DNA of 64,000 nucleotides from Alphaproteobacteria bacterium (GCA_964291285.2 OZ219786.1:1152001-1216000); one strand, 5' to 3'; counted from the first letter of the stretch, positions 1 to 64,000 are shown. Numbers and translations are program-made. The notes: a model not told the origin generated them from the sequence alone.

Positions 1-386
1 GCGTGGCCGTGGTCTCGATCCGCAAGGCCTATCCCGGCCACGCCAAGCGGGTCATGTTCGGCGTCTGGTCCTATCTGCGCCAGTTCATGTACACCAAGTG
101 GGTGATCGTCGTGGACGACGACATCGACGCGCGCGACTGGAAGGACGTCGTCTGGGCCGTTTCCACCCGCATGGACCCCGCCCGCGACATAGTGCTCGTC
201 GAGAACACGCCCATCGACTATCTCGACTTCGCCAGCCCCGAGAGCGGCCTCGGCTCCAAGATCGGCCTCGACGCCACCGACAAGTGGCCGCCCGAGACCC
301 GGCGCGAATGGGGCCGCAGGCTCGCCATGAGCGAGGAGGTCAGCGCGCGCATTGCCGCGAGGTGGGAGGAGTTCGGGCTGGATTGA
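1..386 (+). CDS. ubiD: UbiD family decarboxylase, C-terminal part (5' end outside window)
   Basis: [34 protein letters not shown] and [21 protein letters not shown] match the UbiD C-terminus. Confidence 0.9.
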
Positions 387-430
387 GCGGCCCGGCGGCG
401 CTAATTAGCCGTTCCTGGGCCGGGCCCTGT

Positions 431-517
431 GCCTCTGTGGCGGAATCGGTAGACGCGGCAGACTCAAAATCTGTTGCCCGCAAGGGCGTGGGAGTTCGAG
501 TCTCCCCGGGGGCACCA
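431..517 (+). tRNA. tRNA-Leu (CAA)
   Basis: Cloverleaf: anticodon arm gcaga-ctCAAaa-tctgt, long variable arm, GTTCGAG T-loop, encoded CCA. Confidence 0.95.
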
Positions 518-573
518 TTCTTCCCGCTCAGGCCCGGCCACGACTCGACCGTTGTCCCTGGGAGCTGTCTCGC

Positions 574-1338
574 ATGAAACCCGTTTGCCTCGTCATCGGC
601 GCCGGCGCCGGAATCGGAGGAACCGTCGGAAGCCGCTTCGCAAGGGAGGGCTATCACGCCGTCCTTTGCCGCCGCAGCGACGAGGAGGGCCTGAACCGGC
701 TGGTCGAGGGCATCCGCGGCGAAGGCGGCGATGCCACCGGCTACCTGCTCAACGCCGTCGAGCCCGACAGCATCGAGGACCGGGTCGCCGCCGTGGAGGC
801 GGATATCGGGCCCGTCCAGGTGGTCCTCTACAATCTCGGCTCGCAGGTCGGCAACCGGAGCCTGGAGGCGACCAGCTACAAGGTCTTCGAGCTGGGCTGG
901 CGCATGGCGACCTTCGGCCTGTTCCGCACGGCCTCGGCCGTCTGCCCCCGCATGGTCGAACGCGGCGGCGGCGCCATCCTCGTCACCTCATCGACGGCGG
1001 CGGTGCGCGGCAACAAAGGCCAGCATTCGCATGCGGCCTCCATGGCGGGCCGGCGCATGCTGTGCCAGACGCTGAACGCCGAGTTCGGGCCGAGCGGCGT
1101 CCATATCGTCCATATCCTGATCGACGGCGCGGTCGATGCCCCGGACACGCTCGGCAAGATGCTCGGGCCCGAGAAATACCGGGCGCTGCGCGAGACCCGC
1201 GGCATGGAGCATGACGGCCTCATGCTGCCCGAGAAGATTGCGGACACCTATGTCCACCTCGCGCACCAGCACCGTTCCACCTGGACGAACGAAATCGACC
1301 TGCGCTCCTTCAACGACATGCCGTGGTGGAACACTTAG
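574..1338 (+). CDS. Short-chain dehydrogenase/reductase (SDR) family oxidoreductase
   Basis: Rossmann GAGAGIG motif; GVHIVHILIDGAVD typical of this SDR subgroup. Confidence 0.85.
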   Translation: MKPVCLVIGAGAGIGGTVGSRFAREGYHAVLCRRSDEEGLNRLVEGIRGEGGDATGYLLNAVEPDSIEDRVAAVEADIGPVQVVLYNLGSQVGNRSLEATSYKVFELGWRMATFGLFRTASAVCPRMVERGGGAILVTSSTAAVRGNKGQHSHAASMAGRRMLCQTLNAEFGPSGVHIVHILIDGAVDAPDTLGKMLGPEKYRALRETRGMEHDGLMLPEKIADTYVHLAHQHRSTWTNEIDLRSFNDMPWWNT

Positions 1339-1349
1339 CCTGAGCCTGT

Positions 1350-2054
1350 TCACGCCGCATAGGCGCAGTCGCGGAGCCTCGGCGCCGCATCGTCGCTGTT
1401 CAACTCCGACGCGATTGCAACATCGTCCTCGAATCCCCTGCCGGCCAGCTCCTTGCCTGAAACGCTGTTCCGGAGCGCTTCCGGAAGATGCGCCCTTGCG
1501 CTCTCGAAGACGCTGACTGCGGCAGCCGCCTCGGGCGACATCACGCCGTCGAGATGAGCCAGGATGGCCCCGGCGCCGATATGGTCTTCCAGGGACGGCC
1601 GCAGGGCACCGTTCGGCCAGCGCTCCCCGCATGCGATTACAGTGACGCAAGGACCGCAGGACTGCGCCGCTCGAGAGACTGCGGCTGCGTTGCGAAGACA
1701 TCCGGCGAAGGTGGGCGTCGCGCCGGTGACGAGCGAAAGGGTCGCGCCGTTGGGAGACGGCAGCACGATGCGGCTGCCCTCGGGCAAGCCCGTCAACGAC
1801 CCGGGCGAGAGCGAGTATCCGGCCTCGCGCCGCGGGCCCGCAAGCAGGGCGCCCAGGGACATGGCGTATTCGGCGGCGGTGTCGTCGGCCCATCGGTAGG
1901 GGAACACCGTTGCCCCTCTTGCCGCCGCTACGACGACGGCGGTCGAAAAGGAGAGCACATCCACGATCACGACGGCGTCGCTTCCGGGAGCGAGACTGGC
2001 AACTCCCTGCGGACCCCATTCGAACCGAAGCTGGAACTCGCGCTGGCCCTGCAT
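1350..2054 (-). CDS. 2-phosphosulfolactate phosphatase (ComB family)
   Basis: VVIVDVLSFST, LPSPNG, GCLRNA, IACGERW and LED motifs; start taken at ATG 2054. Confidence 0.8.
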   Translation of the reverse strand: MQGQREFQLRFEWGPQGVASLAPGSDAVVIVDVLSFSTAVVVAAARGATVFPYRWADDTAAEYAMSLGALLAGPRREAGYSLSPGSLTGLPEGSRIVLPSPNGATLSLVTGATPTFAGCLRNAAAVSRAAQSCGPCVTVIACGERWPNGALRPSLEDHIGAGAILAHLDGVMSPEAAAAVSVFESARAHLPEALRNSVSGKELAGRGFEDDVAIASELNSDDAAPRLRDCAYAA

Positions 2055-2062
2055 CGCGCCGA

Positions 2063-3082
2063 TCACGCGTTCGCCGTGGAGACGCGGTCGAGCCGGTCCA
2101 GATGCACCCTTTTCGCCGGCTCGTCGAGGAATGAGGCTTCGATCGAATTCCGGGCGAGCGTTGCCATGTCCGCCGGCCCCAGGCCGAGCGCTTCGGCGAC
2201 CGCAACGAAATTGTCCAGCAGGTAGCCGCCGAAATAGGCCGGGTCGTCCGAGTTGACCGTGGCCTTGAGCCCGGCGTCCAGCATGCGCTTCAACGGATGT
2301 TGCCTGAGATCGGCCACGCCGCCGAGCCTGAGGTTGGAAAGCGGGCACACGGTAAGCGGAATGCCCAGCCCGGCAAGGCGGCGGACCAGGGCCGGGTCGT
2401 CGAGCGCGCGGTTGCCGTGGTCGATCCGGTCCACCCCCAGCCGGTCAACCGCCTCGGCGACATAGGATGCCGGCCCCTCCTCGCCGGCATGGGCGACGAG
2501 CCTGAGGCCCGCTTCCCGCGCCGCGGCGAAGAGGCGCTCGAACTTCGCGGGCGGATTGTCCCTCTCGGTCGAATCGAGGCCGAGGCCGGCGATCCGCCCG
2601 TCGGCGACATAGGGCTCGGCATCGCGAAAGGCGGCGAACCCGTCCTCTTCGTCCAGATGCCTGAGGACGCACATGATGAGCAGCGAGGTGATGCCGAGCC
2701 GCTCGCGCCCATTCGTGAGCGCGGCCAGGATGCCGTCCGCCGCGACCGCGAAGGGAACGCCGCGCCCGGTGTGGCCCTGGGGATCGAAGAACAGCTCGAC
2801 ATGCACCGCCCCGTCGGCGGCGGCGCGCTCCAGATAGGCCGCGGTGAGATCGTAAAAATCCTCTTCGGCGCGCAGCACGTCCATGCCCTGGTAGTAGATG
2901 TCCAGGAAGTCCTGCAACTCGGAGAAGCGATAGGCGGCCCGGATCTCCTCCACCGAGCGGAACGGGATGTCGACCCCGTTCCTGCGGGCCAGCCGCATCA
3001 TCAATTCCGGCTCGAGCGCGCCCTCCAGATGAAGGTGCAGCTCGGCCTTGGGCAGCGCCCGGACAAACGACCTCACATCCAT
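2063..3082 (-). CDS. add: Adenosine/adenine deaminase
   Basis: LPKAELHLHLEG, AHAGEE, RIDHG and NSDDPAYFGG motifs; start MDVRSF at 3082. Confidence 0.9.
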   Translation of the reverse strand: MDVRSFVRALPKAELHLHLEGALEPELMMRLARRNGVDIPFRSVEEIRAAYRFSELQDFLDIYYQGMDVLRAEEDFYDLTAAYLERAAADGAVHVELFFDPQGHTGRGVPFAVAADGILAALTNGRERLGITSLLIMCVLRHLDEEDGFAAFRDAEPYVADGRIAGLGLDSTERDNPPAKFERLFAAAREAGLRLVAHAGEEGPASYVAEAVDRLGVDRIDHGNRALDDPALVRRLAGLGIPLTVCPLSNLRLGGVADLRQHPLKRMLDAGLKATVNSDDPAYFGGYLLDNFVAVAEALGLGPADMATLARNSIEASFLDEPAKRVHLDRLDRVSTANA

Positions 3083-3149
3083 TCCGGCCTCCGTTGCGAT
3101 CCCTTGGCAGTTTGCGCCGGGACGGCAAGCGCACGATAGTCCCTTCCCT

Positions 3150-4643
3150 ATGGACGTGCCGAAAGAAGCCTCGATCGTCGACCTCGCCCGCCTGATGGCG
3201 TCAGGCGCGCTCACCTCGACCGGCCTTGTCGAGTCGTTCCGGCAGCGGATCGCAGCCGGGGACGGGCCCTTCCGGTCCATCGCCTTCCTCAATCCCGACG
3301 CCGAGCGGATCGCGCTGGAGCGCGACCGCGAGCGGGCCGCCGGCCGCGTGCGCGGCCCCATGCACGGCGTGCCGGTGCTGCTGAAGGACAATATCGCGAC
3401 CGGCGACGCCATGACGACCTCGGCCGGCTCGCTGGCGCTCGACGGGGTGAGAGTGGGGACGGACAGCCATGTCGCCCGGCGCCTGCGCGAGTCCGGCGCG
3501 GTGCTGCTCGGCAAGACCAATCTCAGCGAATGGGCCAATTTCCGTTCCACCCGCTCGTCCAGCGGCTGGTCGAGCCGGGGCGGCCAGGTCCGCAACGCCT
3601 ATGCGACCGACCGCTCGCCCGGCGGCTCCAGTTCCGGCTCCGGCGTGGCCGTCGCGCGCGATTTCGCGCCGGCCGCCATCGGCACGGAAACCGACGGCTC
3701 CATCGTCGGGCCTTCGGCAATGAACTCCGTCACCGGCATCAAGCCGACCCTGGGCCTGGTCTCCCGCACCGGAATCATTCCCATCGCGGCGAGCCAGGAC
3801 ACGGCGGGCCCGATGGCGCGCACGGTCGCCGACGCGGCGGTCCTGCTCGGCGCGCTGGCCGGTCCCGACCCGGACGACCCGGCCACCCGGCCGCCGCCGG
3901 AGGAGGAATTCACCCGTTTCCTCGACTCCGGCGCGCTGCGGGGGGCGAGGATCGGCGTCGTCCGCAATTATTGCGGCTTCCACGAAGCCGTGGACCGGGT
4001 ATTCGACGGCGCGCTCGAAGTGCTGGCGGATGCCGGCGCCGTCATCGTCGACGAGGTGGCCATGCCCTCGCGCGAGGCCATCCGGCCCCACGAAATCCTG
4101 GTGATGCGGACCGAGTTCAAGGTCGGGCTGAACGCCTGGCTCTCGGCGCTCGGGCCCGAATGCCCGGTCCATTCCCTCGCCGATCTGATCCGGTTCAATC
4201 TCGACAATGCCGACCGGGTCATGCCCTGGTTCGGGCAGGAACAGCTGATCGCTGCCGAGGAGACGGGCGGAGCGGATGATCCGGCCTATCTGAAGGCGCT
4301 CGCCGCATGCCGCTGCCTCACCCGGGAGAACGGCATCGACCGGGCCATCGGCGAGTTCCGGCTCGACGCCCTGGTCGCGCCGACCTCGCCTGTGCCCTGG
4401 GCCATCGACCTCGTGAACGGCGACAACCGGCTCGGCGGCAGTTCGGGCCTCGCCGCCGTCTCCGGCTATCCGAGCATCACCGTGCCCGCCGGCTATGTCG
4501 CCGGCCTGCCGGTCGGGCTTTCCTTCATCGCCGCCGCGTGGCGGGACGGGCCGCTGATCGGCTATGCCCATGCCTTCGAGCAGGCGGCCCGGGCCCGTGT
4601 TCCGCCCGGTCCGGCCCGCCCCTGGCAGCCCGGCTCCGCCTGA
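3150..4643 (+). CDS. Amidase-signature family amidase
   Basis: LLKDNI, GGSSSGS and GTETDGSI (Lys-cisSer-Ser triad). Confidence 0.9.
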
Positions 4644-4740
4644 CCGGGAGTGCACTCCCTCCGCCTCCCGGCCCGCAGGGCGTATGCTGGCCCGCCCGGC
4701 GCGGTATTCTGACTTCGGACCCGAGAGAGGATTTCACCAA

Positions 4741-5370
4741 ATGGGCAATGTCACGGTCGTCGATCATCCGCTGGTGCAGCACAAGCTGTCCCTCATGCGA
4801 CGGCGGGACACCGACACCGCCAAGTTCCGGGTGCTGCTGCGCGAGATCTCGCTCCTGCTCGGCTATGAGGTCACCCGCGACCTCGCGACCGAGACCCGCA
4901 GCATCCGGACGCCGCTCGCGGAGACCGGCGCGCCGTTCCTCACCGGCAAGAAGCTCGTCCTCATCTCCATCCTGAGAGCCGGGAACGGGCTGCTGGAAGG
5001 GTTGCTCGACCTCATCCCGTCGGCCCGCGTCGGGCATGTGGGACTCTACCGCGACCCGGAAACGCTGGTAGCCGTGGAATACTACTTCAAGGTGCCTGAA
5101 GACTTGGGCGACCGCCCGGTGATCGTTCTCGACCCCATGCTGGCGACGGGGAACTCGGCGGCGGCGGCCGTCTCCAGGCTCAAGGAGGCAAATGCGCGCG
5201 AGATCAAGATGCTGTGCCTGCTGGCGGCCCCGGAGGGCATCGAGGCGTTTCACGCCGCCCACCCCGAAGTGGCGGTCTTCACCGCCGCCGTCGATGAGCG
5301 GCTCGACGACCACGGCTATATCGTGCCGGGCCTCGGAGACGCCGGCGACAGGCTCTACGGCAACAAGTGA
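4741..5370 (+). CDS. upp: Uracil phosphoribosyltransferase
   Basis: [22 protein letters not shown] and [12 protein letters not shown]; RBS-like GAGG upstream. Confidence 0.95.
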
Positions 5371-5427
5371 GCAGCCTGCAGGACCTTCCCGGCCGGCCCG
5401 CCTGAAACGCGCCGGCGCACCGCCGCA

Positions 5428-6621
5428 TCAGGACGCGCCCGCCCCCGCCGCGCCGCTGGCTATGGCGGCGTCGATCTCGCCTTCCTCCACGCCGGCCTCC
5501 GCCAGCACCTCGCGCGTGTCGGCGCCGAGTTCGGAGCCGCCGCGCCTGACGCTCGAGGGCGAGCCCTCGAAGCGGATGGCGGGCCGCGCCTGCCGGACCC
5601 GCCCGGCAAGCGGGTGGTCGTATTCCGTGAGCGTGCCGTTGGCCGCGACCTGGGGGTGTCGGACCATCTCTCCGCGGGTCAGCACCGGCGCCGAAGGCAC
5701 ATGGGCGGCGTCGAAGGCGGCCGTCCACTCCGCCGTGCTGCGCTTGCGCAGCTCCTCCTGCACCTGCTCCAGGCGCGCATCGATATTCTCGTCGCGCAGC
5801 GCCCCGGTGGCGAAACGCGGGTCCTTTGCGAGATCGTCGCGCCCGGTGACCTCGCAGAAACCCAGCCATTGCCGGTCGGTCATCAGCGAGACGCTCATAA
5901 AGCCGTCGGCGGTCTCGTAGATGAGGTCGATGAAGCTCGCCGCGCGCTGGATCGATGTCGGCGCGTCCACGAAGGTCTGCGAGCCCATGTCCGAGTTCCA
6001 GAGGAAGGCGACGACGGAGTCCAGCATGGAGACGCGCACATGCTGGCCCTCGCCGGTCGCCGCGCGGTGCAGCAGCGCGGCCGTCACCGCCTGGGCGGCG
6101 GTGAGCGCCGTCACCTTGTCCGGCAGGATGGTGCGCACCAGGCGGGGCCGCTCCTCGTCGGAGCCCGCCTGCACGGTGGTGAGGCCCGAGATCGCCTGCA
6201 CGATGGGGTCGTAGGTGGGCTTGGAAGCGAACGGTCCCTTCTCGCCGAAACCGCTGAGCGAGACATAGACGATGTCGGGCCTGACGGCGCGGATATCCGC
6301 CTCGCCGACGCCGAGCCGCTCCACCACGCCGGGACGGAAATTCTGGATGAACACGTCCGCCGTCGCGGCGAGCCGCTTCAGCAGCGCCACGCCCCCGGGC
6401 TGCTTGAGGTCGAGCACGATGGAGCGCTTGTTGCGGTTGTTGTTCAGGAACGCCGCCGAGAGGCCGCCCTGCCGGTTGCCGCCGCCGCGCGTCAGGTCCC
6501 CGCCCCGCGCCTCGACCTTGATGACGTCGGCGCCCTGGTCGCCGAGGATCTGGGTCGCCATCGGCCCCGAAATCACATTGGTGAGATCGACCACCCGAAA
6601 CCCCGACAACGGCCCGCTCAT
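5428..6621 (-). CDS. Family III CoA-transferase (CaiB/BaiF)
   Basis: GPLSGFRVVDL, GADVIKVE, NRNKRSIVLDLK and QNFRPG. Confidence 0.9.
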   Translation of the reverse strand: MSGPLSGFRVVDLTNVISGPMATQILGDQGADVIKVEARGGDLTRGGGNRQGGLSAAFLNNNRNKRSIVLDLKQPGGVALLKRLAATADVFIQNFRPGVVERLGVGEADIRAVRPDIVYVSLSGFGEKGPFASKPTYDPIVQAISGLTTVQAGSDEERPRLVRTILPDKVTALTAAQAVTAALLHRAATGEGQHVRVSMLDSVVAFLWNSDMGSQTFVDAPTSIQRAASFIDLIYETADGFMSVSLMTDRQWLGFCEVTGRDDLAKDPRFATGALRDENIDARLEQVQEELRKRSTAEWTAAFDAAHVPSAPVLTRGEMVRHPQVAANGTLTEYDHPLAGRVRQARPAIRFEGSPSSVRRGGSELGADTREVLAEAGVEEGEIDAAIASGAAGAGAS

Positions 6622-7664
6622 GGCACTCTGCCTCCCCGAATCCGGCGCAGACATTAGAGGCATTGCCCCATCGTTCCAAACCCGTGCCGGCCGCATCAGG
6701 GCGAGGCGGCCTTCGCCGGAGAACCGCCCCAACGGTAGAGCGGCGGTGCGGACCGCTGAGGCGGTCGGTCTTTCCACGCCCTTCAGGCGGCTTCGCGTTG
6801 CTCGGCCTGCCGCATGAATTCGATCAACAGGAAAAATACCAGTTCGACGATATTGGTGATCCTGAGAAGGCCGGACCGTTCCTCCCGGCTGAGTCCGGCG
6901 TTGTCCCGCAGATACATGTCCCGGACATCCCGCATGAACCCGCCCCGGTCGACGATCCGGGCCGCATAGAACGGGTGTTCCGCCGCGTCTCCGGCGGCCT
7001 GCGCTTCCTGGACGATGACGAGGAGCACCGCATCGAGTCCCTCGACGACGCTGCTCTTCAGCCCCGTCAGGCCGGAGCGGTCCGGCACCGAGTTCAACAT
7101 CTTGCACAGATCGACGACCTGTTCATCGAGCCAGACGAGGATTCTCTGCCGGACGAGCACCGAATTGAGATGCTCCGTCCACTCCGCGGGATGATGCGTT
7201 TTCGCTTCTTCCAGAAATTCCTCGATCTGCGATATCAGAAGACCGTTGGCCCGGTTCAACTCCGAGACTGCCTCGTTGCTGCGCACCGCGCCGAGATATT
7301 CGGACAGTCCCGCAAGAACGCGGTACTGCTCCAGTTCGGCAAGTATCAGCGCCATATCGAGATCGTTGAACGCCCGGTCGTGAATGTAGCGGGTCTGCGA
7401 CATCCGCTCCAGCCGGGTCATCGGCCAGAGCTTTTCGTACAGCCGCACCGCCGGGTCCAGCACCAGGAAAAGGAGGGCGGCCGGAATGATGTTGGTCAGG
7501 ACGATGAACAGTCCCATCTGCCGGCCGACCTCCATGTCGGTCGCCAGCAACGCCGCCTTCATCAACGGAATGTCCGAGTGGATTTCGACAAAATGAACCG
7601 GCATGAAAATCGCCAGGGACACGATGTTCACCAACACCTGATCTCGACTTTGTACAAAATTACC

Positions 7665-7952
7665 TCACGTCCATGTCCAGAAGATCTCGTTTTTGGCGAT
7701 TTCGTCGAGGGCCTGTTCGAGCGGGAGCACGATGCCCCCCATGTCTCCGACGTCCTGCCAGGACTGGCGCCAGGACCAGTAGCGCACCCTCATCTTGTCA
7801 CCTGAGCCTTTCGGCTGGAGCCTTGCGATCGGTGCCTGCGTGGCCGTGAGATACAGATTGTAGCCGCCGCGCACCCTGGTGACCGTCACGCCCCCGCCCC
7901 TGGATTTGTTGAACGCTTCGATGCGCGCCAGACAGGGGTCGGATGCGGCCAT
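7665..7952 (-). CDS. 95-aa passenger protein inside IS701, DUF3024-like
   Basis: ATG at 7952, divergent from the transposase; PIARL..YWSWRQSW..LDEI...IFW pattern resembles DUF3024 (by eye). Confidence 0.55.
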   Translation of the reverse strand: MAASDPCLARIEAFNKSRGGGVTVTRVRGGYNLYLTATQAPIARLQPKGSGDKMRVRYWSWRQSWQDVGDMGGIVLPLEQALDEIAKNEIFWTWT

Positions 7953-8037
7953 GAAGCAGTGATATCGGATTGGATGGCTTCTGTCGCTGCAGCGATGCTG
8001 ATTCACCCGGTCGCATGCGGGCGCCCTTGCATGCCGG

Positions 8038-9444
8038 ATGCTTCTGGATTCGAAGGTCGTCATGACACATTTCGACGACCCTTCGAGCGCCATCGGCGAT
8101 CCGGTTCCGCCGTTCCTGATCGACTGGCTGGAGCCCTTTCGAGGCGCCTTCTCATCCCCGACCTGGCGGCTGGTGGCGGTTCTGGTCATGGGAGCGTTGC
8201 TGGCGCCGGGCAAGAGAACCGTGTCGGCCTGCCTGCGGGTGACCGGGCGGGCGATGTGCGAGACATTCTCGTCCTACCATCAGGTTCTCAATCGCGCCCG
8301 CTGGGACCCGCGTGACCTTTCACGCCGGCTCGTGCTCGTGCTGGTGGCGCGGCTTGCCGGGCAGGGACCGATCATCATCGGGCTCGATGACACCATCGAG
8401 CGCCGCTGGGGCGCGCGTATCAAGGCGCGCGGCATCTATCGCGACCCGGTGCGTTCCAGCCATGGCCATTTCGTCAAGACCAGCGGGCTGCGCTGGCTCA
8501 GCTTCATGCTGCTTGTCCCGCTGCCCTGGTCGCCGGGCATCAGGGCCCTGCCCTTCCTGACCATCCTGGCCCCGTCCGAACGCTTCGCCGCCAGGCAAGG
8601 CCGGCGTCACAAGCAACTCACCGACTGGGCGCGACAGGGCATGCTTCAAATCCTTCGCTGGGTCCCGCAACGCGCGATCGTCTTCGTCGCCGACAGCAGT
8701 TTCGGAACCCACGAACTCGCCTGGCGCATCGGACAGCGCGCAACCCTCATCAGCAGGCTGAGGCTCGATGCCAACCTCTTCGCGCCCCCGCCGCCGCGCG
8801 ACCCGAACAAACGCGGTCGACCCCGGCAAAAGGGGCCGCCCCTGCCCAAGCTCCAGACCCGCCTTGACGACCCCGATGCCCGCTGGACAAGCATCACGCT
8901 TCCGCGCTGGTACGGAAGTTCGAAGGAAAAGACACTCCAGATCATCTCCGATACCGCGCTCTGGTATCGTCCCGGCACACCTCCCAAGGCCATCCGATGG
9001 GTGCTGGTGCGAGACCCGGAAGGCGAGCGGGACCCGCAGGCGTTCTTCTGCACCGACACCAACATGGAGCCGGCCAAGATCATCGCCACCTTCGTGCGGC
9101 GCTGGCAGGTCGAGGTCACCTTCCAGGAACTGCGCGCCCATCTCGGGCTCGAAACACAACGCCAGTGGTCACACGCGGCGATCGCACGAACCACCCCCGT
9201 CCTCTGCGGGCTCTACAGCCTCGTCTGCCTCTGGGCCACAGACGTGCTCTCGACAAACCACCTGTCCTACGCCGCCGCCTGGTACCAGAAAACCAGCGTC
9301 ACATTCTCCGATGCAATCGCGGCCATACGATGCCAACTCTGGCTTGGAAACAATTTATCGCGCTCCCCGCCACACCGGGAACCAAACATAATTCCGCCCG
9401 ACAAGATAAGGCGGATGCAGTACGCCCTCTGCTTCGCAGCATAA
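8038..9444 (+). CDS. IS701-family DDE transposase
   Basis: IGLDDT, VADSSF and RWQVEVTF motifs; true start may be ATG 8061. Confidence 0.9.
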   Translation: MLLDSKVVMTHFDDPSSAIGDPVPPFLIDWLEPFRGAFSSPTWRLVAVLVMGALLAPGKRTVSACLRVTGRAMCETFSSYHQVLNRARWDPRDLSRRLVLVLVARLAGQGPIIIGLDDTIERRWGARIKARGIYRDPVRSSHGHFVKTSGLRWLSFMLLVPLPWSPGIRALPFLTILAPSERFAARQGRRHKQLTDWARQGMLQILRWVPQRAIVFVADSSFGTHELAWRIGQRATLISRLRLDANLFAPPPPRDPNKRGRPRQKGPPLPKLQTRLDDPDARWTSITLPRWYGSSKEKTLQIISDTALWYRPGTPPKAIRWVLVRDPEGERDPQAFFCTDTNMEPAKIIATFVRRWQVEVTFQELRAHLGLETQRQWSHAAIARTTPVLCGLYSLVCLWATDVLSTNHLSYAAAWYQKTSVTFSDAIAAIRCQLWLGNNLSRSPPHREPNIIPPDKIRRMQYALCFAA

Positions 9445-10313
9445 TGCACAAAGTCGAGCTGATAGGCGGCGACCTGGCGCGACGCGCTCGTGAAATTCGC
9501 CGACAGCGCAAGAAGAAGAAAACTCGACCCGGTCCATGCGCCGTAGGCGATCATCAGCAGCTGGTCGACGGAAATGACGTCGATCGCGGTCATGCCGATT
9601 CCCAGGATGATGACCGGCATGACCGACTGCATGACGAAGGCGAGCAGGGCGGCGCCCGCGAAGGCAAACCACAGGGAATAGCTCATCCATTCCGCCAGAT
9701 CGCCGACCCAGACATGATCGGCGAAGGGGGCTGCGGCCTCCTTGGCGAGGAAGAGGCCGACAAAGACCGCCGCGAGCCCGAACAGCAATGTCGCATGATT
9801 GCGGTATCTGCCCGTCCATCCGCTTGCCATGGCCGCGCCGGCCGCTCCGAGGACGCACAGAGCGGCCACCTCCAGATCGAACGCCACGATCAGCACCAGG
9901 AGCGATGTGCCTATATTGCCGCCGAGGACGATGGAAAACGACCGGTCCGCGGAAATCAGCCCGGCCTGCCGCGCGCTGCCCGCAACGAAGGTCAGGGTGG
10001 TCATGCTCTGGACGACCGAACCCGCCAGCATGCCCCAGCCGAACGCCGCGAACCGGCCGGGAATCCAGCGGGTGGCGAGGATGCGAAGCCGATAGCCGGC
10101 CAGGACTTTCAGATTTTCGGACAACAGCCACATGCCGGCGAAAAAGAGGCCGAGTCCGCCCAGTATTCCCCCGACTCCGTCGACCATTGCCCCTCCAGGC
10201 CGATTATGGAAATTTCCTATACTGAAACTTCTTGATATTATTATATTCGACAGAGCCCCTGCCTGAAAGACCGGACGGTCACAAGCGGCCGGCTCCGTGC
10301 TATATGCCGCGCC

Positions 10314-11558
10314 ATGAGCGAGGCGCAACATATCGCCGTCATCGGGGCCGGAATCGTCGGCACGGCGACGGCCTGCTACCTGCGGCGCGACGGCCATGAA
10401 GTGACGCTGATCGACCCTGAGCCGCCCGGCACCATGACCTCCTTCGGCAATGCCGGCGCGATCAGTTCCCACTCCTGCCTGCCGCAGACGGGGCCCGGCC
10501 TCATGTTCAAGGCGCCCCGCTGGCTGCTGGACCCGATGGGGCCGCTCTTCATCCGCTGGCGCCACCTGCCGGAGTTCCTGCCCTGGCTCATCCGCTTCGT
10601 GCGCGCCGGCCGGCCCGAGCCGATGCGCCGGCAGATGGACGCCATGGCCGCTCTCCACCGCCTGGCCCTCGACGCCCACAAGGACCTCGCCGCCGAGGCC
10701 GGCACGACCGGCCTCATCCGGGAGAACGGGACGCTCACCGTCTATGAGAGCGAGCGCAGCTTCCGGGCGGCGGCGGGCGACCGGGAGGGCCAGCGGCAGC
10801 GGGGCTTCGAGGTCGAGGAGCTCTCCGGCGACGAGCTCCGCCAGCTCGAACCGGGGCTGGCGCCGATCTTCCCTCATGCGGTCTTCTTCCCCAGGGGCGC
10901 CCATACGGTCAATCCGGGCGCGCTCACCGCCGGCCTGGCGGAAGCCTTCGCGCGCGGGGGCGGCCGGGTGCTGGCGGCCCGGGTCGCCGGCTTCGATTTC
11001 GACGACGACCGGCCCGCGGCGGTCCGCACCTCCAGGGGCCGTCTGGCGGCGGACGGTTTCGTTGTCGCGGCCGGGGCCTGGTCCGCGGGCCTTGCCGAAA
11101 TGCTGGGCGAGAAGGCGGTGCTCGAATCCGAGCGCGGCTACCACCTGACCCTGCCGGACCCCGGCGTCGAGACGCGCCACCCGATCTCCTTCTACGACCG
11201 CAAGTTCATGGCGACGCCGATGGAGATGGGCCTCCGTCTCGCCGGCACCGCCGAGTTCGCCGGCCTCGACGCGCCGCCCGAGTGGAAGCGCATCGAGCCG
11301 CTCCGGGCCCATGCGCGCAGGGCGTTCCGGGACATCGACGCCTCGGACGGCTCGCCCTGGATGGGCAACCGGCCCGCCACGCCGGACTCGCTGCCGGTTC
11401 TTGGCGCCTCCAGGCTGCACCGGAACGTCTGGTACGGCTTCGGCCACGGCCATCTGGGGCTGACGGCCGGGCCGATCAGCGGCCGGCATATCGCCGACCT
11501 TGCCGCCGGACGCACGCCCGCGATCGACCTCGCCCCCTACAGCATCGGGCGGTTCTAG
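10314..11558 (+). CDS. FAD-dependent oxidoreductase, D-amino acid dehydrogenase (DadA-like)
   Basis: IGAGIVG, TSFGNAG, WMGNRPATPDSLP and GHGHLGLT. Confidence 0.85.
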   Translation: MSEAQHIAVIGAGIVGTATACYLRRDGHEVTLIDPEPPGTMTSFGNAGAISSHSCLPQTGPGLMFKAPRWLLDPMGPLFIRWRHLPEFLPWLIRFVRAGRPEPMRRQMDAMAALHRLALDAHKDLAAEAGTTGLIRENGTLTVYESERSFRAAAGDREGQRQRGFEVEELSGDELRQLEPGLAPIFPHAVFFPRGAHTVNPGALTAGLAEAFARGGGRVLAARVAGFDFDDDRPAAVRTSRGRLAADGFVVAAGAWSAGLAEMLGEKAVLESERGYHLTLPDPGVETRHPISFYDRKFMATPMEMGLRLAGTAEFAGLDAPPEWKRIEPLRAHARRAFRDIDASDGSPWMGNRPATPDSLPVLGASRLHRNVWYGFGHGHLGLTAGPISGRHIADLAAGRTPAIDLAPYSIGRF

Positions 11559-11569
11559 AGCGCGCCGCC

Positions 11570-12325
11570 ATGCTGACCGACGCACAGCTCGACCGCTATG
11601 CCCGCCACCTGATCCTGCCGGAAGTGGGCGGCGCGGGGCAGCAGAAGCTGCTGGCCTCGCGCGTGCTGGCGGTGGGGGCGGGCGGCCTCGGCGCGCCGGT
11701 CCTGCTTTATCTCGCCGCCGCCGGGGTCGGCACGCTCGGCATCATCGACGACGACGATGTCGATGTCTCCAACCTCCAGCGCCAGGTGGTCCACAGCACG
11801 GACCGCATCGGCCGGCCCAAGGCCGAGAGCGCCGCCGCCGCCATCTGGGCGCTCGACCCCGCCATCGGCGTGGAGACCCACAATGAGCGGCTGACGGAGG
11901 CCAATGCCGCCCGGCTCTTCCGTGACTATGACCTCATCCTCGACGGCAGCGACAATTTCGCCACCCGCTATCTCGTCAACAAGGCCGCCATTGCTGCCGG
12001 ACGGACGCTCGTCTCGGGCGCGGTGCTGCGCTTCGACGGCCAGGTCTCCACCTTCAAGCCCCATGCCGGGCCGGAGCATCCCTGCTACCGGTGCCTGTTC
12101 CCGGAGCCGCCGCCGCCGGGCGCGGTGCCGGCCTGCTCGGAAGCCGGCATCCTCGGCGCGGTCGCCGGCGTCGTCGGCACGCTCATGGCGGTAGAGGCGT
12201 TGAAGGAACTGATCGGCATCGGCGACGGCCTCTCCGGGCGTCTGCAGCTCTACGATGCGCTCAACGCCTCGATGCGGACGATCCGCTTCAAGCGCCGCGC
12301 CGGCTGCCCCGCCTGCGGCGGCTGA
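11570..12325 (+). CDS. moeB: Molybdopterin-synthase adenylyltransferase (MoeB/ThiF family)
   Basis: RYARHLILPEVG, GAGGLG, SNLQRQ, CYRC and C-terminal CPAC. Confidence 0.88.
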   Translation: MLTDAQLDRYARHLILPEVGGAGQQKLLASRVLAVGAGGLGAPVLLYLAAAGVGTLGIIDDDDVDVSNLQRQVVHSTDRIGRPKAESAAAAIWALDPAIGVETHNERLTEANAARLFRDYDLILDGSDNFATRYLVNKAAIAAGRTLVSGAVLRFDGQVSTFKPHAGPEHPCYRCLFPEPPPPGAVPACSEAGILGAVAGVVGTLMAVEALKELIGIGDGLSGRLQLYDALNASMRTIRFKRRAGCPACGG

Positions 12326-13094
12326 CCTCGCCCCGTTACCGGCGTCAGGGGCCGCGACGCGCCCCCGGCGTCGGTCCTTTACTGAAAATTGTCCCTCATA
12401 TGTCGTATCGGTTTGTCAGATGTAATCGGAGATTTCTTTACATCAGCCAATCCATACGGCGGAATGCCCCGCGGGGGAGCGGCCCCGTCAGCGAGGCCGC
12501 CATGCTTCGGCATGCAGGGGGGAACCGCACTTGTTTTCGAGGCCGGCCGGCGCAGCAGCTCCGCGTGCGGGAGCGCGACGGCCCGCGATACGGCGATGCT
12601 GCCGCTGGATGTCCACGGCCCTCCTGCTGGTCTGCGCTGCAGCGACGCCGGCGGACCGGTCTTTCGCGCAATCCGCTCCGGCAAAACCGACCGGGCTGAC
12701 GGCCGAAGACGGAAATACCCAGGTGCGCCTGCGCTGGACCGGCCCGCAGGATTCGACGATCACGCTTTGGCAATATTCCTGGAAGCTGGAACCGCTTTCC
12801 TTGCAGGACACCGCTTCCTTTGGTCCATGGACGGACATGCCGGAAAGCGACTCGGCCACCAGGCGCTATACGGTAACCGGGCTGACGAACAACCGGACCT
12901 ACAAGTTCAAGATCCGGGCTGTGAATGCTGTCGACCACGGTCGCGAGTCCGATGAGGCGACCGGCGAGCCCTATCCGGTCTTTCCGGCCAAACCTGCCGG
13001 CTTTCAGGCACTTCCGGGAGACCGGAAAGTCGTTCTCATATGGGACCAGGTCGTGTCCCCAGGGGTGGTGTAGGAGCTGAAGCTTCCGGTGGTA

Positions 13095-13162
13095 GCTGTG
13101 GGTAAGTGGCCCGCCGCCGCGACCGTCTGGAGTCAGGCGGCGGCGGGCCACTTACCCACAGC
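13095..13162. repeat. 26-bp perfect inverted repeat in the IS256 leader
   Basis: GCTGTGGGTAAGTGGCCCGCCGCCGC (13095-13120) and its reverse complement (13137-13162), 16-nt loop. Confidence 0.9.
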
Positions 13163-13227
13163 GGAGGCCATCGCGGTGCCGGTTAGGGTTGGGCTGTCAC
13201 AGTCCACCTGACCGGAGGAGTACCACG

Positions 13228-14430
13228 ATGACCACCACCGACATGATGACCCTGCGGGCGCTGTTGGAGAAGAGTTCCGACGCCGACCTGCTTCGCGAGA
13301 TGATCGGGTTCACGGCCGCGCGTCTGATGGCGCTTGAGGTTGAGGGCCTTGCGGGCGCCGCGCACGGCGAGCGCTCGCCGGACCGGATCACGCAGCGCAA
13401 CGGCTACCGGGACCGGGTCTGGGAGACGCGGGCCGGCACGGTCGAACTGAAGATCCCGAAGCTGCGCAAGGGGAGCTACTTCCCGGGCTTCCTTGAACCG
13501 CGGCGGATGGCGGAGAAGGCGCTGACGGCGGTGATCCAGGAGGCCTACATCAAGGGCGTATCGACCCGCTCGGTGGACGACCTGGTGCAGGCGATGGGCA
13601 TGTCGGGCATCTCCAAGAGCCAGGTGTCGCGGCTGTGCGGCGAGATCGACGACAAGATCCGCGACTTCCTCGACCGGCCGCTGGAGGGCGACTGGCCGTA
13701 TCTCTGGCTTGACGCGACCTATGTGAAGATGCGCGAGGCCGGGCGCGTCGTCTCGGTCGCGGTCACCATCGCGGTGGCGGTCAACGATCAGGGCCGGCGC
13801 GAGGTGCTCGGCATGGCGATCGGCGCGTCCGAGGCCGAGACCTTCTGGACCGACTTCCTGCGCTCGCTCGCCCGCCGCGGCCTGCGCGGCGTCAAGCTGG
13901 TGATCTCCGACGACCACAAGGGCCTGAAGGCCGCCGCCACCCGCATCTTCGGCGCCACCTGGCAGAGATGCCGCGTCCACTTCATGCGCAACCTGCTCGC
14001 CCATGCCGGCAAGCAGGGCCGGCGCGTCGTCTCCGCCTTCGTCACTACCGCCTTCGCCCAGGAGGATGCAGACAGCGCCTCCGCCCAGTGGCGCCAGGTC
14101 GCCGACCAGCTCAGGCCCAAGGCGCCAAAGCTCGCCGCCATCATGGACGAGGCCGAGCACGATGTTCTCGCCTACATGACCTTCCCGGCCGCGCACCGCG
14201 CCAAGCTGCACTCGACAAACCCGCTCGAACGCCTCCACGGCGAGATCAAGCGGCGCACAAACACCGTCGGCATCTTCCCCAACGAGGACGCCATCACCCG
14301 GCTGATCGGCGCAATCCTGCTCGAGCAGAACGATGAATGGGCAGTCCAGAGAGCCAGATACATGACGCTGGAATCCATCGCTCCCGTGAGCGACAATACA
14401 ACCGTCAAGTTGCCCGCCGTGGCAGCCTGA
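13228..14430 (+). CDS. IS256-family (Mutator-type) transposase
   Basis: [35 protein letters not shown] and STNPLERL; RBS GGAGG. Confidence 0.95.
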
Positions 14431-14616
14431 GCGTTCCGGCCCTACCCGCCGGACACCGCTACGGACGCCAGGCTCTTACACCACCCGCGGGGGCACGATC
14501 TGGGACCATGCGGACGATGTCAGCATATACGACTGGCAATACAGGTGGAAGGAGTCCGATGGCCCATACGGAAGCTGGCAGTCTATTCCCGCTTCCGATG
14601 AGAATACGACAACTTA

Positions 14617-14748
14617 TACCAACGGTCGTTGATTGGAACCTATAGCAGAGCCGCCCTCCGCAGCTCGCCTCCTGAGCCGAGGCCTCCTACTGCAAGAGGT
14701 AATCTCCGCCGAGAGAGGCTAATCGGTTCTTATCTGTGGCCGGTGGTA
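14617..14748. mobile_element. 132-bp MITE-like insertion
   Basis: Imperfect ~30-bp TIRs (TACCAACGGTCGTTGATTGGAACC vs revcomp TACCACCGGCCACAGATAAGAACC) flanked by TTA/TTA. Removal restores FN3 sequence TTTYT-VTGLKNG. Confidence 0.75.
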
Positions 14749-14851
14749 TTATACCGTCACCGGCCTTAAAAACGGCACCGAATATACCTTCCAAATTCGA
14801 GCATCTAACGGCCCGAACGGGCCTTGGTCGGATGAAAAATCCGCGACTCCC

Positions 14852-17800
14852 ATGCCAACGGCTCCCGAAAAGCCGACAGGTTTCTCGGTAGAATCCGGGA
14901 ACCTGAAGGTGACGCTGACATGGAATGATCCGGGAAACGACACGATCTCGAAATGGCAATACAAATACAAGACAACGGGAGATTACGGCTCTTGGATCGA
15001 CATACCCGGAAGCACGGCCGGCACAACCCGCCATATCGTCTCCATGCCGGTAAACGATACGGTTCATACATTCAGGATCCGGGCGGTAAATGACATCGGG
15101 GAAGGCGCGGAGTCCGACGAAGCCTCGGCGACGCCCGAGGCGAGAGCGCCGGAAGAACCGTCGGGGCTGATCGCGCTGACGGGCGATGCGCAGATTACTC
15201 TGGAATGGACAGACCCTTCCGACGCTTCGATCCTGAAGTGGCAATACGCCTACAGGACTGCCGGAAATTACGGGGACTGGGCCGACATTCCCGGCAGCGG
15301 CGCGGCCACGACGCGCCATACCATCGGCGAACTGGTCAACGGAACGACCTATACGATCAAAATACGGGCGGTAAACGATGTCGGCGACGGTCCGGAGTCG
15401 GACGGGGTATCCGCAACGCCGCTTTCCGTCCCGGCAAAGCCGGCAGGCTTCGCCGTCACCGCGGGAGACGCCCTTGCCGTCCTCGAATGGGACAACCCGC
15501 TGAACCCGACGATTACCGGCTGGGAGTATTCCTACAGAACCACGGGCAGCTACAGCGGCTGGACAGGCATTCCCGGCAGCGATGCGGCCACGACCGCCCA
15601 TACCGTTCCCGACCTTGAGAACGGCGTCGAACACACCTTCAGGTTGCGCGCGGTCAATGCCAGCGGCCCCGGCGCCGAGTCCGGCGGCATGGCGGCCACG
15701 CCCCGGCCGGTCCCGGCGAAACCCGCCGGGCTTCAGGCGGAGGCGGGCAATACGCAGGCAAGGCTGTCCTGGACCGACCCGGGCAACGACAGCATCTCCG
15801 GCTGGCAATACAGCTTGAAGACGACGGGGGATTACGGCGCCTGGACGAACATCCCCGGCAGCGGCCCCTCGACGGTCCGCTACACGGTGACGGGGCTCGC
15901 CAACAACGTTCTCCATGCCTTCCGGATTCGCGCTGTGAACGGCAGCGGCGCCGGGACCGAATCCGATGAGGCGTCCGCCACGCCCCGTGAGGGGCTGCCC
16001 GGAAAGCCGACGGGCTTCGAGGCCGAGGCCGGCGACGGGGAGGTCGTGCTGACCTGGGACGACCCCGACGATTCCAGCATCCAAGGCTGGCAGTACAGGA
16101 GCGGGGAGGCGAGCGGAGACTACAGCCGACATCCGGTCAATATCCCCGGCAGCGGCGCGAAGACCGTCCGGCATGTCGTGACCGGCCTGGAGAACGGCAA
16201 GACCTATTTCTTCATCCTCCGCGCTACAAACGCCGCCAACGGCAAGTGGTCCGACGAGCGCTCGGCCGCGCCCCGCTCGCTGCGCCCGGCCGCGCCGACC
16301 GGGCTGAAGGCCGCCCCGGGAGATGCGAGCGTCGCGCTGAGATGGGACGACCCGGGCGACGCGACGATCACGGGCTGGCAATACGCCGTGAAAACAATGG
16401 CCGGCTTCGGTGCATGGATGGACATTTCGGGCAGCGACGCAGCCACGACCGCCTATACGGCGACCGGGCTCGACAACGGCGAGAAGCACGTCTTCAAGCT
16501 GCGCGCCGTGAACGGCCATGGCGCCGGGGCGGAGTCGGCGGAGGTCTCCGCCACGCCGGTCCCCGTTCCGGTCAAGCCGGCAGGTTTCGAGGCGGCGCCC
16601 CGCGACGGGAAAGTCGCGCTGACCTGGAACGACCCGGGCGACGCGACGATTACGGGCTGGCAATACGCCGTAAAGACAACGGGCGCTTACGGCCCCTGGA
16701 CCGGTATCGCCGGCAGCGGTGCGGAAACGACTGCGCATACGGTGTCCCCGCTCGACAACGGCACGCCTTACGCCTTCAAGCTCCGCGCCGTAAATGCCAG
16801 CGGCAACGGCGCGGAATCGGATGAGGCGACAGCAACCCCGCTCGCGGTGCCGGCCAAGCCAACGGGCTTCACTGCCACGGCGGGAGATGGCGAGGTCTCG
16901 CTGACATGGACCGACCCGGGCAACAGCAGCATCATCGGCTGGGAATACAGCATCGGGGAGGCCGGCGTTTACAGAGACTGGACCGGCATCACCGGCAGCG
17001 GCGCGTCCACGATGAGCTATACGGTCCCCGACCTCGACAACGGCGCGCCCTACGCCTTCAGGGTCCGCGCAGTAAATCCCAGCGGCAACGGAGCGGAATC
17101 GGATGAGGCGACCGCAACCCCGCTCGCGGTCCCGGCCAAACCGGCGGGCTTCACCGCCACGGCGGGCGACGGGCAGGTCTCGCTGCAATGGGCCGACCCG
17201 ATGGATGCGACCATCACCGGCTGGCAATACGCCGTGGAGACAGCGGATGGCTTCGGCCCCTGGACCGGCATTCCCGACAGCGATGCGGAAACGGCAGCCT
17301 ACACGGTGGCCCCGCTCGACAACGGCACGCCTTACGCCTTCAAAGTACGCGCGGTAAATCTCAGCGGCAACGGAGCGGAATCGGACGAGGCGACTGCAAC
17401 GCCGATCCCGGTTCCGGCCAAGCCGGCGGGCTTCACCGCGACGGTGGGCGACGGGCAGGTCTCGCTGAGTTGGACCGATCCGGGCAACAGCAGCATCGTC
17501 AGCTGGGAATACAGCATTGGGGAGGCCGGCGTTTACAGAGACTGGACCGGCATCCCCGCCAGTGGCGCGTCCACGACGAGCTATACGGTGCCCGGCCTCG
17601 ACAACGGCACGCCCTACACCTTCAAAGTGCGCGCGGTAAATCCCAGTGGCAACGGAGCGGAATCGGACGAGGCGACCGCAACCCCGCTCGCGGTCCCGGC
17701 CAAACCGGCGGACCTGACCGCAACGGCCGGCGATGGGGAGATCACGCTGAGTTGGACCGATCCGGGCAACAGCAGCATCATCGGCTGGGAATACAGCATC

Positions 17801-20800
17801 GGGGAGGCCGGCGTTTACAGAGACTGGACCGGCATCCCCGGCAGCGGCGCGTCCACTATGAGCTATACGGTGCCCGGCCTCGACAACGGCACGCCCTACG
17901 CCTTCAAAGTTCGCGCCGTGAACGCCAGCGGCAACGGCACGGAGTCCGATGAGGCGACCGCCACGCCGCTGGCGGTTCCGGCAAAGCCGGCGGGCTTCGC
18001 CGCGACGGCGGGCGCCGGGGAAGTCGTGCTGTCATGGGACGACCCGGACGACCCCACAATCACCGGCTGGGAATACAACCAGCGGCGCGCAGGCGGGGAA
18101 TTCGAGGTGGACTGGACCCTTATCCTCGGCAGCGGCGCCGCCACGACGAGCTACAGGGTCACCGGCCTCGAAACCGGCGCGACCTACGGCTTCAAGGTCC
18201 GCGCCGTCGCCGGCGGACTTGCGGGCGCGGAGTCGGACGAGGAGACCGTAACCGTCACGCTGCCGCCGGTCCCGGCCAAACCGGCGGACCTGACGGCGAC
18301 GGCGGGCGACCGGGAGGTTACGCTGACATGGGACGATCCGGGCGACCCGTCGATCTCCGGCTGGCAATACCGCTATGGGCCGGCGGGCGAGTTCGGCGAC
18401 TGGACCGGCATTCCCGACAGCGATGCGGGCACGACCGGCTACACGGTGACCGGCCTCAAATACGGCGCAAGCTACGTATTCAGGGTCCGCGCCCTCAATG
18501 CCGGCGGCAACGGCAAGCAGTCCGAGGACGCAACCGCAACCTCGCTTCCGGCGATGCCGACGGGCTTCACCGCGACGGCGGGAGACGGGAAAGTGCTGCT
18601 GGAATGGGACGATCCCGGCGACCCGTCGGTTACCCACTGGGAATACAGGCAGCGGCAAGCCGATGAGCCGTTCGGAAACGATTGGACGGTTCTCCCGCAG
18701 GACGCCACGCCGACCCGCTTCACCGTTCCGGGCCTCGAAATCGGCGCGTCATACGCTTTCAAGCTTCGCGCTGTGAATGCCAGCGGCGCAGGCGCCGAGA
18801 CGGACGAGGTTGCCGCGACCCTGCTGCAGGTTCCCGCCAAGCCGGAGGAATTTACGGTCATACCGGGCGACGGGCTGGCGGCATTGCGATGGCAGAGCCC
18901 GGAAAACCCGGCCGCCGGCTGGCAATACCGGCACAGGACCGAGGGCGGCGAGTTCGGAGACTGGACCGATATGCCGCAAACCGCCGACGATGACGGATTT
19001 ACCGGCTACACCGTGACCGGGCTCGAAAATGGCGTCACCTATTTCTTCCAGGTTCGCGCGGTGGGTGCATCCGGCGCCGGCCCGCCCTCCGAAACGGCAA
19101 GAGCGTCACTGGAACCGGCGCTGGAGCGACCCACCGGCCTCAGGGCGACCCCCGGTTACGGGCAGGTCGTTCTGACTTGGGAAGCCGCGCGCGATCCGAA
19201 CGTCCGCTGGCAGTATGCCTGCTGGATCAACGGCGAGGATATGTGCAATCCCAGAATCGATGATTCTCCGATGGAAAATATACCGAATCCCTGCCGCAAG
19301 TTGCCTTGGATCGATATTCCCGGCAGCAGCGCGGCGACCGTCCGGCACACGGTACCGGGCCTTGCCAGCGGAATCGCTCACACGTTCCAGATTCGAACGG
19401 CTGTGGGCGACAAGTGCAGCGACGAATCGAATGTCGCTTACGCAACGCCGAAAGCGGCAGCGACACCGGCGGAGCGGACGACGGTCAAGGCTGTTCTGGC
19501 GGGCCTCGCGGGCCATGTGGCGGTGGGCGCGAACGCCGTGATCGGGGCGCGCTTCTCCGCCGGTCCGGCTCAGTCGAGTGTCGTTCTCGCCGGGCGGGAG
19601 GTTCCTCTGTTCGCGCGCGGCGGCGAAGAACGGATGCGAGTGCCGCCCGGCGGCGCACCGAAGGCAACCGTCCGGGGCATAAGCGGCCGGGAATTGCTGC
19701 AAGACAGCTCGTTCCAGGTCGCGCTCGGCCCGCCCGGAGGGGAAGGCTTCCCGCAATGGTCGCTCTGGCACCGGGGCGACCTGACGCGTTTCGAGGGCTC
19801 CGCCGGCGCCGGGTCGCGCTACGGAGGCCGCCTGTTGTCGGCCTGGTACGGCGTCGATATGCGGTGGGACGGGCGGTGGCTGGCGGGCGCGGCGCTGGCC
19901 CGCAGCAAAGCGGAAGTGGACTATGCCGGCGGCGGCGGCTCCGGTTTGCTGAGGACCGTCCTCGACAGCGTGCATCCCTATCTGCTGCGGCAGTTCGAGG
20001 AGGGCGGAACGGCCTGGGTTACGGTCGGCAGCGGACGGGGAACGATCGGGAACGAGACGGCGGGCCGGGATATCGAGACCGCGGATGCCGAACTGGCGAC
20101 GGCCTCCACCGGTTTCCGCGCCCCGCTGCCGGCGTTCCGCGGCCTGAAACTGTCCGCCTCCGGAGCGGCCGGCTTCGCACGGTTCGAAGCCGACGGGGAC
20201 GCGCAGACTGCTATCGGCTCGCTTTCCGCCTCCACGAACCGCCAGAGCCTCGGCGCCGAGGCCGCGCTGGAAGATGGGGACACCGCCTACCGCGCATCCC
20301 TGTCGCTGCGCCGCGACGGCGGCGACGGCGCGAACGGCATCGGCCTCGAATTGGCGAAAGGCGTCGAAGCGGCGCTGCCGTCGCTGTCCGGACACGCGGC
20401 GGTCCGTACACGGTGGCTGGTCTGGAATTCCAACGGCGAATACCGGGAATTCGGCGTTGCGGCCGCAGTTCGCCGCCCGGCCGGACCGGACGGCCGCGGC
20501 CTTTCATGGTCGTTGTCGGTTGCGCAGGGGACGGCGGACGGCGCGGCCGGAGGGCCCGAGTCGTTCTGGCGCGAGGACGCTCCGGAACGGGGCGGAGGCG
20601 AGGACGCGTTCTCGCTGGATTTGAGCGCCGGCTGGGGGCTCGTTTCCCGCGGGAGCACGTTTACGCCGCGCGCCGCATTCGGCCTCGCCGGCACGAATGA
20701 CCGAAGGCTCGCGCTCGGACTCGATATCGGGCCGCTGTCCGGCCCCAGGCTGAAACTCGGCGCCGAGCGCCGCATTCCGCATGCGGGCAGTCCCGAAAGC

Positions 20801-20833
20801 CGCATTACCGCCGCCGTGCAGTTCAGATTCTAG
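14852..20833 (+). CDS. Residual ORF of the FN3 adhesin: 16 FN3 modules plus beta-barrel, without signal peptide
   Basis: 1993-aa ORF made of ~94-aa repeats; the start ATG is internal to the ancestral gene. Confidence 0.7.
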   Translation: MPTAPEKPTGFSVESGNLKVTLTWNDPGNDTISKWQYKYKTTGDYGSWIDIPGSTAGTTRHIVSMPVNDTVHTFRIRAVNDIGEGAESDEASATPEARAPEEPSGLIALTGDAQITLEWTDPSDASILKWQYAYRTAGNYGDWADIPGSGAATTRHTIGELVNGTTYTIKIRAVNDVGDGPESDGVSATPLSVPAKPAGFAVTAGDALAVLEWDNPLNPTITGWEYSYRTTGSYSGWTGIPGSDAATTAHTVPDLENGVEHTFRLRAVNASGPGAESGGMAATPRPVPAKPAGLQAEAGNTQARLSWTDPGNDSISGWQYSLKTTGDYGAWTNIPGSGPSTVRYTVTGLANNVLHAFRIRAVNGSGAGTESDEASATPREGLPGKPTGFEAEAGDGEVVLTWDDPDDSSIQGWQYRSGEASGDYSRHPVNIPGSGAKTVRHVVTGLENGKTYFFILRATNAANGKWSDERSAAPRSLRPAAPTGLKAAPGDASVALRWDDPGDATITGWQYAVKTMAGFGAWMDISGSDAATTAYTATGLDNGEKHVFKLRAVNGHGAGAESAEVSATPVPVPVKPAGFEAAPRDGKVALTWNDPGDATITGWQYAVKTTGAYGPWTGIAGSGAETTAHTVSPLDNGTPYAFKLRAVNASGNGAESDEATATPLAVPAKPTGFTATAGDGEVSLTWTDPGNSSIIGWEYSIGEAGVYRDWTGITGSGASTMSYTVPDLDNGAPYAFRVRAVNPSGNGAESDEATATPLAVPAKPAGFTATAGDGQVSLQWADPMDATITGWQYAVETADGFGPWTGIPDSDAETAAYTVAPLDNGTPYAFKVRAVNLSGNGAESDEATATPIPVPAKPAGFTATVGDGQVSLSWTDPGNSSIVSWEYSIGEAGVYRDWTGIPASGASTTSYTVPGLDNGTPYTFKVRAVNPSGNGAESDEATATPLAVPAKPADLTATAGDGEITLSWTDPGNSSIIGWEYSIGEAGVYRDWTGIPGSGASTMSYTVPGLDNGTPYAFKVRAVNASGNGTESDEATATPLAVPAKPAGFAATAGAGEVVLSWDDPDDPTITGWEYNQRRAGGEFEVDWTLILGSGAATTSYRVTGLETGATYGFKVRAVAGGLAGAESDEETVTVTLPPVPAKPADLTATAGDREVTLTWDDPGDPSISGWQYRYGPAGEFGDWTGIPDSDAGTTGYTVTGLKYGASYVFRVRALNAGGNGKQSEDATATSLPAMPTGFTATAGDGKVLLEWDDPGDPSVTHWEYRQRQADEPFGNDWTVLPQDATPTRFTVPGLEIGASYAFKLRAVNASGAGAETDEVAATLLQVPAKPEEFTVIPGDGLAALRWQSPENPAAGWQYRHRTEGGEFGDWTDMPQTADDDGFTGYTVTGLENGVTYFFQVRAVGASGAGPPSETARASLEPALERPTGLRATPGYGQVVLTWEAARDPNVRWQYACWINGEDMCNPRIDDSPMENIPNPCRKLPWIDIPGSSAATVRHTVPGLASGIAHTFQIRTAVGDKCSDESNVAYATPKAAATPAERTTVKAVLAGLAGHVAVGANAVIGARFSAGPAQSSVVLAGREVPLFARGGEERMRVPPGGAPKATVRGISGRELLQDSSFQVALGPPGGEGFPQWSLWHRGDLTRFEGSAGAGSRYGGRLLSAWYGVDMRWDGRWLAGAALARSKAEVDYAGGGGSGLLRTVLDSVHPYLLRQFEEGGTAWVTVGSGRGTIGNETAGRDIETADAELATASTGFRAPLPAFRGLKLSASGAAGFARFEADGDAQTAIGSLSASTNRQSLGAEAALEDGDTAYRASLSLRRDGGDGANGIGLELAKGVEAALPSLSGHAAVRTRWLVWNSNGEYREFGVAAAVRRPAGPDGRGLSWSLSVAQGTADGAAGGPESFWREDAPERGGGEDAFSLDLSAGWGLVSRGSTFTPRAAFGLAGTNDRRLALGLDIGPLSGPRLKLGAERRIPHAGSPESRITAAVQFRF
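16850..17980 (+). repeat. Near-identical 282-bp tandem FN3-coding repeats
   Basis: GGCAACAGCAGCATC...GGGGAGGCCGGCGTTTACAGAGACTGGACCGGCATC recurs at ~16920, ~17484 and ~17766 (multiples of 282 bp). Confidence 0.85.
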
Positions 20834-20843
20834 GGAACGGAGT

Positions 20844-21308
20844 CTACCCCGCCCTCAGATCCGCGACCCTGGCGCCGGCGGCATCGCGCAGTCTTTCCGG
20901 CTCGATGGCGAACACGGAAAACGGGCTGCCCGCCGCCGCCCAGACCCGCGCAAACCGGAAGAGGCCCCTGTCCATGAACAGGGCGACGGGCCCCGCATGG
21001 CCGAGAGGGGGCACGCCGCCGATCGCGAATCCGGTCGCGGCGCGCACGAACCCGGCATCCGCCCGGCCGACCTCGGCGCCGACGGCCTCCGACAGCCTGG
21101 CCGTGTCGATCCGGTCGCCGCCGCTGACGACGGCAACCACGGCGCGGTCCCCGGCGCGGAATACCAGCGACTTCGCGATCTCGCCCACCGAGCAGCCGAC
21201 CGCCTCTGCCGCCTCCTCGGCCGTCCGGGTCGAGCCGGGCAGGGTCAGGACCTCGCAATCCAGCGAAAGCGCCTCAAGGGCGGCTTTCACCCGATCCGGC
21301 CCTCGCAT
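20844..21308 (-). CDS. YbaK/EbsC family aminoacyl-tRNA editing protein
   Basis: STRTAEEAA, IAKSLVF, TGFAIGGVPPLGH and VWAAAG. Confidence 0.88.
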   Translation of the reverse strand: MRGPDRVKAALEALSLDCEVLTLPGSTRTAEEAAEAVGCSVGEIAKSLVFRAGDRAVVAVVSGGDRIDTARLSEAVGAEVGRADAGFVRAATGFAIGGVPPLGHAGPVALFMDRGLFRFARVWAAAGSPFSVFAIEPERLRDAAGARVADLRAG

Positions 21309-21336
21309 CTTCGGCATCTCGGCTGCCTGAACGCCG

Positions 21337-21864
21337 TCAGGCGGGCTTTCCGAAGGTGGCGATCCGGTCGATGCGGCAGACGAACAGCACCCGCTTCTCG
21401 TCGATCTCGGGGTCGCGCAGGCCGTAGGGCGGCTCGGCGCCGGTATATTTCGACCAGATCTTGTCGAGCTGCCGCGTGACGCGCTCGCCGCCATCCTCCC
21501 ATTCCCGCAACTCCTCCTCCACGGTGCAGCGGATCTGCACCCAGTGATAGGGATTGTCGGGGTTGACGATGAGCACCGTCATTTCGGGATTGGCGCGTAT
21601 CCAGCCGCATTTGGAGCGGTGGGACGCGGTGTTCACCAGGATCCTGTCACCCTCATAGTCGAACCACATCGGCGTGAGCCCGATGCGGCCGTCCGGCGTC
21701 ATCACGCCGAGCGAGACCGTGATCGGCCGGTCGAGCAGGTCCCTGTGGATGGGGTCGAGATCGTCGAGGCTGCTTGCCTTGCGCCGCTCGCCGACGGCGA
21801 ACTGGCCCGCCTGCAGGCCGTCCGCGACATCCCTGAATTTCGTGATCGTGAACCCGTCCGCCAT
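21337..21864 (-). CDS. Pyridoxamine 5'-phosphate oxidase (PPOX)-like split-barrel protein
   Basis: PDGRIGLTPMWFDY, NTA..R.K...IRANP and PDNPYHW. Confidence 0.75.
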   Translation of the reverse strand: MADGFTITKFRDVADGLQAGQFAVGERRKASSLDDLDPIHRDLLDRPITVSLGVMTPDGRIGLTPMWFDYEGDRILVNTASHRSKCGWIRANPEMTVLIVNPDNPYHWVQIRCTVEEELREWEDGGERVTRQLDKIWSKYTGAEPPYGLRDPEIDEKRVLFVCRIDRIATFGKPA

Positions 21865-21933
21865 GCCCTCTCTCCTTGCCCGGCCGTTGTTCGGGGCGCC
21901 AGTGTGGCGGGCGCGGCGGCGGGCGGCAAGGCG

Positions 21934-22950
21934 TCAGCCGGCCCTGAGGCGCGGCAGCACTTCCCCGGCGAGGCGCTCCATCAGCCGGTCGGGCCGGGTC
22001 CAGGTCGCCTCGTCGCGCCACCAGATCGCGTCGATGTCGAGCGCCGCCAGCGCCCTCACGCGCTCCGCCACCTCTCCGGCCGGCCCGAGCGCGACGCAGG
22101 CCTCGACCGCGGCGTCGGGCACATAGGATGTCACCCGCTTCGCCTCCTCCCAGTCCACCGCATGGCCGAGGTCCGGATAGGGCTCCTCATAGTCCGCCGG
22201 CCGGGCCGGTATCTCTATGCCGGGGAAGAAGACATCCGCATGGCGGTGCCGGCAGAGGCCCGCCGCGCAGGGGCGCATACGGTCGATTGCGCGCTCGCGG
22301 TCGTCGTCGATGCAGGCGGTGACCACGACGATGCGCCGGACGTCCTCTCTGGCACGGCCCGCGGCTGCCATGCCGGCGTCGACCCGCTCCAGCGCCCAGG
22401 CGACGGCCCCGGGCGCGGCGCCGACATGGATGAGCACGCCGTCCGCGATCTCGCCCGCGAGCGCCAGCATCCGGGGGCCGGTCGCGGCGAGCAGGATGGG
22501 CACATGGGCGTAGGCCGGGTCGAGCACGGTCTCCGAGCCGCCCGGATCGGTCGGCCGGCCGCCGAGCAGGCCGCGCCAGAGGGCGGTGGCCTCGCGCATG
22601 CCGGCCAGGGTGGCCGCCTTGCGGCCGATGATATAGGCGGAGCTGAAGCCCGTGCCCGCGACGAGGTCTGCCCGGCCGCCGGATGCGTCATCCAGGGTCG
22701 CGATGGCGCTTGCCGTGGTCAGCGGATGGCGGGTCAGCGGGTTGGTGACGCCGGGACCGAGGCGCATCCGGCCTGTCGAGCCGGCGGCGGCTCCCAGATG
22801 CATATAGACGTCGCGCCAGCGCCCGGCGAGCAGCGGCGTGTCCGGCACCCACATGAAGTCGAAGCCGGCGGCCTCGACCTCGGCGGCATAGGCGGCGGTG
22901 TCCCGGGGCGCGCCCACCGTGGGCACGCGAAGGCCGAATTGCAGTGTCAC
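21934..22950 (-). CDS. LLM-class (luciferase-like) flavin/F420-dependent oxidoreductase
   Basis: GPGVTNPLTRHP, SGGRA and AATGPRMLALAGEIADG. Confidence 0.85.
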   Translation of the reverse strand: MTLQFGLRVPTVGAPRDTAAYAAEVEAAGFDFMWVPDTPLLAGRWRDVYMHLGAAAGSTGRMRLGPGVTNPLTRHPLTTASAIATLDDASGGRADLVAGTGFSSAYIIGRKAATLAGMREATALWRGLLGGRPTDPGGSETVLDPAYAHVPILLAATGPRMLALAGEIADGVLIHVGAAPGAVAWALERVDAGMAAAGRAREDVRRIVVVTACIDDDRERAIDRMRPCAAGLCRHRHADVFFPGIEIPARPADYEEPYPDLGHAVDWEEAKRVTSYVPDAAVEACVALGPAGEVAERVRALAALDIDAIWWRDEATWTRPDRLMERLAGEVLPRLRAG

Positions 22951-23063
22951 GGATTTGCTCCCCCCTCTGCCGCCGCGAGACTCCGAAGGCGGCCTTCTTG
23001 ACCCGGAAGGCCCGGCCGGCGAACACTCCGCCGGATTCCCGCCACGGCTTCAGGATGCACCCC

Positions 23064-23849
23064 ATGACCGCGACCGGCAACAGGCTCGAATGGCACGAAA
23101 CGGAGCGGCATGACGGCGCCTCGGTGCGCGAATTCACCATCCACACGGGCGCGCGGCCGGTGACGGGGGTGCTCTGGTCCGGCGACGGCTCGAAGCCCGG
23201 CGCGCCGCTCGTCTGCTACGGCCACGGCGCTTCCGGCACCCGGCACCAGCGCCCGATCCCCGATATCGCCGCCGGTCTCTGCCGCAGCCACGGTTATTTC
23301 GGCCTGTCCCTCGACGGACCGGTTCACGGCCGCCGCCAGGTTGGCCCCGGCGGGCGCGAGTCCTTCTGGCCGGAATGGCAGCGCGAGGGGACGGCCGACG
23401 ACATGGTGCGCGACTGGCGGCTTGCGCTGGAGACGGTCTCCGGGCTGGAGGAGGTCGGCGCCGGCCCCGTCGGCTATTGGGGCCTGTCGATGGGCACGAT
23501 CTACGGCGCGCCCTTCGTCGCCGCCGAGCCGCGCATTTCGGTCGCCGTGCTGGGGCTGATGGGCCTCGTCTCCGAGCCCGCGCACTACAAGCCGGTCATC
23601 GAGGCGGCGGCGAGGGCGATCACCTGTCCCGTGCTGTTCATCTGGCAGCTCGAGGACAAGCTCTTCACCCGCGAGCAGTGCCTGGCCATGTTCGATGCGC
23701 TCGGCTCCGCCGACAAGCGCCTCCACGCCAATCCCGGCCTGCATCCCGCCGTGCCGCCCGAGGAGCTCGAATTCTGCGGGGCGTTCCTCACCCGCTATCT
23801 CAGCGGCACGCCCCTCGGCCGCGACCCCGTCTTCCGGGTCAGCGAATAG
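23064..23849 (+). CDS. Alpha/beta hydrolase
   Basis: GHG oxyanion region, nucleophile GLSMG, C-terminal NPGLH. Confidence 0.8.
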   Translation: MTATGNRLEWHETERHDGASVREFTIHTGARPVTGVLWSGDGSKPGAPLVCYGHGASGTRHQRPIPDIAAGLCRSHGYFGLSLDGPVHGRRQVGPGGRESFWPEWQREGTADDMVRDWRLALETVSGLEEVGAGPVGYWGLSMGTIYGAPFVAAEPRISVAVLGLMGLVSEPAHYKPVIEAAARAITCPVLFIWQLEDKLFTREQCLAMFDALGSADKRLHANPGLHPAVPPEELEFCGAFLTRYLSGTPLGRDPVFRVSE

Positions 23850-23881
23850 GCGGCGCCCGTGGACCTTGGGCCGGGTGCAGC

Positions 23882-23915
23882 TTGACGCTGCCGTCCCTGC
23901 AGTTAGGTTGAACCT
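23882..23915 (+). promoter_or_regulatory. Putative sigma70 promoter and operator of the TA operon
   Basis: TTGACG-N16-TAGGTT; palindrome AGGTTGAACCT overlaps the -10. Confidence 0.5.
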
Positions 23916-23935
23916 GCGTCTCAAGGTAAGCGGTC

Positions 23936-24199
23936 ATGTCCACCGTCAACATCGGCGAGGCGAGGGCCCGTTTGTCCTCGCTGGTCTCTCGGGCCGAACG
24001 CGGCGAGGAAGTTGTGATTGCCCGTCGGGGCAAGCCGGCCGTTCGTCTTGTGGCCTGTGCCTCGCCCGCGACCGGCAGACCGAAGGGACGCCGGCAACCG
24101 GGCGCCCTGAAGGGCAGGCTCAGGATTCCGGACAGTGCGTTGTTCGATCCTCTGCCGGAAGAAGAACTGAAAGACTGGGAAGGGCGTTCGGAAGACTGA
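23936..24199 (+). CDS. Type II antitoxin, Phd/YefM family
   Basis: VNIGEARARLSSLV...GEEVVIARRGKPAVRL. Confidence 0.9.
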   Translation: MSTVNIGEARARLSSLVSRAERGEEVVIARRGKPAVRLVACASPATGRPKGRRQPGALKGRLRIPDSALFDPLPEEELKDWEGRSED

Positions 24200-24205
24200 C
24201 TGCCG

Positions 24206-24583
24206 GTGCGCATATTATTGGATACCCACGCCTTTCTCTGGTGGTTGACGGACGATGCCCGTTTGTCGGGCGCCGCTCACCGTATGATCGGTGATCGGGC
24301 GAACGACGTAGCGGTGAGCGCCGCTTCCGCTTGGGAAATAGCAACCAAAGCCCGGCTTGGCAGACTTCCGGATATCGGTGTCGATATCGCCGGCTCCATT
24401 GCCGGGGCAGGGTTCGAGCAGATTTCGATCACCGTCGCCGATGCCGAGCGAGCGGGGCGGCTGCCGGGTCCGCATCGCGATCCGTTCGACCGGATGCCCA
24501 TCGCGCAGGCCATGGGCCGCGACATTCCGATTGTGTCCATCGACGCCGTATTCGACCGCTACGAAGTCCGTCGCCTCTGGTAA
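24206..24583 (+). CDS. Type II toxin, VapC/PIN family
   Basis: LLDTHAFLWW, SAASAWEI and HRDPFDR. Confidence 0.9.
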   Translation: MRILLDTHAFLWWLTDDARLSGAAHRMIGDRANDVAVSAASAWEIATKARLGRLPDIGVDIAGSIAGAGFEQISITVADAERAGRLPGPHRDPFDRMPIAQAMGRDIPIVSIDAVFDRYEVRRLW

Positions 24584-24679
24584 ACGGTTCGATCTCCCCG
24601 GGGCGGCATTGGCAAAGGGTCCGCTGCCGGACTAGGATTCCTTGAGCGACGAAGAGCCGGAAGGCCGGGGGCAAGCGCG

Positions 24680-26953
24680 ATGGTTGACAACGACACGCTC
24701 GGGCGCGAGGCGCTGCGGATGCACGCCGCCGGGCGGCCCGGCAAGGTTGAGGTGACGCCGACCAAGCCGCTCACCACCCAGTACCAGCTCTCGCTCGCCT
24801 ATTCGCCGGGCGTGGCCGCGCCCTGCCTCGAGATCGAGAAGGACCCGGGCCTTGCCTACGACTACACCGCCAAGGGCAACATGGTGGCGGTGATCTCGAA
24901 CGGCACCGCCGTGCTCGGCCTCGGCAATATCGGCGCGCTCGCCTCCAAGCCCGTCATGGAAGGAAAGGCGGTTCTCTTCAAGCGCTTCGCCGACGTGGAC
25001 GGCATCGACCTGGAGGTGGACACCGAAGACGTCGACGCCTTCATCGAATGCGTGCGCTACCTCGGCAAGAGCTTCGGCGGCATCAACCTGGAGGACATCA
25101 AGGCGCCCGAATGCTTCATCGTCGAGGAGCGCCTGCGCGAACTGCTCGACATCCCGGTCTTCCACGACGACCAGCACGGCACGGCGATCATCTCCGCCGC
25201 CGGCCTCATCAACGCGCTGCACCTGACGGGACGGCGCATCCGGGACTGCCGCATGGTGGTGAACGGCGCGGGCGCGTCCGGCATCGCCTGCGTGGACCTG
25301 TTCAAGGCGCTCGGCCTGCCGGCGGAAAACGTCGTGCTCTGCGACACGCGCGGCGTCATCTACCGCGGCCGCACCGAAGGCATGAACCAGTGGAAGTCGG
25401 CGCATGCGGTCGAGACGCCGATGCGTACGCTCGAAGAGGCGATGAAGGGCGCCGACATTGCGTTCGGCCTCTCGGTCAAGGGCGCCTTCACCCGCGAGAT
25501 GGTCGCGTCGATGGCGGACAAGCCGATCATCTTCGCGCTCGCCAATCCCGATCCCGAAATCACGCCGGAAGAGGTGCGCGAGGTGCGCGACGACGCGATC
25601 GTCTGCACCGGGCGGTCGGACTACCCGAACCAGGTCAACAATGTGCTGGGCTTCCCCTACATCTTCCGGGGCGCGCTGGATGTGCGCGCGACGACCGTCA
25701 ACGACGCGATGAAGATCGCCGCGGCGGATGCGCTGGCGGCGCTCGCGCGGGAGGACGTGCCCGACGAGGCGGCGGCGGCCTATCCCGGCAAGCGCCTGCA
25801 ATACGGGCCCGACTATGTCATTCCCGTTCCCTTCGACCCGCGCCTGATCGTCAATGTGCCGGAGGCGGTGGCGCGCGCCGCCATCGACACGGGCGTGGCG
25901 CAGAAGCCGATCGAGGACTGGCCCGCCTACCGGGCTGCGCTCGCCGCCCGCCTCGATTCCACCTCGGGCAGCCTCCAGCGCATCTATGCCGAAGTGCAGG
26001 CCGCGCCGCGCCGCGTCGTGTTCGCCGAGGGCGAGGAGGAGCGCGCCATCCGCGCCGCGCTCGCCTTCCGCGCGCAAGGCTTCGGCACGCCGGTGCTGGT
26101 CGGGCGCGAGACCATTATCCGGGGCCAGATGGAGCGGCTCGGCATCGCTTCCGGCGAACCGCTGGAAATCCATAACGCCGCCCTCTCGGAAGACAACGCG
26201 CAATACATCGCCATGCTCTATGAGCGGCTCCAGCGCCAGGGCCACCTGCAGCGCGACGTGCAGCGCATGGTGCATCAGGACCGCAATTGCTTCGCCGCCT
26301 GCATGGTGGCGGCCGGAGCGGCCGACGCCATGGTGACCGGCCTCACCCGGTCCTTCCAGGTGAGCTTCGGCGGCGTGCGCCATGTGTTGCCGCCCACCGC
26401 CGATTCGACGCCCTGCGGGGTGACGCTCTATGTGAGCCGCAACCAGACCGTTTTCGTCGCCGATACCACGGTGAACGAGCGGCCGGGGCCGGAACAGCTT
26501 GCCGACATCGCGGCGGCGGCGGCCGGCATGGCGCGAAACATGGGCGCGGAGCCGCGCGTCGCCCTGCTCTCCTTCTCCAATTTCGGCAATCCGCCCTTCG
26601 GCGAGGCGGCCCATGTGCGCGAGGCGGTGTCCGTGCTCGACGCCCGCGGCGTCGATTTCGAGTATGAGGGCGAGATGTCGGCGGACGCCGCGCTCGACGA
26701 GGAGCTGATGCGCCAGCTCTATCCCTTCGCGCGGCTTTCCGGGCCGGCCAACGTGCTCGTCATGCCGAGCCTGCACGCCGCCAACATCTCGGCCAAGATG
26801 CTGCAGATGCTGGGGGGCGGGGCCGTGATCGGCCCGGTGCTGCTCGGGCTTTCCAAGCCGGTCCAGATCGTCCAGATGGGCGCCAAGGTCTCCGAGGTCG
26901 TCAACATGGCCGTCTTCGCCGCCCACGCGGCGGGGAACAACCGGCGTCAGTAA
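24680..26953 (+). CDS. maeB: NADP-dependent malic enzyme fused to a phosphotransacetylase-like domain
   Basis: LSLAYSPGVA, VISNGTAVLGLG, FHDDQHGT and GRSDYPNQVNN; C-terminal PTA-like domain; 757 aa. Confidence 0.93.
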   Translation: MVDNDTLGREALRMHAAGRPGKVEVTPTKPLTTQYQLSLAYSPGVAAPCLEIEKDPGLAYDYTAKGNMVAVISNGTAVLGLGNIGALASKPVMEGKAVLFKRFADVDGIDLEVDTEDVDAFIECVRYLGKSFGGINLEDIKAPECFIVEERLRELLDIPVFHDDQHGTAIISAAGLINALHLTGRRIRDCRMVVNGAGASGIACVDLFKALGLPAENVVLCDTRGVIYRGRTEGMNQWKSAHAVETPMRTLEEAMKGADIAFGLSVKGAFTREMVASMADKPIIFALANPDPEITPEEVREVRDDAIVCTGRSDYPNQVNNVLGFPYIFRGALDVRATTVNDAMKIAAADALAALAREDVPDEAAAAYPGKRLQYGPDYVIPVPFDPRLIVNVPEAVARAAIDTGVAQKPIEDWPAYRAALAARLDSTSGSLQRIYAEVQAAPRRVVFAEGEEERAIRAALAFRAQGFGTPVLVGRETIIRGQMERLGIASGEPLEIHNAALSEDNAQYIAMLYERLQRQGHLQRDVQRMVHQDRNCFAACMVAAGAADAMVTGLTRSFQVSFGGVRHVLPPTADSTPCGVTLYVSRNQTVFVADTTVNERPGPEQLADIAAAAAGMARNMGAEPRVALLSFSNFGNPPFGEAAHVREAVSVLDARGVDFEYEGEMSADAALDEELMRQLYPFARLSGPANVLVMPSLHAANISAKMLQMLGGGAVIGPVLLGLSKPVQIVQMGAKVSEVVNMAVFAAHAAGNNRRQ

Positions 26954-27615
26954 CCCCGCCCCGGCAGCGTCTCGTGCAGGGGGCGCACGCGGGGGTCCAG
27001 TTGCCGCTCGGTATAGTAGTCGCCCGCGGGCTTCCAGGCGTCGAACACGCGCCTGAGTTCGCCCACCGGCTCCTCGTGGATATCGACGCGCAGATCGACG
27101 AGGGGGAAGTCGTGCGCGCCCCAGGTGACGAGGGCCGCCGAGTTCTGCCCGCCATGCTGGCCGCCGGCGTCGCGGCCGGCTTCGAGCGCGGCGAGCAGGC
27201 GTTCCGCGAGCGTGCCGCCCTGGAAGCCTCCCTCTATGGCGTCGAGCACATGCTCGCCGGTCAGCACGTTGCCGAGCGCGATCAGCCCGTCGCGCAGATG
27301 GTGGCCGGCGAAGTCCCGGTTCTCCCCGCCGGTGCGCGCGGCCGCCCGGCCTTCCGCATCGATAATCCCCAATTGCCGGTATTCGGGGTGCGGGTCGGCG
27401 GCGACGAGCGCATCGACCGCCGCCTGGGCCGGGCACCCGTTGGCCAGCAGGTCCTGCGCCAGCCGGCCGAGGCGGTAATCGGCAATCGCCATGATGGCGA
27501 CCGCGCCGAGGCGCGAGACATGCGGCACACGCACCCCGACCGCAAGCGAGCGCGTCGCCGTCGCGATGCCGAGTTCGCCCGTGGCCGCGTCGCGCGCAAT
27601 GCAGGTGAAGGTCAT
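26947..27615 (-). CDS. DUF1028 (Ntn-hydrolase-like) protein
   Basis: MTFTCIARD...GELGIA, RQLGIID and DLRVD...PV.ELRR. Confidence 0.8.
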   Translation of the reverse strand: MTFTCIARDAATGELGIATATRSLAVGVRVPHVSRLGAVAIMAIADYRLGRLAQDLLANGCPAQAAVDALVAADPHPEYRQLGIIDAEGRAAARTGGENRDFAGHHLRDGLIALGNVLTGEHVLDAIEGGFQGGTLAERLLAALEAGRDAGGQHGGQNSAALVTWGAHDFPLVDLRVDIHEEPVGELRRVFDAWKPAGDYYTERQLDPRVRPLHETLPGRGY

Positions 27616-27653
27616 CGGTTTCCCCTCCTGTTCCGCCCCGGCGAACGGGTCTG

Positions 27654-28841
27654 TTAACGCAGGCCGCCGAAGAAGGACGAAATGTCGGCGGCGAGCCGGT
27701 CCGGGTCTTCCAGGGCCGCGAAATGGCCGCCGCTGTCCCTGATCGTCCAGCGCCGGATGTTGGTGTACATGGTCTCGGCGAGCGAGCGCGGCGGGGTCAG
27801 GATCTCGAAAGGATGCTCGACATAGGCGGTGGGCACCGTCACCGGTTCGTCTTCCGATATGATCCAGGGCTCCCGAGTCCGCTGGTAGTAGGGCCATGCC
27901 GAGGAGCCGATCGCGCCGGTGATCCAGTAGATCATGATGTTCGTGAGCAGCGTGTCGCGGCCGAAACAGGCATCGACATCGCCGCCGCAATCGCTCCAGG
28001 AGCGCCACTTCTCGACGATCCACGACGCCAGCCCGGCCGGCGAATCGGTGAGCCCGAAGGCGAGGGTCTGCGGCTTGGTCCCCATGATCTGGACATAGCC
28101 GGTCTCTTCGGTGAGCCAGTGCGCCAGCTGCGCCCGGTAGCGCTCCTCCTCCCCGGTCGGCTCGGCGAGTTCGGGCAGGACCCGCGGCAGCGCCATCAGC
28201 GTGATGTGGATGCCCCGCGTCCTGTCGGTGTGGGCGTTGCCGAGATGGGCCGCGACATAGGAGCCGAAATCCTGGCCGTGGGCGAAGAACCGGTCGTGGC
28301 CCAGCACGTCGGTCATCAGCACCGCGAGGATGTCCGTGGCGTCCCTGAGGCCGAAGCGGCGCTGGCCCGGCGTGAAGGAAAATCCGTAACCGGGCAGCGA
28401 CGGCACGACGACGGTGAAGGAGTCTTCCGCGCGGCCGCCAAAGTCCGACGGCCGGGTCAGGCGCGGGATCAGCCTGTGATACTCGTAGAAGGAGCCGGGC
28501 CAGCCGTGGACGAGCAGCAGCGGCGGCGCATCCGGCGCCTCTCCCGGCACATGGGCATAGTGCAGGTCGTGGCCCCCGATGGTGACCTTGCGGTTGTTCA
28601 GCCTGTTGAGCGCCGCCTCCTGGGCCCGCCAGTCATAGTCCTCGGCCCAGTAGGCGCACAGCGCTTCGAGATAGGCGACATCGGTGCCGAACTGCCAGGG
28701 GTCGCCGGGCGCCCGGTCGGGCCAGCGGGTGGCGCGGAGCCGGCGGCGCAGGTCGTCGAGCGCCTCGTCCCCGACGGCGATCTCGAAGGCCCGCGGCGCG
28801 CGCCCGTCCCAGACGAGCGTGCTGTCGTTCTGCGATGACAT
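27654..28841 (-). CDS. Epoxide hydrolase
   Basis: YDWRAQEA.LN, HGWPGSF, PSLPGYGFS and GGHFAALE. Confidence 0.9.
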   Translation of the reverse strand: MSSQNDSTLVWDGRAPRAFEIAVGDEALDDLRRRLRATRWPDRAPGDPWQFGTDVAYLEALCAYWAEDYDWRAQEAALNRLNNRKVTIGGHDLHYAHVPGEAPDAPPLLLVHGWPGSFYEYHRLIPRLTRPSDFGGRAEDSFTVVVPSLPGYGFSFTPGQRRFGLRDATDILAVLMTDVLGHDRFFAHGQDFGSYVAAHLGNAHTDRTRGIHITLMALPRVLPELAEPTGEEERYRAQLAHWLTEETGYVQIMGTKPQTLAFGLTDSPAGLASWIVEKWRSWSDCGGDVDACFGRDTLLTNIMIYWITGAIGSSAWPYYQRTREPWIISEDEPVTVPTAYVEHPFEILTPPRSLAETMYTNIRRWTIRDSGGHFAALEDPDRLAADISSFFGGLR

Positions 28842-28969
28842 GTCCCCTCCGCAATATGCCCCGGCATACTATCCCGCATGTCACGCCGGGGTCACGGCCT
28901 GCACCGCGTCCAGGCCTTCGGTCCATGCAGGTTGGATCGTGCAACAACCTGTTGAAATATAGGAAAAGA

Positions 28970-29044
28970 TGGCTCCGCGGGTAGGATTCGAACCTACGAC
29001 CAATCGGTTAACAGCCGACCGCTCTACCACTGAGCTACCGCGGA
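28970..29044 (-). tRNA. tRNA-Asn (GTT)
   Basis: Reverse complement TCCGCGGTAGCTCAG...CTGTTAA...GGTTCGAATCC...GGAGCCA. Confidence 0.95.
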
Positions 29045-29097
29045 ACAGGCCCGAACGGGCGCCCTTATAGCGGCCCTTTGCGGGCTTGGCGAGGGGC

Positions 29098-29171
29098 TGG
29101 AGGCGCGGACCGGATTCGAACCGGTGTAAGCGGATTTGCAGTCCGATGGATAGCCACTCTCCCACCGCGCC
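29098..29171 (-). tRNA. tRNA-Cys (GCA)
   Basis: Reverse complement GGCGCGGTGGGAGAGTGG...CTGCAAA...GGTTCGAATCC...CCTCCA. Confidence 0.93.
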
Positions 29172-29401
29172 GCCGGGGCTCCCACATAGGCCGGCAGCCG
29201 GGCGCGGTCAATGCGCGCCGGGCGGCGCCCGCCTCGAATGCCGGAACGCGGGACATGCCGGCCATGCCCGCCGACCGGATGCGGCCAAAAACCCCGCAGC
29301 GAAATTTTCTCAAAGTGGAACGGGAGGTTGTGCGTATGTAAGTTACATTATATCATAACATAAGCGGCTCGGCCGGAACCGGATCCTGGGGAGACAAGGC
29401 A

Positions 29402-30406
29402 ATGCAAGATCTGACACTCACCCGACGCAATGTCCTGCTGGGCGGCGCAGCACTGGCCGGCGCATCGGCTGTCGGCCTGACCGCGGGGCGTGCCCTGGCC
29501 AAGGCGCCGATGGCCACCGACCAGGTGCCGTATTTCTACCGCTTCAGGCACGGGTCCATGCAGGGCACGGTGATCTCGGACGGCATCCTGCCGCTCGGCG
29601 ACCCCTCGGGCGCCTTCCTCGGCGTGTCGAAAGAGGAAGTCGGGCAGATGCTCACCAACAACTTCCTCGATCCGCGCAATGTCATCCTGGAGCAGAACAT
29701 TCTGGTGCTGAACACCGGCTCGCACCTCGTGCTGTTCGACACCGGCATGGGCGAATCGCAGATGTTCGGCCCCACGACCGGCAAGATGATGAGCAATCTG
29801 GAAGTGGCCGGCATCGACCCGGCATCGATCGATGCGGTCCTCTGCACGCACGGCCATTGCGACCACGTCTGGGGCATCATGCGCGACGACGGCACGCGCA
29901 ACTTCCCGAATGCGCAGATCTACATCTCGCAGGCGGATTTCGACTTCTGGACCGACGAGGCCAAGCTGTCGATGACCGATCCGGCCTTCATGAAACCCTT
30001 CGTGGAAGGCGCCAGGAAAAACCTGCTGCCGAACCGCGACCGCATCGTGTTCCTGAAGGACGGCGAGGAGTTCCTGCCGGGCATCCAGGCCATGTCGGCG
30101 CCCGGCCACACGGTAGGCCACACCATGTTCCTGCTGACCTCGGAGGGGCAGACGATGGCGGCCATCGGCGATACGACCCATCACCAGGTGCTGCTGATGG
30201 AAAGGCCGCTGATGGAGTTCGCCTACGATACCGATCCGACGCAGTCGGCGCAGACGCGCTACCGGGTGCTCGACATGATCGCCTCCGAGCGGATGCCGCT
30301 GATCGCCTACCACTTCCCGTGGCCCGGCATCGGCAACATCGCGAAGCGCGGCGAGGGCTTCGAATATTTCCCGGCCCCCATGGTGTTGCAGGAACTGCCC
30401 GGCTGA
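29402..30406 (+). CDS. MBL-fold metallo-hydrolase with Tat signal
   Basis: TRRNVL twin-arginine motif; THGHCDH, PGHT and AYHFPWPG. Confidence 0.9.
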   Translation: MQDLTLTRRNVLLGGAALAGASAVGLTAGRALAKAPMATDQVPYFYRFRHGSMQGTVISDGILPLGDPSGAFLGVSKEEVGQMLTNNFLDPRNVILEQNILVLNTGSHLVLFDTGMGESQMFGPTTGKMMSNLEVAGIDPASIDAVLCTHGHCDHVWGIMRDDGTRNFPNAQIYISQADFDFWTDEAKLSMTDPAFMKPFVEGARKNLLPNRDRIVFLKDGEEFLPGIQAMSAPGHTVGHTMFLLTSEGQTMAAIGDTTHHQVLLMERPLMEFAYDTDPTQSAQTRYRVLDMIASERMPLIAYHFPWPGIGNIAKRGEGFEYFPAPMVLQELPG

Positions 30407-30653
30407 CGGTTTCCGTCAGCGACCGGCCGCCGGGTGCTTTTCAGTGTCCGGCGCATTGCAGAGGGCCGGTGTCATCCGGCCCTCTGTCCAGGGGCGTTGC
30501 CTGAACGGCAGCAGTGCTTTCGCAACGCTCACCGCCCGCCTCCCCGCCATGCCGTAACCTGTCACCCGTCTATCCGGTCCGTACCCTTCTGACCCCCCTC
30601 CCGCCGGGGGTTTCCGGGCGTGCGCGGCCTCTTCCGTTCGCTCTTCCTCCTGC

Positions 30654-30733
30654 GAGCAAAACATGAACAATTTCCAATATTTTTGACTTTCGTTCGTATT
30701 TTGATCTTGACATCTGGCGGATTGTGGTATGAT
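30654..30733 (+). promoter_or_regulatory. Putative sigma70 promoter with two LexA-box-like sites
   Basis: GAGC-N7-GAAC (~30654), GTTC-N7-GATC (30692-30706), TTGACA (30707) and TG-n-TATGAT (30725-30733). Confidence 0.45.
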
Positions 30734-30954
30734 GGTCCCCGGGGAAGCGGACTCCGGAGCCGCGTCCCCGGGTGCCGCGCGGCCGGCGGCGCCGCCTTCG
30801 AAAAAATACCCGCAATACCGACGGGAGGGGTGCGCCCTCTGCCTCGCGCGCGCAATCAGGCGTGCGAACCGCGCCGGCGCCGACGCGCAGGCGCAGGTGC
30901 GCACGATACGCGCGAAAAAGGGACCCGCCGCTCCCGGACCGGAAGGAGACAGGA

Positions 30955-31149
30955 ATGACCGCAACCGACCCCCGACCCGCACTGGCGGCGATGCTGGCCG
31001 CCAGGCTCGCGCCCGCCGCCGAAGCCCTCGCCGCTGCCTATGCCGAAGACCTGAACCCGGAGCCCCCGCCCCCCGACGACCGCGCCTGCGCCGAATGCCA
31101 CCGCCCCCTGCCCGACAGCGCCCGAAGCACGGAACATGACAAAACATGA
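30955..31149 (+). CDS. Small hypothetical protein (64 aa, one CxxC)
   Basis: ATG with GGAG/AGGA upstream; no recognisable family. Confidence 0.3.
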   Translation: MTATDPRPALAAMLAARLAPAAEALAAAYAEDLNPEPPPPDDRACAECHRPLPDSARSTEHDKT

Positions 31150-31198
31150 CATTCCATGACATGCAGGGACCCCTCGATACGCGGCTGGCGCCGCTACC

Positions 31199-33210
31199 CC
31201 GACTTCCGCAACTCGGGGGTCATGAGGATGCTAACTCATTGAATAGCCTTGATCGTCTCCCCGAGGGTCGGCACTACAAGGCGGCGAACGGAGAGGCGGC
31301 GCCGTGTGCCGTCAGGCGGAGATCCGGGGTGCGGGTTGCTGCGGCCAGGTCATGCCGAGCTGTTGCAGCAGTAGCTCGTGCTCCTTGTTCGGCCGGGTGT
31401 GGCGCGGCAGGACGAGGTGCCGGCCGTCGGTGGTTGGCAGATGGACGTCCACCATCTGGATGGTGGCGAAGGCCTCAAGGATGGCGCGTGGGGTGAGGCC
31501 CGGGGCGCGCGGCCGGGCGAGGTTCTTCAGGGTCACCAGCAGGCAGTAGGCGATGAACGAGACGAAGATATGCGCCTCGATGCGCTCTTGGCGCTGATGG
31601 AAGATGGGGCGGATCGCGAGGTCGTGCTTGAGTTCCTTGAACGCCTGCTCGATCTCGACGAGCTGCATGTACAGATGCCACAGCGTGGCGGGGTCTTCGG
31701 CGACCATGTTGGATCGCAGCAGGTAACGGCCCTCGCGGCGGCGGACCTGGCGCAGCCGGTCGCGCTGCAGGCGGAATGAGAAGCCGTTGGCGGCGAGTTC
31801 GCTGTCGGTCCCGGGCACGGTGATGTCGACCAGGCTCCAGGCCCGGCCGGCCTCCTTCCTGGCGGCGCCGAGCTTGAGCAACAACTGATCCCGGCTGTTC
31901 GACTGCCCTTGCAACTCGGCCAATCGACGCCACAGCCTCTTCAGCCGGCGCCGGCGCATGCCGCGTTCCTTCACCTGCCGCCCCTCGCTGCGCACCAGGA
32001 CGTAGAGCTCGCCATCCTCGACCAGAAGCTTGACAGTCACGGACTGGCGCACCTCCTGCCAGGGCAGGCCCAGGAACACCTTCTCGAGCCGCGTCAGCCG
32101 GCCCTTGGGCGTGCCCACCAGGTAGCGCACCGGCGCCTCGCCCTCGCGCATCGCGGCCAGCGTCTCCTCGGTGGGGATGCCGCGGTCCATGATCCACACC
32201 CGCTCGGAGCGGCCATACTGATCCTCGATCTTCTTGAGGAACGCCGCCAGCGTGGTGTCGTCGGAGGTGTTGCCCGGCATCACCTCATAGGCCAGCGGAA
32301 AGCCCTGCGGCGTAACGATCAGGGCGATCACCACCTGCACGCAGTCGGGCCGCTTGTCCCGGCTGTAGCCGAAGCGGCGCTTGTCATCGAACGGCGGATC
32401 GCTCTCGAAGTAGGTCGAGGTCAGGTCGTAGAGCAGCACGTCGAAGCGCGCCTCGAACAGCGTCGCCCAGCGGTCGCGCAGAAACGAGAAGAAGCCCTGC
32501 TTGTGCGCCAGCAGCTTGTCGAGACAGCGATAGAGTGTGTCGTCGGCGATCGCCCGCTCGCCACCCAGAAGATCGCGAAGCGCGCTGTGCTCATACCAGT
32601 GACGGTGAAGGCGCCACTCGCTGCCCGGGTCGATCAGCCGGTAGCAGACCTGGATCTTCAGGATGTCCAGCCACCGCGTGCCTTGCCGGCTCGCCGGCAG
32701 CCGCTCTTCCCAGAAGCGGTCCAGGTCCAGGCGGTCCCACAAGGACAGCGCCAGCCAGCACGCCCCCCACTGGCGCGGGTCGTGAAGCGCCACCTGCGAG
32801 AGGTCGATCTTCACCACTTCGCAAGTCAGCGCCGGCGCCTCCCGGTCCTCGGGAAACAGCGCCATCTGCCGTGATCGCGACTTGCCCTCCACCACCTCGA
32901 TCGAGCGGCACCACGCCGCTCGCTGGCTGTCGTTGATCTCCCCGAGATAGAGCACCTGACGCTGAACAACCCGACCGCCGTGGACCCGGACGTTCTCCAC
33001 AACGCTCCAGTAGCGGTGCTCCTTGCCGTCCTTGAAGCGTCTCTTGCAGCGCACGAACATCAGCGCAGCGTCCGGATCTTCGCCAGCCCGATCAAGGGGG
33101 TAGGTCGGCACTACAAGCCGGTCCCGAGAGGTACTGCACCGAAATCCGACACTTCTCGCGCCGGAAAACCGTCAAATCAGTCGATTCTCAAGCCGAGTTG
33201 CGGAAGTCGG
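31199..33210 (-). mobile_element. IS1634-family insertion sequence
   Basis: TIR CCGACTTCCGCAACTCGG at both ends; 6-bp TSD GCTACC (31193-31198 and 33211-33216). Confidence 0.9.
31312..33060 (-). CDS. IS1634-family transposase
   Basis: LYDLTSTYFE, GYSRDKRPD, MDRGI and IEQAFKELK...RPIFH. Confidence 0.92.
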   Translation of the reverse strand: MFVRCKRRFKDGKEHRYWSVVENVRVHGGRVVQRQVLYLGEINDSQRAAWCRSIEVVEGKSRSRQMALFPEDREAPALTCEVVKIDLSQVALHDPRQWGACWLALSLWDRLDLDRFWEERLPASRQGTRWLDILKIQVCYRLIDPGSEWRLHRHWYEHSALRDLLGGERAIADDTLYRCLDKLLAHKQGFFSFLRDRWATLFEARFDVLLYDLTSTYFESDPPFDDKRRFGYSRDKRPDCVQVVIALIVTPQGFPLAYEVMPGNTSDDTTLAAFLKKIEDQYGRSERVWIMDRGIPTEETLAAMREGEAPVRYLVGTPKGRLTRLEKVFLGLPWQEVRQSVTVKLLVEDGELYVLVRSEGRQVKERGMRRRRLKRLWRRLAELQGQSNSRDQLLLKLGAARKEAGRAWSLVDITVPGTDSELAANGFSFRLQRDRLRQVRRREGRYLLRSNMVAEDPATLWHLYMQLVEIEQAFKELKHDLAIRPIFHQRQERIEAHIFVSFIAYCLLVTLKNLARPRAPGLTPRAILEAFATIQMVDVHLPTTDGRHLVLPRHTRPNKEHELLLQQLGMTWPQQPAPRISA

Positions 33211-33354
33211 GCTACCCGGGATGAGTTCCGTCCGGGCCGCCATCCCCATCCCTTGTATCTCGCTGCATAGCGATGGTTGCTATGGTTTCTGTGGCGGAAG
33301 CGGACGGACGGCAGACGCCGCGCCCGCCACACCACCGTGCGCACCTGTCGGTGC

Positions 33355-33367
33355 TAACCTGTTGATA
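33355..33367 (-). promoter_or_regulatory. IHF-consensus site upstream of the integrases
   Basis: Reverse complement TATCAACAGGTTA matches WATCAR-N4-TTR exactly. Confidence 0.45.
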
Positions 33368-33458
33368 CAGCGATTGTTTTTCCTCGTGCAACAGCGGGTC
33401 GGGGGTGCAACTGCAACCGCAATGTGCCCCGCCTGCAAATGGATGCAGGAGGAAATCC

Positions 33459-34580
33459 ATGCCCAATGTCCGCCTCAAGGAAAGCCGGATCGAGGCCCTT
33501 GAACCCCGGAAGGCGCCCTACGATATCCGCGATACCGAACTGAAGGGCTTCGGTATCCGCGTCCTGCCTTCGGGCAGCAAGCGCTATTTCATTCACAGCC
33601 AGCATCAGGGCCGGCGCCTCTGGAAGACCGTCGGCGACGCTGGCAGCATGGACTTGGGCGAGGCCCGCCGGCGCGCAACGGAACTGCTTGCCGCCATCCG
33701 CCGCGACGAAACCCCCACCCTGCCGGAAGAGAGGCTCTTCGAAGCCGTGGCCGGGGAAGTCCTCTTCCGCTACGGGCGGAACTGGAAGCCCGGAACCATG
33801 AAGGTCAACCGGGACTATCTGCGCAGCACGATCCTTCCCCGGTTCGGCGGGATGAACATCGCCGACATCACCCGGCAGGATGTGCAGAACTGGTTCGCCT
33901 CCCTTCGCGCGACGCCGGTGGCGGCCGACCGGTCCGCGCCGATCCTGTCCGTCATCATGCGCCAGGCCGAGGTTTACGGCTACCGCCCGGAGGGCAGCAA
34001 TCCCTGCATCGGCATCCGCCGCTACCGGCGCAAGGGAAGGGAGCGGTTCCTGTCGGAGGCGGAGTTGCACCGTCTCGCACGAGTGCTGGACAGTAATGAA
34101 GCGCGGCATTCGCGCGAAGTGGCGTTCGTGCGCCTGCTGCTGCTGACCGGCTGCCGCAAGAGCGAGATACTGACCCTGCAATGGTCCGACTGCCGCGAGG
34201 GGCGCCTGTTCCTGCGCGACGGCAAGACCGGGCCCCGGACCGTCTGGCTGTCTTCGCCCGCGCGCACCGTCCTGGACGGGCTTCCCCGGCAGGGCAAATG
34301 GGTCTTCCCCTCGCCGCAGAGGCAGGGGCCGGTATCCGCAACCGTCTTCGACAAGTTCTGGAGCCGGGTCCGGGAGGAGGCGGACATTGGCGATGTCCGG
34401 CTTCATGATCTCCGCCATACATATGCCAGCATCGCCATCATGGGGGGCGAGACCGTCACGGCGACGGCGCGGCTGCTCGGGCACAACGACGCGCAGACGA
34501 CACTGAAATACGCCCACCTGTCCGACCGTTCGGTCCGGGAGGCCGCCGACGCTCTCGGCTCGATTCTCGGGGAGGGCTGA
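33459..34580 (+). CDS. Tyrosine recombinase/integrase 1 with N-terminal arm-binding domain
   Basis: D.ELKGFGIRV.PSG; TGCRKSE, KTG, HDLRH, LLGH and KYAH; RBS AGGAGG. Confidence 0.92.
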   Translation: MPNVRLKESRIEALEPRKAPYDIRDTELKGFGIRVLPSGSKRYFIHSQHQGRRLWKTVGDAGSMDLGEARRRATELLAAIRRDETPTLPEERLFEAVAGEVLFRYGRNWKPGTMKVNRDYLRSTILPRFGGMNIADITRQDVQNWFASLRATPVAADRSAPILSVIMRQAEVYGYRPEGSNPCIGIRRYRRKGRERFLSEAELHRLARVLDSNEARHSREVAFVRLLLLTGCRKSEILTLQWSDCREGRLFLRDGKTGPRTVWLSSPARTVLDGLPRQGKWVFPSPQRQGPVSATVFDKFWSRVREEADIGDVRLHDLRHTYASIAIMGGETVTATARLLGHNDAQTTLKYAHLSDRSVREAADALGSILGEG

Positions 34581-34583
34581 TCC

Positions 34584-35750
34584 ATGCCGAGGCGGAAAAG
34601 GCTCACCGACGCCGGCATCGCAAGGCTCCGGGCCGGGGCGCGAGAATATACGGTCTGGGACACCGGGGTCGCCGGGCTCGGGGTCAGGGTCCGCCCCTCC
34701 GGCAGCCGGACCTTCATCTACCACCGCAAGACGGCCGACGGGTTGCGGAAGATGTCCCTCGGCCCGGCGGCGCTGCGCAAGGTCGCGGATGTGCGCCGCG
34801 CCTGCATGGAGGCCGCATCCGGGGCTGTCGCCGCCGTCGGGATAGTCGAACGTCCTCGCGAGAGGGCGCCGCTGTTCCGGGATTTCGTGGCTGGCCCCTG
34901 GAAGGCGGCCCGTTTCGACCGCTGCAAGCCCTCCACGCAGAAGGGATTCAAGAGCAATCTGGAGCGCCGGTTGCTTCCGGCCTTCGGTTCCCGGCGCCTC
35001 GACCGCATCACGCGCCCCATGGTGCTCCGCTGGTTCGAGGACTACAGCAGAACGGCGCCCGGCAACGCCAACAAGGCACTCGCCCTGCTGCGGCAGATCC
35101 TCAACCATGCCCGCGCCTGCGGGTATATCGAAGCCAACCCGGTGCGCGGCATCCGCCGCAATCCTGGCCGGAAGATGACGCGCTTCCTGTCCCGCGAGGA
35201 AATCGCCCGGCTTCACCGCGTCCTCGACCGGTATGCCCAAGGGACGGTCTCGCAGGCGCAGCAGGCCGACATCATCCGCCTGCTGCTGCTCACAGGCTGC
35301 CGCAAGAACGAGATCGTCTGTCTCCGCCGGGAGGAAGTGAGGGACGACCGGCTCGAACTTGCAGACGCCAAGACGGGACCGAGAACGGTCCTGCTGAACG
35401 CGCCGGCACGGGAGATCGTCGCGCGCCGGATGCGGCAGGGAAACGGCCCTTGGGTCTTCCCCTCCGTCAGGGACCCGTCCCGTCCCCGGTCGCACGAGCT
35501 CCACCTCTGGTATCGGGTGCGGCGCGAAGCCGGCATCGAGGATGTGCGCCTGCACGACCTGCGCCATACCGTGGCCAGCCAGGCGGCGATGAACGGCGTT
35601 CCCCTGCCGGTCGTCGCCCGCCTGCTCGGTCACAGCAACGTGCGGATGACCATGCGCTATGCCCATGTCGGAGACCGCGAGATCGAGGCGGCGGCGGAGA
35701 GGGTCGGGCAAGCCATCGCAGCAATGTTGGGCGAGGAACGAAGCCGCTGA
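34584..35750 (+). CDS. Tyrosine recombinase/integrase 2 (paralogue of integrase 1)
   Basis: WD..V.GLGVRV.PSG; TGCRKNE, KTG, HDLRH, LLGH and RYAH. Confidence 0.92.
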   Translation: MPRRKRLTDAGIARLRAGAREYTVWDTGVAGLGVRVRPSGSRTFIYHRKTADGLRKMSLGPAALRKVADVRRACMEAASGAVAAVGIVERPRERAPLFRDFVAGPWKAARFDRCKPSTQKGFKSNLERRLLPAFGSRRLDRITRPMVLRWFEDYSRTAPGNANKALALLRQILNHARACGYIEANPVRGIRRNPGRKMTRFLSREEIARLHRVLDRYAQGTVSQAQQADIIRLLLLTGCRKNEIVCLRREEVRDDRLELADAKTGPRTVLLNAPAREIVARRMRQGNGPWVFPSVRDPSRPRSHELHLWYRVRREAGIEDVRLHDLRHTVASQAAMNGVPLPVVARLLGHSNVRMTMRYAHVGDREIEAAAERVGQAIAAMLGEERSR

Positions 35751-35819
35751 CCCGAAGCACGGCGGTACGGTGACACCATGAATCGCCTTAAAGTCCCCGC
35801 TGAACGGAAATACACCGGT

Positions 35820-36375
35820 GCGTCGGAATTGAAGGTGAGGCGTCGCAGTCGCAATTCATCGACCTGTGCCAGCTGCTCGGTGAGTCGACGCCGACCCGGC
35901 GGGCGAGTGGTGCTGCTTCGAGCGCGGCATGCGGAAGGACAGCGGCGACGACGGTTGGGCCGATGTGTGGAAGCGCGGCTGCTTCGCTTGGGAGTACAAG
36001 GGCAAGCACGCCGACCTCGACGCGGCGTTCAACCAGCTTCGCCAGTACGCGCTTGCGCTGGATAACCCGCCGCTGCTGATCGTCTCGGACATGGCGCGGT
36101 TCGACATCCACATCCGCACCAACTGGGCAAACAGCGTGAGCGTGACGCACGAGTTCGCACTCGACAACCTCGCCGAAGGCGCGACATTCCACCTCTACCG
36201 CGTGGAAATCGAGACGGTGCTCGACTGGTCGGAGACCGCCCGGTCGATCCTCGGTGCGCTGTTCGAGCACAGCCTCGGCCCGGACAAGCGCTCGCAACTC
36301 GGGGCGCACTACACCGACCGCGACAAGATAATGGCCATTGTCGAGCCGGTGGTGGTCCGACCGCTGCTCGCGCAT
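35820..36375 (+). pseudogene. Remnant of MmeI-like (type IIG/IIL) restriction-methyltransferase
   Basis: FIDLCQLLGESTP, GWADVWKRGCFAWEYKG, LDNPPLLIVSD, then a jump to SILGALFE...RSQLGAHYTD; frameshifted and truncated. Confidence 0.7.
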
Positions 36376-36757
36376 CATCAGCGTCATGCTGCCGGTGGCC
36401 TTGGTTCTGGCGGCGATGCTGACGGCGGCAGCGCGGGCTGTTGCGGGACAACAGCCCAGGGCGCCTGTCGTCCAGGCTCGGCTACCTGTCGGTTGCGGCT
36501 TGCGCGGCCCTGCTGGTCCGGACGGTGGACCTGTTCGAGATCATCGCGCTGGCGTCGCGGGCCTTCGCGGCCTACTATTTTCTGCATACGCTGCTGGCGC
36601 TCGTCTGCACCTACAGGGGAAGGTCACCAACGGGATCCTGTTCGCCGCTGGCGGCGATCCTAGCCTGCATGGCCGTATCACGCCATCCCGGCCAGCTGAC
36701 GGCGCACTCAAGGTCGAAGGTATTGCAGAGTGGGAGCATAGGAGGGAGGAAGGAGCC

Positions 36758-39700
36758 TTGCCAAACAGCAATCCCGACATCGAAACATCGGGCGAGCATA
36801 CCGAGCCTGCGGTCGTAACGCTCCGCCATCGCGCGTTGCAGCGCGTCAACTTTGCTTCGGCACAGAACGATGTCGCGATTATAGAGGAAATCAGTATCGA
36901 TAATCCAACCGATGCAGCGCTCACCGACGTCAGGGTCACCCTTCGGGCTTCCCCTCCCATCATCCGCGAAAAGACCTGGACAATCGATCGGATCGCGCCT
37001 GAATCACAACATGCGCTGCGCGACCTTTCCACCCCGCTCGACATAGAACGGCTGCGGGGCCTCGACGAGGCGGAAATCGGCGAACTCGAATTCCGCATGG
37101 AGGCGCAGGGACTTCGGACGATTGTCGAGAAGCGCCGGGTCGAGTTGCTTGCCCGCGATGAATGGGGTGGCGTGGGAGACATGGCTCAGATCCTCGCAGC
37201 CTTCGTCTCTCCGAATGATCCTGCCGTAGCCCGTGTCCTGAAGGATGCCGCACGTCTGCTGGAGAGCGCAGGCCGCGACGGTTCAATGAACGGTTACCAG
37301 TCGGGCGACCCGCGCCGCGCTTACATGCTCGCTGGCGCGATCTGGTCGGCGGCTACTGGCCTCGCGCTGAATTATGCCGAGCCGCCGGCATCCTTCGAGA
37401 GAGAAGGCCAGAAGGTCAGGGGGCCGGAACGCGTTACCCGCGAGGGTCTCGCCACCTGTCTGGACACAACGCTCTTCCTTGCCGCGGCCTTTGAGGCGGC
37501 AGGTCTCAACCCCGTCGTTCTCTTTTCGCAGGGCCATGCGTGGGTCGGAGTCTGGATCGTCAAGAAGGATTTCGGCAATTTGACGGAGCCCGATGTGGTT
37601 GCCGTCCGCAAGGCCACGCAGGCTCGCGAGTTTGTTTCTATCGAGACGTCGCTGCTCACCGCACGCCCCTCCATTTCATTCGATCAGGCGGAGGATGAGG
37701 GCCGTCGTCGTCTCACCGAGAAACGCGATCCCGAGTTCGTGATGGCTGTGGATATCGCCCGGTGTCGTGCCGCGCGCATTCGTCCTCTCGCAAGCCACCA
37801 GGACGCGGATTCCTCCGAATCCGATGCGATCGACGAGACCGTTCCCGCAGCACTACCGCCAGAACCGAACTTCGGGTCGCTCCCGGGCGAAGTCAGTGAA
37901 GAGGAACCCGAGACGCCTCAGGGTCGCATCGAGCGGTGGCAACGCAAGCTTCTTGATCTCTCGCTCCGCAACCGTCTCCTCAACTACCGTGACAGCAAGC
38001 AAACGCTTCCCTTGCGCTGTCCGGACACGGCCGCCTTCGAAGACGAACTCGCCGCTGGAAAGAAGTTTCAGGGATTTTCCCTGCAAGACAACGACCCGAT
38101 CCGCGATCGGGCAGTCTCCCCGGAGGAAGCACAGCGAATCGAGGAAGAAGTCATACGGGATGCCTTCGAACGCGATCAGATCGTGGTGCCACTCGCCGGG
38201 CGGGAGATGGAAAACCGACTGACCACGCTCTACCGCCGCGCACGGAGCGACATGCAAGAGGGCGGTACGAATACGCTTTTTCTTGCCGCGGGGTTTCTCC
38301 GATGGAAGAAAAAGGAGGGCGATACCCGCTCCTATCGGGCGCCTCTTCTACTCATTCCTGTCAAGCTAGAGCGCCGATCTGCGCAATCTCCGGTTCGCAT
38401 CGCGCGCCACGAGGACGACGTCCGAATCAACTCGACTCTGGTCGAGTTCCTGAAATGCGACTTTGCCCTCCACATCCCGGAACTTGAGGGTGAACTGCCA
38501 CGCGATCGCAGCGGGGTCGACGTCCCGCGAATACTTGGAATCATGCGCCAGAAGGTACGTGACGTCGCGGGTTTCGAGGTGATCGAAGAACTTGCGCTTT
38601 CGACCTTTTCGTTCGCGAAGCATCTCATGTGGAAGGATCTGGTCGACCGCACAGACCAGCTTCGGCAGAATCGGCTGGCAAAACATCTTATAGACGGTGC
38701 CGCAGAGACTTACCCAGATATGGGTATGGGAGATGGTTCTTCCATTGTGCCGAAGGAGATAGATCGTCGGCTCGCGCCGCGGGATCTGCTGACCCCTTTG
38801 TCCGCGGACAGTTCGCAACTCGCAGCTGTGCTGGCTGCCAGGGAAGGCCGTGATTTTGTGCTTGTCGGTCCTCCGGGCACGGGAAAGAGCCAGACCATCA
38901 CAAACATCATCGCGCAGTGTCTGGGCGAGGGAAAAACCGTGCTTTTCGTTGCTGAAAAAGCGGCGGCGCTCGATGTAGTCCACCGCCGGCTCGAGAGAAC
39001 GGGGCTCAGCGACGCCGTGCTGGAACTGCACTCGAACAAGACGGATCGGAAGTCCGTCCTCGCACAACTCGGACGGGGATGGGATCGGGCTTCGGGCGGT
39101 TCGGGAGAAGATTGGATCGACGTGACCGAAAAGCTGAAGCTCTCCCGGGACAAGTTGAACGCCTACGTCGAGGCACTTCATGCCAAAGGAACACAGGGGT
39201 TCAGCGCGTTCGACGCGATCGCTCTGGTCGCTCAGGGTGAGCCGCCTTTCAAAATCTCCTTCGCGTCCAAGGATGCGCACGACGAGCGGAGTTACAAGCG
39301 CTTGGCGGAGCTTGCTGCTGAGCTTGGGCGGACGCACGGGGTGGTTGGGGGCGGCCCTCCTATCGGGCTGGTTGTCCGCCAGGAATTCTCCAACCTATGG
39401 CAAAGAGAATTCCTGGAAGCCACCCAGTCCCTGCGAGCGGCGCTCGCCGAACTGCAACGCGCAGAGCGTGCACTGGCTTGTGAAATTGGACTTTACGCGG
39501 ACCTCAAACTTCAAGCAGAACGCCGCGCGCGGCTCAAGGCACTCGCGTCTCGCGCAGAGAGCGAAGCACTTGATCTCTCATCCGTACCGAACATGCCGGC
39601 CGACCGCCTGTCTTCCTTAGCGGAGGAATTGACAACGAATGTCAAGGGGTTGGCTACCGAAAGCACTAAAACAATTGCCACATATCCGCTTGACGCGGTA

Positions 39701-42700
39701 CGCCGCATGCCGCTTGAGCAATTGGATTCAGGTTGGCGCGAAGCTCAAACGAAGATATGGCCGGCCTCCGCATTTGCGAAGAGAAAAATCCGGAAACTCT
39801 TGCAGACCTACGCTGAGACCGGAGCGGTTGATCCAGGTACGGACTTGAAGGCACTCTTCAAAATGCGCGAGCGCGACACAGCGATCCAGGAGAGCCCCTT
39901 GGTATCAATCGCGGAGACCGGCGGGCGAACGGATACAAACCGTTCGACCGAAGCCGTTCGTCAAGCAATTGAACTTCGTGCCGCTCTGGCGGCTCTGAGT
40001 TTGGACGTCGAAGACTCGACTCGTTTCGAGGCGGCGACCTCTGCCCTTGCTACCGGATCGGGCGAAACCGTTCTGAAAGCACTTCAAGACTATCTGAAGG
40101 CAGAGAAGGCGGCTGACGACGGCACCCACACGTTTGTGCGCAAGGACGGCATATCCCTTGATGGGGCAAGCGTTGCCGACTTCGCCGCCGGCCTTGAAAT
40201 GGTGATGGCAGAACGGACACGTCTCCAAGACTGGACCAAGTGGATAAAGCGAAGCAACGAAGGTTCGGCCGCAGGTCTCGGTTCCTTCGTCAAAGCCCTC
40301 GAAGACAGACAAATCGAGGGGGATGCCGAACACGCATTCAAACGAGCATACGCAGCCTGGTGGCTCCCCCTTGCAATGGATGCGCGTGACGAGCTTCGGG
40401 GGTTCACGCAATGGGAACACGAGCGGGTCATAGAGACCTTTCGCAAACTCGACGAAACTGCGGCAGAACTGGCACCGGTCGAGGTGATGCGGCGTATCGT
40501 GCATGGGTTGCCCGTGAAGGAGAGCGTCCCCAAGAAATCTGAACTCGGGACACTCCGCCACCAGTTGAGCCTTGAGCGCCCCTCCCTGCCAATTCGGCAG
40601 CTTCTGACGAGCCTCCCCGAAACATTCGGGAAACTCGCGCCGTGCGTTCTGATGTCTCCGCTTTCGGTGGCCCAATATCTGCCGACGCACCAAGCCAGCT
40701 TCGATATAGTCATCTTTGACGAGGCTTCGCAGATCACAACTTGGGATGCAATTGGCGCGATAGCGCGAGGTCGTCAGACGATCATCGTGGGCGACTCCAA
40801 GCAGCTGCCTCCCACGAACTTCTTTGGGCGAGCCAATGACGATGACGAAGATCTGCCGGAAGTTGAGCGCGACATGCCTTCGATTCTCGATGAAGCCGGT
40901 GCCGCTGGAATGCCCTCCCATAGTCTCAATTGGCACTATCGAAGCCGCGATGAGGCATTGATCGCCTTTTCCAACAACCGCTATTACGACGGCAGATTGG
41001 TAACCTTCCCGGCCCCGTTCTCTGGTTCAGATGCAATCAGGTTCCATAAAGTGAACGGCACATATACGCGGGGACAGGGCCGTATCAACCAAGACGAAGC
41101 GGAGGCCGTAGCCAAGGCGGTGAAGCGGCATCTCACGGATTGGCTTACAATCCCAAAAGACAAACGTCATACACTCGGGGTCATCACCTTCAATGCCGAG
41201 CAGCAGTCGCTCATTCTGGATATGCTCGACGACATCCGTCGGAACAACGAGGCGTTTGAGTGGTTCTTCGCCGATGATCGCGAGGAACCGGTCATCGTCA
41301 AGAATCTCGAGAACATCCAAGGGGACGAGCGCGACGTGATGATGCTCTCAGTGACGTTTGGGCCCGATCTCGCCGGCAAGTTTACCATGAACTTCGGACC
41401 GATCAACGGGGAGGGCGGAGAAAAGCGCCTCAATGTTGCGGTCACCCGTGCCCGGCGAGAGCTCCACGTGTTTTCCTCGATCCGGGCTGAGCAGATCGAT
41501 CTTGGACGCACCCGTGCTGCAGGAGTGCGCGACCTGAAGGCGTTTCTTGATTATGCCGAGCGTGGACCTATGGCGCTTCCTGCGAGTGACGAGGGGTCGC
41601 TCGGTCCTGCCGAGAGCCCCTTTGAGAAAGCAGTGGCGGATGCCCTCGGTGCCAAGGGGTGGGAAGTTCGAACCCAAATCGGCGTGTCCGGTTTCCGCGT
41701 AGACCTCGGCATCTTGCACCCCGACTATGCCGGCAGATACCTCGCCGGCATCGAGTGCGATGGGGCGAGATATCACTCCTCGGCAACCGCCCGCGACCGG
41801 GACAGGATTCGGCAAGCCGTGCTGGAAGACCTGGGCTGGACGATTCTCCGGGTTTGGTCGACCGACTGGTTTCATAGTCCATCGCGTGTCACGGACCGCA
41901 TTCACTGTGAACTCGTACAACGCGTTGAGGAGAACCGACAGGCTCGGGCAACGGTCGAAGTGGACGAACAAACGACAGAAGCCGAATTGAGCGAGAATTC
42001 GGGCGATAGCGCGGAGATAGTCCTGAGTGCTTTGCCCGAACCCACGCACAATCTGGTCGCGAAGGAACAGGATACGGACGGCACCCGAAAAGAAGAACCC
42101 TTACATCCCATTGGCAACCTTGATGGAAACCCAGACACGGCCCATTTATCCGCTTCGAAAGCCAGCAGCGGCGAGAACGCTATACCAATTACCGTCGCGC
42201 CAATCTTTCAGGCAGCGCCCGGTACAGCGTCAGGTCCCTCTTTTGCAGAGTCTTCCACGGGTACGCATCAGGACGATGTCATTGCGGATGCTGATCTGTT
42301 CTTCGATTCAAATTACGTTCCGGTTCTGCACCGGCTCATCCGCCGCATAGTCGATCACGAGGGACCGATCACGCTGCATCGGCTGGCCCGCCGGGTGGCG
42401 CAAGAGCACGGATGGCATCGAACCGGAAAGCGTATTCAGGAGCAGGTGCGGAAACACCTCCGATCTGTAGAGCGTCACCGCGAGTTCGGCACCGACTTTG
42501 TCTGGGTGCCCGGGAGCCACTCCGACCGAGTGCCGTTCCGGGGGCTGAATGGTCGCCCGATCCGGGAGATTTCCCGAACAGAGATCGCTGCGGTCATCGA
42601 TACACACGCGCATGATTTGGCGAACGAAGAAGATGCAATTTTAGCGCTTTCCCGTTTCCTCGGCATTCAACGGCTTAGCAAGGATGCACGCAACTATCTT

Positions 42701-42751
42701 TCGGACTGTGTACAATGGAGAGAGAAGAATATAGCGAGGAAATTATGTTAG
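36758..42751 (+). CDS. DUF4011 - SF1 helicase - PD-(D/E)xK/Vsr-like nuclease - DUF3320 protein (Hhe-type anti-phage)
   Basis: RWQRKLLDLSLRNRLL (DUF4011), GPPGTGKS, DEASQ, QGDERD, RLNVAVTRAR, SPFE..IECDG..YH; TTG start after AGGAG; lower GC. Confidence 0.88.
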   Translation: MPNSNPDIETSGEHTEPAVVTLRHRALQRVNFASAQNDVAIIEEISIDNPTDAALTDVRVTLRASPPIIREKTWTIDRIAPESQHALRDLSTPLDIERLRGLDEAEIGELEFRMEAQGLRTIVEKRRVELLARDEWGGVGDMAQILAAFVSPNDPAVARVLKDAARLLESAGRDGSMNGYQSGDPRRAYMLAGAIWSAATGLALNYAEPPASFEREGQKVRGPERVTREGLATCLDTTLFLAAAFEAAGLNPVVLFSQGHAWVGVWIVKKDFGNLTEPDVVAVRKATQAREFVSIETSLLTARPSISFDQAEDEGRRRLTEKRDPEFVMAVDIARCRAARIRPLASHQDADSSESDAIDETVPAALPPEPNFGSLPGEVSEEEPETPQGRIERWQRKLLDLSLRNRLLNYRDSKQTLPLRCPDTAAFEDELAAGKKFQGFSLQDNDPIRDRAVSPEEAQRIEEEVIRDAFERDQIVVPLAGREMENRLTTLYRRARSDMQEGGTNTLFLAAGFLRWKKKEGDTRSYRAPLLLIPVKLERRSAQSPVRIARHEDDVRINSTLVEFLKCDFALHIPELEGELPRDRSGVDVPRILGIMRQKVRDVAGFEVIEELALSTFSFAKHLMWKDLVDRTDQLRQNRLAKHLIDGAAETYPDMGMGDGSSIVPKEIDRRLAPRDLLTPLSADSSQLAAVLAAREGRDFVLVGPPGTGKSQTITNIIAQCLGEGKTVLFVAEKAAALDVVHRRLERTGLSDAVLELHSNKTDRKSVLAQLGRGWDRASGGSGEDWIDVTEKLKLSRDKLNAYVEALHAKGTQGFSAFDAIALVAQGEPPFKISFASKDAHDERSYKRLAELAAELGRTHGVVGGGPPIGLVVRQEFSNLWQREFLEATQSLRAALAELQRAERALACEIGLYADLKLQAERRARLKALASRAESEALDLSSVPNMPADRLSSLAEELTTNVKGLATESTKTIATYPLDAVRRMPLEQLDSGWREAQTKIWPASAFAKRKIRKLLQTYAETGAVDPGTDLKALFKMRERDTAIQESPLVSIAETGGRTDTNRSTEAVRQAIELRAALAALSLDVEDSTRFEAATSALATGSGETVLKALQDYLKAEKAADDGTHTFVRKDGISLDGASVADFAAGLEMVMAERTRLQDWTKWIKRSNEGSAAGLGSFVKALEDRQIEGDAEHAFKRAYAAWWLPLAMDARDELRGFTQWEHERVIETFRKLDETAAELAPVEVMRRIVHGLPVKESVPKKSELGTLRHQLSLERPSLPIRQLLTSLPETFGKLAPCVLMSPLSVAQYLPTHQASFDIVIFDEASQITTWDAIGAIARGRQTIIVGDSKQLPPTNFFGRANDDDEDLPEVERDMPSILDEAGAAGMPSHSLNWHYRSRDEALIAFSNNRYYDGRLVTFPAPFSGSDAIRFHKVNGTYTRGQGRINQDEAEAVAKAVKRHLTDWLTIPKDKRHTLGVITFNAEQQSLILDMLDDIRRNNEAFEWFFADDREEPVIVKNLENIQGDERDVMMLSVTFGPDLAGKFTMNFGPINGEGGEKRLNVAVTRARRELHVFSSIRAEQIDLGRTRAAGVRDLKAFLDYAERGPMALPASDEGSLGPAESPFEKAVADALGAKGWEVRTQIGVSGFRVDLGILHPDYAGRYLAGIECDGARYHSSATARDRDRIRQAVLEDLGWTILRVWSTDWFHSPSRVTDRIHCELVQRVEENRQARATVEVDEQTTEAELSENSGDSAEIVLSALPEPTHNLVAKEQDTDGTRKEEPLHPIGNLDGNPDTAHLSASKASSGENAIPITVAPIFQAAPGTASGPSFAESSTGTHQDDVIADADLFFDSNYVPVLHRLIRRIVDHEGPITLHRLARRVAQEHGWHRTGKRIQEQVRKHLRSVERHREFGTDFVWVPGSHSDRVPFRGLNGRPIREISRTEIAAVIDTHAHDLANEEDAILALSRFLGIQRLSKDARNYLSDCVQWREKNIARKLC

Positions 42752-43415
42752 TTGACTGACGGACAGAACGGAGCATTTAAGTCCGGTTCGGAAGGAACAG
42801 CCTCCGCGAATCTGAGCAATCGCTTTCCTGCTTATTCCCAAGGATCATCCTGCGATGAGTAGTTGATATGGGATGTGTTGTGTTCTGACGGCGCTGTGAA
42901 TGAAGCGTGGGATCATGGAGTTGAGTTGGTATCGTCGGTTGTATCGCCATGCGAAGCTGGCGAGATAGCGTTCGGCATGGTCGGGACCGAGCTTTCGGTA
43001 GGTTCCGGCGATGGCGCTCTTGATGTTGCCGAGGGTCGTGTTGACCCATTTGAAGGGGGCCATGCGGGCTGCCCGGCGGCCTGAGCCGGTGCGGATGGCC
43101 CGGTGGCTTGCGGCGATGCCGTCGAGGGCGTTCCAGCAGTGCAGGGCATCGGTGACGACCTCCGTCCCCGGGGCCAGCCAGCGTTTGGCGCCGCGCGCGA
43201 TCTCGCGCTTGCGGAAGCCCTTGACCGGGGCGAGCTTGACCTTGCGCGGAGCCCCTTCGGCGCTGGTCGAGACCGCCGCCACGAAGGGCGTCTTGCCCGG
43301 CGCGCCCCGGCCCCGCTTGCCGCCGGAGCGCGACCCGCCGAGATAGGCGTCGTCCTGTTAGCGACGGTTACAGAGCGCGCCTATTCGCTGACATTTTTCG
43401 GCCGGTTGCGGTTTT

Positions 43416-44288
43416 TCAGTTGATCTGTTGGTCATCGGTTTCGATTGGTTCGCCGGCTCGGTCGCGGATGAGCATGTCGTTCCAGTCCCGGTTGTCGAGT
43501 GCGGGTCGCAGCCGGACGATTCTGGTGTCGTTGCGGGCGAGGCGCCTTGCGGCGTGATCGCCGTTTGTGGTGGCGTCGTATGCACAGAAGATGAGGCGCG
43601 GGTTCCATGCCTCGATCCATTTGGGGACTTTGGTGGCGACGGCGCCGGTGGAGACGGTGGCGCATTCGGTGCGTTTTACCGGGCCGAGGTGGAGGGAGAG
43701 GATGGAGAGTGCGTCGAGGGCGTTGCCGTCCAGGATGACGGCGTGTGGCCATTCGGTCTCCCAGGACATCCAGAAGCCGCCGCCCGCGGTCGTTTTGCGG
43801 TCAGCGGTGACGGTTTCGATGCCGGTAGCCTCGCCGGCGGCGTTTCGGCGGACGAACACGGGGTTGCCGTGAGGGTCGGCATGGACCAGGCCGAGGTCGC
43901 GGCACAGGGTGACGAGCGCGTCCGCGAGGCCGCGCCGCTCGACGAGGTATCGCCGGAGGTTGGGCCAGCGGGGGTCCTTGGCCGGCGCCTGCCGGCGGCC
44001 GCCTGGGGGCATTGAGAGGTCGGACAGTTCGGCGAGGAAGTCGATGGCGTCCGGCGGGGTGCATCCGAGCGCATGGACCGCCAGTTCGATAGCCCCGGCT
44101 CCCTCCTCTGCGCGCAGATGGTCGTAGAACATGAAGCGGTTGATGGAGAGGACCGATCCTGGCCGTCTCCAGCGCACGGCATTGTCGGGATCGCTGCGGT
44201 AGCCGAGGGCTCGGGCGACGGGTTCGAGGGGATAGCCCCGCAGGCTCTCGGCCCGCACCCGCCGCTCGCGGGGGCGGGAGGGATGCAT
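43416..44288 (-). CDS. DUF3991/TOPRIM-like (primase-related) protein inside the IS21 element
   Basis: GAGAIEL..H; LRRYLVERRGL; VILDGNALDALS; FCAYDA...G; RLRP....DWNDML. Confidence 0.65.
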   Translation of the reverse strand: MHPSRPRERRVRAESLRGYPLEPVARALGYRSDPDNAVRWRRPGSVLSINRFMFYDHLRAEEGAGAIELAVHALGCTPPDAIDFLAELSDLSMPPGGRRQAPAKDPRWPNLRRYLVERRGLADALVTLCRDLGLVHADPHGNPVFVRRNAAGEATGIETVTADRKTTAGGGFWMSWETEWPHAVILDGNALDALSILSLHLGPVKRTECATVSTGAVATKVPKWIEAWNPRLIFCAYDATTNGDHAARRLARNDTRIVRLRPALDNRDWNDMLIRDRAGEPIETDDQQIN

Positions 44289-44290
44289 GG

Positions 44291-45085
44291 CTATGGCGAC
44301 GGGACCGGGTTCGCCTTTCCAGTGCTTTGCCCGGCTTTCGGTCCGCGCCGGCGGCGGCGTTCGGCGCTGCGCTGCTTCTGACGTTCCTCGGCTTCCTTGC
44401 GGCGCCAGGAGTCGCCGTCGATGGCGACGATCTCGGCGTTGTGGACGAGCCGGTCGACGAGGGCGACCAGGCAGGCGGCGTTTGGGAAGGCCTCGCTCCA
44501 CTCGGCGAAGGGGCGGTTCGTGGTGATTATGGTTGAGTTCTGCTGGCTGCGGCTTGAGACGATGTTGAACAGCAGGTCGGCGTGGCGGTTGGAGTAGGAG
44601 AGATATCCGACTTCGTCGATGACCAGCAGGTGCTGTCGGGCGTAGAAGCGCAGCCTGCGCTGGAGCAGGGTGTCGGAGTCGATGGCGGCGAGTTCGCCGA
44701 GCAGGCTGGCGGCGGTTGCGAAGCGCACGATGTGGCCTTCGAGGACGGCGCGGTGGGCGATATTGGCGGCGATGGTGGACTTTCCGACGCCGTTGGGTCC
44801 GACCAGTACGAGGTTTGCGGCCTCCTTGAGGAAGTCGAGGGTCATGAGGTCCTCGACGGCCATGCGGTCGCAGCGCCTTGGCCAGTCCCAGTCGAAGTCT
44901 GCGAGCGGCTTGAACTGTCCGAGGCGGGCGTCGGCGAGGCGGCGTTTGAGGCTTCGGGCGCGCTTCTCATCTTCTTCCCACGCGATCAGGGAGGCGAGCC
45001 AGTCGCGCTCCGCGACTTCGCCCCAATGGGCGAGGAGGCCGTGCAGGCCCAGCGCGCGGGCGCGGTTCATGAGGGTGTCGGTCAT
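44291..45085 (-). CDS. istB: IS21 helper AAA+ ATPase IstB
   Basis: GPNGVGKS, LLVIDEVGYL, ITTNRPF.EW and DRLVH; start overlaps the istA stop. Confidence 0.93.
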   Translation of the reverse strand: MTDTLMNRARALGLHGLLAHWGEVAERDWLASLIAWEEDEKRARSLKRRLADARLGQFKPLADFDWDWPRRCDRMAVEDLMTLDFLKEAANLVLVGPNGVGKSTIAANIAHRAVLEGHIVRFATAASLLGELAAIDSDTLLQRRLRFYARQHLLVIDEVGYLSYSNRHADLLFNIVSSRSQQNSTIITTNRPFAEWSEAFPNAACLVALVDRLVHNAEIVAIDGDSWRRKEAEERQKQRSAERRRRRGPKAGQSTGKANPVPSP

Positions 45086-46587
45086 TCTTCGCTGTCCTTT
45101 TCATGGTAGCCGGCCAGCCCGTCGTATCCGCCGAGATCGTGATCGCGCACGGCGATGTCGCGCACGCGCGGGTCCCTGGGCAGGTCGATGGGGATCGGCG
45201 GCGGCCTGTCCTGCAGTTCGCGCCGCCGTGTGAGGCTGAGGCGCACGGCATTGGGATGGGGGACGCCGCGTTCGAGGGCCTCGTCGATGGCGGCTTCGAG
45301 CTCGGCGGCGCCGTATTGGTCGAGCAGGCGCAGCAGGGCGGCGACGGTGGCGCCGATATAAGCGCCGCGGGGGGCGGCCTCGGCGATCAGGCGCTCGCTG
45401 TTGGGCGCGGCCTGGAGCAGCCGGCTCTGCCCGCGCAGGCTGCGGGCGTGACGCTTGCGCCTGACCAGCTCCTCAATGTGTTCGGGGTTCTCGATGCGGG
45501 CCGCCTTGTCGAAGCTGCGCGGATGGCGGGCGATGACCTCCATGCCGTCGAGGATGCGCACCTCTTCCAGCGTCGCGGCCACGGTGAGGGTGCGCCGGAC
45601 ATGGGTATGCGGGACGCTGTAGTCATTGAGGTCGAACCTGGCATAGGGGGTCTTGGCGATCCTGACCTCGACCCTCTCGTCGACGGGGGGACGGTCGTCG
45701 GGCAGCGCCATCAGGGAGCCGCGCTCGCGCTCGAAGGCCTCGCTCACGGTGAGGGAGCGGTCGTCCGGCCAGGGGCGGTCGGCGGCGACGCCCTCGCACC
45801 ACTCCCGGGCCTGGGCGTTGAGATCGTCGAGGTCACGCCAGGCGCGGGCGGCGAAGAAGCTGTCGCGCACATAGCGTATGGCCCGCTCGACGCGGCCCTT
45901 CTCGTTGCCTCGGGCGACCGCGACCGGCTTCGGCAGGAAGCGGTAGGCGCCTGCGAAGTCGAGAAGCCGGGGATTGAAGCGGATGGCGTCGCCGCGCCGC
46001 TCCAGCACGACGCTCTTCAGATTGTCGTACCAGAGCTCGCGGGGCACGCCCTGCCAAGCCTCGAAGGCCTCGACATGGCCGCGCAGGAAGTTGTCCATCC
46101 CGGCGTTGAGGTAGAAGCGCAGGAAGAGGCGGCGCGAGTGGCCGAGCACCATCACGAAGGCCATCAGCGGGCGCTCCGCACGCCCGATCCTCACCTTGCC
46201 GAAGTGGGCCCAGTCGACCTGGGCCTGCTCGCCGGGCAGGGCCTTGAGGCGCAGATAGGCCTCGGCCACCGGCCGCGGACGCTCGGGCGCGATCATGCGC
46301 CGGAAGTGGCTCTCGCACCCCCGGTAACCGCGCTCGACCGCCATCCGGTAGAGCCGGCTGGAGGGCAACTTCGGCCAGACCGCCAGGGTCTGGCGGACGA
46401 AGGGCAGGAACGGATCGATCATCGAAGATCTGCGCCGCTTCTCAGGCGTGGGCGCCCCGGCGGCCGCCACCGCGCGCTCGACCGTGCCGTGGTGGACGCC
46501 GAGCTGGCGCGCGATCGTGCCGATCCGCCACTTCTCGGCAAAATACAGCCGCAGGATCTCGGCCCGGGTCTGCTGGTCGATCGCCAT
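45082..46587 (-). CDS. istA: IS21 transposase IstA
   Basis: N-terminal HTH, PGEQAQVDW, YDNLKS, KGRVER and NDYSVP; RBS GGAG. Confidence 0.93.
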   Translation of the reverse strand: MAIDQQTRAEILRLYFAEKWRIGTIARQLGVHHGTVERAVAAAGAPTPEKRRRSSMIDPFLPFVRQTLAVWPKLPSSRLYRMAVERGYRGCESHFRRMIAPERPRPVAEAYLRLKALPGEQAQVDWAHFGKVRIGRAERPLMAFVMVLGHSRRLFLRFYLNAGMDNFLRGHVEAFEAWQGVPRELWYDNLKSVVLERRGDAIRFNPRLLDFAGAYRFLPKPVAVARGNEKGRVERAIRYVRDSFFAARAWRDLDDLNAQAREWCEGVAADRPWPDDRSLTVSEAFERERGSLMALPDDRPPVDERVEVRIAKTPYARFDLNDYSVPHTHVRRTLTVAATLEEVRILDGMEVIARHPRSFDKAARIENPEHIEELVRRKRHARSLRGQSRLLQAAPNSERLIAEAAPRGAYIGATVAALLRLLDQYGAAELEAAIDEALERGVPHPNAVRLSLTRRRELQDRPPPIPIDLPRDPRVRDIAVRDHDLGGYDGLAGYHEKDSEE

Positions 46588-46588
46588 C

Positions 46589-47023
46589 TCACTCCCTTCG
46601 CGCCGGGCGCAGGCCCGGATAGACCGCCCGGGCGCAGAACCGCCCGCAGTGATCGCAGCGGAACACTCCGGCGGGACGGTCGGGTCCGAAGGGCCTCCTT
46701 CCCGAGCGCCCCGCCGGCATGCCCGCCACAACAGGACGGCGCGGTGAACGGGTCAAAGGGTGATGCGTCACTTTCTGCGCACGGCGCCCCTCCTCAGGCG
46801 CACGGACGCGACGGCGCTCGCGGTAGCGCCGCTGGCGTTCGGCATGCTTGTGACGGCCCCGCCGGCTGTTCTGGTAGCGACGCCCGGCAAGGCGCAGCGA
46901 GCGCCGCCGCGCCCGGCCGCTGCACGGACGCGAGCAGTAGATGTTGCCGTGGTCGCACCGCCGGCACAGCACAACCTGGCGATGGCACGAAGCGCAGGTG
47001 AACAGGCGGGCGGCGTTCCTCAT
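46589..47023 (-). CDS. Cys/Arg-rich putative zinc-binding protein upstream of istA
   Basis: CASC, CRRC, CSRPC, CDHC and an Arg-rich helix; stop is 1 nt before the istA start. Confidence 0.7.
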   Translation of the reverse strand: MRNAARLFTCASCHRQVVLCRRCDHGNIYCSRPCSGRARRRSLRLAGRRYQNSRRGRHKHAERQRRYRERRRVRAPEEGRRAQKVTHHPLTRSPRRPVVAGMPAGRSGRRPFGPDRPAGVFRCDHCGRFCARAVYPGLRPARRE

Positions 47024-47979
47024 CGCAATGACCGATGAGAACGGGGTGGACCCACGCCCGAACGCCTACGATACTGCGCATACGGGCCGTGCCTTGCATG
47101 GCTTGCATGGCTCGGGGGGTGCGGCGCCGGTCGTTGCCACCTAGCAAACGGGGCCGGCGCCGCATCGTTCTCAGCAGCCCCAGTCTACCCCCTCGCGCAG
47201 CCCGGCGACCCCCGCCGACAGCGCCAGGACACCCTCCCCTCGGCAGGCGAAAATATCAACGCGACGGGGGCCGGCGACTCCAGTCGGGCTACGCCCTCCT
47301 TCCGTCCCCGGCCCCCGTCACAAACACCGCCGCACCACAATCACTGCGATCATCACGCCCCGCAAAAACGCGCAACGCCAGCAAATAAGCGCCTTTTACG
47401 ACCGTCACCTACAGTGTCCATCTCGACCCGTCCGTCGAGCCGCGTGTCGGCTTCGCGCCGGGCCATCACCGCCATGATTTTCTGCTTCATGCTCCAGGCG
47501 GTCGGCTGCCTGACCCCGAGGCGGCGACCGAGTTCCACCGACGAAATGCCGTTCTTCGCCGTCACCACAAGGTGGATCGCCGCAAACCACAACGTCAGGG
47601 GCAGCTTGGTCGAGTGGAAGATCGTCCCCGACGTCACCGAAACCTGCTTCTTGCAGCGGTTGCACTGGTAAAGCCTGCGCCCGGCAAGAATGCAGTGCCC
47701 CCGATGCCCGCAGGAGCCGCACTCGAAACCGTTCGGCCAGCGCAATCGGGCTAGCACCGCCCGGCACTGGTCCTCCGTGCCGAACGACGCTCGGAACGCA
47801 TCGTCGCTCAAGCCACGAACACGCGATGCAACCTTGAATGCCATATCCATGACCTCCCGATAACAGAAACCCTTCCAAACCTACAATCTCATAAGATGAC
47901 TCTCAAGAATAAGCAGGATCGGAAATTTCAATTCACTCGCCAAAACCTTCATGGTCTCTGCGTTCTGAGCCGCCCCGTT

Positions 47980-48260
47980 TGATGAAACAGGGGCTTGGCG
48001 GCTTCTGCTGTGGCAGGGTGGCTGACGGCGGAGGCGGGGACGCGTGAGCGTTGCTTTATCGGTGACGTAGTTCCCGACGCCAAAACTGCTTCCGGCGGTC
48101 GGATCCGCACCCCGTATTGTGCCCGGCCATTGGCCGTGGACGCGCGGCAAAACGAACCGCACCCGCATGGCGGATGCGTGTCCTTCCGACTGCTGTCCCC
48201 GCCTCCACCGTGGCGATGCCACATCGTGATCCTATGCGATCGTGGCGAGAGCGCGCAATG
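47980..48260 (+). ncRNA. Candidate IS110 bridge-RNA-encoding leader
   Basis: ~300-bp structured non-coding region directly upstream of an IS110 recombinase; boundaries are guessed. Confidence 0.35.
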
Positions 48261-48271
48261 AGGAGAAGAGG

Positions 48272-49138
48272 ATGAAGACGGAAGGCTTGCATGTTGTCCG
48301 GGCGCGCGCGGCGGGTCTGGACGTGCACAAGATGGAGATCACCGCGACGGTTCGCCTGTGCGAGGGCGAGGGCGAGCCGGTGGTCGAGACGCGCTGCTTC
48401 GGCACGCTGCCCAGCGGTCTGGAGGAGATGGTCGCCTGGCTGAACGACCATGGCGTCGAGGCTGCGGTGATGGAAGGGACCGGCATCTACTGGCAGGCGC
48501 CCTTCGCGGCCCTGGAAGCGGCCGGGATCGAGGCGATCCTGGTGCACGCGCAGCAGGTGAAGCAGTTGAAGGGGCGCAAGACCGACGTGGCCGACAGCGT
48601 ATGGCTGGCCTGCGTGTGCCAGTTCGGGCTCTGCACGCCGTCCCATGTGCCGCCCGAGCCGTTCCGGGAGTTGCGCGCCCTGAGCCGCCAGCGGCGGGTT
48701 CTGGTCAGGCAGCGCTCCACCGTGCGCAACCGTGTGCAGAAGATCATCGACCGCGCCGGCGTGCGCATCGGCGGCATCCTCTCCGACGTCTTCGGCCTCA
48801 ACGGGCGCAGGATCCTCGACGGCCTGGCGCAGGGCGTGGAGCGCGAGGTCATTCTTGCCTCGCTCACCGGCCATGTCGCCCACAAGCTGGAAGGGCTCGG
48901 CGAGGCGCTCTCGCTCAGCCTGGGCGACAACGACCGCTTCATGCTCGGCGACCTGCTGGCGGAGCATGACGCGCTGGAGGCGCGCATCGCCTCCTACACT
49001 GACAGGATCGACGGGCAGATGACGCCGTGGGAGGAGCAGCTCCGTCTGCTGACCACCATCCCCGGGATCGACCGCACCGCCGCCTCGACCATCCTGATCG
49101 AGATCGGACCCGATATCGAGGCCTTCGCCTCCAGGGAG
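48272..49138 (+). pseudogene. IS110-family recombinase, C-terminally truncated by ISAs1
   Basis: DEDD RuvC motifs GLDVHK, MEGTGIYW and KTDVADS; LTTIPGI; ends at the ISAs1 TIR. Confidence 0.88.
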
Positions 49139-50354
49139 CAGGGGAATCGCTTTTGAAGATTAGCTTTTAGGAGTTTGCGTTTTCGATTCACACTCCGGTT
49201 TCCGTATCTGGTGAGTTGGGGTGTGAGATGGAGGAGTTTTCGTCAGTATTCGAAGGAGTTACGGATCCGCGTCGCAGCAATGCGACGCGCCACTCTCTGC
49301 ACGAGATGCTGATGATCGCGCTGCTCTCGACCTTGTGCGGTGGGGAGGGATGCGCGGACATGGAGCGTTTCGGTCGGGCGAAGGAAGGGTTTCTGCGCCG
49401 TTTCATGGAGTTGAAGCACGGCATTCCGAGCCACGATGCGTTTTCGGACCTGTTCAACGCCCTCGATCCCGACAGCCTGCAGAAAGTGCTGCTGCGGCTT
49501 CTGGAGGACTGGGCGGCGGTTCTGGACGGCGATGTGATCGCGGTTGACGGCAAGTCGCTGCGGCGTTCCTTCGCCGATGCCGCGGCGCGCTCGCCGGTGC
49601 ATCTGGTGCAGGCCTTCGCCGCCGGGACCCGCCTGATGCTCGGCCAGGTGAAGGTCGATGACAAGTCCAACGAGATTGCGGCGATGCCGAAGCTGCTGGA
49701 GATGCTGGCGCTCAAGGGCCGGATCGTGACGGCGGACGCGATGCATACCCAGCGGGCGACGGCCGAGGCCGTTACCGCCAAGGGCGGGGACTATGTGCTG
49801 GCGCTCAAGGGCAATCAGGGCAGCCTGTATGAGGATGTGCGCCTGTATCTGGACGATCCCGCCCAGGCGGACAAACTCCAATCATGTCAGCATGTCGATG
49901 GCGATCACGGGCGCATCGAGACGCGCCGCGCCTCGGTCTGCCACGAGATTGCATGGCTGCGCGAGCGCCATGACTGGCCGGGGCTGGCCGCCATCGGCAA
50001 GATCCAGGCCAGGCGCGAAACCGCAAGGAGCACCAAAACCGAAACCCGCTACTACATCATGAGCGCGCCGCTCGCGCCCGAGCGCTTCCAGCACGCCGCG
50101 CGCGCCCATTGGACCATCGAAAACTGCCTGCACTGGGTGCTCGACGTGACCATGAACGAGGACCGACAGCGAAACCGCAAGGACCACGGACCCGAAAACC
50201 TCGCCCTGATCCGACGCCTCGCCCTCAACATCGCACGCCGCGAACCCACAAAAGACGCCATGCGCGGAAAACTCAAACGCGCAGCCTGGAATGACGACTT
50301 GCTCCTCAACTTGATCCGGGCCGCCGCATGACAGGCCCAAAAGCGATTGCCCTG
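49139..50354 (+). mobile_element. ISAs1-family insertion sequence
   Basis: 17-bp TIRs CAGGGGAATCGCTTTTG and (revcomp) CAGGGCAATCGCTTTTG; no TSD. Confidence 0.9.
49228..50331 (+). CDS. ISAs1-family transposase
   Basis: DPRR, GIPSHD, AVDGK, KSNEI, TADAMHTQ, LKGNQ, HGRIE and HW.IEN.LHW.LD. Confidence 0.95.
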   Translation: MEEFSSVFEGVTDPRRSNATRHSLHEMLMIALLSTLCGGEGCADMERFGRAKEGFLRRFMELKHGIPSHDAFSDLFNALDPDSLQKVLLRLLEDWAAVLDGDVIAVDGKSLRRSFADAAARSPVHLVQAFAAGTRLMLGQVKVDDKSNEIAAMPKLLEMLALKGRIVTADAMHTQRATAEAVTAKGGDYVLALKGNQGSLYEDVRLYLDDPAQADKLQSCQHVDGDHGRIETRRASVCHEIAWLRERHDWPGLAAIGKIQARRETARSTKTETRYYIMSAPLAPERFQHAARAHWTIENCLHWVLDVTMNEDRQRNRKDHGPENLALIRRLALNIARREPTKDAMRGKLKRAAWNDDLLLNLIRAAA

Positions 50355-50639
50355 GGGAATCGAGAGGCGTGTGCGCTGTTTGGAAGTGCTTTCTGAGCAA
50401 GGCATTGCGGAGGGTCTGGATTTTTCTTACCCCGTCAGGATGGCTGATTTCCGGGGTTTTTGCGGTTTGGAGGGAAAGGTTTTGTGGATTTCCACCCCAT
50501 GGCCGTGCGCGGGCTGGTTTTCGGGCGCGTCGCGTTGAGGCGCGGGACTGAGTAGAAGGTGTCGCCATCGGGCCTGCGGCCCTTGTTCCATCCACCGGCG
50601 CTGGTTGGGAGAACATGATGGCGACAGCGGAGAAGTTAG

Positions 50640-52335
50640 CCTAAATCCGGCATTTGAGGATGGCGTGGCCTTGGCGAATCCCTTGTAGTCTGCGGGTATG
50701 AGCGGCTTTTCAGGGGCCGAAGAGGCTCACCCTGTGGGTGACTGTCCTGGCGCTGTGCGGGATGTCGCCCGAGCGTTCGTGAAGGTGGACACCTTCGGCG
50801 GCGCGGTTCATGTGGAATGGGACCCTGATGCGGCGGTGACGCCGCTGGGCCATCTGGCGTTTTTCGCGGAGTATCTGAAGGTGAGCGGTCGCTTTGACGC
50901 TTTGGTTGCGGACTGCCCGCTGCGGTACACGAGCCCGAACGCGCCGTCGAAGCGGGATGTCCTGGGGACGGTTCTTCTGTCGGTTCTGGCGGGGCAGTCT
51001 CGCTATGCGCACATCACGTCGCTGCGCGGCGACGGGGTGAACCCTGCGCTGTTGGGAATGGACAAGGTTGCGAGCGAGGATTCGGTGCGGCGCGGTCTGG
51101 AGCGGATCGGTGCGGAGGCCGGCACATCGTGGCTTCAGGGCCATCTGGACGAGGTGGTCCGTCCGCTGCTGAGGGAGCCGTGGGTTCTGGACTGCGACAC
51201 GACGATCAAGGCGCTTTACGGTCGTCAGGAGGGGGCGGTTGTGAGCTACAACCCGAAGAAGCCGGGCCGCCCCTCGCATGCCTGCCATGCGTTCCTGATG
51301 GCGGGCACGCGGCTTGTTCTTGATGTCGAGGTGGCGCCGGGCAACCATCACCATTCGAGGCGCGCGGCGCCGTCCTTGTGGGCGTTGCTCGACCGTCTCG
51401 GTCGGGATCGCTGGCCGCGTCTGGTGCGGGGCGACAAGGACTGGGGCAGCGAGGCCAACATGGCGTCGTGCGAGGCTGCGGGTCTGGGCTATCTGTTCAA
51501 GCTGCGCCTGACGAAGGGGGCGCGCCGGCTTGCCGAGCGTCTGATGGCGCGGGACGGCTGGGAGGATGCGGGCCAGGGCTGGTCGGGGATCGGGGCCGAT
51601 CTGCGTCTGCAGGGCTGGAGCCGGACGCGCCGGGTTGTGGTGCTGCGCCGGCGGCTTCCTGCGACGCTGACGCTGACGCGTGGCGACAAGGCCCAGGGCG
51701 AGCTGTTCTGGACCGAGGCGCAGCCCGGCACCGGGGTGTGGGAGTTCGCGGTGCTGGCGACCTCGCTGGACCTGGAGATACGCTCGCTGGCCCAGCTCTA
51801 CCGCGACCGGGCGGACGCGGAGAACGGCTTCGACGAGTTGAAGAACCAGTGGGGCTGGGGCGGCTTCACCACGCGCGACCTGACGCGCTGCCGGCACATG
51901 GCCCGGCTGGTCGCGCTCATCTACAACTGGTGGAGCCTGTTCGTGCGCCTCGCCGACCCCGACCATCACCGCGAGGCGGTCACCAGCCGGCCGCTGCTCC
52001 TGCACGGGGTTGCCCGCCAGACCCACCACGCCGGCCAGACCCGGCTGACGGTGACCTCCCATCACGGGCGTCGCAAGACGGTGATGGCGGCGCTGCGCCG
52101 GATCGCCGGCTTCTTCCGGTCGCTGACGCAAACTGCGGAGCAGTTGAGCGCCGGGGATCGCTGGCGCCGCATCCTCGCCGAGGCGCTCAGGAAATACCTC
52201 CATGGCCGCGAACCGGGGCGTCAACCCTGGCTGCCGCCACCCAGGGCCGCGACCGCGTGCTGAAATCCACGCCCAAATCCGACCGTTCACACCGCCCCGA
52301 GACACCGATCAAGCCCGTCAAATGCCGGATTTAGG
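50640..52335 (+). mobile_element. IS1380-family insertion sequence
   Basis: TIR CCTAAATCCGGCATTTGA at both ends; 5-bp TSD GTTAG (50635-50639 and 52336-52340). Confidence 0.9.
50698..52263 (+). CDS. IS1380-family transposase
   Basis: LDCDTT...YGRQEG, RGD, and YRDRADAENGFDELK. Confidence 0.88.
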   Translation: MSGFSGAEEAHPVGDCPGAVRDVARAFVKVDTFGGAVHVEWDPDAAVTPLGHLAFFAEYLKVSGRFDALVADCPLRYTSPNAPSKRDVLGTVLLSVLAGQSRYAHITSLRGDGVNPALLGMDKVASEDSVRRGLERIGAEAGTSWLQGHLDEVVRPLLREPWVLDCDTTIKALYGRQEGAVVSYNPKKPGRPSHACHAFLMAGTRLVLDVEVAPGNHHHSRRAAPSLWALLDRLGRDRWPRLVRGDKDWGSEANMASCEAAGLGYLFKLRLTKGARRLAERLMARDGWEDAGQGWSGIGADLRLQGWSRTRRVVVLRRRLPATLTLTRGDKAQGELFWTEAQPGTGVWEFAVLATSLDLEIRSLAQLYRDRADAENGFDELKNQWGWGGFTTRDLTRCRHMARLVALIYNWWSLFVRLADPDHHREAVTSRPLLLHGVARQTHHAGQTRLTVTSHHGRRKTVMAALRRIAGFFRSLTQTAEQLSAGDRWRRILAEALRKYLHGREPGRQPWLPPPRAATAC

Positions 52336-54193
52336 GTTAGCCTTTTCGTGGTGGTCTGTGGAGGGCCTTGCGGACCTTGAGCGTCTGCGTGTGGTGCTCG
52401 ACACGCTTCCCGACGAGGAGGTTGTGGCGGCGCTTGAGGCGGGTCGCGGTCGCGGGCGGAACGACTATCCGGTACGGGCGATGTGGCGTGCGTTGATCGC
52501 GGGGATCGTGTTCCAGCATGCCTCGATGCAGTCGCTGCTGCGTGAGTTGGGCCGCAACCCGGCATTGCTTGAGATTTGCGGTTTCGAGGCGCTGCCCTTG
52601 CAGGGTGCGCCGGTGGTGGCGCTTTGCGCGGGGCGGGTGGTGAGGTATCCGGCGCCGTTGCGCTCGACGGTGCCGGGCGCCTGGAACTTCTCGCGCTTTC
52701 TGGGGCGCGTGGTGCGCCTTGAGGACGAGCGCGGCCTTGTGTCGGGGATGATCGGGCGCCTGCGCGCGTCGTTGTTCGAGGAACTGCCTGACTTCGGGCG
52801 CCATCTCGGGTATGACGGCAAGGCGGTGGCGAGCCACTCGACGGGCCGGATTGCCGGTGACAGGGGGAAGACCTCGGACCCCGATGCGGACTGGGGCAAG
52901 CACGAGACGGGCGGGGTGAACGCGAAGACCGGCGCGGTGTGGAAGAAGGTGAAGTCGTGGTTCGGCTACGGGCTTCACCTGATCGCCGACACGGACTACG
53001 AGGTTCCTGTGGCCTTCGAGGTGACGCGGGCGTCGGCGTCCGAGCCCGGGGCGCTGTCCGGGATGGTGGAGGAGTTGTTCGCCGAGGCGCCGGAGATGGC
53101 CGGGCGCTGCGCCACCTTCAGCGCCGACCGCGGTCTCGACAACGCCCGCCTGAAGGCGCGGCTGTGGGACAGGTGGCATATCCGCCCGCTGATCGACACG
53201 CGCCTGATGTGGCGGGTCGAGAAGAAGGAGCCGGGCCATGACCCGGCCCGGCCGATCACGCGACCGCTGTTCCCCGGGCGCGCCGACGTCATCGTTCATG
53301 ACGAACGCGGCCGGGTGTCCTGCGTGTGCCCGCAGACCGGCGAGGTCCGCGCCATGGCCTTCCAGGGGTTCGAGGCCGGGCGCGGCGTCTGCGGCACGCT
53401 CAAATACCGCTGCCCCGCAGCCGCCTTCGGCTTCGAGTGCAAGGGACGCCGGGCCTGCCATCGGGCGGGTGGGGTGAAGTCCGGCGAATACGGCCGCATC
53501 CTGCGCGTCGACCTCGACAGCCATGACCGGCGTATCTTCACGCCCACGCCCTGGGGCAGCCCGTCGTGGCGGCGCGGATACAACCGGCGCACCGCCATGG
53601 AGCGGATCAACGCCCGCCTCGACCGCAGCTTCAACTTCGAGACCCATTACATCCGCGGCCGCGCGAAGATGAAGACACGCCTCGGCATGGCGCTCGCGGT
53701 CATGATGGCCATGGCGCTTGCCCAGGCCCGCGCCGGACGCGTCGCACGCATGCGCTCCCTGGTCGGCCCGGCGCCATACCTCGATACCGGCTGACCCCTC
53801 AGCCGACTGCCGACAACGCTGACCCAACCCGCCGGACCCCGGCATACGGACACCCGCGACCGAAGGCCGGCGATGCTGCCGGGCTGGGCCGCTCAAGTTC
53901 GAAAATCAACCGCGGCGACCGCCTCGAACGCCGGAACAAACAACATCAACACCCGGACCCAACGTCCCATCCGACCGGAAAAACACCACAGCGCAAATTT
54001 CTCAATCGAGGCTCAAGGACTACCATGAACCGAATCCGTGCTACAGTGTCAAATCTCCTCGAAAACCTATTCGTCGGCTCGACCCCGACAGCAAGCCGGA
54101 ACCAGGGGGTGAGCAGTTACCCCGGATTGAGGAAGCATGCAGCCTGCACATGGAAGCCGCACGAAACCGCAGCCACCCGACGGGGGTGCCCAG

Positions 54194-54463
54194 ATGCGAA
54201 AAGCTGTCATCATGGCGGTGGCTCTTGCCAGCTTACTTGCCGCCTGCCAGGAAGAGGACGAATGGACCGGCCATGTCTATCCTGATCGCCATAACTTGAT
54301 GGTCGACCGCCGATTGCCGGGAGCGTACACCAGCTTGGAAGGCTGTCGTGACGCGGCCCTTCACATGATCAAGATAAATGATTGGACGAAAGCTGACTAT
54401 GAGTGTGGCCTCAATTGTCGGCCATCAGGGAGCCTCAACATTTGTGAGGAAACGCGGCAATGA
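54194..54463 (+). CDS. Small hypothetical lipoprotein (Cys-rich C-terminus)
   Basis: Signal peptide with lipobox LAA-C; W...VYPD and DYECGLNC. Confidence 0.6.
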   Translation: MRKAVIMAVALASLLAACQEEDEWTGHVYPDRHNLMVDRRLPGAYTSLEGCRDAALHMIKINDWTKADYECGLNCRPSGSLNICEETRQ

Positions 54464-54649
54464 CTCCCCCTCACCCGGTTCAATGCCCTCCTGACGGCGA
54501 TGGTGATCATGGGCTTGCTAACAGATCGTCGAAGATTCGCTCAGGATTCCTCCGCCGGCTGTAACTGCTCATCCCCTTTGGGGGGCTGATGGGTCGTCGT
54601 GCAACGCGATCCTGTCCGCGGCCTTTCCGGCGAGCGCGATCTGGATGGA

Positions 54650-55416
54650 TTAGGCCGTGGACTCATAAGCGCGTAGCCAGAGCCTTACAGTAGCGATCTT
54701 GATCATGGCGAGGAAGTTGGCCGCGAGCTTTTCGTATCGGGTGGCGATGCGGCGGAACTGCTTGAGTTTGTTGAAGGCGCGTTCGATCCGGTTTCGCAAT
54801 TTATACAAGGGTTTGGAGAAAGCGTGCCTGGTCTTCGCGCCTTCGCGGTCGGGGATGATCGGGACGGCATCGTGTTGCTCGATCAGGTCACGGATCCATT
54901 TGGCGTCATAGGCCTTGTCGGCGATGAGGAAACTGTCGGGCGGCAGGGTCACCAGCATGGCACCGGCGGCCGTGGTGTCGTGCGCCTGGCCGGGGCTGAG
55001 GTCATAGCGGACCGGCAGGCCGCTCACGTCCGACACGGCGTGGATCTTCGTGGTCAGTCCGCCACGGGAACGGCCCATGCAACGATCCGGACCCCCTTTT
55101 TTGATCCCGCCGCATGCTGGTGAACCCGGACGCTCGAACTGTCGATCATCTGCACATTGCCGTCGTGAGCCTCCACCACCGCATCCATCAACTGATCCCG
55201 GATGCCCTTCTTGCGCCAGCGGTTGAACCGGTTGTAGCAGGTCGTATAAGGCCCGTAGTGCTCCGGCAGGTCTCGCCACGGCGCCCCCGCGCGAAGCACC
55301 CACAGAATGCCGTTCAACACCCGCCGGTCGTCAACCCGCGGCACCCCACGGGTCTTGTTCGGCAGCAACGGCTTGATCACCCGCCATTCGAAGTCCGTCA
55401 GATCGTACCGGCCCAT
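54650..55416 (-). CDS. IS427-type transposase, two ORFs joined by a -1 frameshift
   Basis: orfA RYDLTDFEW...GAPWRDLP..YG; orfB GRSRGGLTTKIH, ADKAYD and RRIATRYEK; slippery AAAAAAGGGGG at 55092-55102. Confidence 0.88.
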
Positions 55417-55489
55417 GTCCTCGCTCCCGGAAGTTGGGAGCTTGAATCACAGCTTCGCTGAAGAAGAAACCCCTTATGGGTACACGACC
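54653..55489 (-). mobile_element. IS5-family (IS427 group) insertion sequence
   Basis: TIRs GGCCGTGGACTCATAAG and (revcomp) GGTCGTGTACCCATAAG; TA on both flanks. Confidence 0.88.
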
Positions 55490-56350
55490 TAGTCACCTGG
55501 CACTGAAGTAGAGTTCATTGTAGGATGGTCTTTCGGGTCGGACAAAGGAGGTCATCTCGATGGGGCGCGGTACGGGACAGCCGCTGGCGGCCTTGGTCTT
55601 GAGCGATGAGGAACGGTCGTTTCTGGAAGCGCAGGTTCGGCGTCACCGTGTGGCGCGCTCGCTGTCGGATCGCTGCCGCATGATCCTGCGTTGCGCTGAC
55701 GGGCTGGGCAACAAGGCGGTAGCCGCAGAACTCGGCATGCACGAGCACACCGTCGGCAAGTGGCGCAGGCGTTTCGTCAAGAACCGCATCGAGGGGCTTT
55801 CGGACGAGCCCCGTCCGGGGCGCCCGCGGAGCATCGCGGACGAGAAAGTGGCGGAAGTGATCGAGCGCACGCTCACCTCGACGCCTGCGGACGCGACCCA
55901 CTGGTCGCTGCGCTCGATGGCGAAGGAGGCGGGGCTGTCACACACGTCGATCTGGCGCCTCTGGGGCGCGTTCGGCCTGCAGCCGCACCGGGCTGAGACG
56001 TTCAAGCTGTCGGCCGATCCGCACTTCGTGGACAAGGTCCGCGACATTGTCGGCCTCTACCTCTCGCCGCCGGACCGCGCGCTGGTGCTCTGCGTCGACG
56101 AAAAGAGCCGGATCCAGGCCCTCGACCGCACCCAGCCGGTCCTGCCGATGCTGCCCGGCATCCCTGAGCGGCGCACCCACGATTACAAGCGCAACGGCAC
56201 GACCTCGCTGTTCGCGGCGCTCGACATCGCCACCGGTGCGGTGATCGCCAAGTGCTATCGCCGCCACCGGGCCAGGGAGTTCCTCGACTTCCTTTGTCCG
56301 ACCCGAAAGACCATCCTACAATGAACTCTACTTCAGTGCCAGGTGACTAG
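55489..56350 (+). mobile_element. IS630-derived fold-back element with two copies of the left end
   Basis: 61-bp perfect inverted repeat 55489-55549 / 56290-56350 with CTAG ends. Confidence 0.85.
55560..56324 (+). pseudogene. IS630-family transposase, truncated after ..EFLDFL
   Basis: HTH, THWSLR, CVDEKS and HDYKRNGT; the later DDE motifs (DN...H, P..N..E) are absent. Confidence 0.88.
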
Positions 56351-56469
56351 TATCGATTCCCCGCCTTCCACCATATCCTCTATGCTGCCTGGGAGAATTG
56401 CTCCCGGTAGCGCTTGCCGTTGTGGCAAAGCCCGCCAGGCTTGACGCGTTGGGGGAAGGGGAATTGACG

Positions 56470-56700
56470 ATGGGCGAAGCAACGCTGGCGGGCTTCGATC
56501 CGGTCTGGCCGGTTCTGGCCGTATCGGTGACGATACTGATCGCAATCGTCATCGGCCTTGTGAGGTTCGACCGCCTGGCTTCACGGCAGCCGGTGCAGGC
56601 AGACAGCCCGGCGGTCCCGACCGAATTCGGCAGCAAGCTTTCGGCGACGACCCCGGCAAAGACCTCCCCTGCAACCAGGCGCGGACCACCGCCCCGGTGA
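56470..56700 (+). CDS. Small hypothetical membrane protein
   Basis: Single hydrophobic helix PVLAVSVTILIAIVIGLV; purine-rich RBS. Confidence 0.35.
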   Translation: MGEATLAGFDPVWPVLAVSVTILIAIVIGLVRFDRLASRQPVQADSPAVPTEFGSKLSATTPAKTSPATRRGPPPR

Positions 56701-56869
56701 CCGCTGCGACGCTCCGGCGGCATCACCCGCGCGCGGCCCGCGCCGCCGGCCTTTCCGCCCCCGGCCCATCGCCTGTTCCATCAAGGCCCGGCAACAAGCC
56801 CCCGTTCGCGCCGGCGCGCCTGTTCACGCCGCCTGTGGGTCCCTGTCCCCGTCCGTATAGAATGGTGTC

Positions 56870-59800
56870 ATGGTCGCGACGGTGACGGACATCGGGTCGG
56901 CAAGCTCGACGGTCCACTATTTCGAGCAGGACGGCTACTACGCGAAGGGGGACCCGGAGCACCGCCGGGCGAGCTTCTGGCACGGCGAGGCGGCGCGGGC
57001 GCTGGGCCTGGGCCGGCATGTCTCGCCGAAGAAGTTCCATGCGATCCTCCAGGGCTGCGTGCCGGGCACGGATATCCGGCTGGGCCGCCTGCGCGACGGC
57101 GAGCACCAGCACCGTCCGGGGGTGGACATCACGCTTTCGGCGCCGAAGTCGGTATCGCTGGCGGCGCTGCTGCACGGCGACAGGCGGGTGGTCCGCGCGC
57201 ATGACGAGGCGGTGCGCGCGGCGCTGGACCGGGTGGAGGCGGAGCTTCTGCAGACGCGGGGCTGGGACCCGGAGACCCGCAGGCGCCCGCGTGTGAAGGC
57301 GCACGGCATGGCGGCGGCGACCTTCCGGCACCTTGCGAGCCGCAATCTGGACCCGCAGCTGCACACGCACTGCGTGGTGGCGAACATGACCCGGAACGGT
57401 GCCGGGGAGTGGCGGAGCATCGAGGCGACGGCGATCCGCCGCCACAAGAAGCTGATCGGGGCGCATTACCGCAACGAGCTGGCGCGGCGGCTGGAGGCGC
57501 TCGGCTACGGGATCGTGCCGGTGATGATCGGGCCGGTGCCGGGCTTCGAGCTGGAGGGCTACGACCGGGAGGTGCGCGAGGCGTTCTCGACCCGGCGGCG
57601 GGACATCCTGGAGGACATCAGGCGGCGGGGCGGGGCCTACAGCGCGGCGCGGGCGCAGCAGGCGGCGCTCTACACGCGCCGTCGCAAGGCAGAGCCTGCC
57701 ATGGACGAGCTGCGGCGGATATGGCGGCGCCGCGCCAGGGAGGCGGGCCTGCCGTCCCGCGAGGCGGCGGCGCGGACGAGGCGCGGGCGGCGCGCGGAGA
57801 GGCAGGCGGAGGCGCGCCCCGTCCTGCCGGTCCATGAAGCGGTCTGGCGGGCGGTGGCGCATCTTGAGGAGCGGTCTTCGGTGTTCGCGGCCGGCGACAT
57901 CGCGGCGCATGCGCTCGGCCAGGCGCCGGGGCGGTATTCGCTGCGCGAGGCCGAGGCGGCGGTGGAGGAACTGCGGCGCGACGGGCATCTCGTTGCGGCG
58001 GCGTTGCGCGGCGCTGACCGGGCGTTCGTCACCGAGCGGGCGCTCCGGGCGGAGCGCGGCAATATCGCCTGGATGAGAGAGGGCGCCGGGGCGGGGGCGC
58101 CGGCGGCGGACGGGGCGGCGGTGGAGAGGGAGCTTGCCGCCGGTCCGCTGACGGAGGGCCAGCGCGAGGCGGTGCGCACGATCCTGCTCGCGCGGGACCG
58201 GGTGGTGGGCGTGCAGGGCCATGCGGGCACGGGCAAGACGGCCATGCTGCGCGAGACGGCGCGGCTTGCCGGAGAGCGCAAGGTGGTGGGGCTGGCGCCG
58301 TCGATGGCGGCGGTGCGGGCGCTGGAGCGGGAGGCGGGCATTCCGGCGCGGACGCTGCAATGGTTCCTCGCGCGCCACCGGGACATCGGCGACCGGATCG
58401 CAAGTCCGGAGCGGCTGGCGGAGGCGCGGCTCGCGTTCGGCGGCGCGGTGCTGGCGGTGGACGAGGCTTCGATGGTGAGTTCGGCGCAGATGCGCCAGCT
58501 GATGCGGATATCGGAGCGGATCGGCATCGCGCGCCTGGCGCTGGTCGGCGACACCGGGCAGCTGCGTTCGGTGGAGGCCGGGCAGCCGTTCCGGCAGTTG
58601 CAGCGGGCGGGCATGGCGACGGCGCGCATGGACGAGGTGCTGCGCCAGCGCGACCCCGACCTGCGCGAGGCGGTAACGGCCATCCGGGAGGGCGAGCCGG
58701 CCGAGGCCGTGGAGCAGCTCGGCGGCAATGTCCACGAGGCTGAGTCGGACGAGCTCGGCGAGGCGGCGGCCCGGCTCTGGCTCTCGCTGCACCCGGAGGC
58801 GCGCGCCCGCACGGCCATCCTGGCGCCGACGCATGCGCTTCGGGAGGACATCAACGAGGCGGTGCGCGAGGGGCTGCGCGACGAAGGCCTGCTGCACGGG
58901 CGGGTGCTGGAGATCGAGCGGCTGGTCGGCCTCGGGCTGACGCGCGCACAGAAGGCGGATGTCGCCAACTACCGCCCCGGCGACGTGCTGGTGTTCCACA
59001 ACGACCTCTACCGGTTCCGGGTGAAGGCGGACGACGCCTGCACGGTGACGGGAGCGCAGGACGGCCGGGTGCTGCTGCACCATCCCGACGGGCGCCCGCG
59101 CCGGATCGATCCGTCGAAGCCGGTCCGCTACCGCTACGAGGCTTACGAGACCAGGCCGATCCGCCTCCAGGCCGGTGACCGCATCCGCTGGACGCGCAAC
59201 GACCGGAAGCGCGGCCTCGTCAATGGCAGCGAGGCGGAGGTGCTCGCCATCGGCTCCCGGCTGGTAAAGATCGGCACCGGGGACGGCCGCACCCTGTCCA
59301 TGCGCAGGGAGGACCCGCAGCTGCGCCATGTGGACCATGCCTGGAGCGCGACCCTGCATGCGGCGCAGGGCACGACCCGCGACAATGCGATCGTGGTGCT
59401 GGACTCCGGCCATGGCCTGCCCGTGGACCGGGCGGCATTCCATGTCGGGATCAGCCGGGCGCGGGACAATGCGGTGGTGCTGACCGACAACCGCGAGGAC
59501 CTTGTCGAGGCGTTGGAGGCGCATGCGGGCACGGCCATGACGGCGCTGGAGGCGGTGGGCGAGGAGATCGCCCCGCCGGCGCCCCTGCCGATCCCGGCGC
59601 GCGAGGCGCTGTGGCCGGACCTCTCGGCCTGGCGCGCGCTGGAGGAAGAGGCGCGCCGGCAGGGCACCATCCCGTTCTACGTGGAGGGATGTGCGGACGC
59701 GGTCGAACGGCTCGCGGAACTGGGCCGGACCCCCGGCGTGGCGGCGGGCGTCGCGGCCGAGGCGGAACGGGTTGCCGGGGCGCATGCGGCGGCGGGCGAG

Positions 59801-61204
59801 GCGCGCGCGGCCCTCGACCGGCTGCATGAGGCGCTGGAGGCCGGGATCGACGGGCGGGCGGGGCTGACCGGCAGGACCGGCGACCGCGCGCCCGAATACG
59901 ACGATTGGCGCAAGGCGGCCGGGCGGCTGCTGTCCGCGGCGGACGGGATCGACGCGCAGGAAGAACGCCGGCGCCCGCATCTCGACGCCCGCCCGGCGGT
60001 GCGCGACGGGATCGCGGAGGCAAGGGAGGTATTGCGGGGCATTCTCGACGCGGACGCGGCCGTCCTCCCGGTGCTGGGCGAGTGGAAGGATCTGGAACGG
60101 CGCGCGCAGGAGGCCGGCAGGCACTGGTACCGGGAGCACGGCCGCGCCCATGTGCTCGGCCGCATGGCGGATCTGCCGCAACTGCCGCACATGGACGCCG
60201 CCCTGCGCGGGGGCATGGCCACCATCGTGGCGGAGGGCCGCGGCATCGCCGCCGCCGGGGAAAGGTTCGGACCGCTCGCCGCGAAGCTGCGGGACTGCGT
60301 CGAGAAGCGCGAGCGCCTGATCGGGGAGACCGGGGAGGACAGGGCGGTCTATTCCGTGCTTCCCCGGCTGGAGGCCTGGCGGGAGGAGGCCGGCGGGCTG
60401 CTGGCGGAGGCGCGCGGCCTTCTGGAGGCGGACGGCTCGTTCGCCCATGCCGGCGCCCTGCCCGAGCTGCGCGACGGCATTGCCCGCGACCGCAAGTCGC
60501 TGGAACGCGCGGTGGCGCTCGACGGGCGCCATGCCGCCTGCCTGCTGGAGAGGCTGGAGATCGTGGAGCGCGAGACCGATACGCCCCTCTTCTACCGCGA
60601 GGGCAATGACGCGGTCGTCCAGAGCATGCGGGAGTTGGCGGCCGAGCCCGACCTCGACGCCGAGGCGCGCGCCCTGCTGGAGCAGGCGGTCGCGGAGCAT
60701 GAGGCGGCGGCGGCGGCGGAGGCGGAGATGCTGCGCCTCTTGCGGGACCTCGGCGCCTGCCTGGCCCTGCGCGCGCGGCTGTCGGAGCGGGCGGCGGCGC
60801 GGCGCGAGAGCCCGGTCGACGACGAGGCCGCCTACCGGCCCTGGTCGGAGGAGGGGGAACGGCTCTGCCGGACGGCCGACCGTATCCTCGCGGAGGAGCG
60901 GTATGCGTCCCACCTTGACCGCTTCCCGGAGGCCCGCGGCATCATCGAACGGGACAGCAGGAGGCTCGGCCAGGCGCTGGAGACCGACGCGGCCTGGACT
61001 GCGTTCGCGCCCCGGCTCGAGAACTCCCGCCTGAACGTCCCGGAGCTGAGGCAGGTGGTCGAGGAGGCGAAGCGGATGCTGGACCGGCCCGAACTCGACC
61101 CCGGCGCCCGCCGGAAGCTCGAGATCCATGTCCGCGTCCGCGACCCGTCCCGCCACCGGGGCCTCTACCATGATATCGGCCCGGGCGGCGGCATCTCGAT
61201 GTAA
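56870..61204 (+). CDS. MOBF (TrwC/TraI-type) relaxase-helicase with long C-terminal extension
   Basis: YFEQDGYY, DITLSAPKSVS, HDEAV, HUH motif RH..SR..DPQLHTH, FSTRR; helicase GHAGTGKT, DEASM and HAAQG.T. Confidence 0.93.
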   Translation: MVATVTDIGSASSTVHYFEQDGYYAKGDPEHRRASFWHGEAARALGLGRHVSPKKFHAILQGCVPGTDIRLGRLRDGEHQHRPGVDITLSAPKSVSLAALLHGDRRVVRAHDEAVRAALDRVEAELLQTRGWDPETRRRPRVKAHGMAAATFRHLASRNLDPQLHTHCVVANMTRNGAGEWRSIEATAIRRHKKLIGAHYRNELARRLEALGYGIVPVMIGPVPGFELEGYDREVREAFSTRRRDILEDIRRRGGAYSAARAQQAALYTRRRKAEPAMDELRRIWRRRAREAGLPSREAAARTRRGRRAERQAEARPVLPVHEAVWRAVAHLEERSSVFAAGDIAAHALGQAPGRYSLREAEAAVEELRRDGHLVAAALRGADRAFVTERALRAERGNIAWMREGAGAGAPAADGAAVERELAAGPLTEGQREAVRTILLARDRVVGVQGHAGTGKTAMLRETARLAGERKVVGLAPSMAAVRALEREAGIPARTLQWFLARHRDIGDRIASPERLAEARLAFGGAVLAVDEASMVSSAQMRQLMRISERIGIARLALVGDTGQLRSVEAGQPFRQLQRAGMATARMDEVLRQRDPDLREAVTAIREGEPAEAVEQLGGNVHEAESDELGEAAARLWLSLHPEARARTAILAPTHALREDINEAVREGLRDEGLLHGRVLEIERLVGLGLTRAQKADVANYRPGDVLVFHNDLYRFRVKADDACTVTGAQDGRVLLHHPDGRPRRIDPSKPVRYRYEAYETRPIRLQAGDRIRWTRNDRKRGLVNGSEAEVLAIGSRLVKIGTGDGRTLSMRREDPQLRHVDHAWSATLHAAQGTTRDNAIVVLDSGHGLPVDRAAFHVGISRARDNAVVLTDNREDLVEALEAHAGTAMTALEAVGEEIAPPAPLPIPAREALWPDLSAWRALEEEARRQGTIPFYVEGCADAVERLAELGRTPGVAAGVAAEAERVAGAHAAAGEARAALDRLHEALEAGIDGRAGLTGRTGDRAPEYDDWRKAAGRLLSAADGIDAQEERRRPHLDARPAVRDGIAEAREVLRGILDADAAVLPVLGEWKDLERRAQEAGRHWYREHGRAHVLGRMADLPQLPHMDAALRGGMATIVAEGRGIAAAGERFGPLAAKLRDCVEKRERLIGETGEDRAVYSVLPRLEAWREEAGGLLAEARGLLEADGSFAHAGALPELRDGIARDRKSLERAVALDGRHAACLLERLEIVERETDTPLFYREGNDAVVQSMRELAAEPDLDAEARALLEQAVAEHEAAAAAEAEMLRLLRDLGACLALRARLSERAAARRESPVDDEAAYRPWSEEGERLCRTADRILAEERYASHLDRFPEARGIIERDSRRLGQALETDAAWTAFAPRLENSRLNVPELRQVVEEAKRMLDRPELDPGARRKLEIHVRVRDPSRHRGLYHDIGPGGGISM

Positions 61205-61512
61205 GGCGCGGTGGCGGCCCGCCTTCCCGGCACAGTGCCGGGCGGGCCCCGGGCTTCCCCGAAGGCGTCCGGCAGCAGGCGGCGCACGCGCTCTTCCCGG
61301 CCGGTCGGGGCCGGCCGCCGGCCCGCATCCGATGACGAAGGGCGAGGCGTTCATGCCCGCCCCGGCCCCGTTTCGCCGCCCTGGCGAGCGGACAGGGCAG
61401 GTCGAGCGGTAACCCGGTAACCGGATCGGCGAAGCCGACGCGGTTCTCAGCCGGCGCCGTTTCCGCCCCTCCGTCCGCGACCCCGGGGGAACGCCCGCCG
61501 GCGGTTCCCGGT

Positions 61513-61599
61513 GCGGCGGCCCGGAGCGCCGGCCGCCGGGGCAGCCGAAACGGCGGCGGCCCGGAGCGCCGGCCGCCGGGGCAGCCGAAACGGCGGCGG
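61513..61599 (+). repeat. 40-bp tandem direct repeat (2 copies plus partial)
   Basis: GCGGCGGCCCGGAGCGCCGGCCGCCGGGGCAGCCGAAACG at 61513 and 61553. Confidence 0.9.
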
Positions 61600-61812
61600 A
61601 CCGGTTTCCGGCGTCCCGGTCCCCACCCCGTCCGGACCGTCGCAATCCTCTCCCGCGCGGCCGGCCGGGCGCCGCCGCCGGCCGTTCCCGGCGAACGCCG
61701 CCGTCCGGCCTGTCCGGCCGGAAGGTCGGGAAAGGGTTGTCGGGGCGATTGCTGCGGGGGGCGTCCGTGCGACCGGCTCCCGCGCCCGTCCCGCCAGCAG
61801 GAGACGTCGCCC

Positions 61813-63117
61813 ATGTCCGGCATGCCGGCTTCCGCTCATATCCATCCGCCCGCCGAAGCAGCGGGCTTCCATTGCTGCAGGGCCAGCTCCGGCAACGCCA
61901 CCGGGGCCGCGCCCGCCCGGCGGTCCAACGCCTCGCGCGCCCGGGACCGGCTTGCGGCGCGCGGCCTCTGTTTGAACTGTGGCAAGGTTTCCCCGCCCGA
62001 CGGGGCGAAATACTGCCCGGAATGCCAGGAGCGCCGCCGCGCCAGCGACCGCAAGGCCGCCCGCAAACGCCGCCTGCTTCGGAGCAACCGCGGCCTCTGT
62101 CAGGAATGCGGCGCCACGCCCGAAAAGCCCCGCCGGCGGCTCTGCGAGGCCTGCAACGAAAAACATCTCGCGCTCAGCCGCCGGCGCCTGCAGGAGCGCA
62201 AGGATGAACGGCGCCAGGCCGGCCTCTGCGTGCAGTGCGGGAACGGGGCGCCCGCTGAAGGCAATGCGTGCTGCGACGACTGCCTCGCCGCGCGCCGGCG
62301 GATATACCGCGCCCGGATCGACCGCCGCCGCCGGCAGGCCGACCGCTCGCTCTGCATCGAGTGCGGCGAGGCCCCGCCGGTTCCCGGCAGCCGCCGCTGC
62401 CCGGACTGCCGGCCGCTTCCCGCCGAACGGGACAAGCAGGCCGCCAGACGCCGCAGGGACGCCCGACGCGCCGTCGGATTGTGCCTCGATTGCGGCCGCC
62501 ACCCCGCCGCGCCCGGGCGCCTGGCCTGCGACGCCTGTCTTGCCGTCTCGCTGGACGGGTACAACCGCAGGGTGCTCGCCCGGGCCTCCCGGGGGCTCTG
62601 CATCCGCTGCGGCAAGGCTTCTCCCGCCGAGGGCTCGACAAGGTGCCGGCCCTGCCGGGACGAGCGCCGCACCACCGAGCGCGCGAGATGGCATCGCAGG
62701 ATCGCCGAGGCCCGCGCCCGGGGCGTTTGCATCCATTGCACGAAGCGGCCTCCCGACCCCGGGTTCGACTCATGCACGGAATGCCGCGAGGCGCGCCTCG
62801 CCACCGACCGCCGCCGCTACCATGCCGTGACCCGCGAGCGCCTGTCTGCCGGCCTCTGTCCGCGCTGCGGCGTCCGCGAGCCCGAACCCCTCATGCGGGA
62901 ATGCGGCCCCTGCCGCGACCGGCAGCGCAGCTACGCGTATCGCGGCATGCCCGACCTGCCGACGCAATACACCGTGATCGGGATCGCCGACGGCGCAGAC
63001 CACGGCACCTGGGAGACTCCGATGGAGGTCGCCGCCGCGCTGGCCTTCGCCAAGCTCACGCTCGACGACGTCGAGATCGTGACCGACGCCGGCCCGGCCG
63101 TCTTTGCCGGCCGCTGA
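61813..63117 (+). CDS. Tandem C4 zinc-finger-like repeat protein (8 units)
   Basis: 8x (R/A)GLCxxCG-x~11-CxxC followed by an Arg-rich helix; AGGAG RBS; acidic C-terminal domain. Confidence 0.75.
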   Translation: MSGMPASAHIHPPAEAAGFHCCRASSGNATGAAPARRSNASRARDRLAARGLCLNCGKVSPPDGAKYCPECQERRRASDRKAARKRRLLRSNRGLCQECGATPEKPRRRLCEACNEKHLALSRRRLQERKDERRQAGLCVQCGNGAPAEGNACCDDCLAARRRIYRARIDRRRRQADRSLCIECGEAPPVPGSRRCPDCRPLPAERDKQAARRRRDARRAVGLCLDCGRHPAAPGRLACDACLAVSLDGYNRRVLARASRGLCIRCGKASPAEGSTRCRPCRDERRTTERARWHRRIAEARARGVCIHCTKRPPDPGFDSCTECREARLATDRRRYHAVTRERLSAGLCPRCGVREPEPLMRECGPCRDRQRSYAYRGMPDLPTQYTVIGIADGADHGTWETPMEVAAALAFAKLTLDDVEIVTDAGPAVFAGR

Positions 63118-63250
63118 CGTCCGTTTCCCCTCTCCCGGCCCTGGCGGTATCGACGCCGGAAGAAGGTGGGGAAAGGGTTTTCGATGCGATCCCTGCGGGT
63201 GGCCGGGCGGCCGGCTCCCGCTCCCCTTCCTCCAACAGGAGATTATCGAC

Positions 63251-63565
63251 ATGCCCGCCACCAATGCGTCCGCCTTCCGCCCCGGTGCGAACAGCTTTCT
63301 GGTCCACGTGTTCGGACGCGGCCTGCAGGACGACCACTATGTGGTCGAGCGGTACCGCACCGGCATCGACGGTGACATCCGCCGGCTGCCGGGCGGCAAG
63401 GGCCGTCCGCTGACCCTGTCGCTGGAGACCGTCCGCGAGCTGCGCCCCGCGCGCAACGAGATCCTCATCTGCAAGGGCGAGAAGAGGGCCGACTCGGGGG
63501 TGCAATATTGGGGCAGTTCCGCAATCTGGGGCCATATGCTGGAGCGGAGCCGGTTCCCCCGCTGA
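63251..63565 (+). CDS. Hypothetical protein (104 aa)
   Basis: AGGAG RBS, GC3-biased codons, co-oriented with neighbours. Confidence 0.6.
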   Translation: MPATNASAFRPGANSFLVHVFGRGLQDDHYVVERYRTGIDGDIRRLPGGKGRPLTLSLETVRELRPARNEILICKGEKRADSGVQYWGSSAIWGHMLERSRFPR

Positions 63566-63782
63566 CGGCAATGGCAGGGACCCGGGTGCGGGCGGCATCG
63601 CTCCGTCCGCGCCCCCTTCGCCCCGCCCGCCGGGTGAGTTCCGCAACGTCCTTCGCCCGGCATCCCGATCCCCGCCTACCCTGTCCCGGCCTGCGCTGGC
63701 ATCGACGCCGCAAGGTCGGGAAAGGGCTTTTCGGGGTGAGTTGCAACGACTCGCAAACAACCTCTCGCAAGGAGAAATCATC

Positions 63783-64000
63783 ATGAACGGCCTCAATCGC
63801 GTCGACCTGATCGGCAATCTGGGCGCGGACCCCGAGTTCCGCAGCCTCCCCGGCGGCGGCGAAGTCGCCAATTTCAGCATCGCCACCAACGAAGGCTACC
63901 GCGATCGCCAGTCCGGCGAATACAGGCAGCAGACCGAGTGGCACCGGGTCACCGTCTTCCAGGAGGGCCTGGTGGCCATGCTGCGCAAGCACGCCGCCAA
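63783..64000 (+). CDS. ssb: Single-stranded DNA-binding protein (3' end outside window)
   Basis: MNGLNRVDLIGNLGADPE..VANFSIATNE..QTEWHRV; AAGGAG RBS; read manually (not in ORF track). Confidence 0.92.
   Translation, partial: MNGLNRVDLIGNLGADPEFRSLPGGGEVANFSIATNEGYRDRQSGEYRQQTEWHRVTVFQEGLVAMLRKHAA

Follow-up and report, generated by a model that had tools for sequence, protein, structure and literature searches.

A four-gene IS21-family insertion sequence with a primase-derived gene downstream of istB

Anatomy of the element, its copies and its insertion site

We analysed a 64,000-nucleotide stretch of an Alphaproteobacteria bacterium genome (GCA_964291285.2 OZ219786.1:1152001-1216000; hereafter the window), in which an IS21-family element interrupts an IS1595 transposase gene. 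The features at this locus are as follows.

43356..47413, minus strand: whole IS21-family element, 4058 bp, with 18 full copies in the genome
47369..47413, no strand: left TIR (upstream end in gene orientation), ...CA outermost on the plus strand, conserved across relatives
47263..47319, minus strand: long hairpin just inside the left end, 27-nt arms, 78% complementary, 3-nt loop
47024..47174, minus strand: leader directly upstream of gene 1, about 150 nt, more conserved than the genes
46589..47023, minus strand: gene 1, Cys-rich, Arg-rich protein, 144 aa, 9 conserved Cys
45082..46587, minus strand: gene 2, IstA DDE transposase, 501 aa, starting at Met49 of the listed ORF
44291..45085, minus strand: gene 3, IstB AAA+ helper ATPase, 264 aa, overlapping istA by 4 nt
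43416..44288, minus strand: gene 4, DnaG/T7-gp4-type primase homologue, 290 aa, with a Cys-less zinc-binding-domain-like part, DUF3991 and TOPRIM
43356..43400, no strand: right TIR (downstream end in gene orientation), beginning TG
43351..43355, no strand: left copy of the target-site duplication (TSD), cgtcc
47414..47419, no strand: right copy of the TSD, gtgtcc, two odd bases and then the duplicated gtcc
47414..47850, minus strand: interrupted IS1595 transposase outside the element, N-terminal part (Zn_ribbon_IS1595, 54 bits)
42845..43355, minus strand: interrupted IS1595 transposase outside the element, C-terminal part (DDE_Tnp_IS1595, 79 bits)

The four genes all lie on the minus strand in the order Cys-rich ORF, istA, istB and DUF3991/TOPRIM ORF, with 1 nt between the first two, a 4-nt overlap between istA and istB and 2 nt before the last, and the final stop codon stands 60 nt from the element end. 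Both IstA (NF033546, 244 bits against a cut-off of 160; Mu-transpos_C_2, 85 bits) and IstB (PF01695, 186 bits; NF038214, 208 bits against a cut-off of 200) exceed NCBIfam equivalog cut-offs, and by family membership would follow known IS21 chemistry, IstA performing end cleavage and strand transfer and IstB target capture.

The outer letters of the element, TGTT... at 43356 and ...TACA at 47413, form TG...CA termini, and in an end-to-end alignment the TIRs match at 29 of the 45 outermost positions and at only 14 of the next 45, the background level. The right-end terminal motif recurs directly after istB in a primase-less derivative (L181). An ungapped inverted-repeat scan reported TIRs neither here nor in the five-gene metagenome elements described below, and the ends of both were located by alignment and homology limits. 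Hairpins of unlike sequence occupy the position equivalent to 47263..47319 in other sub-lineages, and Rfam gave zero matches on the element at a permissive threshold. The IS1595 transposase can be read across the insertion as ...VEMD / DAYLGG..., and intact copies of the same IS1595 are present elsewhere in the genome.

The initial annotation had described TG...CA ends with imperfect TIRs, these same gene spacings with a last stop about 60 bp from the TIR, and an insertion splitting the IS1595 transposase at EMD/DAY; all of this was borne out, the last point by the flank families and the reading frame. Its near-perfect TSD stood as regards the duplication itself and not as regards its quality, since the window copy is imperfect, with 4 nt (GTCC) duplicated and two odd bases at the right junction.

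Full-length copies number 18 in this genome (99.7–100% identity), besides interrupted copies and relics. The element therefore transposes as one piece, in agreement with the earlier claim that all 4058 bp had moved together. Perfect TSDs flank 13 of the 18, 12 of them with the 5 bp usual for the family and one with 7 bp, and the other five are imperfect or absent. The element is thus an active IS21-family insertion sequence built as a single operon of four genes, against the canonical two.

Gene 1 and its leader are conserved features at the start of this operon. A family and structure search of 46589-47023, proposed together with one of gene 4, placed the gene 1 protein in no Pfam or NCBIfam family and gave no PDB fold match at E ≤ 0.001, the best rows being small zinc fingers at E > 3; ESM Atlas returned unnamed clusters only. 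We would describe the product as a small zinc-binding, arginine-rich protein common to a wider IS21 subgroup, and probably a nucleic-acid-binding regulator. The leader is preceded by a promoter-like -10 sequence, TAGACT (47182-47187), is predicted to be able to pair with the start-codon region, and contains a 9-bp indel among copies (47093-47101). RNAalifold predicted 41 pairs in the leader, none with a compensatory change, because the sequence is too conserved for its structure to be tested in this way.

Fold and motif loss in the gene 4 protein

Gene 4 descends from a compact DnaG/T7-gp4-type primase. In Pfam its product exceeds the cut-off for DUF3991 (27.6 bits against 24.5) and falls under that for Toprim_2 (18.7 bits against 22.1), whereas a five-gene relative (L155) exceeds both. 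A PDB sequence search with a profile of the TOPRIM clade gave one match, at chance level (E 0.15). The AF2 model (pLDDT 85) has DnaG primases, T7 gp4 and Twinkle as its best Foldseek matches, with E 2.5e-5 to 2au3. In VIA-align, residues 97-289 superpose on the T7 primase fragment 1nui (Z 11.7, 169 aligned residues, rmsd 3.7), the protein matches DnaG catalytic cores at Z 10-11, and residues 4-91 match the DnaG zinc-binding domain 1d0q at Z 6.2. The suggested structural analysis of 43416-44288 thus returned a DUF3991 protein with a DnaG/T7-gp4 primase fold.

The catalytic motifs of this fold have been lost. The TOPRIM Glu position is Gly188 in the window protein and G, K, A, N or D across the IS clade; the DxD motif is D237-A-T239, and D-A-T or worse in the clade, compared with D-A-D in relatives, its first Asp being less than 90% conserved and its second position Thr or Ser; and the GSRK-type basic motif is absent from the clade, deleted relative to all motif-intact relatives. 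Among 83 near homologues with a length of 240 aa or more, the three motifs are all missing from 68 and all present in three, whereas wider relatives, including the IS21-linked L104, retain them. No conserved Cys that could serve as a zinc ligand occurs in residues 1-95 of the clade or the wider family. The clade does keep acidic residues at D192, at D244 and around an invariant Trp near the C-terminus, together with long invariant blocks and a conserved C-terminal tail of its own. The initial annotation had called the acidic TOPRIM motifs degenerate, and the degeneracy proves to be clade-wide, taking in the metal-binding Glu, the DxD and the basic motif; given these losses, the fourth protein is very probably no longer a primase.

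Conservation, selection and relatives of the four-gene unit

The order Znf (gene 1), IstA, IstB and TOPRIM (gene 4) is found in every untruncated, uninterrupted element among 79 related loci in about 20 other genomes, as a search for this synteny inside the TIRs had been meant to establish. Relatives are 63–90% (Znf), 75–89% (IstA), 86–97% (IstB) and 53–78% (TOPRIM) identical to the window proteins. All four ORFs are intact in 16 of 16 diverged elements compared, one TOPRIM gene running past its contig end, and the gene 4 ORF remains intact at up to 47% protein divergence. Three IstA copies in one genome (G010) that have no adjacent TOPRIM gene were considered as natural variants and rejected as truncated or interrupted copies.

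Pooled over six independent pairs, omega was 0.49 for TOPRIM (95% interval 0.42–0.57), 0.37 for Znf, 0.33 for IstA and 0.28 for IstB, NG86 estimates that are rough in a high-GC genome. The TOPRIM intervals exclude 1 in all six pairs, so that the proposed dN/dS check reveals purifying selection on gene 4, the weakest among the four genes. Within gene 4, the linker is near neutral (0.84) and the three domains range from 0.46 to 0.51.

Trees of TOPRIM and IstA, whose congruence was to be tested, agree on the major clades: the clade of 16 elements (support 100 and 99, respectively), an 8-member subclade (99 and 96) and a 4-member subclade (99 and 100). They disagree at shallow level inside the 8-member subclade, where the window copy groups with L013/L014 in the TOPRIM tree (97) and with L036/L015/L016 in the IstA tree (96), and modules therefore recombine between elements. 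The window clade sits on a long stem branch (0.76) in the TOPRIM tree, and its ratio of TOPRIM to IstA distances reaches 1.70, compared with 1.20 for the five-gene clade with intact motifs. In contigs from one sponge metatranscriptome and three other runs, RNA of relatives covers the leader, Znf, istA and istB and hardly any of TOPRIM; relatives' DNA contigs are also thin over this gene, because it diverges fastest, and the RNA gap is thus uninformative on expression.

Motif-intact relatives occupy the same position in other IS21 lineages. Of 80 metagenome loci with such relatives, istB lies directly upstream in 55, 46 of which have istA as well, and the motif-intact IS21 blocks span about 5.1 kb, with two direct repeats in each TIR and the primase gene inside the block. 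Five-gene metagenome elements of IS21 type (L155, L139, L152) resemble the window element in the order istA, istB, DUF3991/TOPRIM inside the TIRs and in the Cys-rich basic ORF in front. They differ in IstA and IstB sequence (only 26–31% identical to the window's), in size (about 5.1 kb), in their intact primase motifs and in an extra ParB-like gene, whose Pfam matches are weak, none reaching the cut-off. Members of this primase family further occur in non-IS21 rve/AAA_22/AAA_25 units and in MobV relaxase fusions, and their presence in non-IS21 units speaks against an obligatory partnership specific to IstB. A complex prediction of IstA (residues 120-501), IstB and the TOPRIM protein from alignment inputs gave a score of 0.00 and a mark of 0.32, which is evidence neither for nor against an interaction.

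Other relatives do without the gene. The closest plasmid IstA relatives (58–63% identity) carry a Cys-rich ORF, istA, istB and an ORF of about 70 aa, with no TOPRIM gene, in the three examined among the 30 matches listed, and this group is sister to the window clade in the IstA tree (support 93). A same-genus genome (G012) holds the primase-less derivative, with IstA 88% identical to the window's from which the TOPRIM gene is cleanly absent, its right end standing directly after istB, its ends kept and its TSD a perfect 5 bp; the deletion could have come later than the insertion. Judged from these genomes, IS21-type transposition does not in general depend on gene 4, because the sister group, with IstA at this level of identity, lacks it.

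Explanations for gene 4 and comparison with known systems

Gene 4 is inherited with the transposase, stays intact and is under purifying selection; we therefore read it, with moderate confidence, as a primase-derived and now non-catalytic accessory component that would still bind DNA or act as a scaffold in transposition or in its control. The sequence data establish anatomy, mobility, conservation, fold, motif loss and selection, and any part that gene 4 plays in transposition is an inference. The type of primase from which it descends is found intact directly after istB in other IS21 lineages. There, the most likely function of the primase would be to start DNA synthesis on the transposition intermediate or in gap repair; in the window clade, with the Glu, DxD and basic motif lost, the protein would have been kept for DNA binding or scaffolding. 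Twinkle, encountered here as a fold match, may offer a comparable case in its inactive primase domain. The initial proposal that both additional genes may be something other than random cargo gains support from synteny, intact ORFs, shared clades and omega below 1, while its suggestion that the window protein might prime replication finds none, the three motifs being lost throughout the clade.

We consider it unlikely that gene 4 is instead a decaying relic, an ancestral primase gene now functionless and heading for loss, kept by the youth of its copies and the rarity of deletions. Such a relic would fit the clade-wide loss of catalytic motifs, the fastest evolution of the four genes and the absence from the sister group and one derivative, but the ORF has survived in every one of the 16 diverged elements, despite protein divergence of up to 47%; the upper bound on omega is 0.57, with low values in the three folded domains and values near 1 in the linker alone; the invariant blocks and clade-specific tail persist; and elements that carry the gene reach 16–22 copies in three complete genomes. 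Quite improbable, in our view, is a passenger with a role outside transposition, for example interference with host or plasmid replication or conjugation. Typical passenger genes vary between related elements, whereas this one has a fixed slot, directly after istB, within the TIRs and translationally coupled, both in 55 of 80 metagenome loci and in every complete four-gene element, and co-diverges with IstA at clade level, even though its nearest non-transposon relatives are MobV relaxase modules on mobilisable plasmids and the module shifts between transposon families.

The retained fold, predicted with high confidence, and the conserved acidic residues at D192, D244 and near the C-terminal Trp could also belong to a primase or TOPRIM nuclease that is still active through a non-canonical site and primes or nicks the second strand during transposition. 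We regard this as very improbable: the Glu position is non-acidic in most members, the DxD lacks a firmly conserved first Asp (less than 90%) and has Thr or Ser second, and the basic motif of all motif-intact relatives is deleted. In characterised DnaG-type primases, mutating the equivalent residues abolishes activity.

A bolder reading takes in the other units, tentatively and with the balance against it. A class of DDE transposons with an AAA+ target-capture ATPase (the four- and five-gene IS21-type elements and the rve/AAA_22 units) may carry its own compact DnaG-type primase, in some units with a RecA-fold AAA_25 helicase-like protein, as a priming module. Such a module would let DNA synthesis begin on the strand-transfer intermediate and would make transposition replicative or free it from the host restart primosome. 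The window lineage would then hold a catalytically dead regulator or scaffold, for which the highly conserved, predicted-structured leader might be the DNA or RNA site. Taken together, the data point to an unrecognised link between IS21-type transposons and DNA priming, and suggest a place for priming, or for binding of primed or forked DNA, in the life cycle of certain IS21 elements.

Among transposases controlled by AAA+ ATPases, IS21 serves as a model for both structure and mechanism. Beyond the two-gene description in PMC10122671, whole lineages have a DnaG-type primase as the next gene after istB, a catalytically dead copy persists under selection in one successful lineage, and a wider subgroup holds an unannotated zinc-binding gene before istA. 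The processing of strand-transfer gaps and forks thereby becomes directly testable. As a practical matter for annotation, metagenome assemblies break at these 4-5-kb units, whose accessory genes now go under the labels hypothetical or DUF3991. A literature search found no paper on IS21-family elements with a DUF3991, toprim or primase gene, nor one that treats such genes as IS21 passengers, and papers naming DUF3991 concern, by their listings, plasmid transfer and Bacteroidales; ISfinder, TnCentral and supplements may list some.

As set out in PMC10122671, the IS21 family has two ORFs, makes 5-bp duplications and has L1/L2 and R1/R2 repeats within its TIRs, and the canonical operon comprises two genes in roughly 2 kb. 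The window element shares with canonical IS21 and IS5376 an istA followed by an overlapping istB, TG...CA ends, imperfect TIRs, 5-bp TSDs and multi-copy spread. It differs in having 4058 bp and four conserved ORFs, against about 2 kb and two ORFs in that description, with a conserved Cys-rich gene ahead of istA, a gene of primase descent behind istB and a long conserved leader.

With DnaG-type primases and the primase half of T7 gp4 (2au3, 1dde, 1nui), the gene 4 protein has in common a zinc-binding-domain-like part, the RNA polymerase N-terminal subdomain and TOPRIM, but at about 12–15% identity it lacks the zinc-ligand Cys, the TOPRIM Glu, the DxD and the helicase-binding C-terminal domain. 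The whole 290-aa module also aligns to the C-terminal halves of MobV (Mob_Pre)-DUF3991-TOPRIM fusions (24–30% identity, 89–98% query coverage), and in seven of the ten long relatives that were scanned Mob_Pre occurs together with DUF3991 and Toprim_2, which gives concrete form to the relaxase association that the initial annotation had noted for DUF3991-TOPRIM proteins. Those modules are catalytically intact, fused to a relaxase and plasmid-borne, whereas the window module is standalone, degenerate and inside an insertion sequence. The N-terminal primase-like domain of animal mitochondrial Twinkle, also among the fold matches of gene 4, has lost its catalytic residues and yet been retained; fused to a helicase and eukaryotic, it offers an analogy for a retained dead primase rather than a close relative.

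A four-gene IS21-family element that moves as one unit

The initial annotation described a four-gene IS21 element inserted in an IS1595 transposase gene, and this description was borne out: its ends, four ORFs, spacings and the split IS1595 gene were all seen. The element begins with TGTT and terminates with TACA, and end-to-end alignment matched 29 of the first 45 positions of its two ends. Its genes are separated, in order, by a 1-nt gap, a 4-nt overlap and a 2-nt gap, with the gene 4 stop lying 60 nt from the element end. IstA and IstB score above the NCBIfam equivalog models for IS21 (NF033546, 244 bits, and NF038214, 208 bits, respectively), gene 4 passes Pfam DUF3991 (27.6 bits) with Toprim_2 below threshold at 18.7 bits, and gene 1 matched no family in Pfam or NCBIfam. 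Both flanks are halves of one IS1595-type transposase gene, as assigned by Pfam, of which uninterrupted copies are present in the same genome.

Features of the window element (ORFs from the ORF list and translation)
43356-47413, genes on the minus strand: whole element, 4058 bp
47023-46589, minus strand: gene 1, Cys-rich ORF, 144 aa
46587-45082, minus strand: istA, 501 aa from an internal Met
45085-44291, minus strand: istB, 264 aa
44288-43416, minus strand: gene 4, 290 aa

The window element moves as one unit. Across the 5 contigs (6.1 Mb) of the genome there are 18 full-length copies, 99.7-100% identical, along with four interrupted copies and several relics. Their length is 4049 bp in sixteen cases and 4058 bp in two, owing to a 9-bp indel in the leader; beyond this indel, variation is confined to six columns. 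The target duplication is a perfect 5-bp repeat in 12 copies and a perfect 7-bp repeat in one, and is imperfect or absent in five, including the window copy, whose duplication covers 4 nt, with two odd bases at the junction.

Insertion sequences are very abundant in this genome. Besides the copy that the window element interrupts, at least 15 others of the IS1595-type element are present, and an older, diverged copy of the four-gene element (83-95% identity) lies in pieces at C2:421955-426292. Within the window, the ORF list places a very long ORF of 2137 aa at 36338-42751 (plus strand), ending just upstream of the IS1595 copy, which is adjoined by a further putative transposase-like ORF at 48242-49156 (plus strand).

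Conservation and selection of the four genes and their leader

The four genes are conserved and selected. With the gene 4 protein as query and one genome per species, a pattern scan picked up 79 loci. They come from about 20 genomes, for the most part MAGs of Alphaproteobacteria; records with the labels Dehalococcoidia, Pseudomonadales and Defluviicoccus also occur. The order Cys-rich ORF-istA-istB-TOPRIM ORF held at all loci uncut by a contig end or another insertion, and the four ORFs were intact in the 16 diverged elements compared, bar one running off its contig. Because this sample had been found via gene 4, a second search was made by IstA in 40 relatives. Matches of at least 76% identity all fell within the same genus; gene 4 was detected in 9 of the 16 same-genus genomes searched and in none of the 24 searched beyond the genus. 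One related genome (G012) holds a clean, single-copy three-gene derivative (L181 1211-4385, G012:C5) with the Cys-rich ORF, istA and istB, in which the primase gene is cleanly absent, the right end follows directly after istB and the 5-bp duplication is perfect. Three copies without gene 4 in another related genome (G010) were ruled out as natural variants, being truncated or interrupted.

Omega by gene (NG86, pooled over six phylogenetically independent pairs; 95% interval from codon bootstrap)
TOPRIM gene (gene 4): 0.49 (0.42-0.57)
Cys-rich gene (gene 1): 0.37 (0.29-0.48)
istA: 0.33 (0.29-0.38)
istB: 0.28 (0.23-0.35)

Median omega over 119 usable pairs was 0.57 for the TOPRIM gene, 0.41 for the Cys-rich gene, 0.34 for istA and 0.25 for istB; within the TOPRIM protein, omega was 0.46-0.51 in the three folded parts, 0.84 in the linker and 0.37 in the tail. 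TOPRIM and IstA trees, built by a quick method with SH-aLRT as their only support, have in common a 16-element clade and one 8-member and one 4-member subclade, all with starred support. The two topologies disagree within the 8-member subclade, again at starred support, so recombination between co-resident elements does occur. The earlier proposal that the two extra genes are core components rather than cargo is thus supported by conserved gene order, intact ORFs, omega below 1 and shared tree clades.

Gene 1 belongs to a family of at least 150 members, none of them named. Its protein has nine conserved cysteines, six N-terminal and three C-terminal, and an Arg-rich segment modelled as a confident helical hairpin (overall pLDDT 72); fold and family searches gave no structural or family match. 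As gene 1 also occurs in primase-less sister elements, its distribution extends to a wider IS21 subgroup.

Gene 1 is preceded by a leader of ~150 nt (window 47024-47174, minus strand), which follows a promoter-like -35/-10 pair and recurs in the same region of related loci (L013-L082). Across 15 elements it is better conserved than the coding genes, with 82% mean column identity and long invariant runs. Its three mutually complementary segments, one over the start codon, suggest a role in controlling translation, or as a site for a protein or primase; the leader had no Rfam match, and no covariation was detected in it. A long hairpin lies just inside the left end (window 47263-47319) and in the same place in relatives, being retained between sub-lineages with wholly different sequence there; it might serve to stop transcription from reading through.

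A primase homologue without catalytic motifs

The gene 4 protein is homologous to primases but lacks their catalytic motifs. Modelled with AlphaFold2 from 30 sequences, it reached a mean pLDDT of 85, and the ten Foldseek matches of the model at E ≤ 0.001 were DnaG primases, T7 gp4 and Twinkle. With VIA-align, residues 97-289 aligned to a T7 primase fragment (Z 11.7) and DnaG catalytic cores (Z 10-11), and residues 4-91 to the DnaG zinc-binding domain (Z 6.2). On the basis of these matches, the protein is a compact DnaG-type primase homologue without the helicase-binding domain.

Among 1.84 billion representatives searched, 604 relatives had E values no higher than 0.001. Stand-alone relatives, at 28-49% identity, retain a TOPRIM motif of the Glu-Ser-Ala-Ile-Asp type, Asp-Ala-Asp and Gly-Ser-Arg-Lys. 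Members of the window's clade have G, K, A, N or D at the TOPRIM Glu position and Thr or Ser at that of the second Asp, and they have lost the basic motif. Of the near homologues, 83 reach 240 aa or more, and 68 of these lack all three motifs. The stem branch of this clade is long in the TOPRIM tree (0.76), and measured against IstA its gene 4 protein changes faster than that of the motif-intact clade, the TOPRIM/IstA distance ratio being 1.70 versus 1.20. More distant relatives are C-terminal halves of MobV relaxases. One protein (P0033, 387 aa) joins the last ~50 residues of IstB to a primase-like protein (Pfam PF01695 and PF13154); instead of a genuine fusion, this may reflect read-through or an error of gene calling.

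Origin of gene 4 and comparison with known IS21 elements

We scanned metagenomes with the motif-intact relatives as queries and recovered 80 loci. The primase gene has istB directly upstream in 55, with istA too in 46 of these, and an AAA_25 gene in six; other contexts account for 15, and in four the upstream sequence was too short. Most of the loci with istB are five-gene units; in L155, for example, the genes run Cys-rich basic ORF, ParB-like ORF (its Pfam matches weak and below cut-off), istA, istB and primase gene. Homology between different contigs spans ~5.1 kb, includes the primase gene and ends at the TIRs. This large group comes from environmental metagenomes (L108, L115-L117, L122, L124, L127, L128, L130-L135, L137, L139, L141, L142, L147, L148, L151, L152, L155, L159-L163, L165, L169, L171 and L172). 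Other primase-family members (L096, L097, L156 and L173; L149 and L101 in part) sit at the end of units with an rve DDE transposase, an AAA_22 ATPase and an AAA_25 RecA-fold ATPase, a second transposon type with a possible helicase-primase pair. One group of these, that of L156, nests within the five-gene IS21 primase clade of the TOPRIM tree.

One locus, L104, combines an IstA 50% identical to that of the window with a Cys-rich ORF homologue and a motif-intact primase gene. In the IstA tree it lies outside a group that unites the window's clade with three plasmid elements, annotated IS21 copies from Burkholderia thailandensis, Aromatoleum aromaticum and Mesorhizobium sp. (L092, L093 and L094). 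These have an unannotated Cys-rich ORF homologue upstream of istA, then istB and a ~70-aa hypothetical ORF that overlaps the istB stop in the slot of the window element's primase gene, and no primase gene. The simplest reading would be a primase-bearing ancestor of both, with later loss of the whole gene in the plasmid-type sister and of catalysis alone in the window's clade. The primase gene may instead have been acquired independently, since the TOPRIM tree lacks resolution at that depth.

IstA and IstB would perform the standard IS21 reaction, and in motif-intact lineages the primase would start DNA synthesis at gaps or on the intermediate of transposition. The priming role initially suggested for gene 4 is plausible for relatives with intact motifs but unlikely for the window copy, in which the catalytic motifs are lost; in its lineage the protein probably retains a non-catalytic role, for example in DNA binding, scaffolding or control.

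A literature search, with ISfinder, TnCentral and supplements outside its scope, returned no account of IS21 elements that carry primase or DUF3991 genes. Members of IS21 are described as having two ORFs, in an operon of roughly 2 kb, between TIRs with L1/L2 and R1/R2 repeats, and as making 5-bp duplications (PMC10122671). The five-gene elements are like IS21 in having two direct repeats in each TIR.
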